A DNA stretch of 64,000 nucleotides from Adineta vaga (Eukaryota; Animalia; Rotifera), in the NCBI GenBank assembly GCA_021613535.1, contig CP075495.1:1674001-1738000 (forward strand), read 5' to 3'. Below the pieces are notes generated by a model. That model did no database searches and had not been told where the DNA came from. It saw only the letters and a program-made list of their open reading frames with translations. Made by a program: the position numbers and the translations under genes. This document shows positions 1-64,000 of this stretch, in pieces (the stretch's first letter is position 1; each line of letters begins with the position of its first letter).

Positions 1-2897
1 TATTATTCATCATCAAAATCCTCAACAATTAACAGCTAATCTTTGGTCAGCTGTTCGTTCACGTGGCTGCCAATTTCTAGGGCCAGGTTTGTGATTTCTT
101 TCGAGAATATTCTTCAGCATTTCGATATATCTTTTGTTCTATTTAGCTATGCAAGAAGAAGTATTAAAATTAATTCTATTAGCACTTGAAGATGGTTCAG
201 CATTATCACGTAAAGTTCTCGTTTTATTTGTTGTACAAAAATTAGCACCACAATATCCTCGAGCAAGTAAAACAAGTGTTGGACATGTTGTTCAATTACT
301 TTATCGAGCATCTTGTTTTAAAGTAAGATATGAAAGAGAAAAACAAATCGATTATAAATTTTCATATTTCAGGTACAAAAACGTGAAGAAGAATCATCAT
401 TGATGCAATTGAAATCAGAATTTCGAAATTATGAAAATCTTCGACGAGAACATGATTCACAAATTATTCAAATTGCTGTCGAAGCCGGTAAAGATTATCG
501 AATCGATCTATTATTTGAAATATATAATGTATCTTCTTCTTCTTCTTTTTGTTTCAGGTTTACGTATCTCACCCGAACAATGGTCTTCATTATTGTATGG
601 TGATGCTCAACATAAATCATCCATGCAATCAATTATTGATAAACTTTCTACACCAGCTTCATTTACTCAAGGAATTCAAGAATTTCTCATTGTTCTTCAG
701 CGTGCTGGTGATTCATCGAAACATTTAGCACAATTAAAAACTGATTTTGAAATTTTATCACAAATCGAGACTGGAAATATCGATCAACAATCTATAGTAG
801 ATGATAATCAATATGAACATTCAAATTGGTTATTAATGGTTGAAGCATTAAAATCAATTAAAACTGTTTTACAAGCTTTAATGGATTTTAATTTACAAGA
901 ATCGAAAACAAATCATTTTAATAAAAATTACTATCATCACCGTTCGTACGATCTTTCATCAACGACATTTACATCATCAACATCATGTTCATCACCAATG
1001 ACTGTTTCACCATTGGGTGGTAGTAGTACAACATCAGAATATCATTTACAACCATTACATCCATCTGCATCACAACATAGTCAAAGCAAATATAAGGTTT
1101 GATTTGTTTGTTTATTTAAAATGAAAGAATTTTTATTTCGATTGTTTTATAGGTGTCGATGTGTCGAGATTTTGTTCAAAAACAATCATGTCCACGTGGT
1201 ATTCATTGCACATTTGCACATTCAAAAATTGAAATGGATAGATTTCGTGCTAAAAATCGTCCTTTAAATGGAACAATGTTACCATTGAATCCAACAAATT
1301 CAAATACTTCTCTTCCACCACCACTATCACAATCATCTTCAACTACAAATGGTTTATCTCTTTATCCATCTACGAATGGTACCAATTTAGTTCGACCAAT
1401 TCCTCCATCTATTTTACCTTTGTGGAATCCACAACAATCTCAACATCTTATACAAGAAATTCCTCAACAACATCATCATCAGTAAACAAAATTTCTTCTC
1501 CTTTTCTATTCACTTCTTCTTCTTCTTCTTCTTCTTCTAGTCATTATTATCATCCATCACAAATTCCACCATCAATTCTTCATATGCACACTCATCCAAA
1601 TGTAACAACATATGAACATTCACAACAAACAAACAATATGAATAATCTGACTACTACGAGTAACAATAATCCAAATAATAATAATAACAACAATAACAAT
1701 AACAATAATTCAAGTCAAATTCCGGTGATCGCAGCTGCTGCTCAAGCTATTCTTGAACAAAACAATGCAGCTGCTGCAGCTCTTGCTGCCAATGCATTTT
1801 ACCGTTTTCAACAACAACAACAACCAACACCATATCATCAAACATCATCAATAGTAAAATAAAAATTTCGTAGAATTTTTCCTATTCCTTCAATTGTCGT
1901 TTTTCTTCAAGCACGGTCAACAACAACAACAACAACAACCATCTTTATTATCTCGATCATCAAATCTTCCTAATTCATCATCAAATTCAATGCAGCAACG
2001 TTCTCATAAGTATGATTTTTATTATTTTAATATTTATCATATGAAATCTTCATATTTTAGCTATACGGAAGCACGTTTTTCATCATTGTCAGATCAACAT
2101 AATAGTCATCAAGCATCTAATCATTTTCCTCCTATTGAAGTAAATAAAAAAATTCTTTTACAAATTTATTTTCCTATTCATTCTCTTCTTCTTTTTTTAA
2201 AAAGGATTTACGTTTACCACCAGTCATGCATCTCAATGGAAATAATGGAACAGATAATTCTAATCTTAATCAACGTAATTATTCTGTTTTACAAACAATT
2301 CCACCAAGTATATAACAAATTGTTTTTTTCTCTAATACTTATCAATCTCTTTTGTTTTTATATAGAAAATGATGATAATCTTTTATATTTTCCATCAATC
2401 AATAATTTAAATCGTTCACAACAAACATATTTATCTGCTTCAAATAATAATCATGGTTTATTCAATGATATTCTTTCATCTAATAATAATACAACTAATC
2501 CTATATCAACTTTATCAACCAATACATTTATCAATAATCGACAACAACAACAACAACAACAACAATCATATAAACCAATGACAACAGTTCCGTATCCACA
2601 ACAACATCCAATACGTAATGATGAAAATGTATTTCATAATAATCCTCAACATGCTAATAATGTATGAATGAAATAGAATATATTGATTTGATAAAATTTG
2701 AAAATTGTTTTTAGTTTGATGATGATGAATATGCGTTAATAAATGGTCCAAATAATGGAAATGTTGGAGGTGGTACAAATTCAAATGATAGTAGTTTTTT
2801 CTATTTTGGTTCAGCTAATGCACATGCAACAGCTGCATATAATTTCTATCATCCAAACTCGCCATTAAGTGGTAATGGTCATTCACTCAAAGCATAG
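1..2897 (+). CDS. RC3H1: Roquin (RC3H1/2 family) RNA-binding protein, 5'-truncated by the window edge; multi-exon
   Basis: ROQ-domain peptides ([83 protein letters not shown]) and a CCCH finger ([27 protein letters not shown]). Q/N/S-rich tail; stop TAG at 2895-2897. Confidence 0.96.
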
Positions 2898-3778
2898 TAG
2901 TTAGTTCGTAGTGTGTTTTCTTTTTCTTTTTCTTCTTCTTTCTTGGCAGCGACATTGCGTTACCGGGGAATAAGTGTAGCCTTCTTCTTTTCACTTTTTG
3001 TTCGTTCTTTCGATATATATATATATATTTATTCTTTGATAAATGATGCCAATACCAATGTTCGCTGGTCGACTCTTCTTTTTCTTTTCTTTCGAACACA
3101 ACAACATGAAAAATCGTAAGCTCATATACATTGAGCATTGTCTCTTTCTCTGTTTTTTCCCTCTCTCTTCTCATTTGTGTTGTTGTTTTTAAAACAGTGA
3201 CATATTCGACCTCTAGTTCTCTCTCTTTTTTATGATGATGTATCACATACATATATACGTGCGCATTCGCGAGATAGTAAACCAAGAAACAAGCAAAGTT
3301 TGGTGATTTTGTCGTAAGTGTGAGAGTGTTTTCTTTTGTTCTTTTCGGTTTTTTTCTCTCTCTCTTTGTCTCATTTTTTTGTTCATTAAAAACGTTTACT
3401 TGATTTCATTGCTATTATTCTCTTCTATCCACTATTTTGTCTTTTTTTCTCTGTTCGCTCTATCTATATTTATTTCTTCTACTACTATAGTTTGTCTTCA
3501 TTCTTATATGTATTTATGTTCGAAAAGAAACTAGTTCGGTGCATGTGTGTGTGTGTGTGATTGTGCTTATTCAAGAAAGAGGAAAAGTTATATTTAAAAA
3601 ACAAAAGAAGAAGAAGTCAAAGAGGATGAGCTTATATTGGATATGCTATGTTCTTTCTTTTTTGATTGTTCATTCAAGATATATGGGACTCTTTTTTGTT
3701 GCGGAAAAACTATCATTTGACAATCGATGAAATGAAATTCAAGTGTGATTATTTAAACATACTTGAATTTAATCTTAG

Positions 3779-4567
3779 ATGTTAAAGTATTTCTTTGGCC
3801 ATCGTTCATCTTATTTAAATATTGAAACGATTGATAAAGTTCAATCACTTTGTCGTTCAATTGAAAATCAAATTGATCGAACGAAACTTCAGGAAGATTT
3901 TCTACAATTATTTCATCGTCTATTAACATTTTCAACTAAACAATCTCCTCGACAAATCCTGCAAGAACAATTGAAATTCTCCTTAAACAAAAGTCTATCT
4001 CAAACACATGCTCAAGGGGTTTTTCTAGATTATGGTCAAATTGAAACTGCTGGTCAATTAGTTGCCATTTATCCAGGAACAATTTATAGTCGTCATTTTG
4101 ATCCATTACTTTTACCATCAATAAGAAATACATTTCTACTTGCAAGAAAAGATAATTTAATTATTGATGGACGTGATCGAGGATTATCACGTTCAATCTA
4201 TCTTTCATGTCATGCTCGAAATCCTTTATATGATATTAGTTGGTTATCAAAAGATATTCATCAACATCAAAATCCATTGACACTTGGACATTATATCAAT
4301 CATTTTCCTTCTGATGGTTTACCAAATGTTACATATTATGAATTTGATTTTGAATTTAATGAAAATCAAATTGATTTTTATCGTTTTGTACCAAATGTTC
4401 GATATTCAGATATCGATGAAGATAATCGAATGATAATGCCATCTGTTGTATTGATTTCTTTGAGACCGATTAAGCAAGGTGAAGAACTATTTTCTTGTTA
4501 TTTAAATGTTATTGAACAAGATAAAAAATCATTGAATTTGCATGAAAATATTTCGGTCAAAGAATAG
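3779..4567 (+). CDS. SETD9: SET-domain protein, SETD9 family
   Basis: GQLVAIYPGTIY, SIRNTFLLARKDNLIIDGRDRGLSRSIYLSC, NPLTLGHYINH, PNVTYYEFD and IKQGEELFSCY match SETD9/C5orf35. The ATG is directly preceded by a TTAG acceptor, so an upstream exon or spliced leader is possible. Confidence 0.88.
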   Translation: MLKYFFGHRSSYLNIETIDKVQSLCRSIENQIDRTKLQEDFLQLFHRLLTFSTKQSPRQILQEQLKFSLNKSLSQTHAQGVFLDYGQIETAGQLVAIYPGTIYSRHFDPLLLPSIRNTFLLARKDNLIIDGRDRGLSRSIYLSCHARNPLYDISWLSKDIHQHQNPLTLGHYINHFPSDGLPNVTYYEFDFEFNENQIDFYRFVPNVRYSDIDEDNRMIMPSVVLISLRPIKQGEELFSCYLNVIEQDKKSLNLHENISVKE

Positions 4568-4640
4568 ATGAAGAAAAAAAACACGTTGTGTCTTAAAAAG
4601 ATAAGAAAACAAGTTTTAATATCTACAGAATAAGGCAAAC

Positions 4641-6030
4641 ATGCAGCAAGTTCTTAACTTGAATCAAATCGTTTTTTTACTGTTTTTGAATATTATCTAT
4701 GTATCAACTGATATCTTATATCAATGTAATTTTGATGATGGTATGATATTACACCATTGTTTTACTAGTCCAATTACAATTAGTAGTCATGTTGGAACAG
4801 CAGATTTTCTTGAACCAAATGCACCTCTTTCCGATGTAACTTCGACTTGTATGTATCAGAATTTCGAATAGAAATAGTTCATCAATCAAAATTTTTTGCT
4901 TAGCGAAACCAACTGAGAGTGGAGAAGTATGTCAATTACCTTATACAATTTTTGACTATAAATGGAAAATGTATTTTTGTAATGATGGTTATTGTCCAAC
5001 AAAGAATGATTCCAATAGTTTATGTCAACATGGTTTGTATGATATAAATAATAAATTTGGGTTTTTTTAAAATTTATTTGAATAGGAAGATTTGGATATA
5101 TACAGTTGTTTGATACAGCAATAGAATCTTTTCAATTAGATACTCGAACGAATGGTATCAATGGTACAGATCAACAATGTTTAATTTATTATTATTATAT
5201 GTCACCGATAGGTGATAAAAATATTACAATAATAAAAGAAGAAAAAGGTAATAAGGAGGAAATTATTGATTCAGTTAGTGATACACCATTTAATGGATGG
5301 ATTGAACGACGTGTATCATATTTTATTAAAATACCAAATTATAAAGTAAGACTATATTCATTGAAGTAGATATCAAAATGAGACTTTAGATTTATTTTCT
5401 TGTACAAAAATCATCCATTTCACATACTCCATATATTGCATTTGATGAAATATCAATTCACGAAGGTAGTTGTGGTAAGATAAATTACATTAGGATAAAA
5501 GCCATCAAACTTTGCTAATGGTATCTTTTATATAGATGATCAATCGATAACAACAACACAATCGATAATAACTAGTTCTGTACGATCATTATAATAAACA
5601 TTCGTATTCTATACAATGAAGTTTTCTTTAGGAAACAACTACACAAATTATAACATCAACAGATTCATTAATTTCATCGACACAAACAGAATTAATATCT
5701 ACAATATCTTCATCGTCTTCAATCACAACACCTACTGAGCATTCTTCTACTAAATCAACCATTGATCATGCTTCCAGCGACTCAACTACTGTGCAGGTTA
5801 CAAATACAACTAGTCACAATAGTGTTGTCTCATCATACACTCGTGTTCTTCCATATAAAACACATGATACTATTATTTTATCTGTTATTATTCCTCTAGT
5901 ATGGATCGTATTCATTGTTGTTATTATTTGGATCAAAAGATCTACACATACTTCTAATAATGTCTCTAAGCTCGATGGAAACAATCGATTATCAAGTAAT
6001 TTCGAACTTAGTAATGTGTCTTGTGATTAA
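4641..6030 (+). CDS. MAM-like domain, mucin-stalk type-I membrane protein (paralogue A)
   Basis: Signal peptide, then ILYQCNFDD..., PLSDVTS, a Cys-rich exon (CQLPY..WKMYFC..GYCPT..C), QCLIYYYYM, FNGWIERRVSY and IAFDEISIHEGSC (MAM-like). Followed by a Thr/Ser stalk, TM IILSVIIPLVWIVFIVVIIW and a short tail. Confidence 0.8.
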
Positions 6031-6095
6031 ATGATTGTTCATTTATACTAATAAAACATTTCGCAAATAGATAATACATAAACAGTTCTATTATT

Positions 6096-7394
6096 TCATG
6101 AATATATACTATTAATCAATTGAACAACAAACAAAAATATAAACCAACTTGAAATCATCCTACAAAAATATAAGAAATAAGAAATATCAGACAGACAAAA
6201 AATATTTCGTTCACTTACGGATATGTAACACTCATAGCTATAACATAGAAATGAAAAAAAAAAGATATAATTCAAAATATGAATTACCAAGTTTACCTAA
6301 TGATGAACATGATTGATTGTCAATCAATCGAAAGACTTGAATTCGATGATTATTGAAATCACTTACATAAAGATTACCATCCATATCAAATGTTATGTCA
6401 TTTGGAACATTCAATTGATGAGAACTATTACCTTGAGCTATAATAATGAAATAATTTCTAAACAGAAACATCATTATTATTCTTTTACTTACTACCAGTT
6501 CCAGCAATAATCTCTCCTTTAATCATATTTGGTAACCATCGCATAACTCGATGATTATCTGTATCAGCAACATAAATAATATTAGTTATTTCATCAACGA
6601 ATACACTGATTGGGTTTCGTAACGAAGTCGAATCATTACCAGCAGTGCCATTACTCGATCCTATAATAGTCACACCTTCTCGAGCATCCTTTGCCCATTT
6701 CTGAATACGTGAATTGCCTGTATCGACGGCATAAACATAGCTACCATTTCGAGTAACATAAAGTCCATGAGGATTTCTAAGAAGATTAGGTGCTATTCCT
6801 GGTTGATCAGAAACACCAGCAACAATTGTCGTAGTATTTAAATCTTTTGACCATTTAAGAATTCGATCTCGTAATGCATCAGATATATAAACATTCTTAT
6901 CATTATCGACAGCGACACCAAAACATTGATGACATTCTTCACCAACTTGTACACCTTGTTATGCGCCTTGTGTCCACTTTTCTACACGATCTTGAACAGA
7001 AAGTGTTACATAGAATGTTGGACTATTACTTTCATCATCAACATAAATATGTAAAGGAAAATATAAATTTGTGGCTACACTTTGAACAATGGGAACTGGT
7101 TGATTGACTTTTAACATTTGCACGCGAGCATTTTTATGATCAGCAATATATAACTGTTGTGTTGGTTGATGAAAAGAAATACTGGCAGGTTCATTCAACT
7201 CTTCCGAAGAATTTCCAGCAGTTCCTGTTCCTAATATAGTCAATCCATTCGTTTCCCATTTTGCACAAGGACTTATTGTAATCGATGATGTTTGAATCGT
7301 ACAAGATAAAAGAATTACTGAAATATTTAATAGTTCATTTATTCTGTGAACAATAAAGTTGACCCTTACCCATAAAAGTACAAAAAAACTTCAT
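6096..7394 (-). pseudogene. Secreted NHL-repeat (beta-propeller) protein with a GPI-like C-terminus, carrying an in-frame TAA at 6959-6961
   Basis: Signal exon MKFFCTFM|VILLSC, ISPCAKWETNGLTILG, several NHL blades (LYIADHKNARVQ, IYVADTDNHRVMRW, LYVSDFNNHRIQ). The frame continues with NHL sequence after ...KWTQGA*. Hydrophobic end MISSWFIFLFVVQLINSIYS. Confidence 0.85.
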
Positions 7395-7545
7395 CACTTC
7401 AGACGTTGTGTCTATTCTTCGGTATGATAAAAGAAAAAATGAAAGATAGGTAGAATATATATAGTTAGATGATAGAGATAAACGATGATGTTGCTTTTTC
7501 TTTCAGCTAAGTACAAGTATTTTTAGAAAATTTTCGCAATGCCGA

Positions 7546-8810
7546 TTAACCTTTTTGGGACCTGTGATGTTTTGAAACTTCACGTTATCTAACGGATGAG
7601 AATTGCAGTTTTTTCGCGTCTCTTTAAAGTAAACGTTACGACTGCTTTTTTTTACAACTTCGTGCTATGTTCTGCATCTTCTTTTCTCTTATTATCATCG
7701 ATGCTTCATGGATTTCCCCCTTCTGTCATATATGTATGTGTAATGGACTTTTCTTTTTTTCAACTAACCTATGTTTCATAAGTTATGAGACAAAATGTTC
7801 GATCGTTATTCAGTCGCTTAAAAGGAACTATTGCAAGTCAAAAGCAGCTATAGAGACTCAGAATTTTGTGCTCTTTCCGCATATGGACTCAAAAATTGTG
7901 TGTCTGTTTTTATTCGAGAGTAGTGAGGAAATCTTTAAAAGGTCTGAAAAATTAGCTTTCGACGGCGAACAAGCAGAGTTTCTTTTAGCTCCCATAAATC
8001 CCTTTACGAAGGTGTTAAAAATTGTCGGAGTCGGTGAATTTGTGACGAAAACGTGATATCGTACTAAACTCTAGCTTGTACCTATAAGCATATTTTTAAC
8101 AACTACTTTCTACCTAAAATGTGCTTTCGTCAAAAATCGATTTTTCCAAAATGAGGGTGATATAGAAAAACGAAAATATAGGTTTCTTATTGGAAGAGAA
8201 GAAGAAAGTCCAATAGTACGTTTTATAGGGTAAAATTTGCTCTACAAGCTCATTTATCAACAAAAGTTTCAACTTTTAGTTTCGGATCCTAATAGCGAAA
8301 ATGTACAAAATCAATTTCCGTCAAAACTGATTTCTCAGACCTTTTAAAGATTTGCTCACTACTCTTGAGCAAAAATAGACACCGACGTGTTGAGTCCATA
8401 TTCAGAAAGAGCACAAAATTCGAAGTCTTTCTAACTATCCTATTGACTCGAACTAGTTGCTTGGAAGTGACCGGAAAAAGAACGAACATTTGATCTCATA
8501 ACTTATGAAACATAGGTTAGTTTTATGGATACTCCTCTCCTGTTATCACCCTATATGTAGCCTTTAGATTGTTTTGACGAGGATGATTGATACAGAAATA
8601 GACTCAGGTGGATTAAGATATCACAGTTTATGCTTCATCAGTTTCATTCCACATATGACAACTTCAGGAAAAAGCCATCTCTGAATCAGCATCAAGAAAA
8701 GAGTTTGACGATTTAAATCTGTCTTGAATGGATTGATAAACCTGGGAAAAATAAATCATTTTGAAAAACTTGTAGTTTTTGCTCAAAATAAACCGGTCCT
8801 GAAAGGATTA
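7546..8810. mobile_element. Non-autonomous piggyBac-like / foldback DNA element, about 1.26 kb
   Basis: Left end TTAA-CCTTTTTGGGACC (7546-7562); right end GGTCCTGAAAGGA-TTA(C) (8795-8810), 12/16 inverted match. Internal ~205-bp inverted repeat at 7762-7965 and 8317-8522. No transposase ORF. Confidence 0.65.
7762..8522. repeat. About 205-bp inverted repeat pair (7762-7965 / 8317-8522) with a ~350-bp spacer
   Basis: AACTAACCTATGTTTCATAAGTTATGAGA at 7762 is the reverse complement of TCTCATAACTTATGAAACATAGGTTAGTT ending at 8522. The two opposite-strand ORFs here share NFVLF..MDS...CLFL..SSE.IFKRSEK. Confidence 0.92.
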
Positions 8811-9065
8811 CTACTGCCCTCTAAGAAAAGCCTTATTAATCATATTTGATAATTAGTAATTCTTTCCTGATGAACAGAGCAAGAAAAATACTGTTTTTTT
8901 TTTATAATTCATGGCACAGATTCAATAGTAACTGATATGATCTTTTCATTGTTATTTTGTACTCATTTTATTTCCATTGTAATGACGAAGAAAAAACATC
9001 TATTGCGAAATTACAACCTTGAGTATAACTAACGAATCGTCATCACACATTTGTATGCTGACAAG

Positions 9066-9905
9066 ATGACTGATAACAACGATCCTGTTGCTAATTTTCC
9101 AACCATAAATCGTCAATTATGGAATGATAAAGTTGATTATCATCTTCAATCAACAATGTACAATCTTCCTGGTTTTCTTTCTGGTATTGATACATTAAAT
9201 CAAATTGAAAATGATCTATTAGGTGATGTACAAGGTAAACGTATTCTTCATTTACAATGTCATTTTGGACTTGATTCATTATCACTTGCACGACGTGGTG
9301 CTCAACATGTCACGGGAGTTGATTTATCCGATCGAGCAATTGATAAAGCACGAGAATTAGCTGCAACAATAAAACAAAGTGAATCAACAAGATTTATCTG
9401 TTGTAATATTTATGATTTACCAGAATATTTATTATGTAATGAAGAAGAAGAATTATTTGACATTGTTTTTACTTCATATGGTGTGATAACTTGGCTACCT
9501 GATCTAGATCGTTGGGCTGGATTAATATCTCGATATTTAAAACCAAATGGTGTTTTTATTCTCGCAGAATTTCATCCAATTCTTTGGATGTTCGATGATG
9601 CATTTTCACGTATCGATTATTCTTATTTTAATCAACATGTAATTGTTTCTGAATCAAAAGGAACTTATGCCGATCGAAATGCGCCAATTTCAAATTTATG
9701 TGTTGAATGGAATCATAGTCTTAGTGAAGTTTTTCAAGCAATTATCAATCATGGACTTCGTATTGATATTTTAAGAGAATTTGATTATTCACCTTATGAT
9801 GCCTTTTTAAATACTGTCAAGACAGAAGATGGTTTTTATCAAATCAAAGGATTAGAAAAGAAACTACCGATGGTTTATGCGTTGAAAGCGACGAAATCAT
9901 CTTGA
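9066..9905 (+). CDS. Class I SAM-dependent methyltransferase, intronless, bacterial type (probable horizontal acquisition)
   Basis: LLGDVQGKRILHLQCHFGLDSLSLARRGA-VTGVDLSDRAI, FDIVFTSYGVITWLPDL, LKPNGVFILAEFHP and WNHSLSEV form the bacterial 'HLQCHFG' methyltransferase signature. Single exon in an intron-rich genome. Confidence 0.92.
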   Translation: MTDNNDPVANFPTINRQLWNDKVDYHLQSTMYNLPGFLSGIDTLNQIENDLLGDVQGKRILHLQCHFGLDSLSLARRGAQHVTGVDLSDRAIDKARELAATIKQSESTRFICCNIYDLPEYLLCNEEEELFDIVFTSYGVITWLPDLDRWAGLISRYLKPNGVFILAEFHPILWMFDDAFSRIDYSYFNQHVIVSESKGTYADRNAPISNLCVEWNHSLSEVFQAIINHGLRIDILREFDYSPYDAFLNTVKTEDGFYQIKGLEKKLPMVYALKATKSS

Positions 9906-10130
9906 TTTATTTTTCGAAAATCTATCGAATTTTTTTTTCATATTATTATTAAAAAAGAAGTCATTGACATCATTTGAAAAGTTTTGTAACTATAAGCATA
10001 TCTATCGACTAAACGACATACAGATATCTCAACACAAAGTGATAACTATGTTATTTCTTTATTCATAGATAACATAAATAAGTTATCTTTGATACTATAA
10101 AATAAGAATGAGTCCTATTTTGATATTTAA

Positions 10131-12292
10131 ATGACAAACAATATGTTTTTCATTCCTCTGTAAGTTCTTTTTCAACAATACAGATATAATAATCGTATAC
10201 TATAAGATTTATCATAGTTCTGAAGTTAATATCACATTTAAATTCGCAAATTATTTACGAATGTAATTTTGATAATGCAATTGTCACCAACAATTGTTTC
10301 ACTACGAATATTATTGTAAGCACTGGTGTGGTCGCGGCAGCTAGTTCGGGTAATAAGAACGATACTTTGAATTTTTTTATTCGAATGGTTTTTTTTAGCT
10401 CCTTTTATGCCAATGTCTGATGTTACTTCGATTAGTAAGATAATTCTTACTTTCTTCTTATTCTTTGAATAATTATTTTGATTTTAGTTCAACCTACAAA
10501 TGATGGAAATTTATGTGCTTTACCTTATAGAGTAGGTAATTTCACATGGGATATGTATTTTTGTAATAAAGGATACTGTCCAACAGCAATGAATACAAAT
10601 AGTGCATGCGCACTTGGTTAGTTGACAAAAAAAAACAATCAAACGATTGATTTTAGTTTGAAACATTTAATATATTACTTAGGTAAATTTGGTAGTATAT
10701 CCTTACTCGATTTTACAATGTATTCTTATCAACTAAAATCAAAATCTGGTTTTATTGATGGTATTAATGAACAATGTCTGATCTATTATTACTATATGGC
10801 AAATTCAACTCGAAATAGTATCACAGTTCTAAAGCAAGACATCAATGGTGTAAATGAAACGATTGATAATGTAACAAATGCACCGTATAATGGATGGATT
10901 AAACAAATGGTTTCATTTTTTGCTGTACAATCGAATTATACAGTAAAAACAATTCATTTGTTTATATCGTATCTAAATGGAATACTTAACATAGATATTC
11001 TTTGATGTACAAAAAATTTCAGGTGGAGCTGGATCACATGCAGGATTGGATGAAATATCAATTCAGCAAGGATATTGTAGTAAGTAGATTTCTAAAAATA
11101 AATAAAAAAAAATAAACTTGATTTATTCAGATGAGATTGCAACAACTAGTTCGATCATTCCAATGACTTCAAAAGATACGACATTAATGTGAGTATTTAT
11201 AGGAAATATTTGATAATGTCTTGTGAATTTATACAGAACTACACAATCAATTGCACAAACAACAACTGTAAGAGAATTTGCGAAATACGAAAAACAATAA
11301 GCATACTAATACAATCTTTTCAGGAATCTATTATCACATCAACAACAACCACAGTAATTCATATTTTTACGAAACACTAAATTATAATAATGTTTACATA
11401 ACTATTAATTTTAATAGGAAACAACACTTTCCACTTCAAGTACTACAAGGTAAGTTCAATAAGTAGTTTAATGAATATGTACAAAAAAATGTAATCATAG
11501 TACGTTATCAACAACAACAACAAGTACGATCAAAACTACTAGCACGTATGTAAAACTAACATACTTTTAAAAGCATTCTTATACATTTAAATTAGGACTT
11601 CTTCAACAATATCATCTACAATTATCAGTACAAATGTGTCACCGGTAATGTATCATTGAGTAAACTTGTCTTAGCAAATTTATAAATAGAATATATATCA
11701 AAATTGTCCTGGAATATTCCGAAATAATTGCACTAAAATAGATGTTAACATATCTTTCCTACACCTCCACATGATTTTCTTTGCTTGCTTTCGAAAAACG
11801 ATAAATATAATTGTCAATTTTTTCGTTCCAACAACAATAATAATCTTTCCCTTGACTGACAATGTCAACAAACATAATCTACATGATAACTAACGTTAAG
11901 TAATACATTCTAGTGTACTTAATATTCCTTTTTTTTCTGTGTAGGTGGACATTACTTCGACAGAGACTAATTCTTCTGACATTACTCAAATCATGTTTAC
12001 AACACAATATCACAATTCCACAATATTACAAACAACGATTACATCATCAATAAAAACATCATCGATCACAATAATAAATACAATCACTAGTCCTACAAAA
12101 CCTTCGAATAAAATTCTAATCATTGTTTTATCAACTGTCATTCCAATTTCTATAATTTTATTAATTATCGGAATTATTCTATGGAGAAAATCCATTTCAA
12201 AAAGTTCTGTTCCTGATACTTCACCCAGATTTACTAATCTTGATAAACATAAAAACAGATATAGTGATTTAGAACTCGATTCAATGATATAA
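10131..12292 (+). CDS. MAM-like domain, mucin-stalk type-I membrane protein (paralogue B)
   Basis: MTNNMFFIPL|FIIVL..NSQIIYECNFDNA, PMSDVTS, CALPY..WDMYFC.GYCPT, EQCLIYYYYM, PYNGWIK, GLDEISIQQGYC; many Thr-rich micro-exons; TM ILIIVLSTVIPISIILLIIGIILW; tail RFTNL..YSDLELDSMI. Confidence 0.8.
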
Positions 12293-12372
12293 CAAAGTAT
12301 TTTTTAATTCTAAATAAATATCCTCTTTGTTTTTTTGTTTAATTCACAAGAAGAAGAAAAAGAGAGAGAAAA

Positions 12373-13032
12373 TTAGTATTTGACAACTCTGATCGGATAA
12401 CGAACAGATGAATTTGCATGTACATGTTGAAAAGGAATTCTAGATACGAATGCTGTATAAATAAAAATTGCTAAATATGCAATTGGAAAGAGAAACATAA
12501 GAATTGCCACTGCTAATTGACCTTTGAGAATTTGAATTTTAGTTGGAGCTGTTGAAAGTTGTTGATTATAAGGTGTTACTGCATTTGCATCTAAACCAAC
12601 CAATATACAAATAAAAATCGATGCAATTAAATGAGCAACTAATGTATATAATGAACAAAGAAACGAACAATCATAGACAATCACTAAGAAAGAAAGAAAG
12701 AAAAAAAGGAATGTGATTACTAAAGAATTGTTTCTTCAACACTTACCAAGAAAATACATGCATACAGTAGCAAGAAGAAAAGCGAGAGAACACCAAATAC
12801 CTGCTCCTGTTGATGCAGTATTAGAATATGTATTCGAATTATCTACTGCTAAACTTGCAATTTCTAGTATAATAATAATCAAAGTAAAAAGAAGCATTAA
12901 TGTCGCAAGAATAATTGTGATAGTATATGGCCATTGTCGACGCCAACGTTTTTCGTGTGATGTTAATCGTACTCGTTGAATAATAGGAGAATTACGTCGA
13001 ACATAAAATTGAGGTTGACGATATTGATACAT
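12373..13032 (-). CDS. Four-TM membrane protein (MS4A/CD20-like topology), 2 exons
   Basis: Four hydrophobic segments and a TGAGIWCSLAFLLA motif resembling MS4A TM2; intron at about 12687-12744. Confidence 0.6.
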
Positions 13033-13754
13033 GTCAAAAATGACTACGCAATTTTGCTTGAAGAAATCAAATATATCCGAGATTGATCTCACCTTGTTAT
13101 ACACAATCTATTAGAGAATTTACAAAGTATAGTAATAACAATTACATCAAGGTTTTTGTGATACAAACATAACCGGAAGGAATATTCATCTTTGATAATG
13201 AAGGTTTATAGAATGATTGATGGGATGATAAGAATTGTGACTAAAGAAATGTAATTAATTATTGATTTTAAAGATCTTAAAAGGAAATTTCATGTTTCAT
13301 TCATTAGTCGACTTTCTTTTGATTGTGTCTACATATTAACGACATCTATGATATCTTTCGAAATTAAAGACAAAATTCTTTTCTTTTTTCTAAAAATTCC
13401 AATTCCAAATCGAAATCGAAATCATTCTTTATTCCGAATGAAATTCATATTTGAATGAGTCTAGTGAAAGGTCATCATGGTTATATTCATATCCAATAGG
13501 AAATCTTTAACCTTAACTGTACTATTTTCTTCTTCTCTTCCTCTCACTTGTTTTCGTTCGTTCTTGTTTATTCCGTGCCTTATTTGAATTTCCTTCTTTT
13601 TTCTTCATTTTTTTCTTCATTATCTTGATTAAATCAATACAATAAATTCAACATTCAATTAGGTGAGATTTCTTTCTGTCGATCATAAAAAAACAAAAGT
13701 TGTCATTAACATTTTCTATTGATTTTTTGTTTTGTTTTGTTTAAGGGCAATGTG

Positions 13755-16457
13755 ATGAGTTCTTCGACATCGAGTCGATATCGTGAATCTGCTGCTGTGA
13801 CAGCACCAACCAAAGTTCATGAACAAAACAACACATCATTTGCTGAAGAACATGCACTTGATGCAATTGCAAAAGAAGTTTGTATTAGATTATGATCTAA
13901 TCATATTGATTTACTCTTTTTTTATCAAGGCCGAACTTCGTCTTCAACATCAACGTGAACAAAATCGTGAAGCACGACAATTCCGACATAAAGAATTGGA
14001 AAAGAATGCTCGAGATGTATGTAAAATTTTCATTTCTAATCTTTCTCTTTTCTCAATATTATATTTTTAATACGAAAACAAAAAAAGGATACTGTTGGAA
14101 CTAATTTGGAAATAAATAAAATCTATCCACAGGAGGAAGAAGAAGAAGAAGAAGAAGAGGAGGTGATCAATTTTTCTTGTAGTTATTTATTTATCTACTC
14201 AATGCTAATTCTTTACACGTAGAATTATATTAACTATTAGTTTAATATTAGTTTATTGATGAATTAATATATCTTGAATTTTTAGGATGATGGCGGAGAT
14301 TCAGCAACACCTATTACTCCATCAACATCTATTGGTGCTAGTCGGGTAAGAAATAGTTTCAATTTTATTTTTGGCTAAGATTATTCCTTTTTTTTTGTTC
14401 AATTTCTAGTCTCGTTTAATGAGTATCGATGGAACTGGTAATAATGCCATGGGACCAAGTACAAATTCCTTACTATTACAAAAATTTCTTAATGGTGATG
14501 TGGATCTTCGTTCAATTGAACAACGAGATTTACGAGTATGTTCTACTTTTTCCTTCGATAGTCTATGTAAACATTATTCTTTCTTTCTTTCTTTTTTTAT
14601 TTATTTAGCGTCTTTTAAGTGAACTTGAAACGAAATATAAAGCAGCTATGATTGCTAATTCTAGCATGTATAATGAAAAGCAAGCATTACGATATCAAGT
14701 TGATACATTCAAAGATATATTAGATGAACATTATGAAACATTAAATCAAGCTAAAAGACAGTTAAAAGAAAAAAGCAAAGTAAGTTATCAATGTATTTTG
14801 TGATATTTATTGTTCCTTGTTTTTATTTTTGTTTTCTTATCTAAGGATTTCGAACTTCAAAAACGTACATTATCAGATCTTCAACAAGAAAACAATCAAT
14901 TGAAAGAAATTCTAGCTAGTCGTGAAAAACTCATTCAAGTAAAATTATTTCAAATGATTTTTGTAGAATTCAAATTTAAATCTATGTAGGAATCCGGAAT
15001 GCAATTATTAACTGTTGATGAACCAAATGGTAAACATAGTGGTGAAGTTAAAATATCATCTGTTCTACCAACTGGTCTTGTTTCTCAAGAAACTCTCACA
15101 TTACTCAATTCACTTGGTAAAGGATCGATCGATGAAAAATTAAAACGAATTTTATATGAAAAACGTGAACAATTTGATCAAATTGTTAAATTAAAATCTG
15201 AATTAGAAGATGAAAAAGATCGTTTACATACATTAGAACGACAATTACCAAAACTTCATGATTCACAACATAATGCTAATAGTACACTTGATTCGGAACA
15301 ACAAAAACAATTATTAAAAGAAATTACTGATCTTAAAAATCGTTTACAACGTGTTGAAGCTGAAAATGGTTCATTACAACAAGAAGTAAAGATAAATTTT
15401 GTTTGAAAAGAAATCAATTACTTTCGATCTTCTAGAACAAACGATATGATGCTCAATTGAAACGACATAAACAACAAACTGATGATGCCGAACGTATCGA
15501 AGAAGATCTTAAACAAGAACGAAGACGATTACAACGCGAGGTAATATTTCTTTTTCTTTTGAACAATAGTTCTCGAGTTTTTCTCTCTAACAAAACTACA
15601 AAATCCTCTTCTTATTAGTATCGTGAAATGAAATCACGATACGATGATTCTCTTTTGGACAATCAACGTTTACAAGATCGAATTGATTCAATGGAATTTG
15701 TTCGACGAAATTATAATTCATCATCACGACAATTACTTAATTCAAGTGCTGGAGGAAATTCCTATCTTCCTCCGGCATCATCTCGATCGGGACGTGGACC
15801 TTCAGTTTCTCGATATACATCAGTTGAACGTGAAACAGATTCATCTCTTACTCCATCATATCGATCGCGTGAACCATCTGTAGCTCGACGAGCTTCCCGA
15901 GATTATTCAAGTGATCGTTGGTCATCACGACGTGATTCAACGACAAGTGCACCTTATAATGATCATGAGTTTTCATCAAGTAATACACGTCGACCAGATC
16001 GTTGGTCTACGGCTACCACTCCCAATATGAGTTCATCTAGTTATAATTTCTCATCACTCCCAGGTAGAATCGATCCTCGCATGGAGTGTGGATCGCATGA
16101 TAATGCGTGTGTTTTGTTTTTCTTTCTTTGGTTTGAACATCCGCATGTTTGAATGTGTTTGAAAATTGAATATCTTCGATAATAATAATAATCATAATCA
16201 TAATTTTGTTTTTGCTTTTTCTTTTCTAGCTTCGCGTCGCCCGTGAAGAATTGGAAAGCGAACGAACACGTAGTGATGTTTTACAACGTGAAAATGAACG
16301 TTTACGAACATCACGTAAAAAAACTTTGCTCAATAATCCTGATGACAATCTTATTTCATCGACAACAGTTTCACGATCTAATACAAGTTCACCACTACCA
16401 TCCTATATATCTATCAATGATCTGCAATTTAATCCTTCAATACAAGATCCCTTTTAA
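13755..16457 (+). CDS. LRRFIP2: Leucine-rich repeat flightless-interacting protein (LRRFIP family), multi-exon, probably alternatively spliced
   Basis: EEHALDAIAKE|AELRLQHQREQNREARQFRHKELEK and LSELETKYKAAMIANSSMYNEKQALRYQVDTFKD match LRRFIP coiled-coil motifs, as does the C-terminal AERIEEDLKQERRRLQRE|LRVAREELE. Confidence 0.85.
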
Positions 16458-17598
16458 ATCTCTTCTCTCTTCATTTGTTTGTTTGTTTGTTTTTTCTACA
16501 CCTTCAATTGCTTTTTTTTCTTCTGTCTCTCTATCTCAGTTGTGATGTCCTATAATCGATTTGTTATTATTTATTTTCTGCTGGTTAGCTATGCATTCGC
16601 TTCATTGTCGTATTTCTTACTTTGTTTCTTTTTTTTATTATTTCGTGTGAATATGTACCTGTTTCTTTTTCTTCTTTTCAATCATCAGTCCAATGTCTAT
16701 GCATACATGCAGAAACTGCTTCTCGCTATGTTCAGTGTTTTTTTCTTCTCGTTTCTTTTTTTCTCCTGTATTCGTTTTACTACTTATATGCTACACATAT
16801 CCTAGACATGCGTATGAATTTCAGTATTTTGAACTACGCGAGTAAAAATAACGAAATAAATCTCATCAATTGATCCGTTGATTTCAATGAAATAAGTTAT
16901 TTCAATAGATCATATCATCAACAAATAAATGGAATATTTTACATGTTTGTTTTTTTTATATTGAGAATCGAACATATTTGATTGTTATTAACATTGTAGT
17001 CTTATCTGATATAATAGAAGAGGTATGAATCTAACGACGGATTGGTATGCAAAAAAAAAAGAAAGATTGTGTTATTCTGTTTGATTAGTATCTATTTATG
17101 CGAGTTAATCAACCGAAATAATTGAGAGTAGAAACTTATGGATTAGTGATTATTATTAGACAAGAACAAATGAACATATAGAAAGATAATTGATGTAAAA
17201 CTTTCTTGTCATAGTCATGAATTATTAAATGTATATGATATCATTTGGCAATTACTTTTCGACTGACAGTTTGTCATTTGATCATCTATCAAATTCTTCA
17301 AAAATCAAAAAGATATATATGAAAAAAAATTGTTGACTATTAACAAGAATAGAAGCATATGGTGTTTTCCATACAACTACAAAACATCGAATAATAGTTC
17401 TCTTCTTCAACATGAGTTGTCATGACTTATTCTCTCTTTCGTGTCATTTATTTTAATAGATTTATTGACGAGCGTTTCCAAGAATAACAATCGCAAGGAT
17501 TAATATCGTTTGTAAACAAGAAAAAAAATCCTTCTTTTTCTCCTATGTTTTCTTTATGTTCAACAACATTTCAGACTAGAATATTTACGTTTGAATTC

Positions 17599-18542
17599 AT
17601 GGGTACTGGTTCATGTCGTCCTAAAGTTAAACACTATAATCAAAGTGTTCAAATGCCATCAATCGAATATTCTCCTACGCTTTCACCAGAACAACCATAT
17701 AAACCAATAATATCGTCTACAAATTCCGTTCAAAAAGGATTTAAAGTTAAAAGTAATACCGATCAATATGTATCCATTTGGGATCAAAATACTAAAGTAA
17801 ACTTTTGAATTACATATTGATTCTTCGAATTGAATTTCTTCTCTAGTTATCATCGATATTTCCTCAATCATTAAAATCTAGTTCGAATAAAATCGATCAT
17901 CATCAAAAAGAAACGATGAATACAACTTGGTCGAAAACTAACTCAACTAATTATGATTCTACTCGTATCGAATCACTTGTTAATACTCAAACACATTCAT
18001 CGATTAATCTTTCAACATCAGAAAAGATTGATGAATTAATCGGTAATCTTAATCGTATTCATACTCAACAGGATGACATTATTAAACGTCGTACTCAACA
18101 AATATCTTCCGAAACAGAATCTGTTCTTACTCATATCATCAATGAAACTCAACAAGAACAACAACGTCTATTATCTTATGCTAAAGAACAACAAACAAAA
18201 CAAGATGAACATTATCGACAATTATTACAAACGTATGTCTCTCAACTTGATGAAATAAAAGCAAGAGAATTATCCCAACTTCAAGATGAATTACAAGACT
18301 ATCGAGAACAAATCATGCGAGATTCACAAATGAAAATCATGTCTGTAAATGAACAAGCTAATGTAATTAAATCGAAAATTGTCAAAGAAGAACAACAAGA
18401 AGCATCAATGAAAATCGATACAATCAATGAACAATTACAAAATCTTATTACTGATAGTACATTTCAACAATTAGATAGTGAAATTATATCGAAAACAAAT
18501 ATAATCATTAATGCGAATGTTGGAGCGAAAGTTCGTGAATGA
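17599..18542 (+). CDS. Coiled-coil protein with a possible N-myristoylation start (MGTGSC); CAHS-like layout
   Basis: Exon 1 (17599-17796) splices in frame to exon 2 (17847-18542). Long Q/E-rich heptad helix ending in SKTNIIINANVG. Confidence 0.7.
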
Positions 18543-19040
18543 TCCTATTGATAAACAATGCTCACGACATAGACAGAAAAAACAAATCATCGTTTTCATA
18601 ATACAGGAAAGAACATTTCAATTCATCCATATACCATTCAATGTATTTTCATAACTAAACTGTTACATAGAGAAGACATGTTCAATTCTGAACGATTTTC
18701 CATATAATATCTCATCTGTTTCGATAGATGTCCTCCTAATCGTTCATGAAAATCTTGGAAAAAACTTGACAATAATTTTTTATCTTCTATTTCGATTAAT
18801 TGAACGTTTTGAAATTTATTTGACTAACTAAACTTGAAATTTTTCATTTGATTTGTTAACTATAGATTATTATTAAAGTCCATGCCTCTATCGAAATTCA
18901 ATTCGAAACTAGATGAATAATCTTTATGAAAAACCGTATTTATTTTTTCTTAAATACTTTTTTATTTACTTATCAATAAAATTTTTATTCAATTCATCTT
19001 TATGGAGGTCGTCTTATCGTTTGTCTAGTATGCCGTCTGA

Positions 19041-19057
19041 CCAATAGAAATCATTGG
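19041..19057. promoter_or_regulatory. Paired inverted CCAAT boxes upstream of the acidic-protein gene
   Basis: CCAAT at 19041-19045 and ATTGG at 19053-19057, about 220 bp upstream of the ATG at 19275. Confidence 0.4.
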
Positions 19058-19274
19058 AACGAAAAAGAAAAATCGCTCTTTGTTTGACGTATTTCTTCAT
19101 TCATTTTCGATTTAAAGACGCACTCGGTTACACATAACTTTTCTCTTTTTTTATTCTAAATATAATATTGATATCATATTCAATTCGATTCATTTCGTCA
19201 CAGTTTGTTATTTTCTTATTAATTTCATCGTTGTTTTTCTTCTAGATTAATCAATTAGATAATACAAGATAAAT

Positions 19275-19940
19275 ATGTCAACAGAAGCTGAACTTAAAGG
19301 CAAAAAAGTAAGATTAAATACTAAAGAAAAACTGTTGATTAATTAATATCTTTGTCTAGCGAACACATGATGAAGATGATGAATCAAATGGAGCTGCTGA
19401 AACAACAACTGGCCCAAAGAAGAAGGCAACACCAGTAAAAGCTGCCACATCAACAACAAAAAACCGATCAGCAAATGATGATGATGAATCACGTGGAGAT
19501 ACAAATGATGATGATTCAAATAGTGTTGATGCTAGAAAACGAAATGGTAAACCAAGTTCAACAGATGCTGGTGCCAGTGGTAAGAATCTTATTTTGTTTG
19601 TGCTTTTTGAATAATTTTGTAAATTACTATTGCAATTCTTCTAGGTGATCTAGATGAAAGTGGAGATTATGACGATGATGATGATGACAATTCTGAAGAA
19701 GATGGTAAGTTAAAATTTTAATTGATTAAAACGATTTTAATTTTGATTAAGATGTTAAAGAAGGCGAAGGTAGTGAAGGTGAAAGTGATGAAGGTAAGAG
19801 AAAAACTTGATGATTTGATATGTTTTATTTTTATTTTGTAAATAGCTGGTAGCGATGTTGGTGCCGGTGGTGACGATGATGAATCGAAAGATGTAGCTGA
19901 TGACGATGAAGACGAAGGTGATGAAGCTTCTCGAGAGTAG
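19275..19940 (+). CDS. Small, highly acidic intrinsically disordered protein (prothymosin/parathymosin-like composition); 5 exons, missed by the ORF track
   Basis: MSTEAELKGKK|RTHDEDDESNGAAETTTGPKKKATP...RKRNGK...|DLDESGDYDDDDDDNSEED|EEGEGSEGESDE|AGSDVGAGGDDDESKDVADDDEDEGDEASRE*, joined by canonical GT-AG introns. Confidence 0.8.
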
Positions 19941-20199
19941 AGAAAAGAAAATCTTCAAATCCGTATATACACGCACACACATATATACTGACTTATCTTT
20001 CTTCTTTCTCGTCAAATTTTTCGTTTTTTTTTTCGTTTTTTTTCTTGATGTATGACGTTCAACGTCTCTCTCTCGTTTCTATCTTTACTGATCTTTGACT
20101 GATGTAACATCAGCGAAATCAGTTTTGTGGTTGTTGGATAGACGTTTCCACTTTCTCTCTTTGTTCACTTGTGTTCGTCTACATCATTGTTGTGTAGTT

Positions 20200-20200
<1 letters not shown>

Positions 20201-20226
<26 letters not shown>
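20201..20226 (+). repeat. (CT)n microsatellite
   Basis: About 13 CT units downstream of the acidic-protein gene. Confidence 0.9.
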
Positions 20227-20231
<5 letters not shown>

Positions 20232-22296
20232 TGTCTCTCATCCAGCTGTGGTTATGTATGTGTTCTGTTCTTCGTGTATGTATGTCGTATTTTGAAACGA
20301 GGAAAAATTGTATTTCCATCTGTCTTGTTATCAAACAGCAAAGATACACGAAAAACCTGTGTCAATAAAAAAAATTCATTTTCTTGTAATTATCAATGAT
20401 TTTATTAAGCGAAAAGACAATTCTCATCGAAATAGTTAGGGAGAATGATAAGATTCTTGTCGATATATTTGTTTGTATTGCATTTCTTATCACATGAAGA
20501 ACGTATAGATTAAAATTTCTTGTTTGTTCGTTCGTTTTGTTTAGTTCAATGACATCATGTCGAACTCTATCAGCAGAAAGCTTGTACTCTAGATAAGTGC
20601 ATGTGTATAGACTTGTATCGAAAGATAATAATACCATTTGGGATTTGTTCATTAATCGTATTTGAATGAAGGTCAGTTATATCCCAATCGATTTCTTTTT
20701 TCCTCTTCTATCAATCAATTATGATGAAAATATAACTAATGTCGATCGATTTATTGTCGATCAATGATCAACAGTAATTAAAATCGTCGTCAACTCGTTT
20801 CGATGGAATTCTACTGAATTGTAATTAATAATTTAGTCGGGAATAGGAGACTTCATTTTCTCTAGAAAAAAAAGAGATTTCAATGAAGATATTTTCATAG
20901 AAAAAAAAGAAAGAAATCATGAGTCATCCATGCCGTTTAGTTTATTAGAGAAAGATGTATTCTTGTCTTGGTAAATATCGATAATTAAAAGCAAAAACTC
21001 TTTCTTTTCCGACGATGCGAAACAAACAACAACAACAATAATAATAATAATAGTAATAATATAATCTTTAGTGAAGAAGATTTATCTAGTTTGTTTCTCT
21101 TCCTGTTAGATTAGTAAACTAGAACAACGACATTATTCGTACTTACAAAGGAAAATCTCGTGAGTTATTTTTAATGACGATATTCATATGTACCTCAATG
21201 AAAAGATGTCTATTTGGTTTTGTCAAATTTTTCTCGTTGTCATTACAATATTTGCCTTGATCTCGACTGCTTTGCAATGTTATTTATTAGCACAATTAAC
21301 TTTCTCCTCTCCCATCTGTTCGCTTGGTGAATATAAAAGAGAATTATTCGATATCAAGCAGACCAAAGGTCGACGCCTCCTTCTCTTTTTTTTTCTCTCC
21401 CTGAACCTTCGATTAATTTCTCGCCTTTATCTCTCGCCTGAATAGATATATTTTATGCTATTGATATGTGACACAAAGATCAATTTATCTTTGTCTCGTT
21501 TTCTTTTTTTTAGGAAAAAGAGGCGGAAACGTCCGGCGGTTTTGTTCCGTTCATTTTCTAGCTGACTGCTTCAAAGTATTGTGATGCAATTATTCTTCAT
21601 CATTGCTATTTCTAGTATGAATTGATCCGCCTTCTCTTTCTTAATGACAAGCATCAAGCTCATCCTTATTGCTTTTCTTCCGCTGCCGGGAGCAACATTT
21701 ACTCACGTTTTTTTCATGCTTCTTTCTCGTTTTTTTTTGTGCTCTTATATCAGTTGAGTTTACAAATGGTTCAATGTTGCGCGACTAACATATGAAGGTC
21801 ATCTTCTCGTTAAGACATAAAATGTAATCATAGTTAGCTCTTGCTTTCTTGAACGAGTTTCCTAATACATTGAAAAGAATGCGTCACTTTTGATTTCTTG
21901 TATGTGCGTTTCTTTTTCCGTTGCTCTGGGCGTATGTCGACACAATAAGTGGCAATTATGTATACTAAAGAGATGTATGCTATATGTGTATAGAGAAAGA
22001 TGAGAATATAGTTGTGTATTGAACTGTTTCTTGCTTGTCGTCACTGTCGATTAGCCAGACTAGATAGCCTCTTCATCATCTTATTCTTATTCTTCTCCTG
22101 CTTCTTCTTCTTCTTCTTTTCCTCTATTCTCATTTTCTTGATGACAAAAGAAATCGGAAAGAACTAATCTAAAATAGCCTACCATTACTGTTAGTCTTCT
22201 ATCACTTATAATAAAAAGAACAATCATTTATCTTGTATTTTCCTTTTGCTAGTTATTTACTTTCTCTTTTGATTTAGTCGATTTTTCTTTTCAAAT

Positions 22297-25200
22297 ATGT
22301 CAGCAACAGAAAATTGGATTAAATTATATCGCTGGTGGCAAGAACATTTAAAATCACATTTTAATTCTTCTTCATCATCATCATCATCGACGAATAGAAT
22401 CGAACAATCTCATGAAAGTCGAAGATCATTATTACAACGTCGTTCATCACTCATGTCCTTTCGTTCTTCGAATCATCCAAAATTAATTAATCTAAAAAAA
22501 CGAGCATCATTTGGTGGAATTGAACAACATGAACATATTGGTAATGGAGGTTTTCGACATGTGCGTGATAGTATACGTCAAAGAAATTCTCGATCAACAG
22601 CAACAACACCTGCCAGCCAACACAAAAGGTTAGTTAATTAGATATCTTATGACAAGTGATAGTATCGTTCTTCTTTCATTGACAAACAAAAATATGTGAA
22701 GAATGAGATGATTTTCTTTTCTTTTTTCTGTCTCTGTTTCTCTCTCTCTCTCTTTCGCATACTCTAAGGTATCATTCCAAGTTTATATTTAGTTTCATAG
22801 AATTATTTTACTATCCGGATGTCCGTTTGAATCGGAAATAAGGTTTTTTTTCTATTTTGTATCTTCCTGTTCACTCATCTGGAGACCGGAAAACGGATAA
22901 ATGATTTGTTCTGTAGTAAACTCGCCTTCTATATTAACAAAATAAATCAATTAATCAAAGAAGCAGACGATTCGATATAAAACTTTTATCCTATCACTCT
23001 TTTCTTTCGAAGAATTATCTATGCGTAGTACATAAGAAAAAAAAAGAAAATTTCGAGATCTTTATTAACAGTTCTAATCGAAGAAAATCCATTGGTTCGT
23101 AGAAAATAACATCGTTATTTGCAATATTTTCTACTCTTAACAAAATCTAAGTGTCTAATAAGTAGCATTTGCTTTGTATTCTATCGATCATTTATAGTTG
23201 AAAAACAATATGTCAAGTTATTAGTTTTGAATAAAAGTATGTTATGTATTCATATTATAGAGATTTTCGATAAGACCATCTTTTTTTTATTCATTTAGAA
23301 GTAAATAGAGAATGTTATTATCAAGGTCATTTCCTAGTCTTATTTTGTTTAAGTAGTGATATTCCGTCAAGCTAGGTAAGGAAAACCTTGATGATTAGTC
23401 TAGCCGCATGACTTTTTCTCTCGATATGTTTATGCACATGTTTGAATGAATCTCGATCTCTATGTTTATTAAATGGCACACGTAGCTGTTTGTCTGAGGA
23501 ATTGTCTATATGGTGACGTAATCAGTGATTGAGAGTATCCATTGCCTTGATGTGATGATAGGAAAAAGAAAAGACAAGAAAACCTTGAATTATCGATAGA
23601 AGTTGACGTACACTTCATCTCAATAAAGTGATGATTGTCATGTCATTGTACGCATCGATGTTCACTAACGAAATCAGTAGTTAAGTTCATCATCGTCTTC
23701 TTCTTCTTAGTTTATTAATATTATTTCATAGAAAGACAAAGAAACATTTTTTTTTAAAAAAAGAATAAATGGAAACAAAGAGAACAAAAGAATTTTCCCT
23801 ATGGATATAATGCCTATTATGATAGTGCTATTAATATGAAACAATCTCCACATTGAACTTTTCCATATTGTTTTTTTGTCTGTATTAGAAAAAGTTCTTG
23901 CATTTTTTTTCTCTCTCTTCTTAAATATGACCTATGAGGAAAAAGAAAATGATTGAGCTCGAAGATATATTCATACGTATGTTTGTGTTTTGTCTGATAT
24001 ATAAACATTAGAAAAATGGCATAGAAGGGATAGTGAGATTGTCTGTATGGTGCTTTGTTATTTCTGTAGTTTCGTTTGTTGACATTCGCAACTACTAGTT
24101 GACTGACTGACTGATTGTATGACGTTGGACAGCGTTGACATTAAAAGAGATATTATACAAGTTTTATTGGAGAAAGCAAAAAAACAGAAAAATATTAGCT
24201 TGACTCTTTTTTTCAATATTATTGTTCTTCACTTTCTCTATTCTCTACTATTTCGATTGAAGTGGTCGATGAAACGGAAATCTTGTAATTAGATTTATCT
24301 CTGTATAACCATCAATAACAAAAAACAGTAACTATAATAGTAGTCGTAGTAGTAGTATTAGAAGCAGAAACAACATTGTTTTGAGTTTGCTAAGTAAGAA
24401 GAAGAAGAAAGACAAGATATCCAACAGTATAACGACATGTCATCGCTACTACAATTACATTGATAATGATTTATCAGATTTCTTTTCTTACTTCTTATAT
24501 ATGTAGATATTTTTTCACGAAGATACACAAACACATTAGAAAGATAGAAAAGCAAATCTGGTGAGTCCATCAGAATCGATTAGAGATTAATATTGACATC
24601 CTTACTCTTTCTTGCATGAATAATAACCCATATGAATTTGACGGACAAAATCATTTCTATTTGTATACAATGTATATTTACGTTGTTATTTCTTTCATCT
24701 CAATATGTTTTTCCATGAAAATAATATATAGAAATGTCTGTTTTTCATTCAACAATAATAGAAAAACTCTTTTTGAATTAATAAATGATGATTAAATTCT
24801 TATTTCTTTCGACAAAATAAAACAAAACAAAAAATGATTGTCACTATTAACTTGTTAGATGAGCATCATTGATAAACGAGTTTCTTTTTTCATAGCTCTC
24901 ATTTGACGTATGTCATATAGTTATTATTATCAAGGGAATGTATATTTAGATATTTTTTTTATGATTAGGATAATCATGTTCGACGATAGATTAAAATAGG
25001 CAAACTAGCTTAGTTTTTAATGATGTCGAACTACATATTCTTCCTTACTGATAAAAGATGAGACGAAGAAGAACACGTCTAAAGATTTGTATTTCCTTCT
25101 TTTACTTGTTATACTCCTCTCTTCAACTGGATTGTGTCTCTTTTTACTCAGAGAAACGCACTCGATCTCTTTTATTCCGGCACGACCGTTATTCCTGTCA

Positions 25201-28200
25201 ATGAGACACGATTAGACGGCAAAACAAAATTTGTTCACGCTAAAACGCGTCTATTGCTTCCCTACTCGTTCATCATTCTCATCTTTGTATATATACACAT
25301 AACTTTATATTCAACTTATTCTTGATAAACATCTCATTTCAAAAACATTCAATATACATCAATGTTATTTATTCATTGTTTATTTCCTCGGTCTTCTCTT
25401 CATGATGAACATCATCATGGTGAGCGAATCTTTTTTCTACCAAAATCTAATGATAAAAATGCTGGCAACAACCAAAACGGAAATAGCCACTTGACAAAAA
25501 AAAAATAGAACGCAAATCCCTTTCCTATTACCTTCCTTTCTCATCAAATTCATCTGAATATGTCATCATCAACATACGAGAATGAACGCAAGTCCAAACG
25601 ACGGACAAGTATTACGCATATTAGTAATCAATGTCGACAAATATTGGCATCAAGTAAACAGCATATTATTTTAAGGTCGGTTTTCTTCCTTCTTATCGTC
25701 GTCGTCATCGTCTTGTTGTTTAGTTCTGATTCAATTATTTTGCATTCCTCATCTCTCTTCTTCTTCTTCTTATTGATCGAGTCAATTGATTCTAAACATA
25801 TCAAACTATTTCAAAGACGATCTCTCCGAGCATTGCTTTCAATCATTTGATCTGAGAACATCAAACAGATGCGTTTTTTTATTTATATTCCAAAGGTCTT
25901 TATCATAGACAAAGAAAAAGAAAACAATTTTTAATATTCTTTTCTATATCCAATCATGTTTAGGGTTCTTTTTTTTCATATAAGCAGATAATAAGTTTAT
26001 TTATAAAAAAAAAGAAGAAGAACAGCGTATTTAATGATTAATAAGATGAAAAAGTGAATTTCAATGACAAGTTGTTAGATATTCATGTAAATATTATATT
26101 GATATTTTCTCCAAAGACGACACTTATAAGTTCTTTCAACGTCCAAATAACCTTTAAAGATATTTTCATCTTCGAGAAAACTCTTTATATTTTTTTCAAC
26201 ATCTAACTAATTTTGTTATGATTGATGAGAGAAATTGATCTAAGACAAGGATAGAATGTTATTTATTAAGAGAAATAAATGACACGATATCCAACAATAC
26301 GTTAATCTTACAAGCTTAAGTTTTTCTTTCATCATCTATTGCTTAGTTGACAGATTTTGATTTGTTCACTCCTTCTTTTTCTCTTCAACATTATTTCACC
26401 TTCGATAAATCTTAAGAAAACGATGTTGACAAAAAGCAATAAGATCCTAATTATATATGTATACAAAAAAAAAGAAGAAATCCAAGTGCTTATTTTATTT
26501 CTAGACGACCATTCCGTAAATCATCAACATGTGATGTAGCATCGGATGACATTTTATCAATTGAAAACACTTCTGAATCGATTAAATTATCACCAATGAA
26601 TCGAGCACGACATGGTGGTACACGACGTTTTTCTCTGGTGAAATTAGAAGTACCAGTAGGAGATTCGAATTCATCGACAACAGGTTTGTAACAATCATCA
26701 ACAAATCAAATTCTTCATATTTTGTTTTTCGTGATTAAGATGATTCGAAAGCTTCAACAAGTCCTAATCTTATCCAAAAATTACTCTTTCGGCAATTCAG
26801 TCCCAAAACTCGTCCATATTCAATGGCAATAACTGTAAGATCTCAACAATTTGCTTTCATTGTTTTTTTTCTCTTCCATTTACTATAATATCTTTTAGTC
26901 TGATGAAAATGCTTCGACATTAAATGATACACTCAAGTAAGTTCATTGAAATCGACGGTTTTTGATACAAGAAAACGTTGTGAACTCTTTCATAATTTGA
27001 AGAATAAAAATTTCTTTTTTCTCTCGATGATAATAACAACTTCTGAACTTTTATATTTTATTTACTTCTTTCTTCTAAAATTACACTAAAAGCGTTTTTA
27101 TAATGATTGCTAAAAGATTTTTTTTTCTTTTTCTTATTTGAAAAATCAACATGGTTGAATGTTTCACCAAACTAACTCTTTATCTTAGTAATTATGCCAG
27201 TAGTGGAAGACGAATTACTGCACCAACAACACCGAAAACTTCTTGGTCGACATCCAATGCTTCTAAGCAAGGTGTTGAATTGGGAGATACTTCACTTTTA
27301 TCTCCACCAAATCTAGTCTTACCAAAAGGTCAATCATCAGAATTACAATCATATTTATCACGACGACGTAATACAACTGGAAGTATTTCTTTGAATAAAG
27401 TTATTGATGTAAAGAATGCAAATACATTAAAATTATCTTCAGCTGCTTTATCTAATCATTCGAATAATAAACTTTCGACTGAAAGTAAGACACTGGGAAA
27501 CAATCACCGGAAGTTTTTGATCGATTTCTTTTTTTTGTTCTCATAGATATTTTTCAAATCGTCGAAGATTCGGATCTATTCGCAACAAAACAAGTTCTTC
27601 AAGTTCATGAGAATCTTGTCAATTCGTAAGTAAAAGAAAGAAAAGATAATCCTATTCAAATCATCGGAAAAACGGATAGGAAAATTACTAAAAATCGATT
27701 ATTCATTATTTCTTCTTATAAATCAATCTATCTCGAACAAAAAACAAAAACGGAAATCATTTAAATGCGATCTCTTTCTTTTCTAGTTATAACGAATATG
27801 ATTGGTGTCCATTGGATATTGCTATTATGTTAAATAATATTCCAATGATTCAACTTCTTCTACAATATGGTGCAGAAGAAAGTTCTAAAAGTATTTAGAG
27901 ATTAATAATATCTAATGAATAATATTTTTATTTTCTATCTAGTTGAACATGAAGAATGTCGTTATCAAAGTGTTTGTCAACAATTAACAATCCTTTCTCA
28001 ACAGAATCCAGATGAAATTATGAAAAAATCATCATCAAATAAATTAACAACAGATGATATACAAGTATGTCATGTATTTTCTTGAATATTGATATTTACT
28101 ATCAATAAATATAGTCACGTCGTTCGTCTCCATCAAATGATTCTCAGCAACGTCATCGTCGAACCAGTAAAGGACAACAAGAACAATTACAAATTCTACA

Positions 28201-31200
28201 ACAACAACAACAATATTTTTATCAGCAACGAATATTAACTTTGACACAGATGAAAGATAATTATGAACAAGCAGGTAAGAAACAAGTTGATAGGGAAAAA
28301 AAAGAATTAGATAACATCAGAGAAACAAAAAAATCGCACCAAATACAGACATTAACAGCACATCTGTTCAACTATTTCATGTATTTCCATTTCCGCCTCG
28401 TTGTTTTTTATAACAATCGATATAAAATATAATACCCCCCCCCCTCCTGCTTGTTTAATGATGAGACAATAGAAAAAAAAAAAAAGAAGAAGAAAAGAAT
28501 CGACGTCAAAGTAGTTTGCAATGATGATGCATTTTTCCTTTTCTTTCTTTGTTAGTAGTCTCTCTCTCTCTCGCTCCCTGTTTCTCTCTCTTTCTCTGTT
28601 TCCCCTATCCTATATATATATATATATATATCAGATTCTCGTTTAATTAGATTTCTTCTAGACGTTTGGTATCTTTCTCTTTTTTCTTTACCTTCTAGTC
28701 AGTTATATCTCATCAACATAATAGGATCCGTGACAAACCAAGCTAAAGACTACACCCTCTTTCGAGACACATGAATATAAAAAGGATAATCATTACGGGA
28801 AGCCATTTCCGTTTTCTTATTTCTGTCTTTCTCATCACTAAAATCACTATGTAAAACAGCATGACTAATTTTCATTAAGTTCAACACGAGAATTTTCTCC
28901 TTTTTTTTCTTCTTCTTTTCTATGTTCTCATTTTCTTCTTCTCTCTTTCTTTTTATATTAAAGAAAGAAAAAAAATCCTATCGAAGTAGTATATCGTTTT
29001 CTCCTGATTTTGTCTTGTATTGAACGAAGAAGAAAACGTATTCACACGAACTCGAATGGATGGAAATAGGAAATTTCGTTCACGGGCACTTATTGTTAAA
29101 ACTGCACTTCGATTTATAACGAAATCTCGTCGAAAAAGTATATTTTCATCGGAAAATATCTCTGCCGATGATCTTTCATTCACATTGACACCATTGGATT
29201 CTTCATGTTTACAGAAAGAATTCTATTATCACCAAGAAAAATATCAAAAGCGTAAGTTAATCAATATCAAGAATGACAAAACAAAATAATCAGTTGATAT
29301 GATGAATTACTCAGAAATTAATTTCTGTCGATCTTTCTCTATTCATTAGTCGTTTTGATACAATGTTGGAAAAGGATAAGAATTGATTCATTACTTTTTC
29401 GTTTATTCAGGTATTCCGGATGCTCCAACAAATGTTCGTTTGATGGTAACCGGTTCAAATAGTATTACTGTTACTTATGATGAACCACATCGATCTAATG
29501 GAGCTATGGTTATAAAATATAAGAGTAAGATTTATCATTAAAAACACAATTTTCTTTTCTTTCCCATATATTTATATGTTAATGACAACTTGTATCTCTT
29601 TTTCTCTAGTCGAATGGTGTATTGATGAAAGTTTTGAAGAAAATCCTTCATCAAATATTCATATTTATAGTGATACTGTAAAAAATTGTTTTCTTCGTGA
29701 ATATGTCATTCGAGATTTACCAATTGGTCATAGATGTTATGTTCGAGTATCAGCTGGAAATATACGTGGATTTGGTCCATCAACGATAGCTAACCCACCT
29801 TATTGTGTTCCATCGAGTGGGTGATAATTTTTATTTTCTCACGTATTTGAATTGTTTTAATAATTAAAATTTCCTTTTTTTCTTTTAAGGTTGGCGTGAA
29901 TTTTCTAAAACATCACGTCCAAGTATATGTGATTTACGTTTCGAAGAAATTCTCAATAAAATCCGACCTGAAAAAATCAATAATGAACGTGGAGCTATGG
30001 GCACATCTACATCACCCTCTTATTACACAAATAATGGAACTGTTGATGGAAATGGTAGGCATTTATTAAGAAAATCCCATGAATCTATTTATATACGTTC
30101 CTTCATCTAATAGAAGACTTGAAAGCGACACTAATGTAAAGAAGATTTGTTCGTTCTAATCATATTCAATTAAATTTCAAGCTCTTCCATCGTATAGAAA
30201 GAGAAAGGAAGGAGAGCAACTTTTTTTTACGACTTTCCATTTGTTCATCTGTCAATTTAATATGTGATTACTCTAGTACTGTTATTGAAGAGAACGAAGT
30301 AACAGTTTTTCATTCCGCATCAATTACGATTGAAATTATTTTGCTCATGGGGAAATTGTAGTTCTTGACGGAAAGAAAAAGCAAGATGTTAATAGAATTT
30401 TTTTTCTCTTTCCTCTTAATCAAGAATCACCTGAATTGCCAACACCGGCAAATTCAACAAGAAATCGTCGACGAAGTTACGGAAATCTTCGACGCAATCT
30501 GCGACAATTCTTCCAACTCTATCCACGATTAGCAAAAACAATGAAACGGTAGAGAGAAAAAAACAAAACTCTCCATACAATTCGTTTCCATCTATTTGAA
30601 TTTTTCCGTTTCAGTGGTCTCTACTTAGTCTCAGTTATGTTAAATGGTGAACGAATTTTAGTTACAAACGAAGATGTTCTACCTATGGTAGAAGTTGATG
30701 AAAATTATGGACATAATTTATTAGCTGATTTTCAATGGTTCATGAAATTATCATTCGTTTGGGATGATTTAAAAACATTGCGACCAGATTTAGAACGTTG
30801 TTCAAGTGCAACAACATTTTATCTACGAATGAAACTTGTTCAAGCAGCAATTGAACTTCAAGTAAGAAGAAGAACAAAAACAAAGTGAATTTCTCTTCTA
30901 TCCATCATATTGTAGACATTGGAAGAGATAAATAATCTCGGTCGTCTTCATCATACATATATTCGTGATAATGATGGTAATGTTGCATTTGTATTAATAA
31001 ATGACTTATCATCGGAAACACGATCAAATCTATGTCCACCGAATTTAAAATGGGTTTTAATGGCGAAATTTTTCGAAACAATTAAAGAAACTGAAACATT
31101 AACAAATAATTCTTGTCTTCAACAAATAACTGATAAACTTCCCGTATGTTAAACTAGATAAAGATATTTTCCATGCTTTGTTTTTCTTTATTGAAAAAAA

Positions 31201-32895
31201 AATAGGATATGATCGATTTTTATCATGCAACAATGCGTCGTCTCGATTCAGGTTTATATGTTGCTTATTTAAAAATGCAAAATAGTGTCGATTGTGTTCG
31301 TGTTATGGTCAATCGATATATGCCCGGTTCATTACCATGTACAAAAATTCGTTCAATAGCAAATGTTTCAAAGTAATTTCATCAGATATATATATTCTCC
31401 TAAATTTCTTCTCTTTTGCGTCTATAGAGAAGAATGGGAATGGTTACATAAAAGTTCAATAACTGTTGATAATGAAGAATCGATAATACCAATGATAGAA
31501 AATGAATCTGATGAAACAGGTCTTTCCCTATTTAAATCACAATTCGAAGAAGCAGCCAAAGATCTTTGTCTTATGTTAAGTATGTTTGATGAAGAATATC
31601 TTTGAATTCTTGTTTTTGTTTTCAAAACCATTTTCATCTTATTCAGATCTTCCAGAAACTCATTTTTCAAATAGTCGCATCTATGATGCTCAAGTTGTCG
31701 AAATTCGCGATGATCTTTCTTTAATTATTTTAATGTCAACAGCAGATGAAGTTAATATTCTTTCAACACCAGCATCATCATCAAAACAACGACAATCAAT
31801 TTCAACCGATTGTTTAACACCTTTCATGTATTTACCTGTTTATATCTTCGAAGTTTGTATGTATTTTATTTTACTTTAAAATGTAAAAATGAATGATTCA
31901 TTTCTTGTTTTCTCTCTCTTCATTTAGTACAACATTTAAGTAATAATTATCGTTTTATCTGTCAATATAGTCGTGTATCGATTTGTTTGGATTTTGAATT
32001 AATATGTGCACAACAAACTCAACGTGAAGCATTTTCAACCAATGAATTAGATGAATCACGTTATCGTCTTAATCATTTGCTAGCTTGTCAACAAGATTTA
32101 GATGATATATGGCGTTCATCACGTTGGTTAGTTGATGTTATCAATTGTGCTAAAGATAAATCCTATGCTGGTATATCATTAAAATCTTGGTTAACATTTC
32201 AAAAATCACCAAATATTCAAATGAAAATTACTGCAAGTGATTCATCATCATCAAATTATGCATCAGATTCTGCTTTAGATGCCGTAAAATTTAGTAGTTC
32301 AACGTTAACTTTACCCACAACTATGACGTCTACATCTCTATCTTCCTCATTTCTCAATGATACATCATTGATAGCCAATTGTGACAGTGGTTTTATTGAT
32401 CATGAATCAACGAATAATGATCGATATATGACAAATCGTGCATCAACAATCTCAACAACAGAATCGAATGATCCCATTGAATTAACATTTTACATTCCGA
32501 TCTTAACATCAAATACATTAATACCATTTAAATTACGTACAAACCGATTAACAACATCGTATGAACTATTACAAATTGTACTTAAACAACAATCTATGTT
32601 ATTAAAATCTCTTTCAACATTAACATCAACACCATCATTCATTTTTGTATGGGTACGATCAAATGGTCGTGAACAAATTCTTGAAGATGGTTTAACAGCT
32701 GGTGAAATTGAAAAACGTTTAATACGTTTTGGCGGACAAATTCATGTCCGTTCACGAGGTTTATCATTATCACGTTCAACTCAACCATTGAATAAATTAT
32801 CATTATCACCAACAACGACAACAGCATCGTCGAATAGAAATGCTTCCAATAGTAGTTCCAATGGCCCAGGATCAAATTTAAGTTTAAATATATAA
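22297..32895 (+). CDS. ANKFN1: Ankyrin repeat and fibronectin type-III domain protein (ANKFN1 / wide awake) with a C-terminal RA-like domain; several alternative first exons
   Basis: Ankyrin (WCPLDIAIMLNNIPMIQLLLQYGA), FN3 (IPDAPTNVRLMVTGSNSITV...YVRVSAGNIRGFGP), ILVTNEDVLPMVEVDENY, DFQWFMKLS, LDSGLYVAYLKM, AQQTQREAFSTNEL and WRSSRWLVDVI. Confidence 0.93.
28611..28631 (+). repeat. (TA)n microsatellite
   Basis: About 10 TA units in an ANKFN1 intron. Confidence 0.9.
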
Positions 32896-33415
32896 GAAAC
32901 AGAAATCTTCAATTTTGTGTTCCTTTACATCCCTTTTGTTTTGTATTAACTAAGCAATACATGTCATGTGATATGAATTTCAATGTCAAAAAAAAAAAGA
33001 AAAAAAAGGCAAATTCATATTTTATCGATAAATATTTCTCTATCGAAAGAATTAATCATCAAATATCTAGATCACAAAATCTGATGTTTTTTCAGTGGGT
33101 AGATATATTCATTTTGACAGAGATAAATGATATAGTCAGTATGATATCAATCTATTTTTATTTTCATAAGCAGATAATAAAACTTGTTTTAATCAAATTG
33201 CTTATATTCCTCATAATTATGTCTGTCAATCAACTTGTTGTTTTTTTTGTAGATAACTGAAACCTATCTAATCATATAGGTAGAATTTCTATTCTAGGAA
33301 ATGAGAACAAAAGTCATAACTGTAATTTAGTATTTACTATCATGATAATTATAAAGTTATCTCGGTTCATAACATATCTGTTCTTTATTAAAATAGAACA
33401 AATTTACTTAGAAAA

Positions 33416-34426
33416 TTAAATCATATACAAACATAATTTATCTTTCACATTCATTCCAATCCATTCTTTGCCTAATAAACAAAGATTAAAAAAACCTTGT
33501 GGTTTATCAACAGATATTCTTGTTTGAATTCGACCATTTTCATCAAGTAAAATAATTTGTTGAGGTATCGAACAATTATTTATGACTAACCATGATCGAT
33601 CATATGGCATTAATAAACAATTTCTCATTCCGGGTACACTTTGACCTAGTGAACAACTTCGAGTAATTCGAGAAAGATTTTGCGCATTAAATAAATCAAT
33701 TCTCCATTCACCATCGTTCTGTTTGATTGTTAAAGCAAGAATATTCCATTCATTAATACGTATACATTGAGCAAGAAAATCTTTTCGTCGAAGAAAATAT
33801 TTGTGTGACCATTGTTTATCAAGTTGATATGGTGGAAAAAGTGATCGACATTCGATTCGACTTGAACGAGAGGAATAAAGAAGATAAATTGAAGATATAT
33901 TACAAGTTATGGAAACAATCCATTCACCACGAACTAATTTTATTTGTTCAATTGTTGAAAATATACGTGTCTGAGGATTGAAAGTATATAGACCATAGCC
34001 AGCGAGAAGAAAAAGATTTACTTTTGTTGACCAACATGCATCATAAACTAGAACTAATAAATAACTTAAATCAATTCGATATAATTCATGATCTTTATTG
34101 AATATAATCAATGTTGAACATTGATTAATTAATGTTAATATATAATAAGATGAAGCAGCAAATGGCAAATCAATTCCATTCAAGAGAAATTTTTTAGTTG
34201 GTGTACGTTGAAGAACAGTTGTTGGTAATGGTGCTTGTAAAATTATTTTTCGTAATTCATTATAAGAATCTACTGATATACCATTTCGTCTTCTTAATGA
34301 TGATGGTGTATTGAAAATATTGTTATTCTGTTCATTTAATCGTTCAAATGAAAGCGAACGAATAGCTGATGCAATAGAACGTGGTAAAGATCGAAATTTT
34401 CTTTGACTACGTTTGAAAGCATCCAT
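33416..34426 (-). CDS. Intronless protein with a degenerate beta-propeller-like C-terminal region; function unknown
   Basis: 336-aa ORF with host-like codon usage and repeated beta-strand patterns (DACWSTKVNLFLL, WRIDLFN). Confidence 0.6.
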   Translation of the reverse strand: MDAFKRSQRKFRSLPRSIASAIRSLSFERLNEQNNNIFNTPSSLRRRNGISVDSYNELRKIILQAPLPTTVLQRTPTKKFLLNGIDLPFAASSYYILTLINQCSTLIIFNKDHELYRIDLSYLLVLVYDACWSTKVNLFLLAGYGLYTFNPQTRIFSTIEQIKLVRGEWIVSITCNISSIYLLYSSRSSRIECRSLFPPYQLDKQWSHKYFLRRKDFLAQCIRINEWNILALTIKQNDGEWRIDLFNAQNLSRITRSCSLGQSVPGMRNCLLMPYDRSWLVINNCSIPQQIILLDENGRIQTRISVDKPQGFFNLCLLGKEWIGMNVKDKLCLYMI

Positions 34427-35416
34427 CTAAGAAATGATGTGCGTCTATTTGAAAAGAAAGACAAGACATATCGCATACCGACATGTTTTTGATAATTCAA
34501 GAGAACAAATATTCGTTTATTTCCCTTGATTGATGTAATCACTCCAACGATATGATCTTTTTTTTCTTCTAAGAATAACTTTCGGATATTTATAGATTAT
34601 AATTACACGTGCGTGTTGTATTATTAGTAATCAAATAATTTGATGTTGTGGGAAGACGTTATCCGTTGTTTGAGTAGAATGAAAAAGGTTACCGAATAGA
34701 AACTGAATCGTAATCATAAAAATATTTTCCGTTCATATTTCTTATGTCTTTTGATATTATATGTAAATTCCAAGATCGTTTACTACAATTTTTTGCCAAT
34801 ATTTATTTGCAACAGTAATTTAATCTGTTCAAACTGTTGGTAAAACTTGTTACCATTACGTTTTTTTAGCTCAAACTATTAATATTGAATTCGATTCTTC
34901 AATTGCAAGTTTAGAAGTCGACGTAGAAAGAAATTATACTGGTATGATAGAAGTAACCAAAGTTTTACAACAAGATACATTATCATCTTTAAAAGAAAAT
35001 GATTTTTTTTCATCTTATCAAGTTTATGTTGTCTGTCTTTTCATCTCACATCATAATTGAAGTTCTTAAATCAATATCAGAAGTTGTAAAATATTATTCG
35101 AATGGTACATGGATGTAGATACATGAATAGTTCAGGAATAGAATAGTTTATTGAGAACTTAACACACATTACCACACACTTACATAAGGTACGATTCAGA
35201 GCCGGAAGACTCTGCTTGAGATAAAGAAAGAGAAAATGTAAAAAAGCAACGTGTGACAAAAAAACCATGTTGAGTAACTAATACGTCCTTTGGCATAGTA
35301 ACGAATAACAATAATAATAAAGTCTTATGAAATAAACACTCAAAATAATTATTCTTGAACCTTGTACTGATCAAAAGTTTTCTTTTCATTTGTTTTAGTT
35401 CCATCGTGTTCCCATC

Positions 35417-35475
35417 TTGAGGATGAGTGTGGGTGAAGAAGAGATACCTTGACGCATATCCACCCTCACCTTCAA
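35417..35475. repeat. Short imperfect hairpin element with TGTGGG/TGAGGG-like arms
   Basis: TTGAGGATGAGTGTGGGTG...TATCCACCCTCACCTTCAA (14/19 pairing). Its GGGTGAAGAAGAGATACC core is shared with the copy at 42216. Confidence 0.7.
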
Positions 35476-35790
35476 GTTGAAGCTGCGAAAACTCTTTTTT
35501 CTCAATTCGTACATACAAATTTTCTGCATCTATACTAGTCAATATGTTTTTATCTGATCGTTGTTGATTTACTAGATTGTCTTATTTATCTTCTTAAATA
35601 TCACGATAGATTTAACGAGTAAATACATATCATAAGAACAACAACGCATACAAGAAAAGAATTAAGAATTAATATCGTAGATAAAGAACGAACAAGGCAA
35701 ATAATGTAATATGCAGCTATATAATATAAAGCTATATAAAGTGCATATTTTATTTATCATTAGACAAGAAAGAAGCACATTGCTCTTAAA

Positions 35791-36720
35791 ATGACATCTG
35801 CTGTACATTTACTAATAATTTTGTCTCTGCTGACCTTAGGTAAGGAAGTCTTGAAAATTTGGTGCATTCATTTTTATTTTGCTTTTGTTAAATATAGTTG
35901 TTGCTCAGAATTCATCGTATCCATTGGGCACAGTACATCGAATAGGTGACAGTGACTTAAATGTATATGATGTTCTAGGTGATCAGAATAGTACATCAAA
36001 AACTAAAGTTGCTATTATTGTTCTTTATGATATACGTGGTTTCAATGTAACAAACACACGATTATTCTGTGAACGTTTAGCATATGAATACAAGACACGA
36101 GTGTTAATGCCAGATTTTTTCAGAAGTATGTTTAAGAATACAATATATATGAAAAAATTCGATTTTCTTCGAAAATTGTAGATCAACCAACAGCAAATGC
36201 GACATGGTCTCGTGTTCAACAAGATCTGGTAACTGTTAATACATATCTCAACTCACAAAACTATAATAAATTGGCTACTATTGGTTTTTGTTGGGGTGGT
36301 CTACGAGTAATGAAAGCATCTGGAAATGGAAATAATAATTCTTGGACTAATACACCATATTTTACTGGTATCAGTATTCATGGTTCACAGCTCAATGTAC
36401 CGGATGCAGAAATGCTTCAAATTCCAATGTTATTCATTCGTGCAGGAAATGATCCATCGTTTGATAATATAACATCGGTTCTTACTCAAAAATCATTTGG
36501 TAATCAATGTGAATATAAAGTCTATGAGAATATGAGACATGGATTTGTCAGTGCTGGTGCAAATTATTCTAATCCAGAAAATGTCGATGCAATCGATGAT
36601 GTACATTACAGAGTCCGAACATATTTAGATAAAATATTAAATAGTGGCTCAGTGAATATTGAAATATCATTATTAACAATGATATTCTTTATTTTCATCT
36701 TGAATAGTTTGTCAATTTAA
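35791..36720 (+). CDS. Dienelactone hydrolase-family alpha/beta hydrolase with signal peptide and GPI-like C-terminus; 3 exons
   Basis: IIVLYDIRGF, VLMPDFFR, nucleophile motif GFCWGG, AGND and MRHGF give a Cys-Asp-His triad. N-terminus MTSAVHLLIILSLLTL|VVAQ; C-terminus NSGSVNIEISLLTMIFFIFILNSLSI. Confidence 0.88.
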
Positions 36721-36926
36721 TGTGAAGAAAATCTTTGAGAATATCATTCATTCTACAAGTGATGGAATTTTATGCTTTTTTTAAAATTTCTAATTGAATT
36801 CAGTAGAATTTTTCTTATTTATATATCTTTCTTTAAACTAATCAAGTTTGATCTAATAGAAATCAGACAGTTAAGTATTCTTTCTGTCTTAGTGAAATCT
36901 GAAGTCGAAATAGTTTTCAAGGATTT

Positions 36927-36997
36927 GAGAGTGTGTGAGGGTGTGGGTGACGTTAGCTCTTACGTACTCCTACTTAAATCCTCGCCCACACCCACCC
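36927..36997. repeat. Short hairpin element with TGAGGG-TGTGGG arms
   Basis: GGGTGTGGGTGA (36939-36950) pairs with TCGCCCACACCC (36982-36993), 11/12. Confidence 0.7.
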
Positions 36998-37506
36998 GTC
37001 GACAAAACCATACTAATCGAAATGTTGAAAGCTTCGTATAAATGTATTGTCCTTCAATCCCAATGATGGTAGTAACGTAGATTTATGAAGAAATTCTTTC
37101 ATTTTATTCTAAATCGTTCGGAAGAAAAAGAAACATTCGAATAGTTATCGATGATGAAATTAGATATCTCATTCTGTTACAATGGTATCTTTTTTCATTA
37201 TATATATATCAATTAATCATCTCATTTAGATGGTTACCTTATCGTAAAGCCTGCTCTTTCCATTTTTAATGTTAAAACTGAAAATGTGCGTAAAAATCTA
37301 TAATCATTTGTGAGACAATACCCAAGACAAATAACTATTTCTCCAACAATAAATGCTTTGAATTGGAATAAAGAAGGGTGTGATGGTACAAGTGACACGA
37401 TGGTCCATTCATCTACACTTTTATGTACTTATCCTTAATTATAATAATAACAAATAAAACTTCGTTTTTCACATAGTAGCACGTAAAAAAACCGACGAGA
37501 ACTGTT

Positions 37507-38893
37507 TTAAACTATTGATCTACACGATGGACATGAGTTACTTCCGACCAGCCATGCTTGAATACATTTACAATGAAAGAAATGCGTACATTGGGGTAAG
37601 CCATTGACGGTTTCACCTTTTGAATATGTGTCCATACAAATCTGAAATGTTAAACAATACGAGATTTTTTTATGTTGAAAATAGGTAAGTAGGAAATGAC
37701 AACTATCAATCGTCAATGATAAGACTTCGATCATGACACTGTCAGAAGTTTTGTACTTCATAGAAGTCTTCCTTCTACTATTCAAAGTAACCTAAACAAA
37801 CTTATTTTCTATCTGTAACTAAGTTTATTTAAAAGTGCCTTAATCTATTTGATTTGTGTCAATGACACTACTATGCAGTGAGTCAAAACTACAGAAAGAG
37901 CTATGATGAACAACTTACAACGCATGTATACGTATCTTTATTGGCTTGGTTTTCGTCGATTGTCCATGATGATAACTTTCGATTGGCTACTGAAGATGAA
38001 CAAGTAGTTGTTGAAGTTGATGCTGTATTACTTCGATCTGTGTTTGTTGGTAAGTTTATAACACCATTTCGACGCATTTCTTCAATTCTATCCTTTCGTT
38101 CTCGTCGATGATGCACAAAAGTACCTATGTGAGTAAATTAAAGCCTCGATTAGGTTGTAAGCTCATCATGTTTAAACAAAGGAAACTCTTTCCACTCGAT
38201 ATCTGCTTCTCTATATACTTCTATTATCAGTTTTTCCCATAGAATTGTGGTCTGAATTCTTGTATTTCACGCATTTGATTCGAAAAAATCCGTCAGAATC
38301 CTGTATACTCACCATTGAAGTTATGCCATGCCATCATAATTCCATCATCTGTTGGTAAACCATTTGAACCGAAAATACGTACTTCAACAACAAATTGTGT
38401 ATCAATGGGTCTTTTACCATCGCTTCGACGATTACGAATGCTAACTCTCAGTTCTGAATTTGGAACTTCCCATTCATACATATGTTCATATATATCATTC
38501 TCATAGTTAGACCGAAGAATGAATTTAAAAGGACCAACGGTACTAGATGGCTGTGGTTTACTGTTCTTCCCATGATAATCTATAGCAGATGAAGGGAAAA
38601 GAATAATTGCTATCAATTCACAAAAGTGTAAATTCTAAGTAATTCATGAAACACTTACTAGCCATAGCTTTGCCTGCTTGAAGTATATCATTACTTTTGT
38701 GTGAAATTTCAAAGAATTGTTCTGGTGTTATAAGTAGTGATCGTTCTACACCTGACTGAATAACTTTTTTCAGTACAACTTGAATATCACCATTAGCATA
38801 AGTAAAATTAATATGTGGAGCATGAACGCCTGAACCATCATTATTATTGAATTTTCCTCCATGGCGTCTTGAGTAAGGATGATAACGAGACAT
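37507..38893 (-). CDS. Multi-exon gene with a C-terminal RING-H2 finger and N-terminal PC4-like repeats (3' splicing uncertain)
   Basis: ICMDTYSKGETVNGLPQCTHFFHCKCIQAWLVGSNSCPSCR is a RING-H2. Upstream exons 38659-38893, 38313-38579 and about 37930-38124 are phase-compatible and start MSRYHPY. Confidence 0.55.
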
Positions 38894-39322
38894 CTTTATG
38901 GCAACAATAAAGTGAAATTTGAAAAACAACTATCGCGTTTTTATTATTATTGTATTGTGAAAAAACCCAGTTAAAATGAAAGAGAACGGAAGAAAAAAGT
39001 GTGAAGTCGCACAAGTGGAAAGATCACGTTTCTTTATAAAGTTGTTGATTGAGGGTGAGTTTGTTTTTTGATAACATATTTATATATCAATGCCACTCAC
39101 ACTCCAAGATGGTAGAAATTTTTACGGGTAGCTTAAATATTCCCTGGTGGCTTTATGGTTGTTTTACTGATTGAAAATTATTATTAGACGTTAAAAGAGG
39201 GAGGAAAACTTTTCCTTCAACATATTCACATTCTGACCCTTTTCGCAATGTTTTCATGTTTCATTTATCAATTAAAACAAAATTATATATATCAAAAGAT
39301 AAAACAGTGTATATATTTATAA

Positions 39323-40047
39323 TCAAAACGAGTTAGTATCCATTGTAGAATGAATATCTTCTATAACTTCTTTGATAATCGATCGATTTGTTGTTGAAGA
39401 TGGATCAAATATATGTTCAATAAATTGCAAATTTGATATATAATTAAAAATGTAATCAATTTTTCCATGATATTTGTCTGCCAGATGTGTCGAAATAATT
39501 CTATGCGTTACATCTTGACATTCTATAAGCGTTTGTATTAATACAGATCGATCAGTATGTGAATTATTTTCATATAATTTCATTATAGATTCAGCTAACA
39601 AACGAAATCGATTACGAACTTCATCAATTAATTTCATTTCATTTTCGTTAAATAAATCACTTTTATATAAAATACTCGTTTTGAAAATTGTTTTCACAAT
39701 TGTTTTACGTAATTTATTTGCATCTTTTTTACCTGAATAACTACTTGCTAATGCATATAACTTATCTAATCGACTATTATATTTTTCATTCATAAAAACT
39801 TTCGCTACAAATTTTGAAGATAATTTTCTATAAAGAGAGAAAGAGTAAAAAAGTACAAAAGAAATTATAATTACCCCGCAATGTTTTTCTGCAAACGTAT
39901 GTTAGGACTTAAAGTAGAAGAAGAAGAAGCAGCATTCGTGGAAGTTTCTTCTTCATCAGCTGAAAATAACCAAAATTTCAATATATAATGATCGATAAAA
40001 ACAAACTGAAGATATAAAACAATACGAACATTCAGAAGCTGCTTCAT
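39323..40047 (-). CDS. TNFAIP8: TNFAIP8/TIPE family protein, 3 exons
   Basis: IRLQKNIAG|KLSSKFVAKVFMNEKYNSRLDKLY, KTIVKTIFKTSILYKSDLFNENE and HLADKYHGKIDYIFNY match TIPE motifs (divergent copy). Confidence 0.85.
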
Positions 40048-40508
40048 ATTTTTCAGTAAATTGTGATGAGATTGAATTTGTTGTTGATAATTCTTGTTTA
40101 TTATGTGATCTCGACGACATCTATTAATATATACGTAATATTCTATTTCTAACGATGTGTGATAGATCAATCTAGAATTACATTCTTATCCGTGAAACAA
40201 TTGAAAGAAATACACGAATCTGTATTATAATATAGAATAAAAATAAGCTATCAGCACTGATGAGGTTGGTCAAGAACAAATGTCTTTATCGCGACGTTAT
40301 CAGTTGACCATGTAAAAATCTATAACGCTTGTCTCAATATGTTATCATATCTTTTTAAATTAGAACAGAATAAAACTCATTGTAAAAAGAAAAACAACAA
40401 TTCATACGGTATGTGTTTTTTAATTTGATTTTTTAGAACTAATTATTAATCTATTTTATTTTGAAATAGAGTCAATCGATTATTAGTGTGAAAAAATCAG
40501 CTAATATA

Positions 40509-41894
40509 ATGAATACTTCAGACAAAGTAATGTGTACGATGTGTACTACGCAACTGATTCCTTCCATTGTATCATGTCAAGGTTGTTCGAAGAATTTGTG
40601 TCGGAAACATTTCAGTGAACATCGTGATGCGCTTTCTGTCGATTTACGTGATATATGTGATTATCATAATAATATTTTACAGCAGTTACAAGTTCAAATT
40701 AATTGTGAAGAAGGCACATCATATAATAATATTCATGATTTATTAAAAAAAATAGATGAATGGGAAAAGATTACAATTGAATCTGTATCACAAAGAGCAC
40801 AAGAAGCACGTACCACTATTCAGTGTCTTAATAATCCAACAAAACAATATCATACACTAAAACAAAAACTAAATAAAATGAGAGAAGACTTTAAAGAACA
40901 AGAAGTATCCGAAAGCTTCGTAGAAACTGATATCAATCAATGGAATCATCAATTAAATCAAATCAAAATTAATCTTGATCAACTATCAAAAATTAAAACT
41001 AATCCTCCTGTACTTCAGATCGAGAATATGGACTGGAGTAGTACTATCAAGATTTTATTCCCATTCAAAATACCAGAACAAGAGTTACCGTTACAGCAGA
41101 TAGAAAAACAGTTGCAGAAGACATTAGAGGACTTGCTTCCATTGCTATCATTTTCCGATGAGCTGACAAAGATGTGCCAGACGAAAAAATGTTTGATAAT
41201 GAAAATAGTAGACATAGGACTCAAAGAATCAAAATATCAGTTTTTGAAGATGCAGAAAGAGTTTAACAAACTGAATGAAAAACTGAGTCTGAATATATGT
41301 CTAAGACAGGCGCTACAGAACTTATTCTTGACATTATTACAAACGTTAGTAAGACAGATACATCAGGAGATGGATAGAGAGATACATCAGGACAGGAATA
41401 GAGTGATACTACAGGACTATATTCTAGGACTTTTGAAGAAGTATAGACTGAATGGAAAGGTTCTAAAAATTCTGGCGCAAAAGTCGATGACGAAATTCAA
41501 TGATCAATCACAGCAAATGAGCACGGAGCTGAATGCACAGGCACCGGAAGAATTGTTAGAGACGAATTTGAGCTTTCTAACGAAGATATTGTATAACTTG
41601 GCGCTGAAGTTGTTGGTAAAATTACAGGAAGAGTTAGAAAACAACAAGTTATTGTACTTAAATTGGGAAGAGACAGAGAATCTTATATTAATACTGATAC
41701 TAGAACTTCTTGTAGGATTGCAGGAGGAGTTAAAGAAGAATGTATTAAAATTAAAGCAACTGGATAAAAATCAACAGGACCAGTTGAAGAACGTGTTGGG
41801 ATGGGCAACGAAGAATTATGTAAAGGATAAAGTGGCAAAGTGGTTGCAGGAACTCACATCGTCATCATCTGAATCAGAGTCGGATTCGAATTGA
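40509..41894 (+). CDS. B-box-type zinc finger plus coiled-coil protein with an atypical C-terminal half
   Basis: CTMC...CQGCSKNLCRKHFSEHR B-box; KIDEWEKITIESVSQRAQEAR and FVETDINQW coiled coil; single 462-aa coding exon. Confidence 0.75.
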   Translation: MNTSDKVMCTMCTTQLIPSIVSCQGCSKNLCRKHFSEHRDALSVDLRDICDYHNNILQQLQVQINCEEGTSYNNIHDLLKKIDEWEKITIESVSQRAQEARTTIQCLNNPTKQYHTLKQKLNKMREDFKEQEVSESFVETDINQWNHQLNQIKINLDQLSKIKTNPPVLQIENMDWSSTIKILFPFKIPEQELPLQQIEKQLQKTLEDLLPLLSFSDELTKMCQTKKCLIMKIVDIGLKESKYQFLKMQKEFNKLNEKLSLNICLRQALQNLFLTLLQTLVRQIHQEMDREIHQDRNRVILQDYILGLLKKYRLNGKVLKILAQKSMTKFNDQSQQMSTELNAQAPEELLETNLSFLTKILYNLALKLLVKLQEELENNKLLYLNWEETENLILILILELLVGLQEELKKNVLKLKQLDKNQQDQLKNVLGWATKNYVKDKVAKWLQELTSSSSESESDSN

Positions 41895-42130
41895 TAGTCA
41901 CAAGCATTCTATCAACTTATCACTATTATTCAATATGAATGATTTTTCTAATTTTAATTTTGATTAATAAGAAATAAATATATGAGGCCGAAAAACTACG
42001 AAAAAGAAATAATAGAAATACAATCTAGGTAAATATTGTAGTTGCTGATCGAGCATTTTGATGGTAGTTGACAAAGTAAGCAGTCTTCAACTCTATTTAT
42101 GCTTTCGGAGATGACATAGGAGTGATGCTT

Positions 42131-42271
42131 GAGCGTGGGTGTGGTGTGCGCTCCCATCTTATTCTTATTCACCCACACCCACCCTAAAAAAATAGTGAAG
42201 ATTTACAAAAATTTCCGAAGGGTGTGGGTGAGGGTGAAGAAGAGATACCGTGACTCACACCCACACCCTCG
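42131..42271. repeat. Two head-to-head copies of the TGTGGG/TGAGGG hairpin element
   Basis: 42131-42185 reads GAGCGTGGGTGTGG...CACCCACACCCACCCT; 42216-42271 reads CGAAGGGTGTGGGTGAGGGTGAAGAAGAGATACCGTGACTCACACCCACACCCTCG. Confidence 0.75.
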
Positions 42272-42414
42272 AGATAATAGTTGAAGAAGAATGAAAAAGA
42301 TCATCGAATAGAAATTGGCTCATAATCACAGATATCAATCATAAATTTATTTATGTTAATTAAAAAATATTCGGAAGATATGAATTACAAATGAAAAATA
42401 TTTAAGAATTTTGA

Positions 42415-45400
42415 TCAATTCTGTTCTTGTTCATTATCATATAAACGTTTATATTTCATCAGAGCTTGATTGATTTCATCATCAGATGGTTCACGTAAAC
42501 TTCGTCTAATTAAATAAAATAAATAAACATAAGATAAATACTATTGCAAGAAATATTCGTAATTACTTAAACAAATGAAAAAGTGTTTTAACAAAATATG
42601 TATTCATTAATCCATGATGACTTTGAGCAAATCCACTTTCGTCAAATCGAGCGACATTTAATGAAAATAACTTGAAAATTGAAGAAGAAAGATCAAATTA
42701 AATTCACTAAATAAATCAATAGACATACTTCAACAATAAATCCCAGTACCAAAGCTAAGATATAAACATTAGATAAAAACCACCAACTAACCAGATATAA
42801 TTGACTCCATCTAAAAAGAAAAATTTTCTTGATACTTAACTAAACACATTTTCAATTAACCTTGTAGAAAATTCTCGAAGAGCAACTAAGAACACACCCC
42901 AATTATTAACTAACATCACATCATATAACACCACAACAGTTGACTAAAAACGAATGATATTTTCTTCTTCTTGCTTTTCCTGTCGCAACACTTACAAAAA
43001 AATCATCGAAATTATTCGCCCAATATTGACTTTGTTGATACGAACCACACGTAGCATTTCTAAATAAATGAATTGAAAAACTGTAAATATCATTTCTTAT
43101 CTTACACAATATCTGATTCGGTCGGTGGTTTAATAACTCCACGAAAAAGCCACATACCCAACACAGCATAACTATAGAATAAACACTAAGTAAAACGAAA
43201 TTCTTTTTTTTTTCTGTTAATTGAGAGAAATTAAAACATACAATAAGTATTCCAATAAATGCTTTTAAATTTTTCATTCCATCACTAATTGTTCCCATAA
43301 TAATTCCATAATTAGTAAAATGTGGCATTGAACGAATTGTTCGAAAAACAACAAATAAATTCAGTATACGTGTTATAGCCCATATTGAAGTTGCTGTTCC
43401 TCGGGCATCACGTGCAACTTCACTAAAAACAACAAAATCACATTATTCGAGAGAAAAACAAATGTTCATTTACCTTGCTGTTATACTTAAAGTTCCATAG
43501 ATACCACAATGAACAATATGAAGGACCTATTCAACATATAAACTTACGAAAAATCATTAGGAAAATATTGTAAATAGTTACAAATAAAGCAAGAGCTATA
43601 CTAGCATCAAATGTATTGAAAAGATATTTAAAGAATACTTTTGGACGAAGTGACCAAAGTTTAAGACTTGATTCCAAAAAATAATAAATACAGAATGAAA
43701 ATAAAATATTCTAAATCGTAAATAAACAATCTTAATTACTATTTCTTCTCATAAAATACCATTTTACCGATAGAAAAACATCGATTGTAAAAAATTTCGG
43801 ATGATATCGAAGACTACCTTCAACCTAAATAGATACAAATTCATCTCATTTCATCTCATCTCATTATCTTTTCTACATACGACAAGAATAATAAAATTAA
43901 TAAGACCAATTGCATTTCCAAACCAAGTTAAATATTTCGAAGCACCAATTAATTGAACTAATGCCCATATACCTGTATATTCATGATGTTCAATCGGCTA
44001 GAAAAAAAAGACATTTATTTTCTTAACAAAACTTTTCATATACCATTTTTTGAATATCAGCATCCAATGATAACATTGCTAATGAAAACATATCCCAATT
44101 GACTTCATTATTCTGTTCATTATTTCTTGATAATGTCTAATAGATAGAATTATTCAATTGAAATTCTACTAAAAGAATAAAGCTTTACATTCAACAATTC
44201 TTGTTTCAGAAGATAAGGTAAATTTGAATTCGAAATCACTTGTGTCACAACTAACATTGGTGCTGTTGTTCGTGATCTAAAATTTTCGATTACATTTCAT
44301 AGAACAAATAAACAAAACTAACATTCGATGAGTAAGTAACGACGTTATTGTATCATCAGTTGTTGTTGTTGTTGTCAATGATGAAGTTGGAATGATTTGT
44401 CGTTCAAGTAGAACATCGAAACAAGCACGAACAGCTAAACGACGACGAAATAATGAATTTTGCATTGATGTCTAACAAAAACATTGACAAAATTAATATT
44501 CACAAAAATTCTATTTACTGTGAAGAATTCTTTGAATGTATTCATTTTAATAACAGTAAATAATGTCATTAAACAATATAATCCTAAATAAAAATAGATA
44601 TGTCGAGTTTTATATTTATAGAAATAATTTACCAATTGTAAGAAAAACAGCAAAATAGATGATGTACAATCGATTTTTTGAATAGGCAGGAATAGTAACT
44701 AAACGATTGAAGAAGATTTTTCTTTTCTATGAAAAAGAGAGCAAGGAAGATTTTTCTTTTTCTTTACTATCAGGATTATTCGCAGTTGTTAAAAGTACAA
44801 CTAAATTCAATAATGAATCTGCAAAATCCGGAAAATATTTTGTTCCTTCATCAGCTCGTTCATTGGGAGAATCTTTCTAGAAAAAGAATTGTGAATAGCT
44901 TTTGAAATTAATTCATAAAATAGATACTTTTACGGGTGGAAATAAAATCATTCCAATAACCGAAAAGAAATAGACATGAATACCAAGAAGAATTGTAACA
45001 CTAGAAATCTTCTAATTCAAACAGAATTAATTCTCAATAAACAAAATTACCTAAGAATTTGTAAGAATGATTTACGTAAACTATTGAATATTTTTTTCAT
45101 TTCTTGTGATATCACAGCCATGTAGAATGGTCGTAATAGAAATCGTATGTTTACTGTCTATTGAAGAGGGAAAAGATTGATAAACTTGTCGTTTATAATA
45201 GAATTTTTACTTTGATTTGACAACCTAAACTTGATGATATGATTAAATCAATCATTGAAACAGTTGTAACAATAAAATAAGCGATAATCCATGGTTTTTT
45301 TCGAGCATTTATTAATCCAATTAAATAAATCTAAAGAAATTCAAAAGTAAATTCATAGATACATAGATATTCATCTTACTCGAATAATCACATCGATATA

Positions 45401-45739
45401 GAATATAATTAAACATAAGAATTCAATTGTTATCTGTACACTACATGGTAATGTTAAACGATTTCGTTCTTGTCGTAAATCAGATGTTCGACTAAATGAT
45501 GATGGATATTGAATGAATATTAATAATAATTGACATGAAACAATCAATGTTAATAGACGTTGAATCCATTTTGACCAATATAATCGATAGAGTTTTAAAA
45601 TATTCAATGGTGATAATTTATGAGCTATAGAACGAAATGAATATGCATCTTCAAGAAGAACAATTGCTTGAACAAGATGTCGTTCGGACCATGATTCACG
45701 TGTGCCATGACGTGGATCATCCACAATTATATCTGACAT
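42415..45739 (-). CDS. TPCN2: Two-pore channel 2, multi-exon
   Basis: LVQAIVLLEDAYSFRSIAHK; pore 1 LLTTANNPD.TIPAYSKNR; LFRRRLAVRACFDVL; CGSYQQSQYWANNFDDF; pore 2 VNNWGVFL. Stop at 42415-42417. Confidence 0.93.
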
Positions 45740-45931
45740 CTGTCTACCGGTTCAAAATTTATCAAATATGATCTACAAGAATCGTTGTTATGAATAGCAA
45801 AGATATGATAAGTGATCATTTTGTTTTTTGTTCTACGTCAAGAGATTTTTTATTTTGAAATGAAAAAGAGAATAAAATTCAATCTAATAGAAAAACAAAA
45901 TGGACGGAAATGAGTTCATTACATGAATTAA

Positions 45932-46456
45932 TTAATTGGTTTTTTGTTTCGTTGGTTTTTTGCAGAATGATAAGACTGCTGTAAAAACGAGTATTAATTC
46001 GAATACACAAAATCCAAGTTGAGTACAACCAATAATAAGATCAAGTTTCAAAACAAACCATTGAAAAAATGTCCAATAAAGAAATGTACCAATTGATAGG
46101 AATGTAAATAGAAATCCAATAATAATGTAGAATAAATGTTCAGTGAGATTGGCATAGATTATTATTTCTAAACGAATATATTCTAATGTTAATGTCAAAC
46201 ATAATGCAAAGATTTCAAAGCCATAGATAGTCCAATTTGTTGGCATTGGAATAAGACCTTTCCAAACGAAGATTAAGATTTCAGCCACGAACCACTAGAA
46301 TAGAAAATATAACGATCGATTTTTACTTAATTCAAATCTTACGAGAAAAACAATTGGTCGATGAATATGACATAATGATTGTAATGGAATGGAAGATCGA
46401 ACAATAGAATTTTCATCTGTTACACGCGCATCAAACGTTGATTTTGTTTGACTCAT
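45932..46456 (-). CDS. TMEM216: Ciliary transition-zone protein, TMEM216/TMEM17/TMEM80 family; 2 exons
   Basis: VRSSIPLQSL, EILIFVWKGLIPMP and LEYIRLEIIIYANLTE match the Transmemb_17 family; four TM segments. Confidence 0.75.
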
Positions 46457-46508
46457 TTTATCTGAAAATAAAAAAAAGACAAAAGAGAATATAATCGGAT
46501 ATGTTTAT

Positions 46509-47042
46509 TTATTCATCATTTAATTCTTCAAGTTTTTTTTCAATTTCATCTTTTCTTTTCATTTTTGTTAGTTGATCTTTATCTAGACTAGATGCATCTT
46601 GTTCATAACGTTTTTCTAAAATGTTTATTTCTTTTAATAATTTTTGAAGTTTTTTCACTTCTTTGCTTTTTTCTTCATCAGGTGTTCGTGTTGTTAGTTT
46701 GGCCATTTGATTTCTCAATTGTTTTTCTTCTTTTTCTAATTTCTTCGCTCGTGCAGCTTTTTCTTCTTCAGTTAAAACCATTCCAGGTATCAAATTGCCG
46801 TTTTCAATACGTCGTTTTGTTTCTACTTGTGCTTGTTGTCCCATAGATTGATACACCGGCATTTCTTCTTGTGGAACATAGTTTTCTTTAACACGAATTG
46901 CTTTTCTCCATGTTCCATCGGGTCGTTGTGAACCAGGAATGAATGTATCACCAGTTTTCGGATCACGTACAATATTTGCACGTTCAAATGCTGCACCACG
47001 TGCAGTCATTTTCTGTCCAGAATTTGAAGGCGTAGCAGACAT
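46509..47042 (-). CDS. PYM1: Partner of Y14 and mago (PYM/wibg), exon junction complex disassembly factor
   Basis: [31 protein letters not shown]; C-terminal [26 protein letters not shown]. Confidence 0.96.
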
Positions 47043-47177
47043 CTAGAAATCAAAACGAACATGTTTTCTTTCTTTTGTTTTTGAATATTGAGAACACACA
47101 CACACAAACACACATACAAAACAATTGAGAATGTACAGTTCTTATATAAATAGATTTACTACTAGGAAAAATAGAAA

Positions 47178-50100
47178 TTAACGTGTTGAGAAACGGGACG
47201 AAGGAGAAGAAGAGGAGGAGGAGGAATTTTTTAAGGATGGAGGCGAATGAAATGTATCGAGAACTTGAGTACGAAGTTGTTCAACGACATGATAAAATTT
47301 CACAGCTGGACCAAGTTTAAATTCTAATAAATCTTGAACTGTATCTAAATCATTGAGAAGAAGAAGGGCAGCACCATCAATTTCCTTGAAATAAACAATT
47401 GGAAGAAGAATAGAAAGGAAAGTTAGTATTCAAATTTACTTGTTCTTTTATTGTTTTTAATGCAAAGGAACATCCAGATTCATTTAAATACCAACAGACA
47501 TCATTTACATTCCATGTCAATGGATTTCGTGGATCGATCGGTGGTGGAATTGGATAGGATGTAGATCGAATAGGTGATACGGTTGGTGTTATTTCAGTTT
47601 TAATTGTAGGAATATTGGGAGATTGAGATTGAGGAATTGATCGTCGATTTTTCTTGATTTTATTTGTTGAAGAGGACACATCCGATCTGACAGGAGGAGG
47701 AGGAGAAACAATTGTTGGAGATAATGAACGTTTTTTCTTTGATATTCGTGAACGTTTTGTTTCTAGAAAGAGATAAACTTCTATGAGAAAAGGAAAAATG
47801 CTTCATCTGTAAATAGGAACCTTGGATGGGCGCATGAGTTGTTGTTGATGATGAGGAAGAGGAGGAAGTTTCTGATACTCCATGTTGATTTATTTCAACC
47901 GATTCTTGTTTGATCGCTATTGATGATACTTTAGATGCATCAATAACTTTCTGTTTTCTATTTGTTCGTGTTATCGTATGTGTTTTTGGTTCGATATGAA
48001 CACGAAAACCACGTGTTTGTCGATCACTACCTGGTAATGGTAAAGGATCATGTGTACTAGTAATGGTTGTTGATGACATTTCTATCGATGGAGATTCTTC
48101 TACAACAGGACTGGACACATTTGAAGAGATAGTAGTATTCTTTAAATGACATAATAAAGATTTTTGTTTTCGATAACGATTTTGTGCTGCACGAAATTGA
48201 CTTCGTTTATGTTTGGAATGGATTGAAAAAGCTAAAAGTGAAAATAGAAGATCGAAAGTTCTGTCATACGAATCTTTTTTTTTCACATACCAAAAGTATT
48301 GGATAGAATATGACAATGATCGGAACAATGATGTTCAATACGTTGAACACTGAGAAGATTAGGACAAGCTTCTAATTGGGTACAAGCATGACGAAGATAA
48401 TGCTGCACAGATCGAGGTTCAGTTGGAAGAGAAATCGGACGAATTAATTTCGAAAATCGTTTTGCAGATTTAATCTGTTCTGTTCGAAGATTGCATTTTG
48501 ATTCGGAATTTATCTGATGATCTAATCGACGTAATACACGTTGAGCAGTTGTAGGTAAAACTGATAGAAGATGATGAAATACATCAATGAGAACGTAACG
48601 ATAAGGTCCGGGACCGAATTGAGATGGTATACGTGCAAGACGTGATGAACAGAGATGTGGACCAGAAAAACAACGAATATTCACATAGATCGTCAATAGA
48701 TATATATCGTTCAAATAGACTCGAGGAATTTGTGGATAGTGAGTTACTGTTGAAAATAAGCTAGCAAATAAAACATAATTCAATCCGACATCTTTCTTCA
48801 TAGTATAAATATCACTTACTCATAACGATTTTGTTCATAAGTTTTAATATTCATTTGATATTGAATTGGTGTAATCAGTTCAAAACCATTCAATTTCGCC
48901 CATCCAACTGGAAATATATCCATCGAATTGATTGGTAGAACATGATAAAATAAATGTTCATCTTTGAGTAGTCTTGTATCATCAATTCGTATCCACATCA
49001 AATGATCAATAATATGAATAATAGTCACTGAAAAAACACAATCTTTATCATTTAATCTATAGATCATTTCCATTTTCATTCCAGGTTCTGCTCGATTATT
49101 TCCTGCGGCATTCAATGTAATCAAATTAAAACAACGTTCTGGTGCTAAATCACTTAGTCCATGTTTTTCAGTATAAAAATTCCAGTAATCTTCCGATTGA
49201 CGAATAGATTTACCATTCAGTAATGTAAGTTTATGTTCTGCAGCCCAATGTGCAGGTAATAAACGTGGATCAGTTGAATACGAAACAAATGATATTTCAT
49301 TGTCATCTTCATTGTCAATAATTACATCGAAATAATATTCATTATGAATATGACCAATTCGTCCAATAAAAACATTTTGATTTTTCATATCAAAGATTTC
49401 TAATTTCATTCGTTCAGTAAAACGATGTTTACTTATTTCCTGTTGATCTTTGAATAATTTCGAAGGAAAAAATTGTGTCTTGAATTGCAATAAACACGTA
49501 TCAATAATATGTTGTTTATCAATAGGCAATGTTAAGCATGATGGAATATCATATGAATAAATCGAATTATTAGTCGATGTCCAACCGATTGGATGAATAC
49601 GATAATCAAGATAAAATAAATAAATATCACAATTGGACAGATTAGAATCTTCTTCTTCTTCGTTGTTATTATTACCGGTTATTTTAGTGATATATCGAAG
49701 ATGTAATCGACCACCTTGATTCTTTAAAATTCGCACAAACCACAATGTCCAAGGACGTTGATAATCTTGTAATTCAAATACCATACCAACTTTTAATTGT
49801 TCTACAGGAGTTAAACCAATTTCCTAAATCGAATAAAAAGTATATTCAATTAATGATCTATGTATATATGAATATTACTTTATCAAATAAATACGTAGGT
49901 GATGTTTCATAACTATCTTCATTTTCTCCTTTAATAACAATTGATTGTTTATCATTTCCATTCAAAACAATATTATTATTCACTGTTGTTTGTTGAATTG
50001 CTCGTTTTGTTACTACTGGTGGTGGTAACATTAATTTACTATTATCTTTACACCAGCCAATTGGATGACATCGTTGTTCATAAACATATGCCCAAAAATC

Positions 50101-51118
50101 ATTCGATTTATCTTCATCGGGAATTCCGACATAATGTAAACGAATTAAATGATGTGAAACAAATTGTATTTGTGTTAACCAATATAAATCACGTTGAACA
50201 TCATAACAATATTCAAGTTTCATATCGATTTCCAAACCGGATTGAATTGATGTAAGATAATGATCGAAAAATTCTTCTGATACAGAACGTTCATCAATGT
50301 ACGAGAAATAGTTTGACCAGAGAAAATTTGACGAAGACAAAGAAGAAGAAAACGTTGCACAAGAATAAAGTTCATGAAAGATAATACGGGAGGAGAATGA
50401 ACTAAAAACAAATATATGAAAAACAAATAAAATAATAGTGAAAGATAAGATTTACTTGATTTTTTTCGTCGTATAATAAAGATCCATTTGGGATTGAGTA
50501 GAATTATCTGACAATGAAGATTTAACTATCGAATTATGTTTGAATTGATCTGTTAATGATTGATTCGTGTCTAGATTAACATCGGGATTTGATAAAGATA
50601 TTCTTTGGCAATCATCATCAATGGAATCTGTATATGCACAGGATAGATCTTCTCTCCAATGATCATTATTTTCTGTTGTTAGAATCGGTCGTTGACTAAG
50701 ATCAAGAATGGATTCATCCGTTGATGTTTTTTTAGAATTAGTATCGGATTGACATGATGTAATTGAGATATTAGAAGTTTCTAGATGACCTATTTGAGTA
50801 TCTATGGTCACTAGGTGATCAGATGTTGTATCCATCAATATGTTCTGTTCTTTTACATTATTGTCATCTGGAAAACGAAAAAGAACGAAAAAAACTTTTT
50901 CTTTTTTTTCTTCTTCTATATTCTTAATAATCGTGGACGATCAAGGTCAAATTGATTGAACTAAAATAATAGCGCTTTATGGCGAAAAAATACTTGTTGA
51001 TATGAATAATATCATGTAAAAAATATCGTTCCTTAGGAAAGAAAAGTTTGGCTGAGAAGAGAAACGAAGAGAGACAAGACGACAGGGAGAGAAGAGAGAG
51101 AATATTACCTTTTATCAT
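47178..51118 (-). CDS. SFMBT1: Scm-like protein with MBT repeats, SLED and SAM domains (SFMBT family Polycomb protein)
   Basis: Four MBT-like repeats (FLWSNY..MKLE..CHPIGWC, IHPIGW, LLPAHWA, IFPVGWA), SLED (CFSGPHLCSSRLARIPSQFGPGP) and SAM (PLTWNVNDVCWYL..KEQ|EIDGAALLLL..LGPAVK). Short first exon MIK at 51109-51118. Confidence 0.9.
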
Positions 51119-51359
51119 TCACAATACAATTGTTGATCATTATTTCAACCATTCAGAAGAAAAAAAAACGTTTTGCTTACAGTAGATGGCGCTTTTCTTT
51201 ACTTACAATATTTATGATCAGGAATGATATAGACTATGTTTTTTATACGAAAAAAATAGGTATTTCAATTCAAATGATGAAATTCTGTCGTTTCTCTTAC
51301 GGAAAAATCCAACAAATACAAGAAATTTCATGTGGCGAATTGATGTTATGAAATGAATT

Positions 51360-53131
51360 TTAAGCAGGCGCAACACGATTCAGTTCTAAAGCAGAAGGAG
51401 AAATGCCAATTCGATTGTTAGAAGAAGTTCCATGTGTTAGACGAGCACAACAATGCATTATAGAGGATTTTTTTATCCACATTAGAATACCAATCAATGT
51501 AACTGAAATAACAGTCAAAACGGCTGCTAGAATAATCACTGTAGTGTTTCGATCAGGTGTAACAACGTTTTTATGAGTTGTAGTAGAAGTATTTTGTGAT
51601 GTAGACGATGTAGGTTTCGTTGTAAGTTGTGTCTGATAGAAAAGTGAGATACGATTGATATGACATTAACGAGCATATGCATATTTCTATCAGACGAATT
51701 TAGATTTAGAGACAAACGAAAATAACTAAGAATTCATTTTCAAAAGAGCTGTCGAGTTTTGGAAATATTACACACTGTTGTTTGCAAAGTTGAAGTTGTG
51801 TTCTTGATTGTTGTAGATATTCGAGTACTTGTCTAAAAAAACATCATTTATAGAATGTTTGCATATGAGATATACTCACTATTCTTTCAGTCGTAGCAGT
51901 TGTTATTTTCACTGTTGTGGACATTGAAGTACTTGTCTACAAAATATCAGTTATAAAACATTTGTCTACACGCTGAAAAATATCTTACCATTGATGGACT
52001 GATTGAGGTAACTGTCGTTGTTCTTATAGTAGATGGAGTGTGGCTGTTAAAACAATATAACTATATGAATTCAAACATAATTTAATGGCTTTTTCCAACA
52101 ATCTGACCTGCTTGAGACGCTTATGGTGTTTGGAGTCGTCGAAGTGGTAGTTATGGATTCGTCTTCTAATGAGAAGATCGAGAAAGATTAGTTTTATATT
52201 AATTTGTCATTTATACATACGACATTTCCCTACAACTATCGAAATCTCATCGAATGCAATCGTGCTTAGAGGACCAGGAAACCCAGAGGTCTTTCCAAGA
52301 TCAAAGTACATCTAAATATAACACACAAACATATTAAACACGTCTATCTACTAACTTCACTACCTTATATCCTGTCTTCACTGTTTCATAACTTATTCGA
52401 CGTTCAATCCATCCATTATGTGGACTATTTGTCACAGTATCAATCAATTTACTATCATCACCTGTTTCTTGTACTCGTACTTTGATATTTTGATTTGTAT
52501 TACTTATGTTTGGCAAATAATAAAAATAGGTTAGACACTGATGGCCAGTGCCATTGATACCATTTGAATCAATATTTAAAGTGAAAGTGATAGAAGATCC
52601 TACTGTCGTAAGGGTGAAATGACCAAATTTACCTAAAAAATGAGAATATATGCATTTGAGGTGAATGTTCTTAGTTTATTTACCTGATTGACATTTTGAA
52701 TTTGGATCAGTGTCTGTTTGACAATAACCGTTATTGCAAAAGTACATATGCCAAGTATAGGGAGTAATCTTGTAAGGTAGACTACAGTTTTTTCCATTGT
52801 CAGTTGGTTTTACTATGCAATAAGAGATAGATAGTGTGTTGGCAGTGGAGAGAAAAGATAAGAATGCTTACGACTTGATGTAACATCAGAAAGAGGTGTG
52901 GTAGGTGCCTGTGTACCAGCATTTCCCATTTTATCGGTGACAAGGATTCCAAGAAATCCATCTCGAACTAGACAACTAGTATCGATGGTAGCAGTATCGA
53001 AGTTACATTCATACAAAATTTGTCCAAAAGTTATAGTAACACAACTATAGACTAAATGCATAAAATATCAGACTGTTTAGGAAATTATTGAGGATCTTAC
53101 TGAATAGAACAGTTCTTTCACAGTAATACAT
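51360..53131 (-). CDS. MAM-like domain, mucin-stalk type-I membrane protein (paralogue C)
   Basis: MYYCERTVLF|..GQILYECNFD, CSLPYKITPYTWHMYFC, HQCLTYFYYL, PHNGWIERR, IAFDEISIVVGKC; Thr-rich micro-exons; TM VIILAAVLTVISVTLIGILMW; tail ISPSALELNRVAPA*. Confidence 0.8.
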
Positions 53132-56100
53132 TCTTTCCAACTTCTTTCAAAATAACGTGCGCCGGTTGTCACGATAGTTTTTTGTCATTCTTTCCTCACA
53201 ATTTAACTGATATATCTTATCTCATATTTGAATAAACGACATCCTTTTTTCTCTATTTTTAAATTATCATAACAAATAGACTCATTCATCCTTCAAACTG
53301 AACATATAGCAGCATTAATCAGTCGGTTCTTAATGCATTATACAACTATGAATATGGTTTAATTCATTACATATCGATTAGACACACGAATTATCGAGGA
53401 AGTTGGTAGACAAAAATTATAGCAGACGGTCATACTTTATTATTGCTGTTTTTTTCCAAAAACAAAAGAAAAAAATATGACTTATGTTAGCTATACTCGA
53501 GATAACGGCGATACGATTTGATTCAGTTCAATTCCAGAAGGTGATATTTTTGTCTTTAGAATTGATGCTTTTTTTATCCAGAAAATAGCGACACCAATAA
53601 TTGCTATGGAAACCATTGAAAGTACAGTGGCCATAAGGATATTATATCTCTTGTTAGATTTGTGGTCTTGTTTATTGTTTGTCGATGTTCTATAAGTAGT
53701 AGCGTTTGTAGTGATTGATATATTCAAAGGTAAAATTGCCGTTATATTTAGATTATCTTGCTCTGTGATAGAAGATGTCATTGATAATACGACTGTTGAA
53801 CTCTAAGATAAAAAATAGAATTAGTTTAAGGAAAACTGAAAATGAGAAGACATGTCAAAATGCGAGAGAAAGAATTCAACATGATCTTCAATCTATCTTG
53901 AATATCAGCAAAATTCTTGTTCAGTTACCACGATCTCTGTTGATATCGATTCCATCGCATTCATCTAAAGATAAATGCACTGTAACGTTTTATTGATTAC
54001 AAAACGATGAAATATTACTGGTGTTGATGATTCTAAATCAGTTATGATGGTAGATGTTATTTGAATCGTTGATATTTCCATGGCAGGCGATACAATTGTG
54101 TTTTGAATAGCAGATTTCTCGACTAAAATAAATCAGACATAAAGATTTTCAACTTCACATATATTTATACATACAACAATTTCCAAGACGAATCGAAATT
54201 TCATCAAGAGCAATTATACTGAAAGGAAAAGTTATTCCATCTACTTTCTCCAAATCAAAAAACATCTAAATATTGGAAAGAAAAGAAAATAATAAAAAAT
54301 GCTATCTCATATTTCAACTAGTAGATAATATACTCGATAATTCGACTCGGTTGTACTGAATGATACTTGACGTTCGATCCAACCATTGAATGAACTATTT
54401 GTGACAATATCAATTATTTGATTCTTATCATTTGATTCTTTTATTCGAATTTTGATATTATTTTTTATACCATCTATATTTGGTAAATAATAATAGTAGA
54501 TCAAACATTGTTCACCAGCACTATCAGCACCACCGGTCACAGTATTTAGAGTGAAAGTAATTCGTCTGGGAACAGAAAAGTCATAATAACCAAATTTACC
54601 TACAATGAACCATATAACAGTTGAACATATAGTTTTAGGCAAGATGGTTTTTGTTCATTTACCTGATTGACATTTTGAATTTAGATTAGTATCTGTTTGA
54701 CAATAACCGTTATTGCAAAAGTACATATCCCAAGTATAGGGAGTAATCTTGTAAGGTAGACTACAGTTTTTCCCATTCTCAGTTGGTTTTACTATGAAAT
54801 AAATATATTGTGCATTGATAATAGAGAGAATAGGTGATGAGTCTTACGGCTTGACGTAACATCAGAAAGAGGTCCAGTAGGTCGATCATTACTAACAGTA
54901 CCTTTTTTTTCACCAATACTCAATCTGTATGCTCCAAGTCCTTTCAAACAATTGTTCCATGATATACTAGTATCAAAATTACATTGATACAATATTTGCG
55001 CAGGCGTTATTATCAAACAAAAATATACTAAACACAAAGAACAAGATACACTTTATGTAAATGGAGACATAAAAAACAGATCTTACCAAAAACTTGAATA
55101 ATAATGAACCATTCCATAGTGTCTGTATGATTCTGTCAAAGAATATGTAATATTTTTTATTCACTTGACTTCTTCATATTACTCATGTGAGATTGTAAAG
55201 TATTATTATCGTAATAGAGAACAAAGAGAAGTATTTAATTGAATGATGTATGCTGGATTTTCATTATCCTAGCTGACAGTCTCAGTCTCTTGTGTCATAT
55301 CATTTTTTATATTATTTTCTTATTAGAAATATGATCAAGTACTTTCTTAGTCTAATAAGTAGTTCACGTGTTTAAACTAACTTCATAGAAAGATATCAAA
55401 TTTCAATATATGATATTATTTTAAATTAATCATACAGCTGATATACAATAAATTGTTAAAATTAACGATAACTGTGTGTAGATACAAATGTACAAGGATA
55501 TGCAAATAGAAAATGAAAATTTTAAAAATAATGATCTTCTGTGTACTCTGGTTGAAGTGCAGTCATTTCATGTTCATCAGATAAGTTAGTAAACGGATGA
55601 GAAATACTACTCATAAGACCGCTAGCTGTTGCTTTCTTTACCCAGATACTAATAACGACAATGATAAGTAGTCCAGCTGGAATTCCACAAGCTAATGAAA
55701 TGATCAATGCTTTATTCGATGATCTTTTATCTGTTTTCTGTTCTATTGAATTCTCTGAGGTAGATGTTGTCGATTTTGATGTAGTATTGTTAATCATAGT
55801 AGTAAGAGTAGTCATTTGTTGGACTGTCGTAGTTTCTTCTGAAGAGATGATAGTAGAAATTGTGGTTGTCGGTATTGTTATAACAGTCGTTGTTGTTGAC
55901 GTTGATGTTTGCGTGATAAAAGGAGTAGTGGTAACTATAGTTGAAACTGTGGTTGTTGTTGTTGTTCTTGTAGTAGTTACTACGATAGTTAAAGGCGTAG
56001 TCGACTAGAATAATGAACGAAATTTATAAGATAAAACTTTTTAATAAACATAAATTTAAAACATTATTAGGATAGCGACTATATTTGGAGCTTTGTATTT

Positions 56101-57485
56101 ATACATGTTTAAGTTATATTATTTAACAAGAGTCATCTCTTTTCGATGTTATAGTCTTGTTACTAGAAACATCGCTGAAAAAATATTTTCCGAAATTGTC
56201 ATCTGAATCAAAATTTGATACCGCTTTGTACTTATGGAAGAAGAGAATATGATCTGGATTATATGAAGAATTTATGTCCAAGCAAAATCTTTTTATTACC
56301 GTTGAAACAGTTGTAGATTCAATTGTTGTCAGCTCTCTTGTAGTGGTCTACAAAAATAAATACGATGTATTTCGATAATGTCTTTTAAATTTTAGTTTTA
56401 CCAAGGTCGTCAGTTCAGCAGTTGTTGTCTGCATAGTTGATGTTTCTGTGACACTATTATTGAAAAATATGAGAAAAAATAGAACTATTAATATCAATGC
56501 ATTGTTTAGATCCTACGTTGTTGGTATTGTCGTCGTCGTCGTCGTCTCTTCTTCAGTAGTCGTTGTAGCTGGCTTTGATGTTGTTGTTGTTGTAGTAGTT
56601 GTTACCGGTGAAACTGGAGATATAGTCACAGATTCATCAGCTAGAATGAAATGAATAGATAGACGATGATTTTTGAATGCATTTCGACATACAACATTTC
56701 CCTACAACTATCGAAATCTCATCGAATGCAATCGTGCTTAGAGGACCAGGAAACCCAGAGGTCTTTCCAAGATCAAAGTAGACCTAAATATAACACACAA
56801 ACATATTAAACACGACTATCAACTAACTTCACTACCTTATATCCTGTCTTCACTGTTTCATAAGTTATTCGACGTTCAATCCATCCATTATGTGGACTAT
56901 TTGTCACAGTATCAATCAGTTTACTATCATCACCTGTTTCTTGTACTCGTACTTTGATATTTTGATTTGTATTACTTATGTTTGGCAAATAATAAAAATA
57001 GGTTAGACACTGATGGCCAGTGCCATTGATACCATTTGGATCAATATTTAAAGTGAAAGTGATAGAAGATCCTACTGTCGTAAGGGTGAAATGACCAAAT
57101 TTACCTAAAAAATGAGAATATATGCATTTGCGGTGAATGTTCTTTGTTTATTTACCCGATTGACATTTTGAATTTGGATCAGTGTCTGTTTGACAATAAC
57201 CGTTATTGCAAAAGTACATATCCCAAGTGTAGGGACTGACTTTGTAAGGTAGACTACAGTTTTTTCCATTGTCAGTTGGTTTTACTATGCAAGAGATAGA
57301 TAGTGTGTTGGCAGTGGAGAGAAAAGATAAGAATGCTTACGACTTGATGTAACATCAGAAAGAGGTGTGGTAGGTGCCTGTGTACCAGCATTTCCCATTT
57401 TATCGGTGACAAGGATTCCAAGAAATCCATCTCGAACTAGACAACTAGTATCGATGGTAGCAGTATCGAAGTTACATTCATACAA
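52215..57485. repeat. About 800-bp direct repeat (52215-53016 vs 56687-57485), roughly 98% identical
   Basis: By-eye alignment gives about 16 substitutions and one 3-bp indel, introns included. Similarity stops abruptly at both edges of the MAM-like domain. Confidence 0.95.
53491..55117 (-). CDS. MAM-like domain, mucin-stalk type-I membrane protein (paralogue D)
   Basis: MEWFIIIQVF|..AQILYQCNFD, GPLSDVTSS, Cys-rich exon, EQCLIYYYYL, FNGWIERQVSF, IALDEISIRLGNC; TM ILMATVLSMVSIAIIGVAIFW; tail ISPSGIELNQIV. Confidence 0.8.
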
Positions 57486-57604
57486 TACTTGTGCAGATAT
57501 CACTAATAAACAACTATTTACTAAATATGAAGGTATTGAAATACATTATGCAAAGCAGTCCGAAAAATATTACCGAAAAGAAAAACACTTGTCGGACACT
57601 CCAT
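55522..57604 (-). CDS. MAM-like domain, mucin-stalk type-I membrane protein (paralogue E)
   Basis: MECPTSVFLF|..AQVLYECNFD; ectodomain nearly identical to paralogue C; long poly-Thr stalk; TM LIISLACGIPAGLLIIVVISIW; tail HPFTNLSDEHEM..EYTEDHYF*. Confidence 0.8.
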
Positions 57605-58028
57605 TCTGTTTTTATTTCTCTATTAGCTCTCTAGGTATTGTTAAATTTATCTTATAGTTCTTACACTACTTTATTCATACAGAGATAATCAATTCATGTT
57701 ATCTTGCTTGAGAGAAAAAAAATAAATGTCTTCTTTTTAGCCCCGTTACACGAAGAACTCAAGTAAGTTTTTTATTATAAAGTATCATCTTTTATCAGTG
57801 CCTTGTCATACACTTTTATTTAGAACCTATTTCGCTCTTCATAAACATATATATATATATATTAGCGTAAGGTAAAAACAGCGATGCTAAATATAACGAT
57901 TAAAATAACAGAGATGAGTTCATTGACCATGAATGAGTGAGGATGTACATTCGAAATGAATCTTTCTGAAAGTACATTGGTATTAATTTATCTGTTTTAT
58001 TGAAAACAAAAGAAACGTACAATCACTC

Positions 58029-60259
58029 CTAGAAGGCAGTTTCATCTACTGAATCAAGTTCGATTTGAGATGAGAACATTTCATTCTCATCTAACGTTGT
58101 AAATGGCTGCGAGAATGTCCCAAGAATATCAGACGATGCTGATGATGAAATTTTCATCCATACAATACCGCCAACAATGGCAATCAAAACAACAGGTATC
58201 ACAGTTGCTACTACAATAACTAACGTTTTATTCGTAGGCGTTGGTTCAAGATTTTCTTCTATGGTTGTAGAATTTTCTGAGACAGAAGTTAACGCTGAAG
58301 TTATGGATGTCTGACGTGAAGTTGTTACGCTTATTGACGTTTGAGATGATCGTTGTGTTATTGTTGTTACCGTTGTTTTTGTTGGAACTGTTCGTGAAGT
58401 TGTAGTAATCGTTGTTGAGCGTGTCTAAAAATAAGAGAAAATTTATTCATGAATGATGTTTCGCTGATAGTAAGATAATTTCAGAATGATCTAAACTCTA
58501 CCGGAGAAGTACTGATTGATGTTTGTTCTGTGGTAGCCGTTGTTGTTGTTGTTGTTGTTGTTGAAGGAGTTCTGATGGTTGTAGATGAACTGGATTTTTG
58601 ATATGACGTATCACTCTATAATAGTAAAATTTCTATATTGTGATCTAGTAGCTCTTAATGTTAATTGCAGTGCTATAAATAATTGTACGTACGATAGGAA
58701 GAAACAATCACTTACGTTGGTAGTAAGAAATGTTGTCGTTTTTAAAGATGGACTCTCTGTTGATACTCTGACCTATGTTATGGAATGAAATAAAAGTTTG
58801 TTAAAGTATATGTTTTACTGTAGATGTTTTCGTGTCGTAAGATTTAGTTGAACTAAGACTAAAGCAAAAAAAAGTATCTAAGATATTGCTAAGGCAGCTC
58901 GTAGTCTATCTTACGTATCAGTTGTATCAGTCGTATATATTATTGAAGAAATCTAGTTGAAAAGAAATGGAAGATACTTTGAGAAGAGAGGCAAGCTGAA
59001 TCATAGATAATTTTATTTTCGATTACATAATAGTCGAAAGCAGCTTTCTTTGGCAACGTTTTACTTTTGATTAAACAATCATTTTCATGACAAATATTTA
59101 TTTTTAAATCGTTCATTCACAGTGATGTCGTATGACTTACAAAAGTTTTCGTTAGAATAGTCATCGTAGTTGGTGATGTTTTTAATGTAGAAGTTAATGT
59201 ACTGTTCATAAGATATGTAGTAGATTTAAGCAGTCGAAGATTATCTATAAATTCTTACCTGGTTATCTCCATCGTATTTGATGTTGTTAGTGGTTCATCT
59301 AAAATAAAAATTGTTGAATTAATCAACTGTTTCATTACTGAAAAATACATACTGCAAGCACCTTGAGTAATAGAAATCTCATCAAAAGCAATGCTTGTTC
59401 CAATCGTATCATATACAGCTTTTGCAGCATCGAAATACACCTACAACATACACATATCACTGTGTCCTTACAGTACAGCAATATCTCCGTTTACCTTGTA
59501 ACCAGGTGCTTTTGCATTATAGGTCACTTCTTGTTTTATCCATCCATTATAAGGACTACTTGTCACACGATCAATCACTACATCTTCACCATCTACTTCT
59601 ACTTTATGAACTGTGATACTCTTTTGTGTTGCATTCGACATGTAATAATAATAGATCAAACATTGTTTGTTCATACCATTGATACCACTATCAGATGGAG
59701 TTCGTATTTGAAAAGATTTTATTGCTGTAGTTGCTAGTTTTATTGAACCAAACTTTCCTATTGACATGAACAATTAACAATAGACATCAGACATGTTTCA
59801 TGTATGTTTACCTAATGTGCACGTGCCATTGACATTAGGTGCTGTTAGACAAACACCAGAATAACAGAAATACATATCCCATTGATAGGCACCTATTTGA
59901 AATGGTATTGCACATCGTTGTCCATTAGCAGTTGGTTTTACTAACAAGAAGATGAAATGTTATATGATAATAGCAGATGAGAAGGTAGTTGTTTGGCTCA
60001 CAGAGAGACGTGACATCAGAAAAAGGACTGTCTGGTGATTGTCCTGTGAAACTGCCTGTTGATGATTGTAGTAGTAGTCCTCCTGTGAGACAGTTTTCAG
60101 CAATTGTTGCACTGTCAAAATTACATTGATATAATATTTGAGAATTGACATTGAATAAACCAATAATCACTAAATATAATATATGATACATTACTTGAGT
60201 CACTCAGTACAAGACTCTCTACCAAAACAGAAAAGAATCGAACTTTGTTGTATCTTCAT
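58029..60259 (-). CDS. MAM-like domain, mucin-stalk type-I membrane protein (paralogue F)
   Basis: MKIQQSSILFCF|..SQILYQCNFDS, PFSDVTS, CAIPF..WDMYFC..VCLT..CT, KQCLIYYYYM, PYNGWIK, IAFDEISITQGAC; TM LVIVVATVIPVVLIAIVGGIVW; tail QPFTTLDENEM..IELDSVDETAF*. Confidence 0.8.
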
Positions 60260-60500
60260 TATCAGGGTGAAAAAAGCGAACGATCATACTATCCTCACCT
60301 TAGTATTTTTTAAAAGTATACACGCTAGATAATAATTGTTTTTTTGTTATCTAAACAGAACGAAAAAGTTGTTCTATAAATTTTCTTTTCAAATGATTCA
60401 TTACGCAATGAAGGTTGCCATGCATATTTGTCAGTACAAAAAAATTATTGTGCGTGTTTCATTAATTTGCATTTGATATTTATTCAATCAATATTAAAAT

Positions 60501-61197
60501 TTGAACGTGGCGTATATCGACGATTCTTCATCTTCCGAAGAATCATCGATATTAAAAAAGAAGAAATTATTTTGGGTAACTCGTTATTCATTAGGAAAAA
60601 CTTTATCAAAAGAATTATTCATTGAACATGAATTTGCTGATGATGAAACTCGGCATCGTCTAATTGAATTATATACATCAACACGAAATGAAAGTCATCG
60701 TCATTTAATATTAGCAACACTAGCATTGATTCTCAATCCACCAATTGGTAGGAGAAGTTTTTTCTCAATGAATTATAGAGTAAAGTATTCACTCAGGTTT
60801 GATGGCATGTATTTTCATCTATATGGCCAAACGACAATCGAGACATATAGTGATAAATTATGAGAATGTTGTTCATGAACAACTTGCTGCTCGATATACT
60901 TTTATTTCTTATATTCTTAGTAAGAATAGTCTTGCTTTAATTCAAAAAAGGTCATTTACAATGAATTTTATTTTAGGTATTATTTCAATTGGCTTGACAG
61001 TTAGTGTGATCACACTTGTATTGCTCTACTTTTTTGTACGTGATTTCACTATTACAAATCGAAAATCTTTGAATCTGACTTACTACCAACATGCGCTGTC
61101 GCTGAAAAATATAAATACTTTCAATAATCAACAAGAAGAACATGATTATGTTAATCGTGATGCTTTTGAATTAGAACAAAAAGAAAAATATAAATAA
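60501..61197 (+). CDS. Dispanin/CD225-like membrane protein (start codon not resolved)
   Basis: Across the 60748-60796 intron the peptide reads HLILATLALILNPPI|GLMACIFIYMAK, resembling the CD225 intramembrane motif. A TM segment FILGIISIGLTVSVITLVLLYFFV follows. Confidence 0.5.
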
Positions 61198-62435
61198 TTA
61201 CATTATACTATCACAGAATAGAAGGATGGGTGACTGTGAGAATCTAGATTCTATGTTGAATATTTACACTCATATTCTTAATTATTGCTATTCACTTTGC
61301 ATTATTTGGTTTATCTGGATTATCTATTCCTTACCGGAACGAAAAGTACTTCGACAAAATAATTTAGTTTTTGGAATGTTATTTCTTTGTATTATTATTA
61401 TTATTTCAGTGATGCTAGCAACTAGTTTAGCATCATCGACTCTATGAAAGATTTTTCTAGGTGGTGGTGGTGGTGGTCGATTCGGAAAATTGTTGGTGAA
61501 CTTATATTTTCGTTGACAGTTGCATTTATTCTGTTTGAAGCTATGTATTAGCTCGTATTGAACAGAAAAAAACGTTATTTAAAGTCACTTGTTGTGCTTT
61601 ATCAGTTGCTACTATTGTACATTTGAAATATTCGTCATATTATTTCCACTATATGTCATATAATTCACGGATACCTATGCTAGTAAGAACTCAGTTCGAA
61701 AGAATTTTTTGTGTTTTCTTCATATATATGTGATACTCGAAAGTTGAATTCAATTATTCAACTGTTATGTTCTCGTCCCGTTTTTATGTTTCGATTAAAA
61801 TCATCAATCAAACTTATATGTTTTAATAAAGTATGTAAATATTGAAAATACCGTAATGCTGTTCTTTTCTTCACTTGTCCATAGAAATTATTTACAATAA
61901 CGAATTGATAAAAAATGTATACAGTAGAGTAATCGAAAAGGTTAAAAGAGGAGTTTGTATAGATACGATAATAGCATTTTGACCTAGTACTTAAAAGAAC
62001 ATCAAATATAAATCAGTAATCAATACGAGATTTTAAATTCAAACAATAGACATAATTGTAAGTTGAAATTATTATTTTAATTAATAATTAATGATCGCGT
62101 TATGATAACATACAAGGATAAGGATTTTAAAAATACTTGCGTAGGTTTTCTTCAGATACACAGGTATTTTAACTTATAAAGTTCTACAGATTGATTAGAC
62201 TGACTTCCTTTAAAGGTTTTCTCGTAGATAAAATCTGTACATTATAGTGCATAAAAAAGACATAGCTTACTAGGAATATCAATTTCAAAAGTATAGCATA
62301 TTCGATTTCGTACTGAGCGCATTTTACAATCAACAGTATTAACCGTACATCTGATAAATTCATCATGAACTTTATTGTCTAATTTTCATATTGATTGTTC
62401 ATCATCACTATTTAGACGTACATCATATAAACAAC

Positions 62436-63887
62436 ATGAAACAGCAAATGTTGGTTTACTATGTAACTCTGCTGGTAATTATCGAATATTACTTACTTGA
62501 ATGCATTCTATGCAACTAATATCATCAAAATTCCCACAATGTTTCTCTAGGTCCAATGGAGGGTCGACATGAGGTTAGAATGGTCATCGGAGCGTGCGTG
62601 TGAGACTAAGAAAATATCTTCATATGATCTTTTGCTTTTTTCGTATATCTTTTCATAGCCTAATGGAAATTTTGCTCATGAACAATATTGTAATCGTTAT
62701 TATATATGTCAAAATAATCTACGATATTCTATCGAAAAAAATGAATGTGATTGTGAAGATAAAGTCGATTGTAAAGGTCGAGAAAAATTAATAGGTTTGT
62801 ATGTTATTTTTATGATGTGAATTCGATTTGATTTATGATATTTTTGTAAATAAATATGTACAGATACGGAGGGTCTCGATGATGAAGTACGTCCAGGTTC
62901 AAATAATACTCGAGGGCGTTCAACTCAATATTGTACAAGAGGTTTAGTAAGTAAAATCTGTGATTATTTCTATTTATAGTCACAACTTGAAGCAACTACA
63001 ATATGGAGAAGAATATTGTATGGTTTTTCTTAGGTTTGGCGTCAGGACATTCCATCGAACGGTCATTGTAATTGGTCCAAAGAACGATCAACTGATGGAG
63101 CAGATTGTAATGGCAAAGCTCTGGAAGAAAAAGAGCCATTTTTCTATTACCAATGTATTTATTCCCTTGTTATTTTATTGCGCAGATTTTTTGTCAAAAA
63201 ATTAGCTGAATATGGAATGTAGTCGTATGCTTCTCGTCTTCGAATTGAAACAAAACATATTTGATATTTTCTTGTTTTCTAGCGGGTCTAGTTTTTAATG
63301 AAAAAGAAAAAAGAATGTGATTATCAAAGAGATATCATTGATGGATCAAAAGGTATATTATGTTTAACACCACTTAGGTTTCTTCGATCAAAACCCAAAG
63401 TTGATGCTACTGGACAATTCCCGTAACTAAATAAAAACTCTATTCGATTGAGAACACGTTTCGATTGTATCAATAAAGATCAGCAAAATATGTTTGCAGA
63501 TTTAGATTGGTATAATCTTTGTCATGTTTGTATTGGCAATCGAGATAATCTATTTCTTTGTCTACCAGGAACAATATCTAATGATACAAAACAAGATTGT
63601 ATGAATCGTTATAATGGAATAAATTGTAATGGTACACGTTCTTACTATAAACCAACAACGAAACGTCAGAAACGTATCGATTTGCCATCTACACCGCGAC
63701 AAGTACCCGTAACAAATCATCGTTTTGCTGATATAAAACGTTTATCAATGAATAATAATCATCATCAACGAATTCCTTTTGAGTAAATTATTTTCATTTG
63801 ATATTTTAGTACAATGATGATAATGATGAAGACGAAGATACTTCGACTGATGATTCCTTTCAACGACGACGACATCGAGATTATTAA
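62436..63887 (+). pseudogene. Decayed multi-domain chitin-binding type-2 (CBM14 / peritrophin-A) gene
   Basis: CBM14 fragments PNGNFAHEQYCNRYYIC..ECD..VDC, GLVFNE..ECDY and FDCINK..FAD..HVC..FLCLPGTISNDTKQDC. TAA at 62517-62519 after the signal-like peptide, a frameshift in the A-run near 63300-63313, and missing cysteines. Confidence 0.7.
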
Positions 63888-64000
63888 TTCTCATTCAATG
63901 AACATAAAGACAAACTATGTTTCTCTCTCTTTTACTTGTACGATGTAGTTCTTTCGTCGATTTCATCACCTACACGTGAATAAACCGAAACAGTTTTTTG

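Follow-up and report, generated by a model that had tools for sequence, protein, structure and literature searches.

How can two paralogous genes encode membrane proteins with nearly the same ectodomain on stalks, transmembrane (TM) helices and tails that differ? The question is raised by a tandem array in the window analysed here, a 64,000-nucleotide stretch of Adineta vaga chromosome 2, to which all coordinates refer. The best overall explanation, which we hold at a probability of about 0.7, is recurrent ectopic gene conversion restricted to the MAM domain and acting between two genes, C and E, that otherwise keep separate chassis, a pattern known as merohomogenization.

The gene family and its MAM ectodomain

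All six paralogues listed in an earlier note on this DNA are present: C, D, E and F, adjacent on the minus strand, and two dispersed copies, A and B, on the plus strand. In each product, a signal peptide is followed by a MAM domain into which a Cys-rich segment is inserted, a stalk rich in Ser and Thr, one TM helix and a tail of about 40 residues. Gene C (51360..53131, minus strand) has a first exon predicted from homology with exon 1 of D and E (53131–53101), followed by exons 2–5 (53051–52872, 52812–52684, 52632–52364 and 52311–52221) and exons 6–10 (52165–52108, 52043–51989, 51936–51880, 51832–51776 and 51632–51360). The last of these (51360..51632) encodes the end of the stalk, the TM helix and a 38-residue C-type tail with the C-terminus ELNRVAPA. 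In spliced mapping, gene C is matched exactly by its portion of NCBI protein UJR24894.1 (P0001), and an RNA contig confirms the intron 52312–52363. Gene D (53491..55117, minus strand), also with a C-type tail (IELNQIV), consists of exons 1–4 (55117–55087, 55027–54848, 54791–54663 and 54599–54334) and exons 5–8 (54265–54175, 54122–54019, 53964–53929 and 53802–53491); its 5' exons come from P0001 and the remainder from a GT/AG and open-frame search that agrees with RNA joints. Of note, UJR24894.1 is an error of the public annotation, in which the 5' half of D is fused to C, and D thus has no model of its own.

Gene E (55522..57604, minus strand) comprises exons 1–5 (57604–57574, 57520–57341, 57284–57156, 57104–56836 and 56783–56693) and exons 6–9 (56640–56517, 56453–56402, 56347–56300 and 56004–55522). 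Its last exon (55522..56004) carries the stalk, the TM helix and a 42-residue PFTxL-type tail with the C-terminus DHYF. UJR24895.1 (P0073) maps exactly to E when spliced, and RNA contigs confirm four of its introns. Spliced RNA contigs were obtained for C, D and E; an apparent D–E junction in one contig (54512>57265) rests on just 23 nt at one side and was rejected as a graph artefact. Gene F (58029..60191, minus strand; 11 exons; exact spliced mapping of P0043) has both PFTTL and IELD motifs in its tail. The dispersed gene A (4641..6030, plus strand) is matched exactly by P0027 when spliced, and gene B (~10250..12292, plus strand; RFTNL and LELD in the tail) was modelled from exon matches and the open frame of its last exon, its 5' end lying outside the model. 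The tail likenesses described in the earlier note, an ELN motif common to C and D and a PFTxL motif common to E, B and F, hold.

The ectodomain is a MAM domain with a predicted jelly-roll fold, in agreement with the earlier assignment. Full-length proteins score 34–45 bits with Pfam PF00629, for which the gathering threshold is 26.4 bits (E 36.2, the C part of P0001 35.4, F 38.4, A 35.0, Adineta ricciae C 33.7, Adineta steineri E 45.1); among lone exons only exon 4 matches MAM, below threshold at 20–24 bits. An AlphaFold2 model of E residues 20–236 has a pLDDT of 84.7 and a pTM of 0.83, and its best Foldseek matches in the PDB are all MAM domains, those of meprin beta/alpha, neuropilin-1, enteropeptidase, LAST-MAM and PTPRK/PTPRM (E-values 1e-6 to 1e-4). 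Across 13 family members, the four MAM cysteines (alignment positions 7, 18, 127 and 214) are invariant or nearly so, and the insert adds four more invariant cysteines. This insert, 43 residues long with four Cys, occupies its own 129-nt exon (exon 3) and has no Pfam family and no significant PDB sequence match; a likeness to FN2 has no support in the Pfam or PDB sequence searches. The fold and four conserved cysteines are thus shared with canonical MAM proteins (meprin alpha/beta, neuropilin, RPTP mu/kappa, enteropeptidase; PF00629), but in the bdelloid family MAM is the sole globular domain and is combined with a mucin-like stalk and the four-Cys insert.

The stalks (95–245 residues, 46–65% Ser+Thr), one hydrophobic 21-mer and tails of 31–43 residues give the layout of a mucin-like type I membrane glycoprotein, in which glycosylation is putative and the signal peptide is assigned on the hydrophobicity of the N-terminus alone. 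Scans of the tails found the ITIM pattern in 0 of 22 and nothing meaningful for ITAM, YxxPhi or di-leucine motifs, and the TM cores contain no charged residues. A search with exon 4 returned 72 matches among 1.84 billion representatives, and every match whose source was looked up is bdelloid; judged from these sequences, close relatives occur in bdelloids only and the family appears specific to them. Single exons or database-derived proteins were used for the database searches, and concatenated exons for the trees and codon alignments described below.

Domain-restricted conversion between C and E

The C copy of the homogenised tract (52215..53016, minus strand) begins at the N-terminus of the mature MAM domain, takes in three introns and stops where exon 5 ends; its counterpart in E lies at 56687..57485 (minus strand). 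Over these 802 bp, C and E differ by 17 substitutions and one 3-bp indel. The resulting identity of 97.9% agrees with the earlier estimate of about 98%, introns included, and blastn aligns 52208–53057 with 56680–57526 at 96% over 851 bp. The 5' edge coincides with codon 2 of the mature protein (L-Y-E-C) and the 3' edge about 6 nt inside the intron that follows exon 5 (G-K-C), close to the proposed limits of YECNFD and the intron after GKC. At either edge the identity profile changes between 36–54% and 97–100% within about 60 bp, so that both edges are sharp. Amino-acid identity between C and E is 97% for the ectodomain and 17% for the last 45 residues. The regions outside the tract had been described as unalignable, signal-peptide exons included. 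The flanks do not align, but the signal-peptide exons are homologous in C, D and E (exon 1, 31 nt; exon 2, 180 nt) and have simply diverged, at roughly 50–70%.

The differences between C and E number 13 in ~633 bp of exons and 4 in ~169 bp of introns, and divergence is about equal in the two. Given that introns match as closely as exons, the tract is attributed to ectopic conversion at the DNA level, as had been proposed. Purifying selection or protein convergence, which would keep the domains alike with no exchange of DNA, would account for conservation of the MAM fold and nothing beyond; it is refuted by the three introns within the tract, and orthologues in other species are only 54–61% identical (C/E ectodomains, amino acids), which leaves it a negligible chance.

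Nor is misassembly of the chromosome, by collapse or chimerism of an 800-bp repeat, a credible source of the pattern, its probability being minimal. Logan unitigs enter the shared tract by 30 nt (k-1) only and none formally bridges it, as a misassembly would allow. However, unitigs from three DNA studies (2013, 2015 and 2021) connect the tract to the gene-specific upstream flanks of C and of E alike, and its k-mer depth relative to the flanks (E copy) is about 2x in runs X3 and X4 and about 3x in X1. Gene-specific stalk exons of both C and E are present in RNA contigs, and independent assemblies of A. ricciae and Rotaria socialis have the same architecture.

Other tracts exist in A. vaga. Exon 3 of D, which encodes the Cys-rich insert, is a second, older conversion tract (54657..54796, minus strand), ~95% identical to C and ~92% to E, whereas the flanking exons of D are 47–48% identical to C in amino acids and its MAM domain only about 58%. 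Chromosome 5 carries a homoeologous array in which two family members, G4 and G5, share 1163 bp at 94.9%. Position and tail identify G4 as the homoeologue of C; its ectodomain is that of G5, which sits 36 kb away in inverted orientation and to which gene A is homoeologous in TM and tail (tail tree). The tail exons of G1 and the G2 pseudogene are 94.9% identical over 313 bp.

Recurrence across bdelloids and incongruent trees

The syntenic array of A. ricciae has the order F, E, D remnant and C, followed by SFMBT-PYM-TMEM216-TPC, and its E and C orthologues have 887 bp in common at 99.3%. This tract starts, at its 5' side, within a few bases of the codon position at which the A. vaga tract starts. 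In A. steineri, the genes with C-type and E-type tails are 80% identical in the ectodomain and 23% in the tails (amino acids). In R. socialis, a gene with a C-type tail and one with an RLTNI tail share 1394 bp at 90.8% (94% in amino acids); the two are on separate contigs, and no MAM gene lies within 10 kb of the former. Because this paralogous tract and the orthologues of R. socialis and Rotaria magnacalcarata both stand at 90.8%, the Rotaria homogenisation is no younger than the split of these two species. Tract edges differ among lineages at the 3' side and, in G4/G5 and Rotaria, at the 5' side too. Every homogenised pair found includes a gene with a C-type tail, a statement that is biased because the search for partners began from C-type genes. 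The two tail types are each conserved from genus to genus. Conversion in these pairs is recurrent and restricted to the domain, and the analogy with paired receptors drawn in the earlier note is strengthened by the same domain-restricted homogenisation in A. ricciae, A. steineri, Rotaria and A. vaga G4/G5.

Trees of the ectodomain and of the tail are incongruent. In the ectodomain tree, C joins E by species (support 100/100 and 100/99), while F, G1 and G3 follow orthology; the C, D and E ectodomains of three Adineta species form a single clade that is split by species inside. In the tail tree, the clades follow tail type. AU tests reject orthology clades with the ectodomain data (p from 2e-29 to 4e-104) and species clades with the tail data (p from 3e-4 to 2e-3). 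In either tree, gene F pairs with the orthologue from A. ricciae, and it displays no homogenisation with C or E.

Within a genome, C and E are separated by a dS of 0.048 (A. vaga) or 0.045 (A. ricciae; NG86). Between the species it is about 1.5 for C/E orthologues and 0.75–1.4 for other family members (overall range 0.75–1.9, saturated). Two tracts this young (dS about 0.045), in the same orthologous genes and with the same 5' edge across a saturated species divergence, speak against unrelated one-off conversions or exon shuffling in each genome with no sustained concerted evolution, as does the single Adineta clade of C, D and E ectodomains that splits by species. That there is one snapshot per species and that tracts vary in length and age (identities from 99.3% to about 87% across genomes) would fit such isolated events, which we consider improbable. 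Between-species dN is 0.285 for the C/E ectodomain, 0.21 for F, 0.22 for G1 and 0.115 for G3, a modest excess for C/E. Because dS is saturated, positive selection cannot be claimed, and the word "diversifying", used earlier for this system, is not borne out: conversion makes the copies alike, and dN/dS between species comes to about 0.15–0.35 at saturated dS.

Paired receptors or a neutral by-product

Under the preferred reading of recurrent, domain-restricted conversion, repeated exchange confined to the DNA of the mature MAM domain holds the C and E ectodomains close to identity. The signal-peptide ends, stalks, TM helices and tails diverge apart and are conserved by type across genera, the C tail having only the ELNxV-type C-terminal motif and the E tail the PFTxL type. 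The outcome would be a single predicted binding specificity displayed on two membrane and cytoplasmic chassis. In this respect, the proposal that one recognition domain is re-coupled holds as far as an ectodomain on two different, separately conserved tails is concerned; the "different intracellular outputs" attached to it were an inference only, and any role for asexuality would be conjectural.

Whether selection maintains the pairing is a separate matter. Both partners may track the same ligand and differ in trafficking or signalling output, a plausible reading that we place somewhat below even odds. A more specific scenario, in which bdelloids would have an invertebrate paired-receptor system built on neither Ig nor C-type lectin domains, is doubtful: a receptor with a C-type tail and no PFTxL would be a decoy or opposing partner, matched by selection through conversion to the PFTxL-tail receptor for a fast-changing ligand, in an arrangement that predates the Adineta–Rotaria split and took up G5 as a new partner after loss of the old one. 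A fungal or bacterial surface molecule would be an example of such a ligand.

The identity could instead be a neutral by-product with no pairing function, and this has a real, if slightly less than even, chance of being correct. An ancestral exchange would have made the MAM segments alike, alike segments keep converting in the absence of selection, and diverged flanks together with the low-complexity stalk would set the edges; inheritance could be enough to explain why A. vaga and A. ricciae have the same 5' edge. The equal rate of differences in exons and introns and the lack of recognisable signalling motifs in the tails are in line with this. Because conversion is common in the family, including tracts for which no rationale is apparent (exon 3 of D; the tail exon of G1 and the G2 pseudogene), the C–E tract could be one neutral case among many. 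Self-perpetuating conversion is harder to reconcile with D, which lies between C and E with the same exon structure and retains its own MAM domain, and with Rotaria, where the partners are on separate contigs and the 10 kb around the C-tail gene contain no other MAM gene. A partner with a C-type tail also occurs in five lineages or loci with varied counterparts (E, G5 and the RLTNI-tail gene), and both tail types have been kept across genera.

Domain-restricted concerted evolution of receptor pairs is seen as a hallmark of vertebrate immunity, by which receptors track fast-evolving ligands and keep opposite outputs. Merohomogenization was described in the paired opposing leukocyte receptors KLRC/NKG2, KLRA/Ly49, KLRB, KLRI and PIR as homogenisation, after speciation, of the part encoding the ligand-binding domain, while signalling parts stay distinct and are conserved between species; trees of the ligand domain follow species and those of other parts follow type (Fossum et al. 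2011, PMC3210942). The same genomic signature, previously reported for paired leukocyte receptors of vertebrates, is now found in a bdelloid MAM/mucin family. As in pairs of the KLRC/NKG2 type, the C/E ectodomain is homogenised and the tails are orthologous across species (A. ricciae, A. steineri, R. socialis). Unlike the vertebrate pairs, which have C-type-lectin-like or Ig domains and ITIM tails or a charged TM helix that recruits ITAM adaptors, C and E have MAM domains and two uncharacterised short tail motifs. In Siglec-11/Siglec-16 and CEACAM1/CEACAM3, the ectodomain exons of neighbouring genes are likewise near-identical by conversion in several lineages and the cytoplasmic parts differ (PMC5701461, PMC2832619, PMC5112662). 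Those pairs have an Ig fold, sialic acids or bacterial adhesins as ligands, and inhibitory and activating motifs, none of which is found or known for C/E. If the parallel holds, the principle would not depend on Ig or lectin receptors or on ITIM/ITAM signalling.

To our knowledge, the recognition receptors of bdelloids are essentially unknown, and a literature search for a bdelloid MAM family or for concerted receptor evolution returned nothing relevant. A. vaga C and E and the two short conserved tail motifs would form a small candidate set for surface recognition or innate immunity in these animals. Homology-directed copying is a documented feature of the A. vaga genome, and a study of a natural A. 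vaga population reportedly concerns signatures of recombination (PMC7749112). The C/E tract is paralogue-to-paralogue, confined to a single domain and recurrent across genera. These tracts show that conversion between paralogous copies acts on functional gene segments in bdelloid genomes, even where the partners are 36 kb apart and inverted or on different contigs. The base composition of the C/E MAM segment is raised relative to the locus (GC 0.42 vs 0.35 in A. ricciae, 0.35–0.36 vs 0.31 in A. vaga); in a check for GC-biased conversion, A. vaga F and G1 are equally GC-rich and G4/G5 are not raised.

MAM genes of the window and their relatives

Exact spliced alignment of proteins from the databases placed the exons of E (55522–57604), F (58029–60191) and A (4641–6030), as well as most of those of C (51360–53131) and D (53491–55117). 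For the 3' exons of D, a search for GT/AG sites and open frames completed the model, and it agrees with the RNA joints. Window proteins with exact database matches are UJR24894.1, UJR24895.1 and UJR24896.1, all from a 16.27-Mb chromosome. UJR24894.1 (545 aa) is an annotation error, in which the first four exons of D (its 5' half) are fused to C. The open frame of D itself is intact and is backed by RNA joints. C, D and E have a common structure consisting of exon 1 (31 nt), exon 2 (180 nt), exon 3 (129 nt), exon 4 (266–269 nt) and exon 5 (91 nt), followed by small stalk exons, which differ in number, and a last exon, which encodes the transmembrane (TM) helix and tail. Given this structure, the signal-peptide exons of C, D and E, earlier thought to be unrelated, are homologous but diverged. 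RNA contigs of run X12 display GT..AG joints (CT..AC on the plus strand) at the introns of C, D and E and extend over gene-specific stalk exons, which confirms transcription and the modelled splicing for all three.

Exon 4 of C, D or F alone gives a Pfam MAM match below threshold; full-length family proteins pass (34–45 bits, threshold 26.4). The AlphaFold2 model of E residues 20–236, built from a 13-sequence family alignment, has a pLDDT of 84.7, and the PDB structures that it matches best are MAM domains (meprins, neuropilin-1, enteropeptidase and PTPRK/PTPRM). Exon 3 (52685–52810 in C) is symmetric and encodes a 43-aa insert inside the MAM domain, which has a counterpart in all paralogues, carries four cysteines invariant across the family and found no match in Pfam and PDB sequence searches. 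The MAM domain is followed by a stalk of 95–245 aa (46–65% Ser+Thr), one TM helix and a tail of 31–43 aa. Exon 4, searched against 1.84 billion representative proteins, gave only 72 matches at E ≤ 1e-3, and all those whose source was looked up are bdelloid (Adineta vaga, A. ricciae, A. steineri and Rotaria species).

The 100.8-Mb, six-contig A. vaga genome contains six family genes in the window, five in the homoeologous region of chromosome 5 (C5) and three distant copies on C4. On C5, G1, the pseudogene G2, G3 and G4 stand in tandem, and G5 lies inverted about 36 kb away. The C4 copies (C4:10185000–10193000) are also in tandem and have the same exon 3 insert, with 25–38% amino acid identity to C.

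The tract shared by C and E and its recurrence

Self-comparison of the window, which has a GC content of about 30% throughout, pairs 52208–53057 with 56680–57526 at 96% over 851 bp. The core of about 98% identity described in the earlier note (52215–53016 and 56687–57485) holds up in a base-by-base alignment at 97.9%, with 17 substitutions and one 3-bp indel. Of the substitutions, 13 fall in ~633 exonic and 4 in ~169 intronic bases; this equal similarity of exons and introns points to an exchange of DNA and not to constraint on the protein. The tract begins at codon 2 of the mature protein and ends ~6 nt inside the intron after exon 5, and identity beyond the core drops to 36–54% inside one 60-bp window.

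DNA runs of 2013, 2015 and 2021 yield unitigs that lead from 30 nt inside the tract into the upstream flank specific to C (52987–53417) or to E (57456–57800), and k-mer depth of the tract relative to its flanks is ~2x in runs X3 and X4 and ~3x in X1. Since a reach of 30 nt falls one short of the bridging rule, the reads fit two copies without proving that there are two. Inside the tract, read contigs from several runs depart from the assembly at 52288, 52945, 52960 and 56810–56815, in part where the assembled C and E are identical; allelic variation in C or E may account for these differences.

The stronger argument for two copies comes from independent assemblies of other species. On a syntenic contig of A. 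ricciae the order is F, E, a remnant of D, C, SFMBT, PYM, TMEM216 and TPC. There, the E and C orthologues have 887 bp in common at 99.3%, in a tract that starts a few bases from the A. vaga start and ends ~40 nt inside exon 6, and they keep E-type and C-type tails, respectively. Between A. vaga and A. ricciae, amino acid identity of the C/E ectodomain reaches only about 60%, and synonymous divergence is ~1.5, as against 0.045–0.048 within each genome. In A. steineri, identity between the C-tail gene and the E-tail genes is 80% for the ectodomain, against 23% for the tail. Rotaria socialis has a C-tail gene, adjoining ZNFX1, that shares 1394 bp at 90.8% (94% in amino acids) with an RLTNI-tail gene on a separate contig; this identity is not below that of the C-tail orthologues of R. 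socialis and R. magnacalcarata. Homogenisation of C and E is neither an artefact nor a one-off event, and is reproducible across species.

In the ectodomain tree (exons 2, 4 and 5), C groups with E by species (A. vaga 100/100, A. ricciae 100/99), the three A. steineri genes cluster together, and F, G1 and G3 cluster with their own orthologues. The tail tree (last 62 residues) clusters by tail type across species and genera. AU tests reject the orthology clades on ectodomain data (p from 2e-29 to 4e-104) and the species clades on tail data (p from 3e-4 to 2e-3). The two trees are incongruent and similarity stops sharply at or just past the edges of the MAM-coding segment, as the ectopic conversion or domain swapping proposed earlier would have it, and contrary to the congruent trees and gradual decay that would have spoken against it.

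The E-type gene of A. steineri is itself tandemly duplicated as a ~5.4-kb unit (L017:4560–7372 and 10000–12708, 83% in nucleotides). Its two ectodomains show unusually fast protein divergence (dN 0.11, dS 0.13–0.18, dN/dS ~0.6–0.9).

Other exchanges inside the family

G4 resembles C both in its tail and in its position beside SFMBT (here the homoeologous copy); G5 resembles A in its TM helix and tail (PFTDL plus IELN). G4 and G5 share 1163 bp at 94.9% in inverted orientation (L015:3351–4510 and L013:4754–5909, i.e. C5:15344350–15345509 and 15381753–15382908), a tract that also takes in sequence preceding exon 2 and the first part of the stalk; they have different stalks and tails. In the ectodomain tree both fall within the G5-type group, which makes G5 the donor.

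Exon 3 of D (54657–54796), the Cys-rich insert, is ~95% identical to that of C and ~92% to that of E, compared with ~58% for the remaining MAM domain of D. Five differences between C and E cluster at 52757–52769, where C equals D. Together, these two features indicate three-way mosaicism of C, D and E. On C5, the last exons of G1 and G2, which encode the TM helix and tail, are 94.9% identical over 313 bp (L012:5899–6211 and L015:442–754). G2 has in-frame stops; L012:9836–9961 and L015:58–286 are listed with this pair. The G1/G2 tract represents conversion or duplication at the tail end of the gene, not at the ectodomain end. At L012:6807–7292, an open frame codes for a stalk, TM helix and tail of the PPFTNI type. 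No MAM exons were seen upstream, and the frame may represent a remnant or else an alternative 3' end.

Paired-receptor likeness, selection and neutrality

The data show recurrent, MAM-restricted gene conversion between a gene with a C-type tail and a gene with a PFTxL-type tail. The nearest described counterparts are the merohomogenization of paired opposing leukocyte receptors (PMC3210942) and the Siglec-11/16 and CEACAM pairs (PMC5701461, PMC2832619). The paired-receptor likeness suggested in the earlier note extends to this evolutionary behaviour, in which the MAM domain is converted and the tails stay apart. It does not extend to signalling: the family tails and TM helices scanned contain no ITIM, ITAM or charged TM residue, and membership among vertebrate paired receptors in that sense fails.

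The C/E pairing may be maintained by selection, a reading to which we assign a probability of about 0.4. Family tails have two motifs, PFTxL and, after it, hydrophobic-E-(L/M)-(N/D); C-type tails keep only the second. The retention of both tail types from Adineta to Rotaria argues that tails matter. The homogenisation could equally be a self-perpetuating neutral process, a reading given about the same probability, whose main argument is that conversion is frequent in the family, as indicated by exon 3 of D and the last exons of G1 and G2. The data do not demonstrate diversifying selection, as dS is saturated and dN/dS comes to about 0.15–0.35. The bdelloid MAM pair is a real feature with good experimental handles.

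For the SFMBT–PYM–TMEM216–TPC block beside the array (42415–51118, compared with L016, L017 and L020), synteny holds in A. ricciae and A. steineri and in part in the homoeologous regions. In R. socialis (L022:10001–13987), the protein model P0087 fuses the C-tail MAM gene with an LRAT-domain gene that lies upstream of it, which is probably an annotation error.
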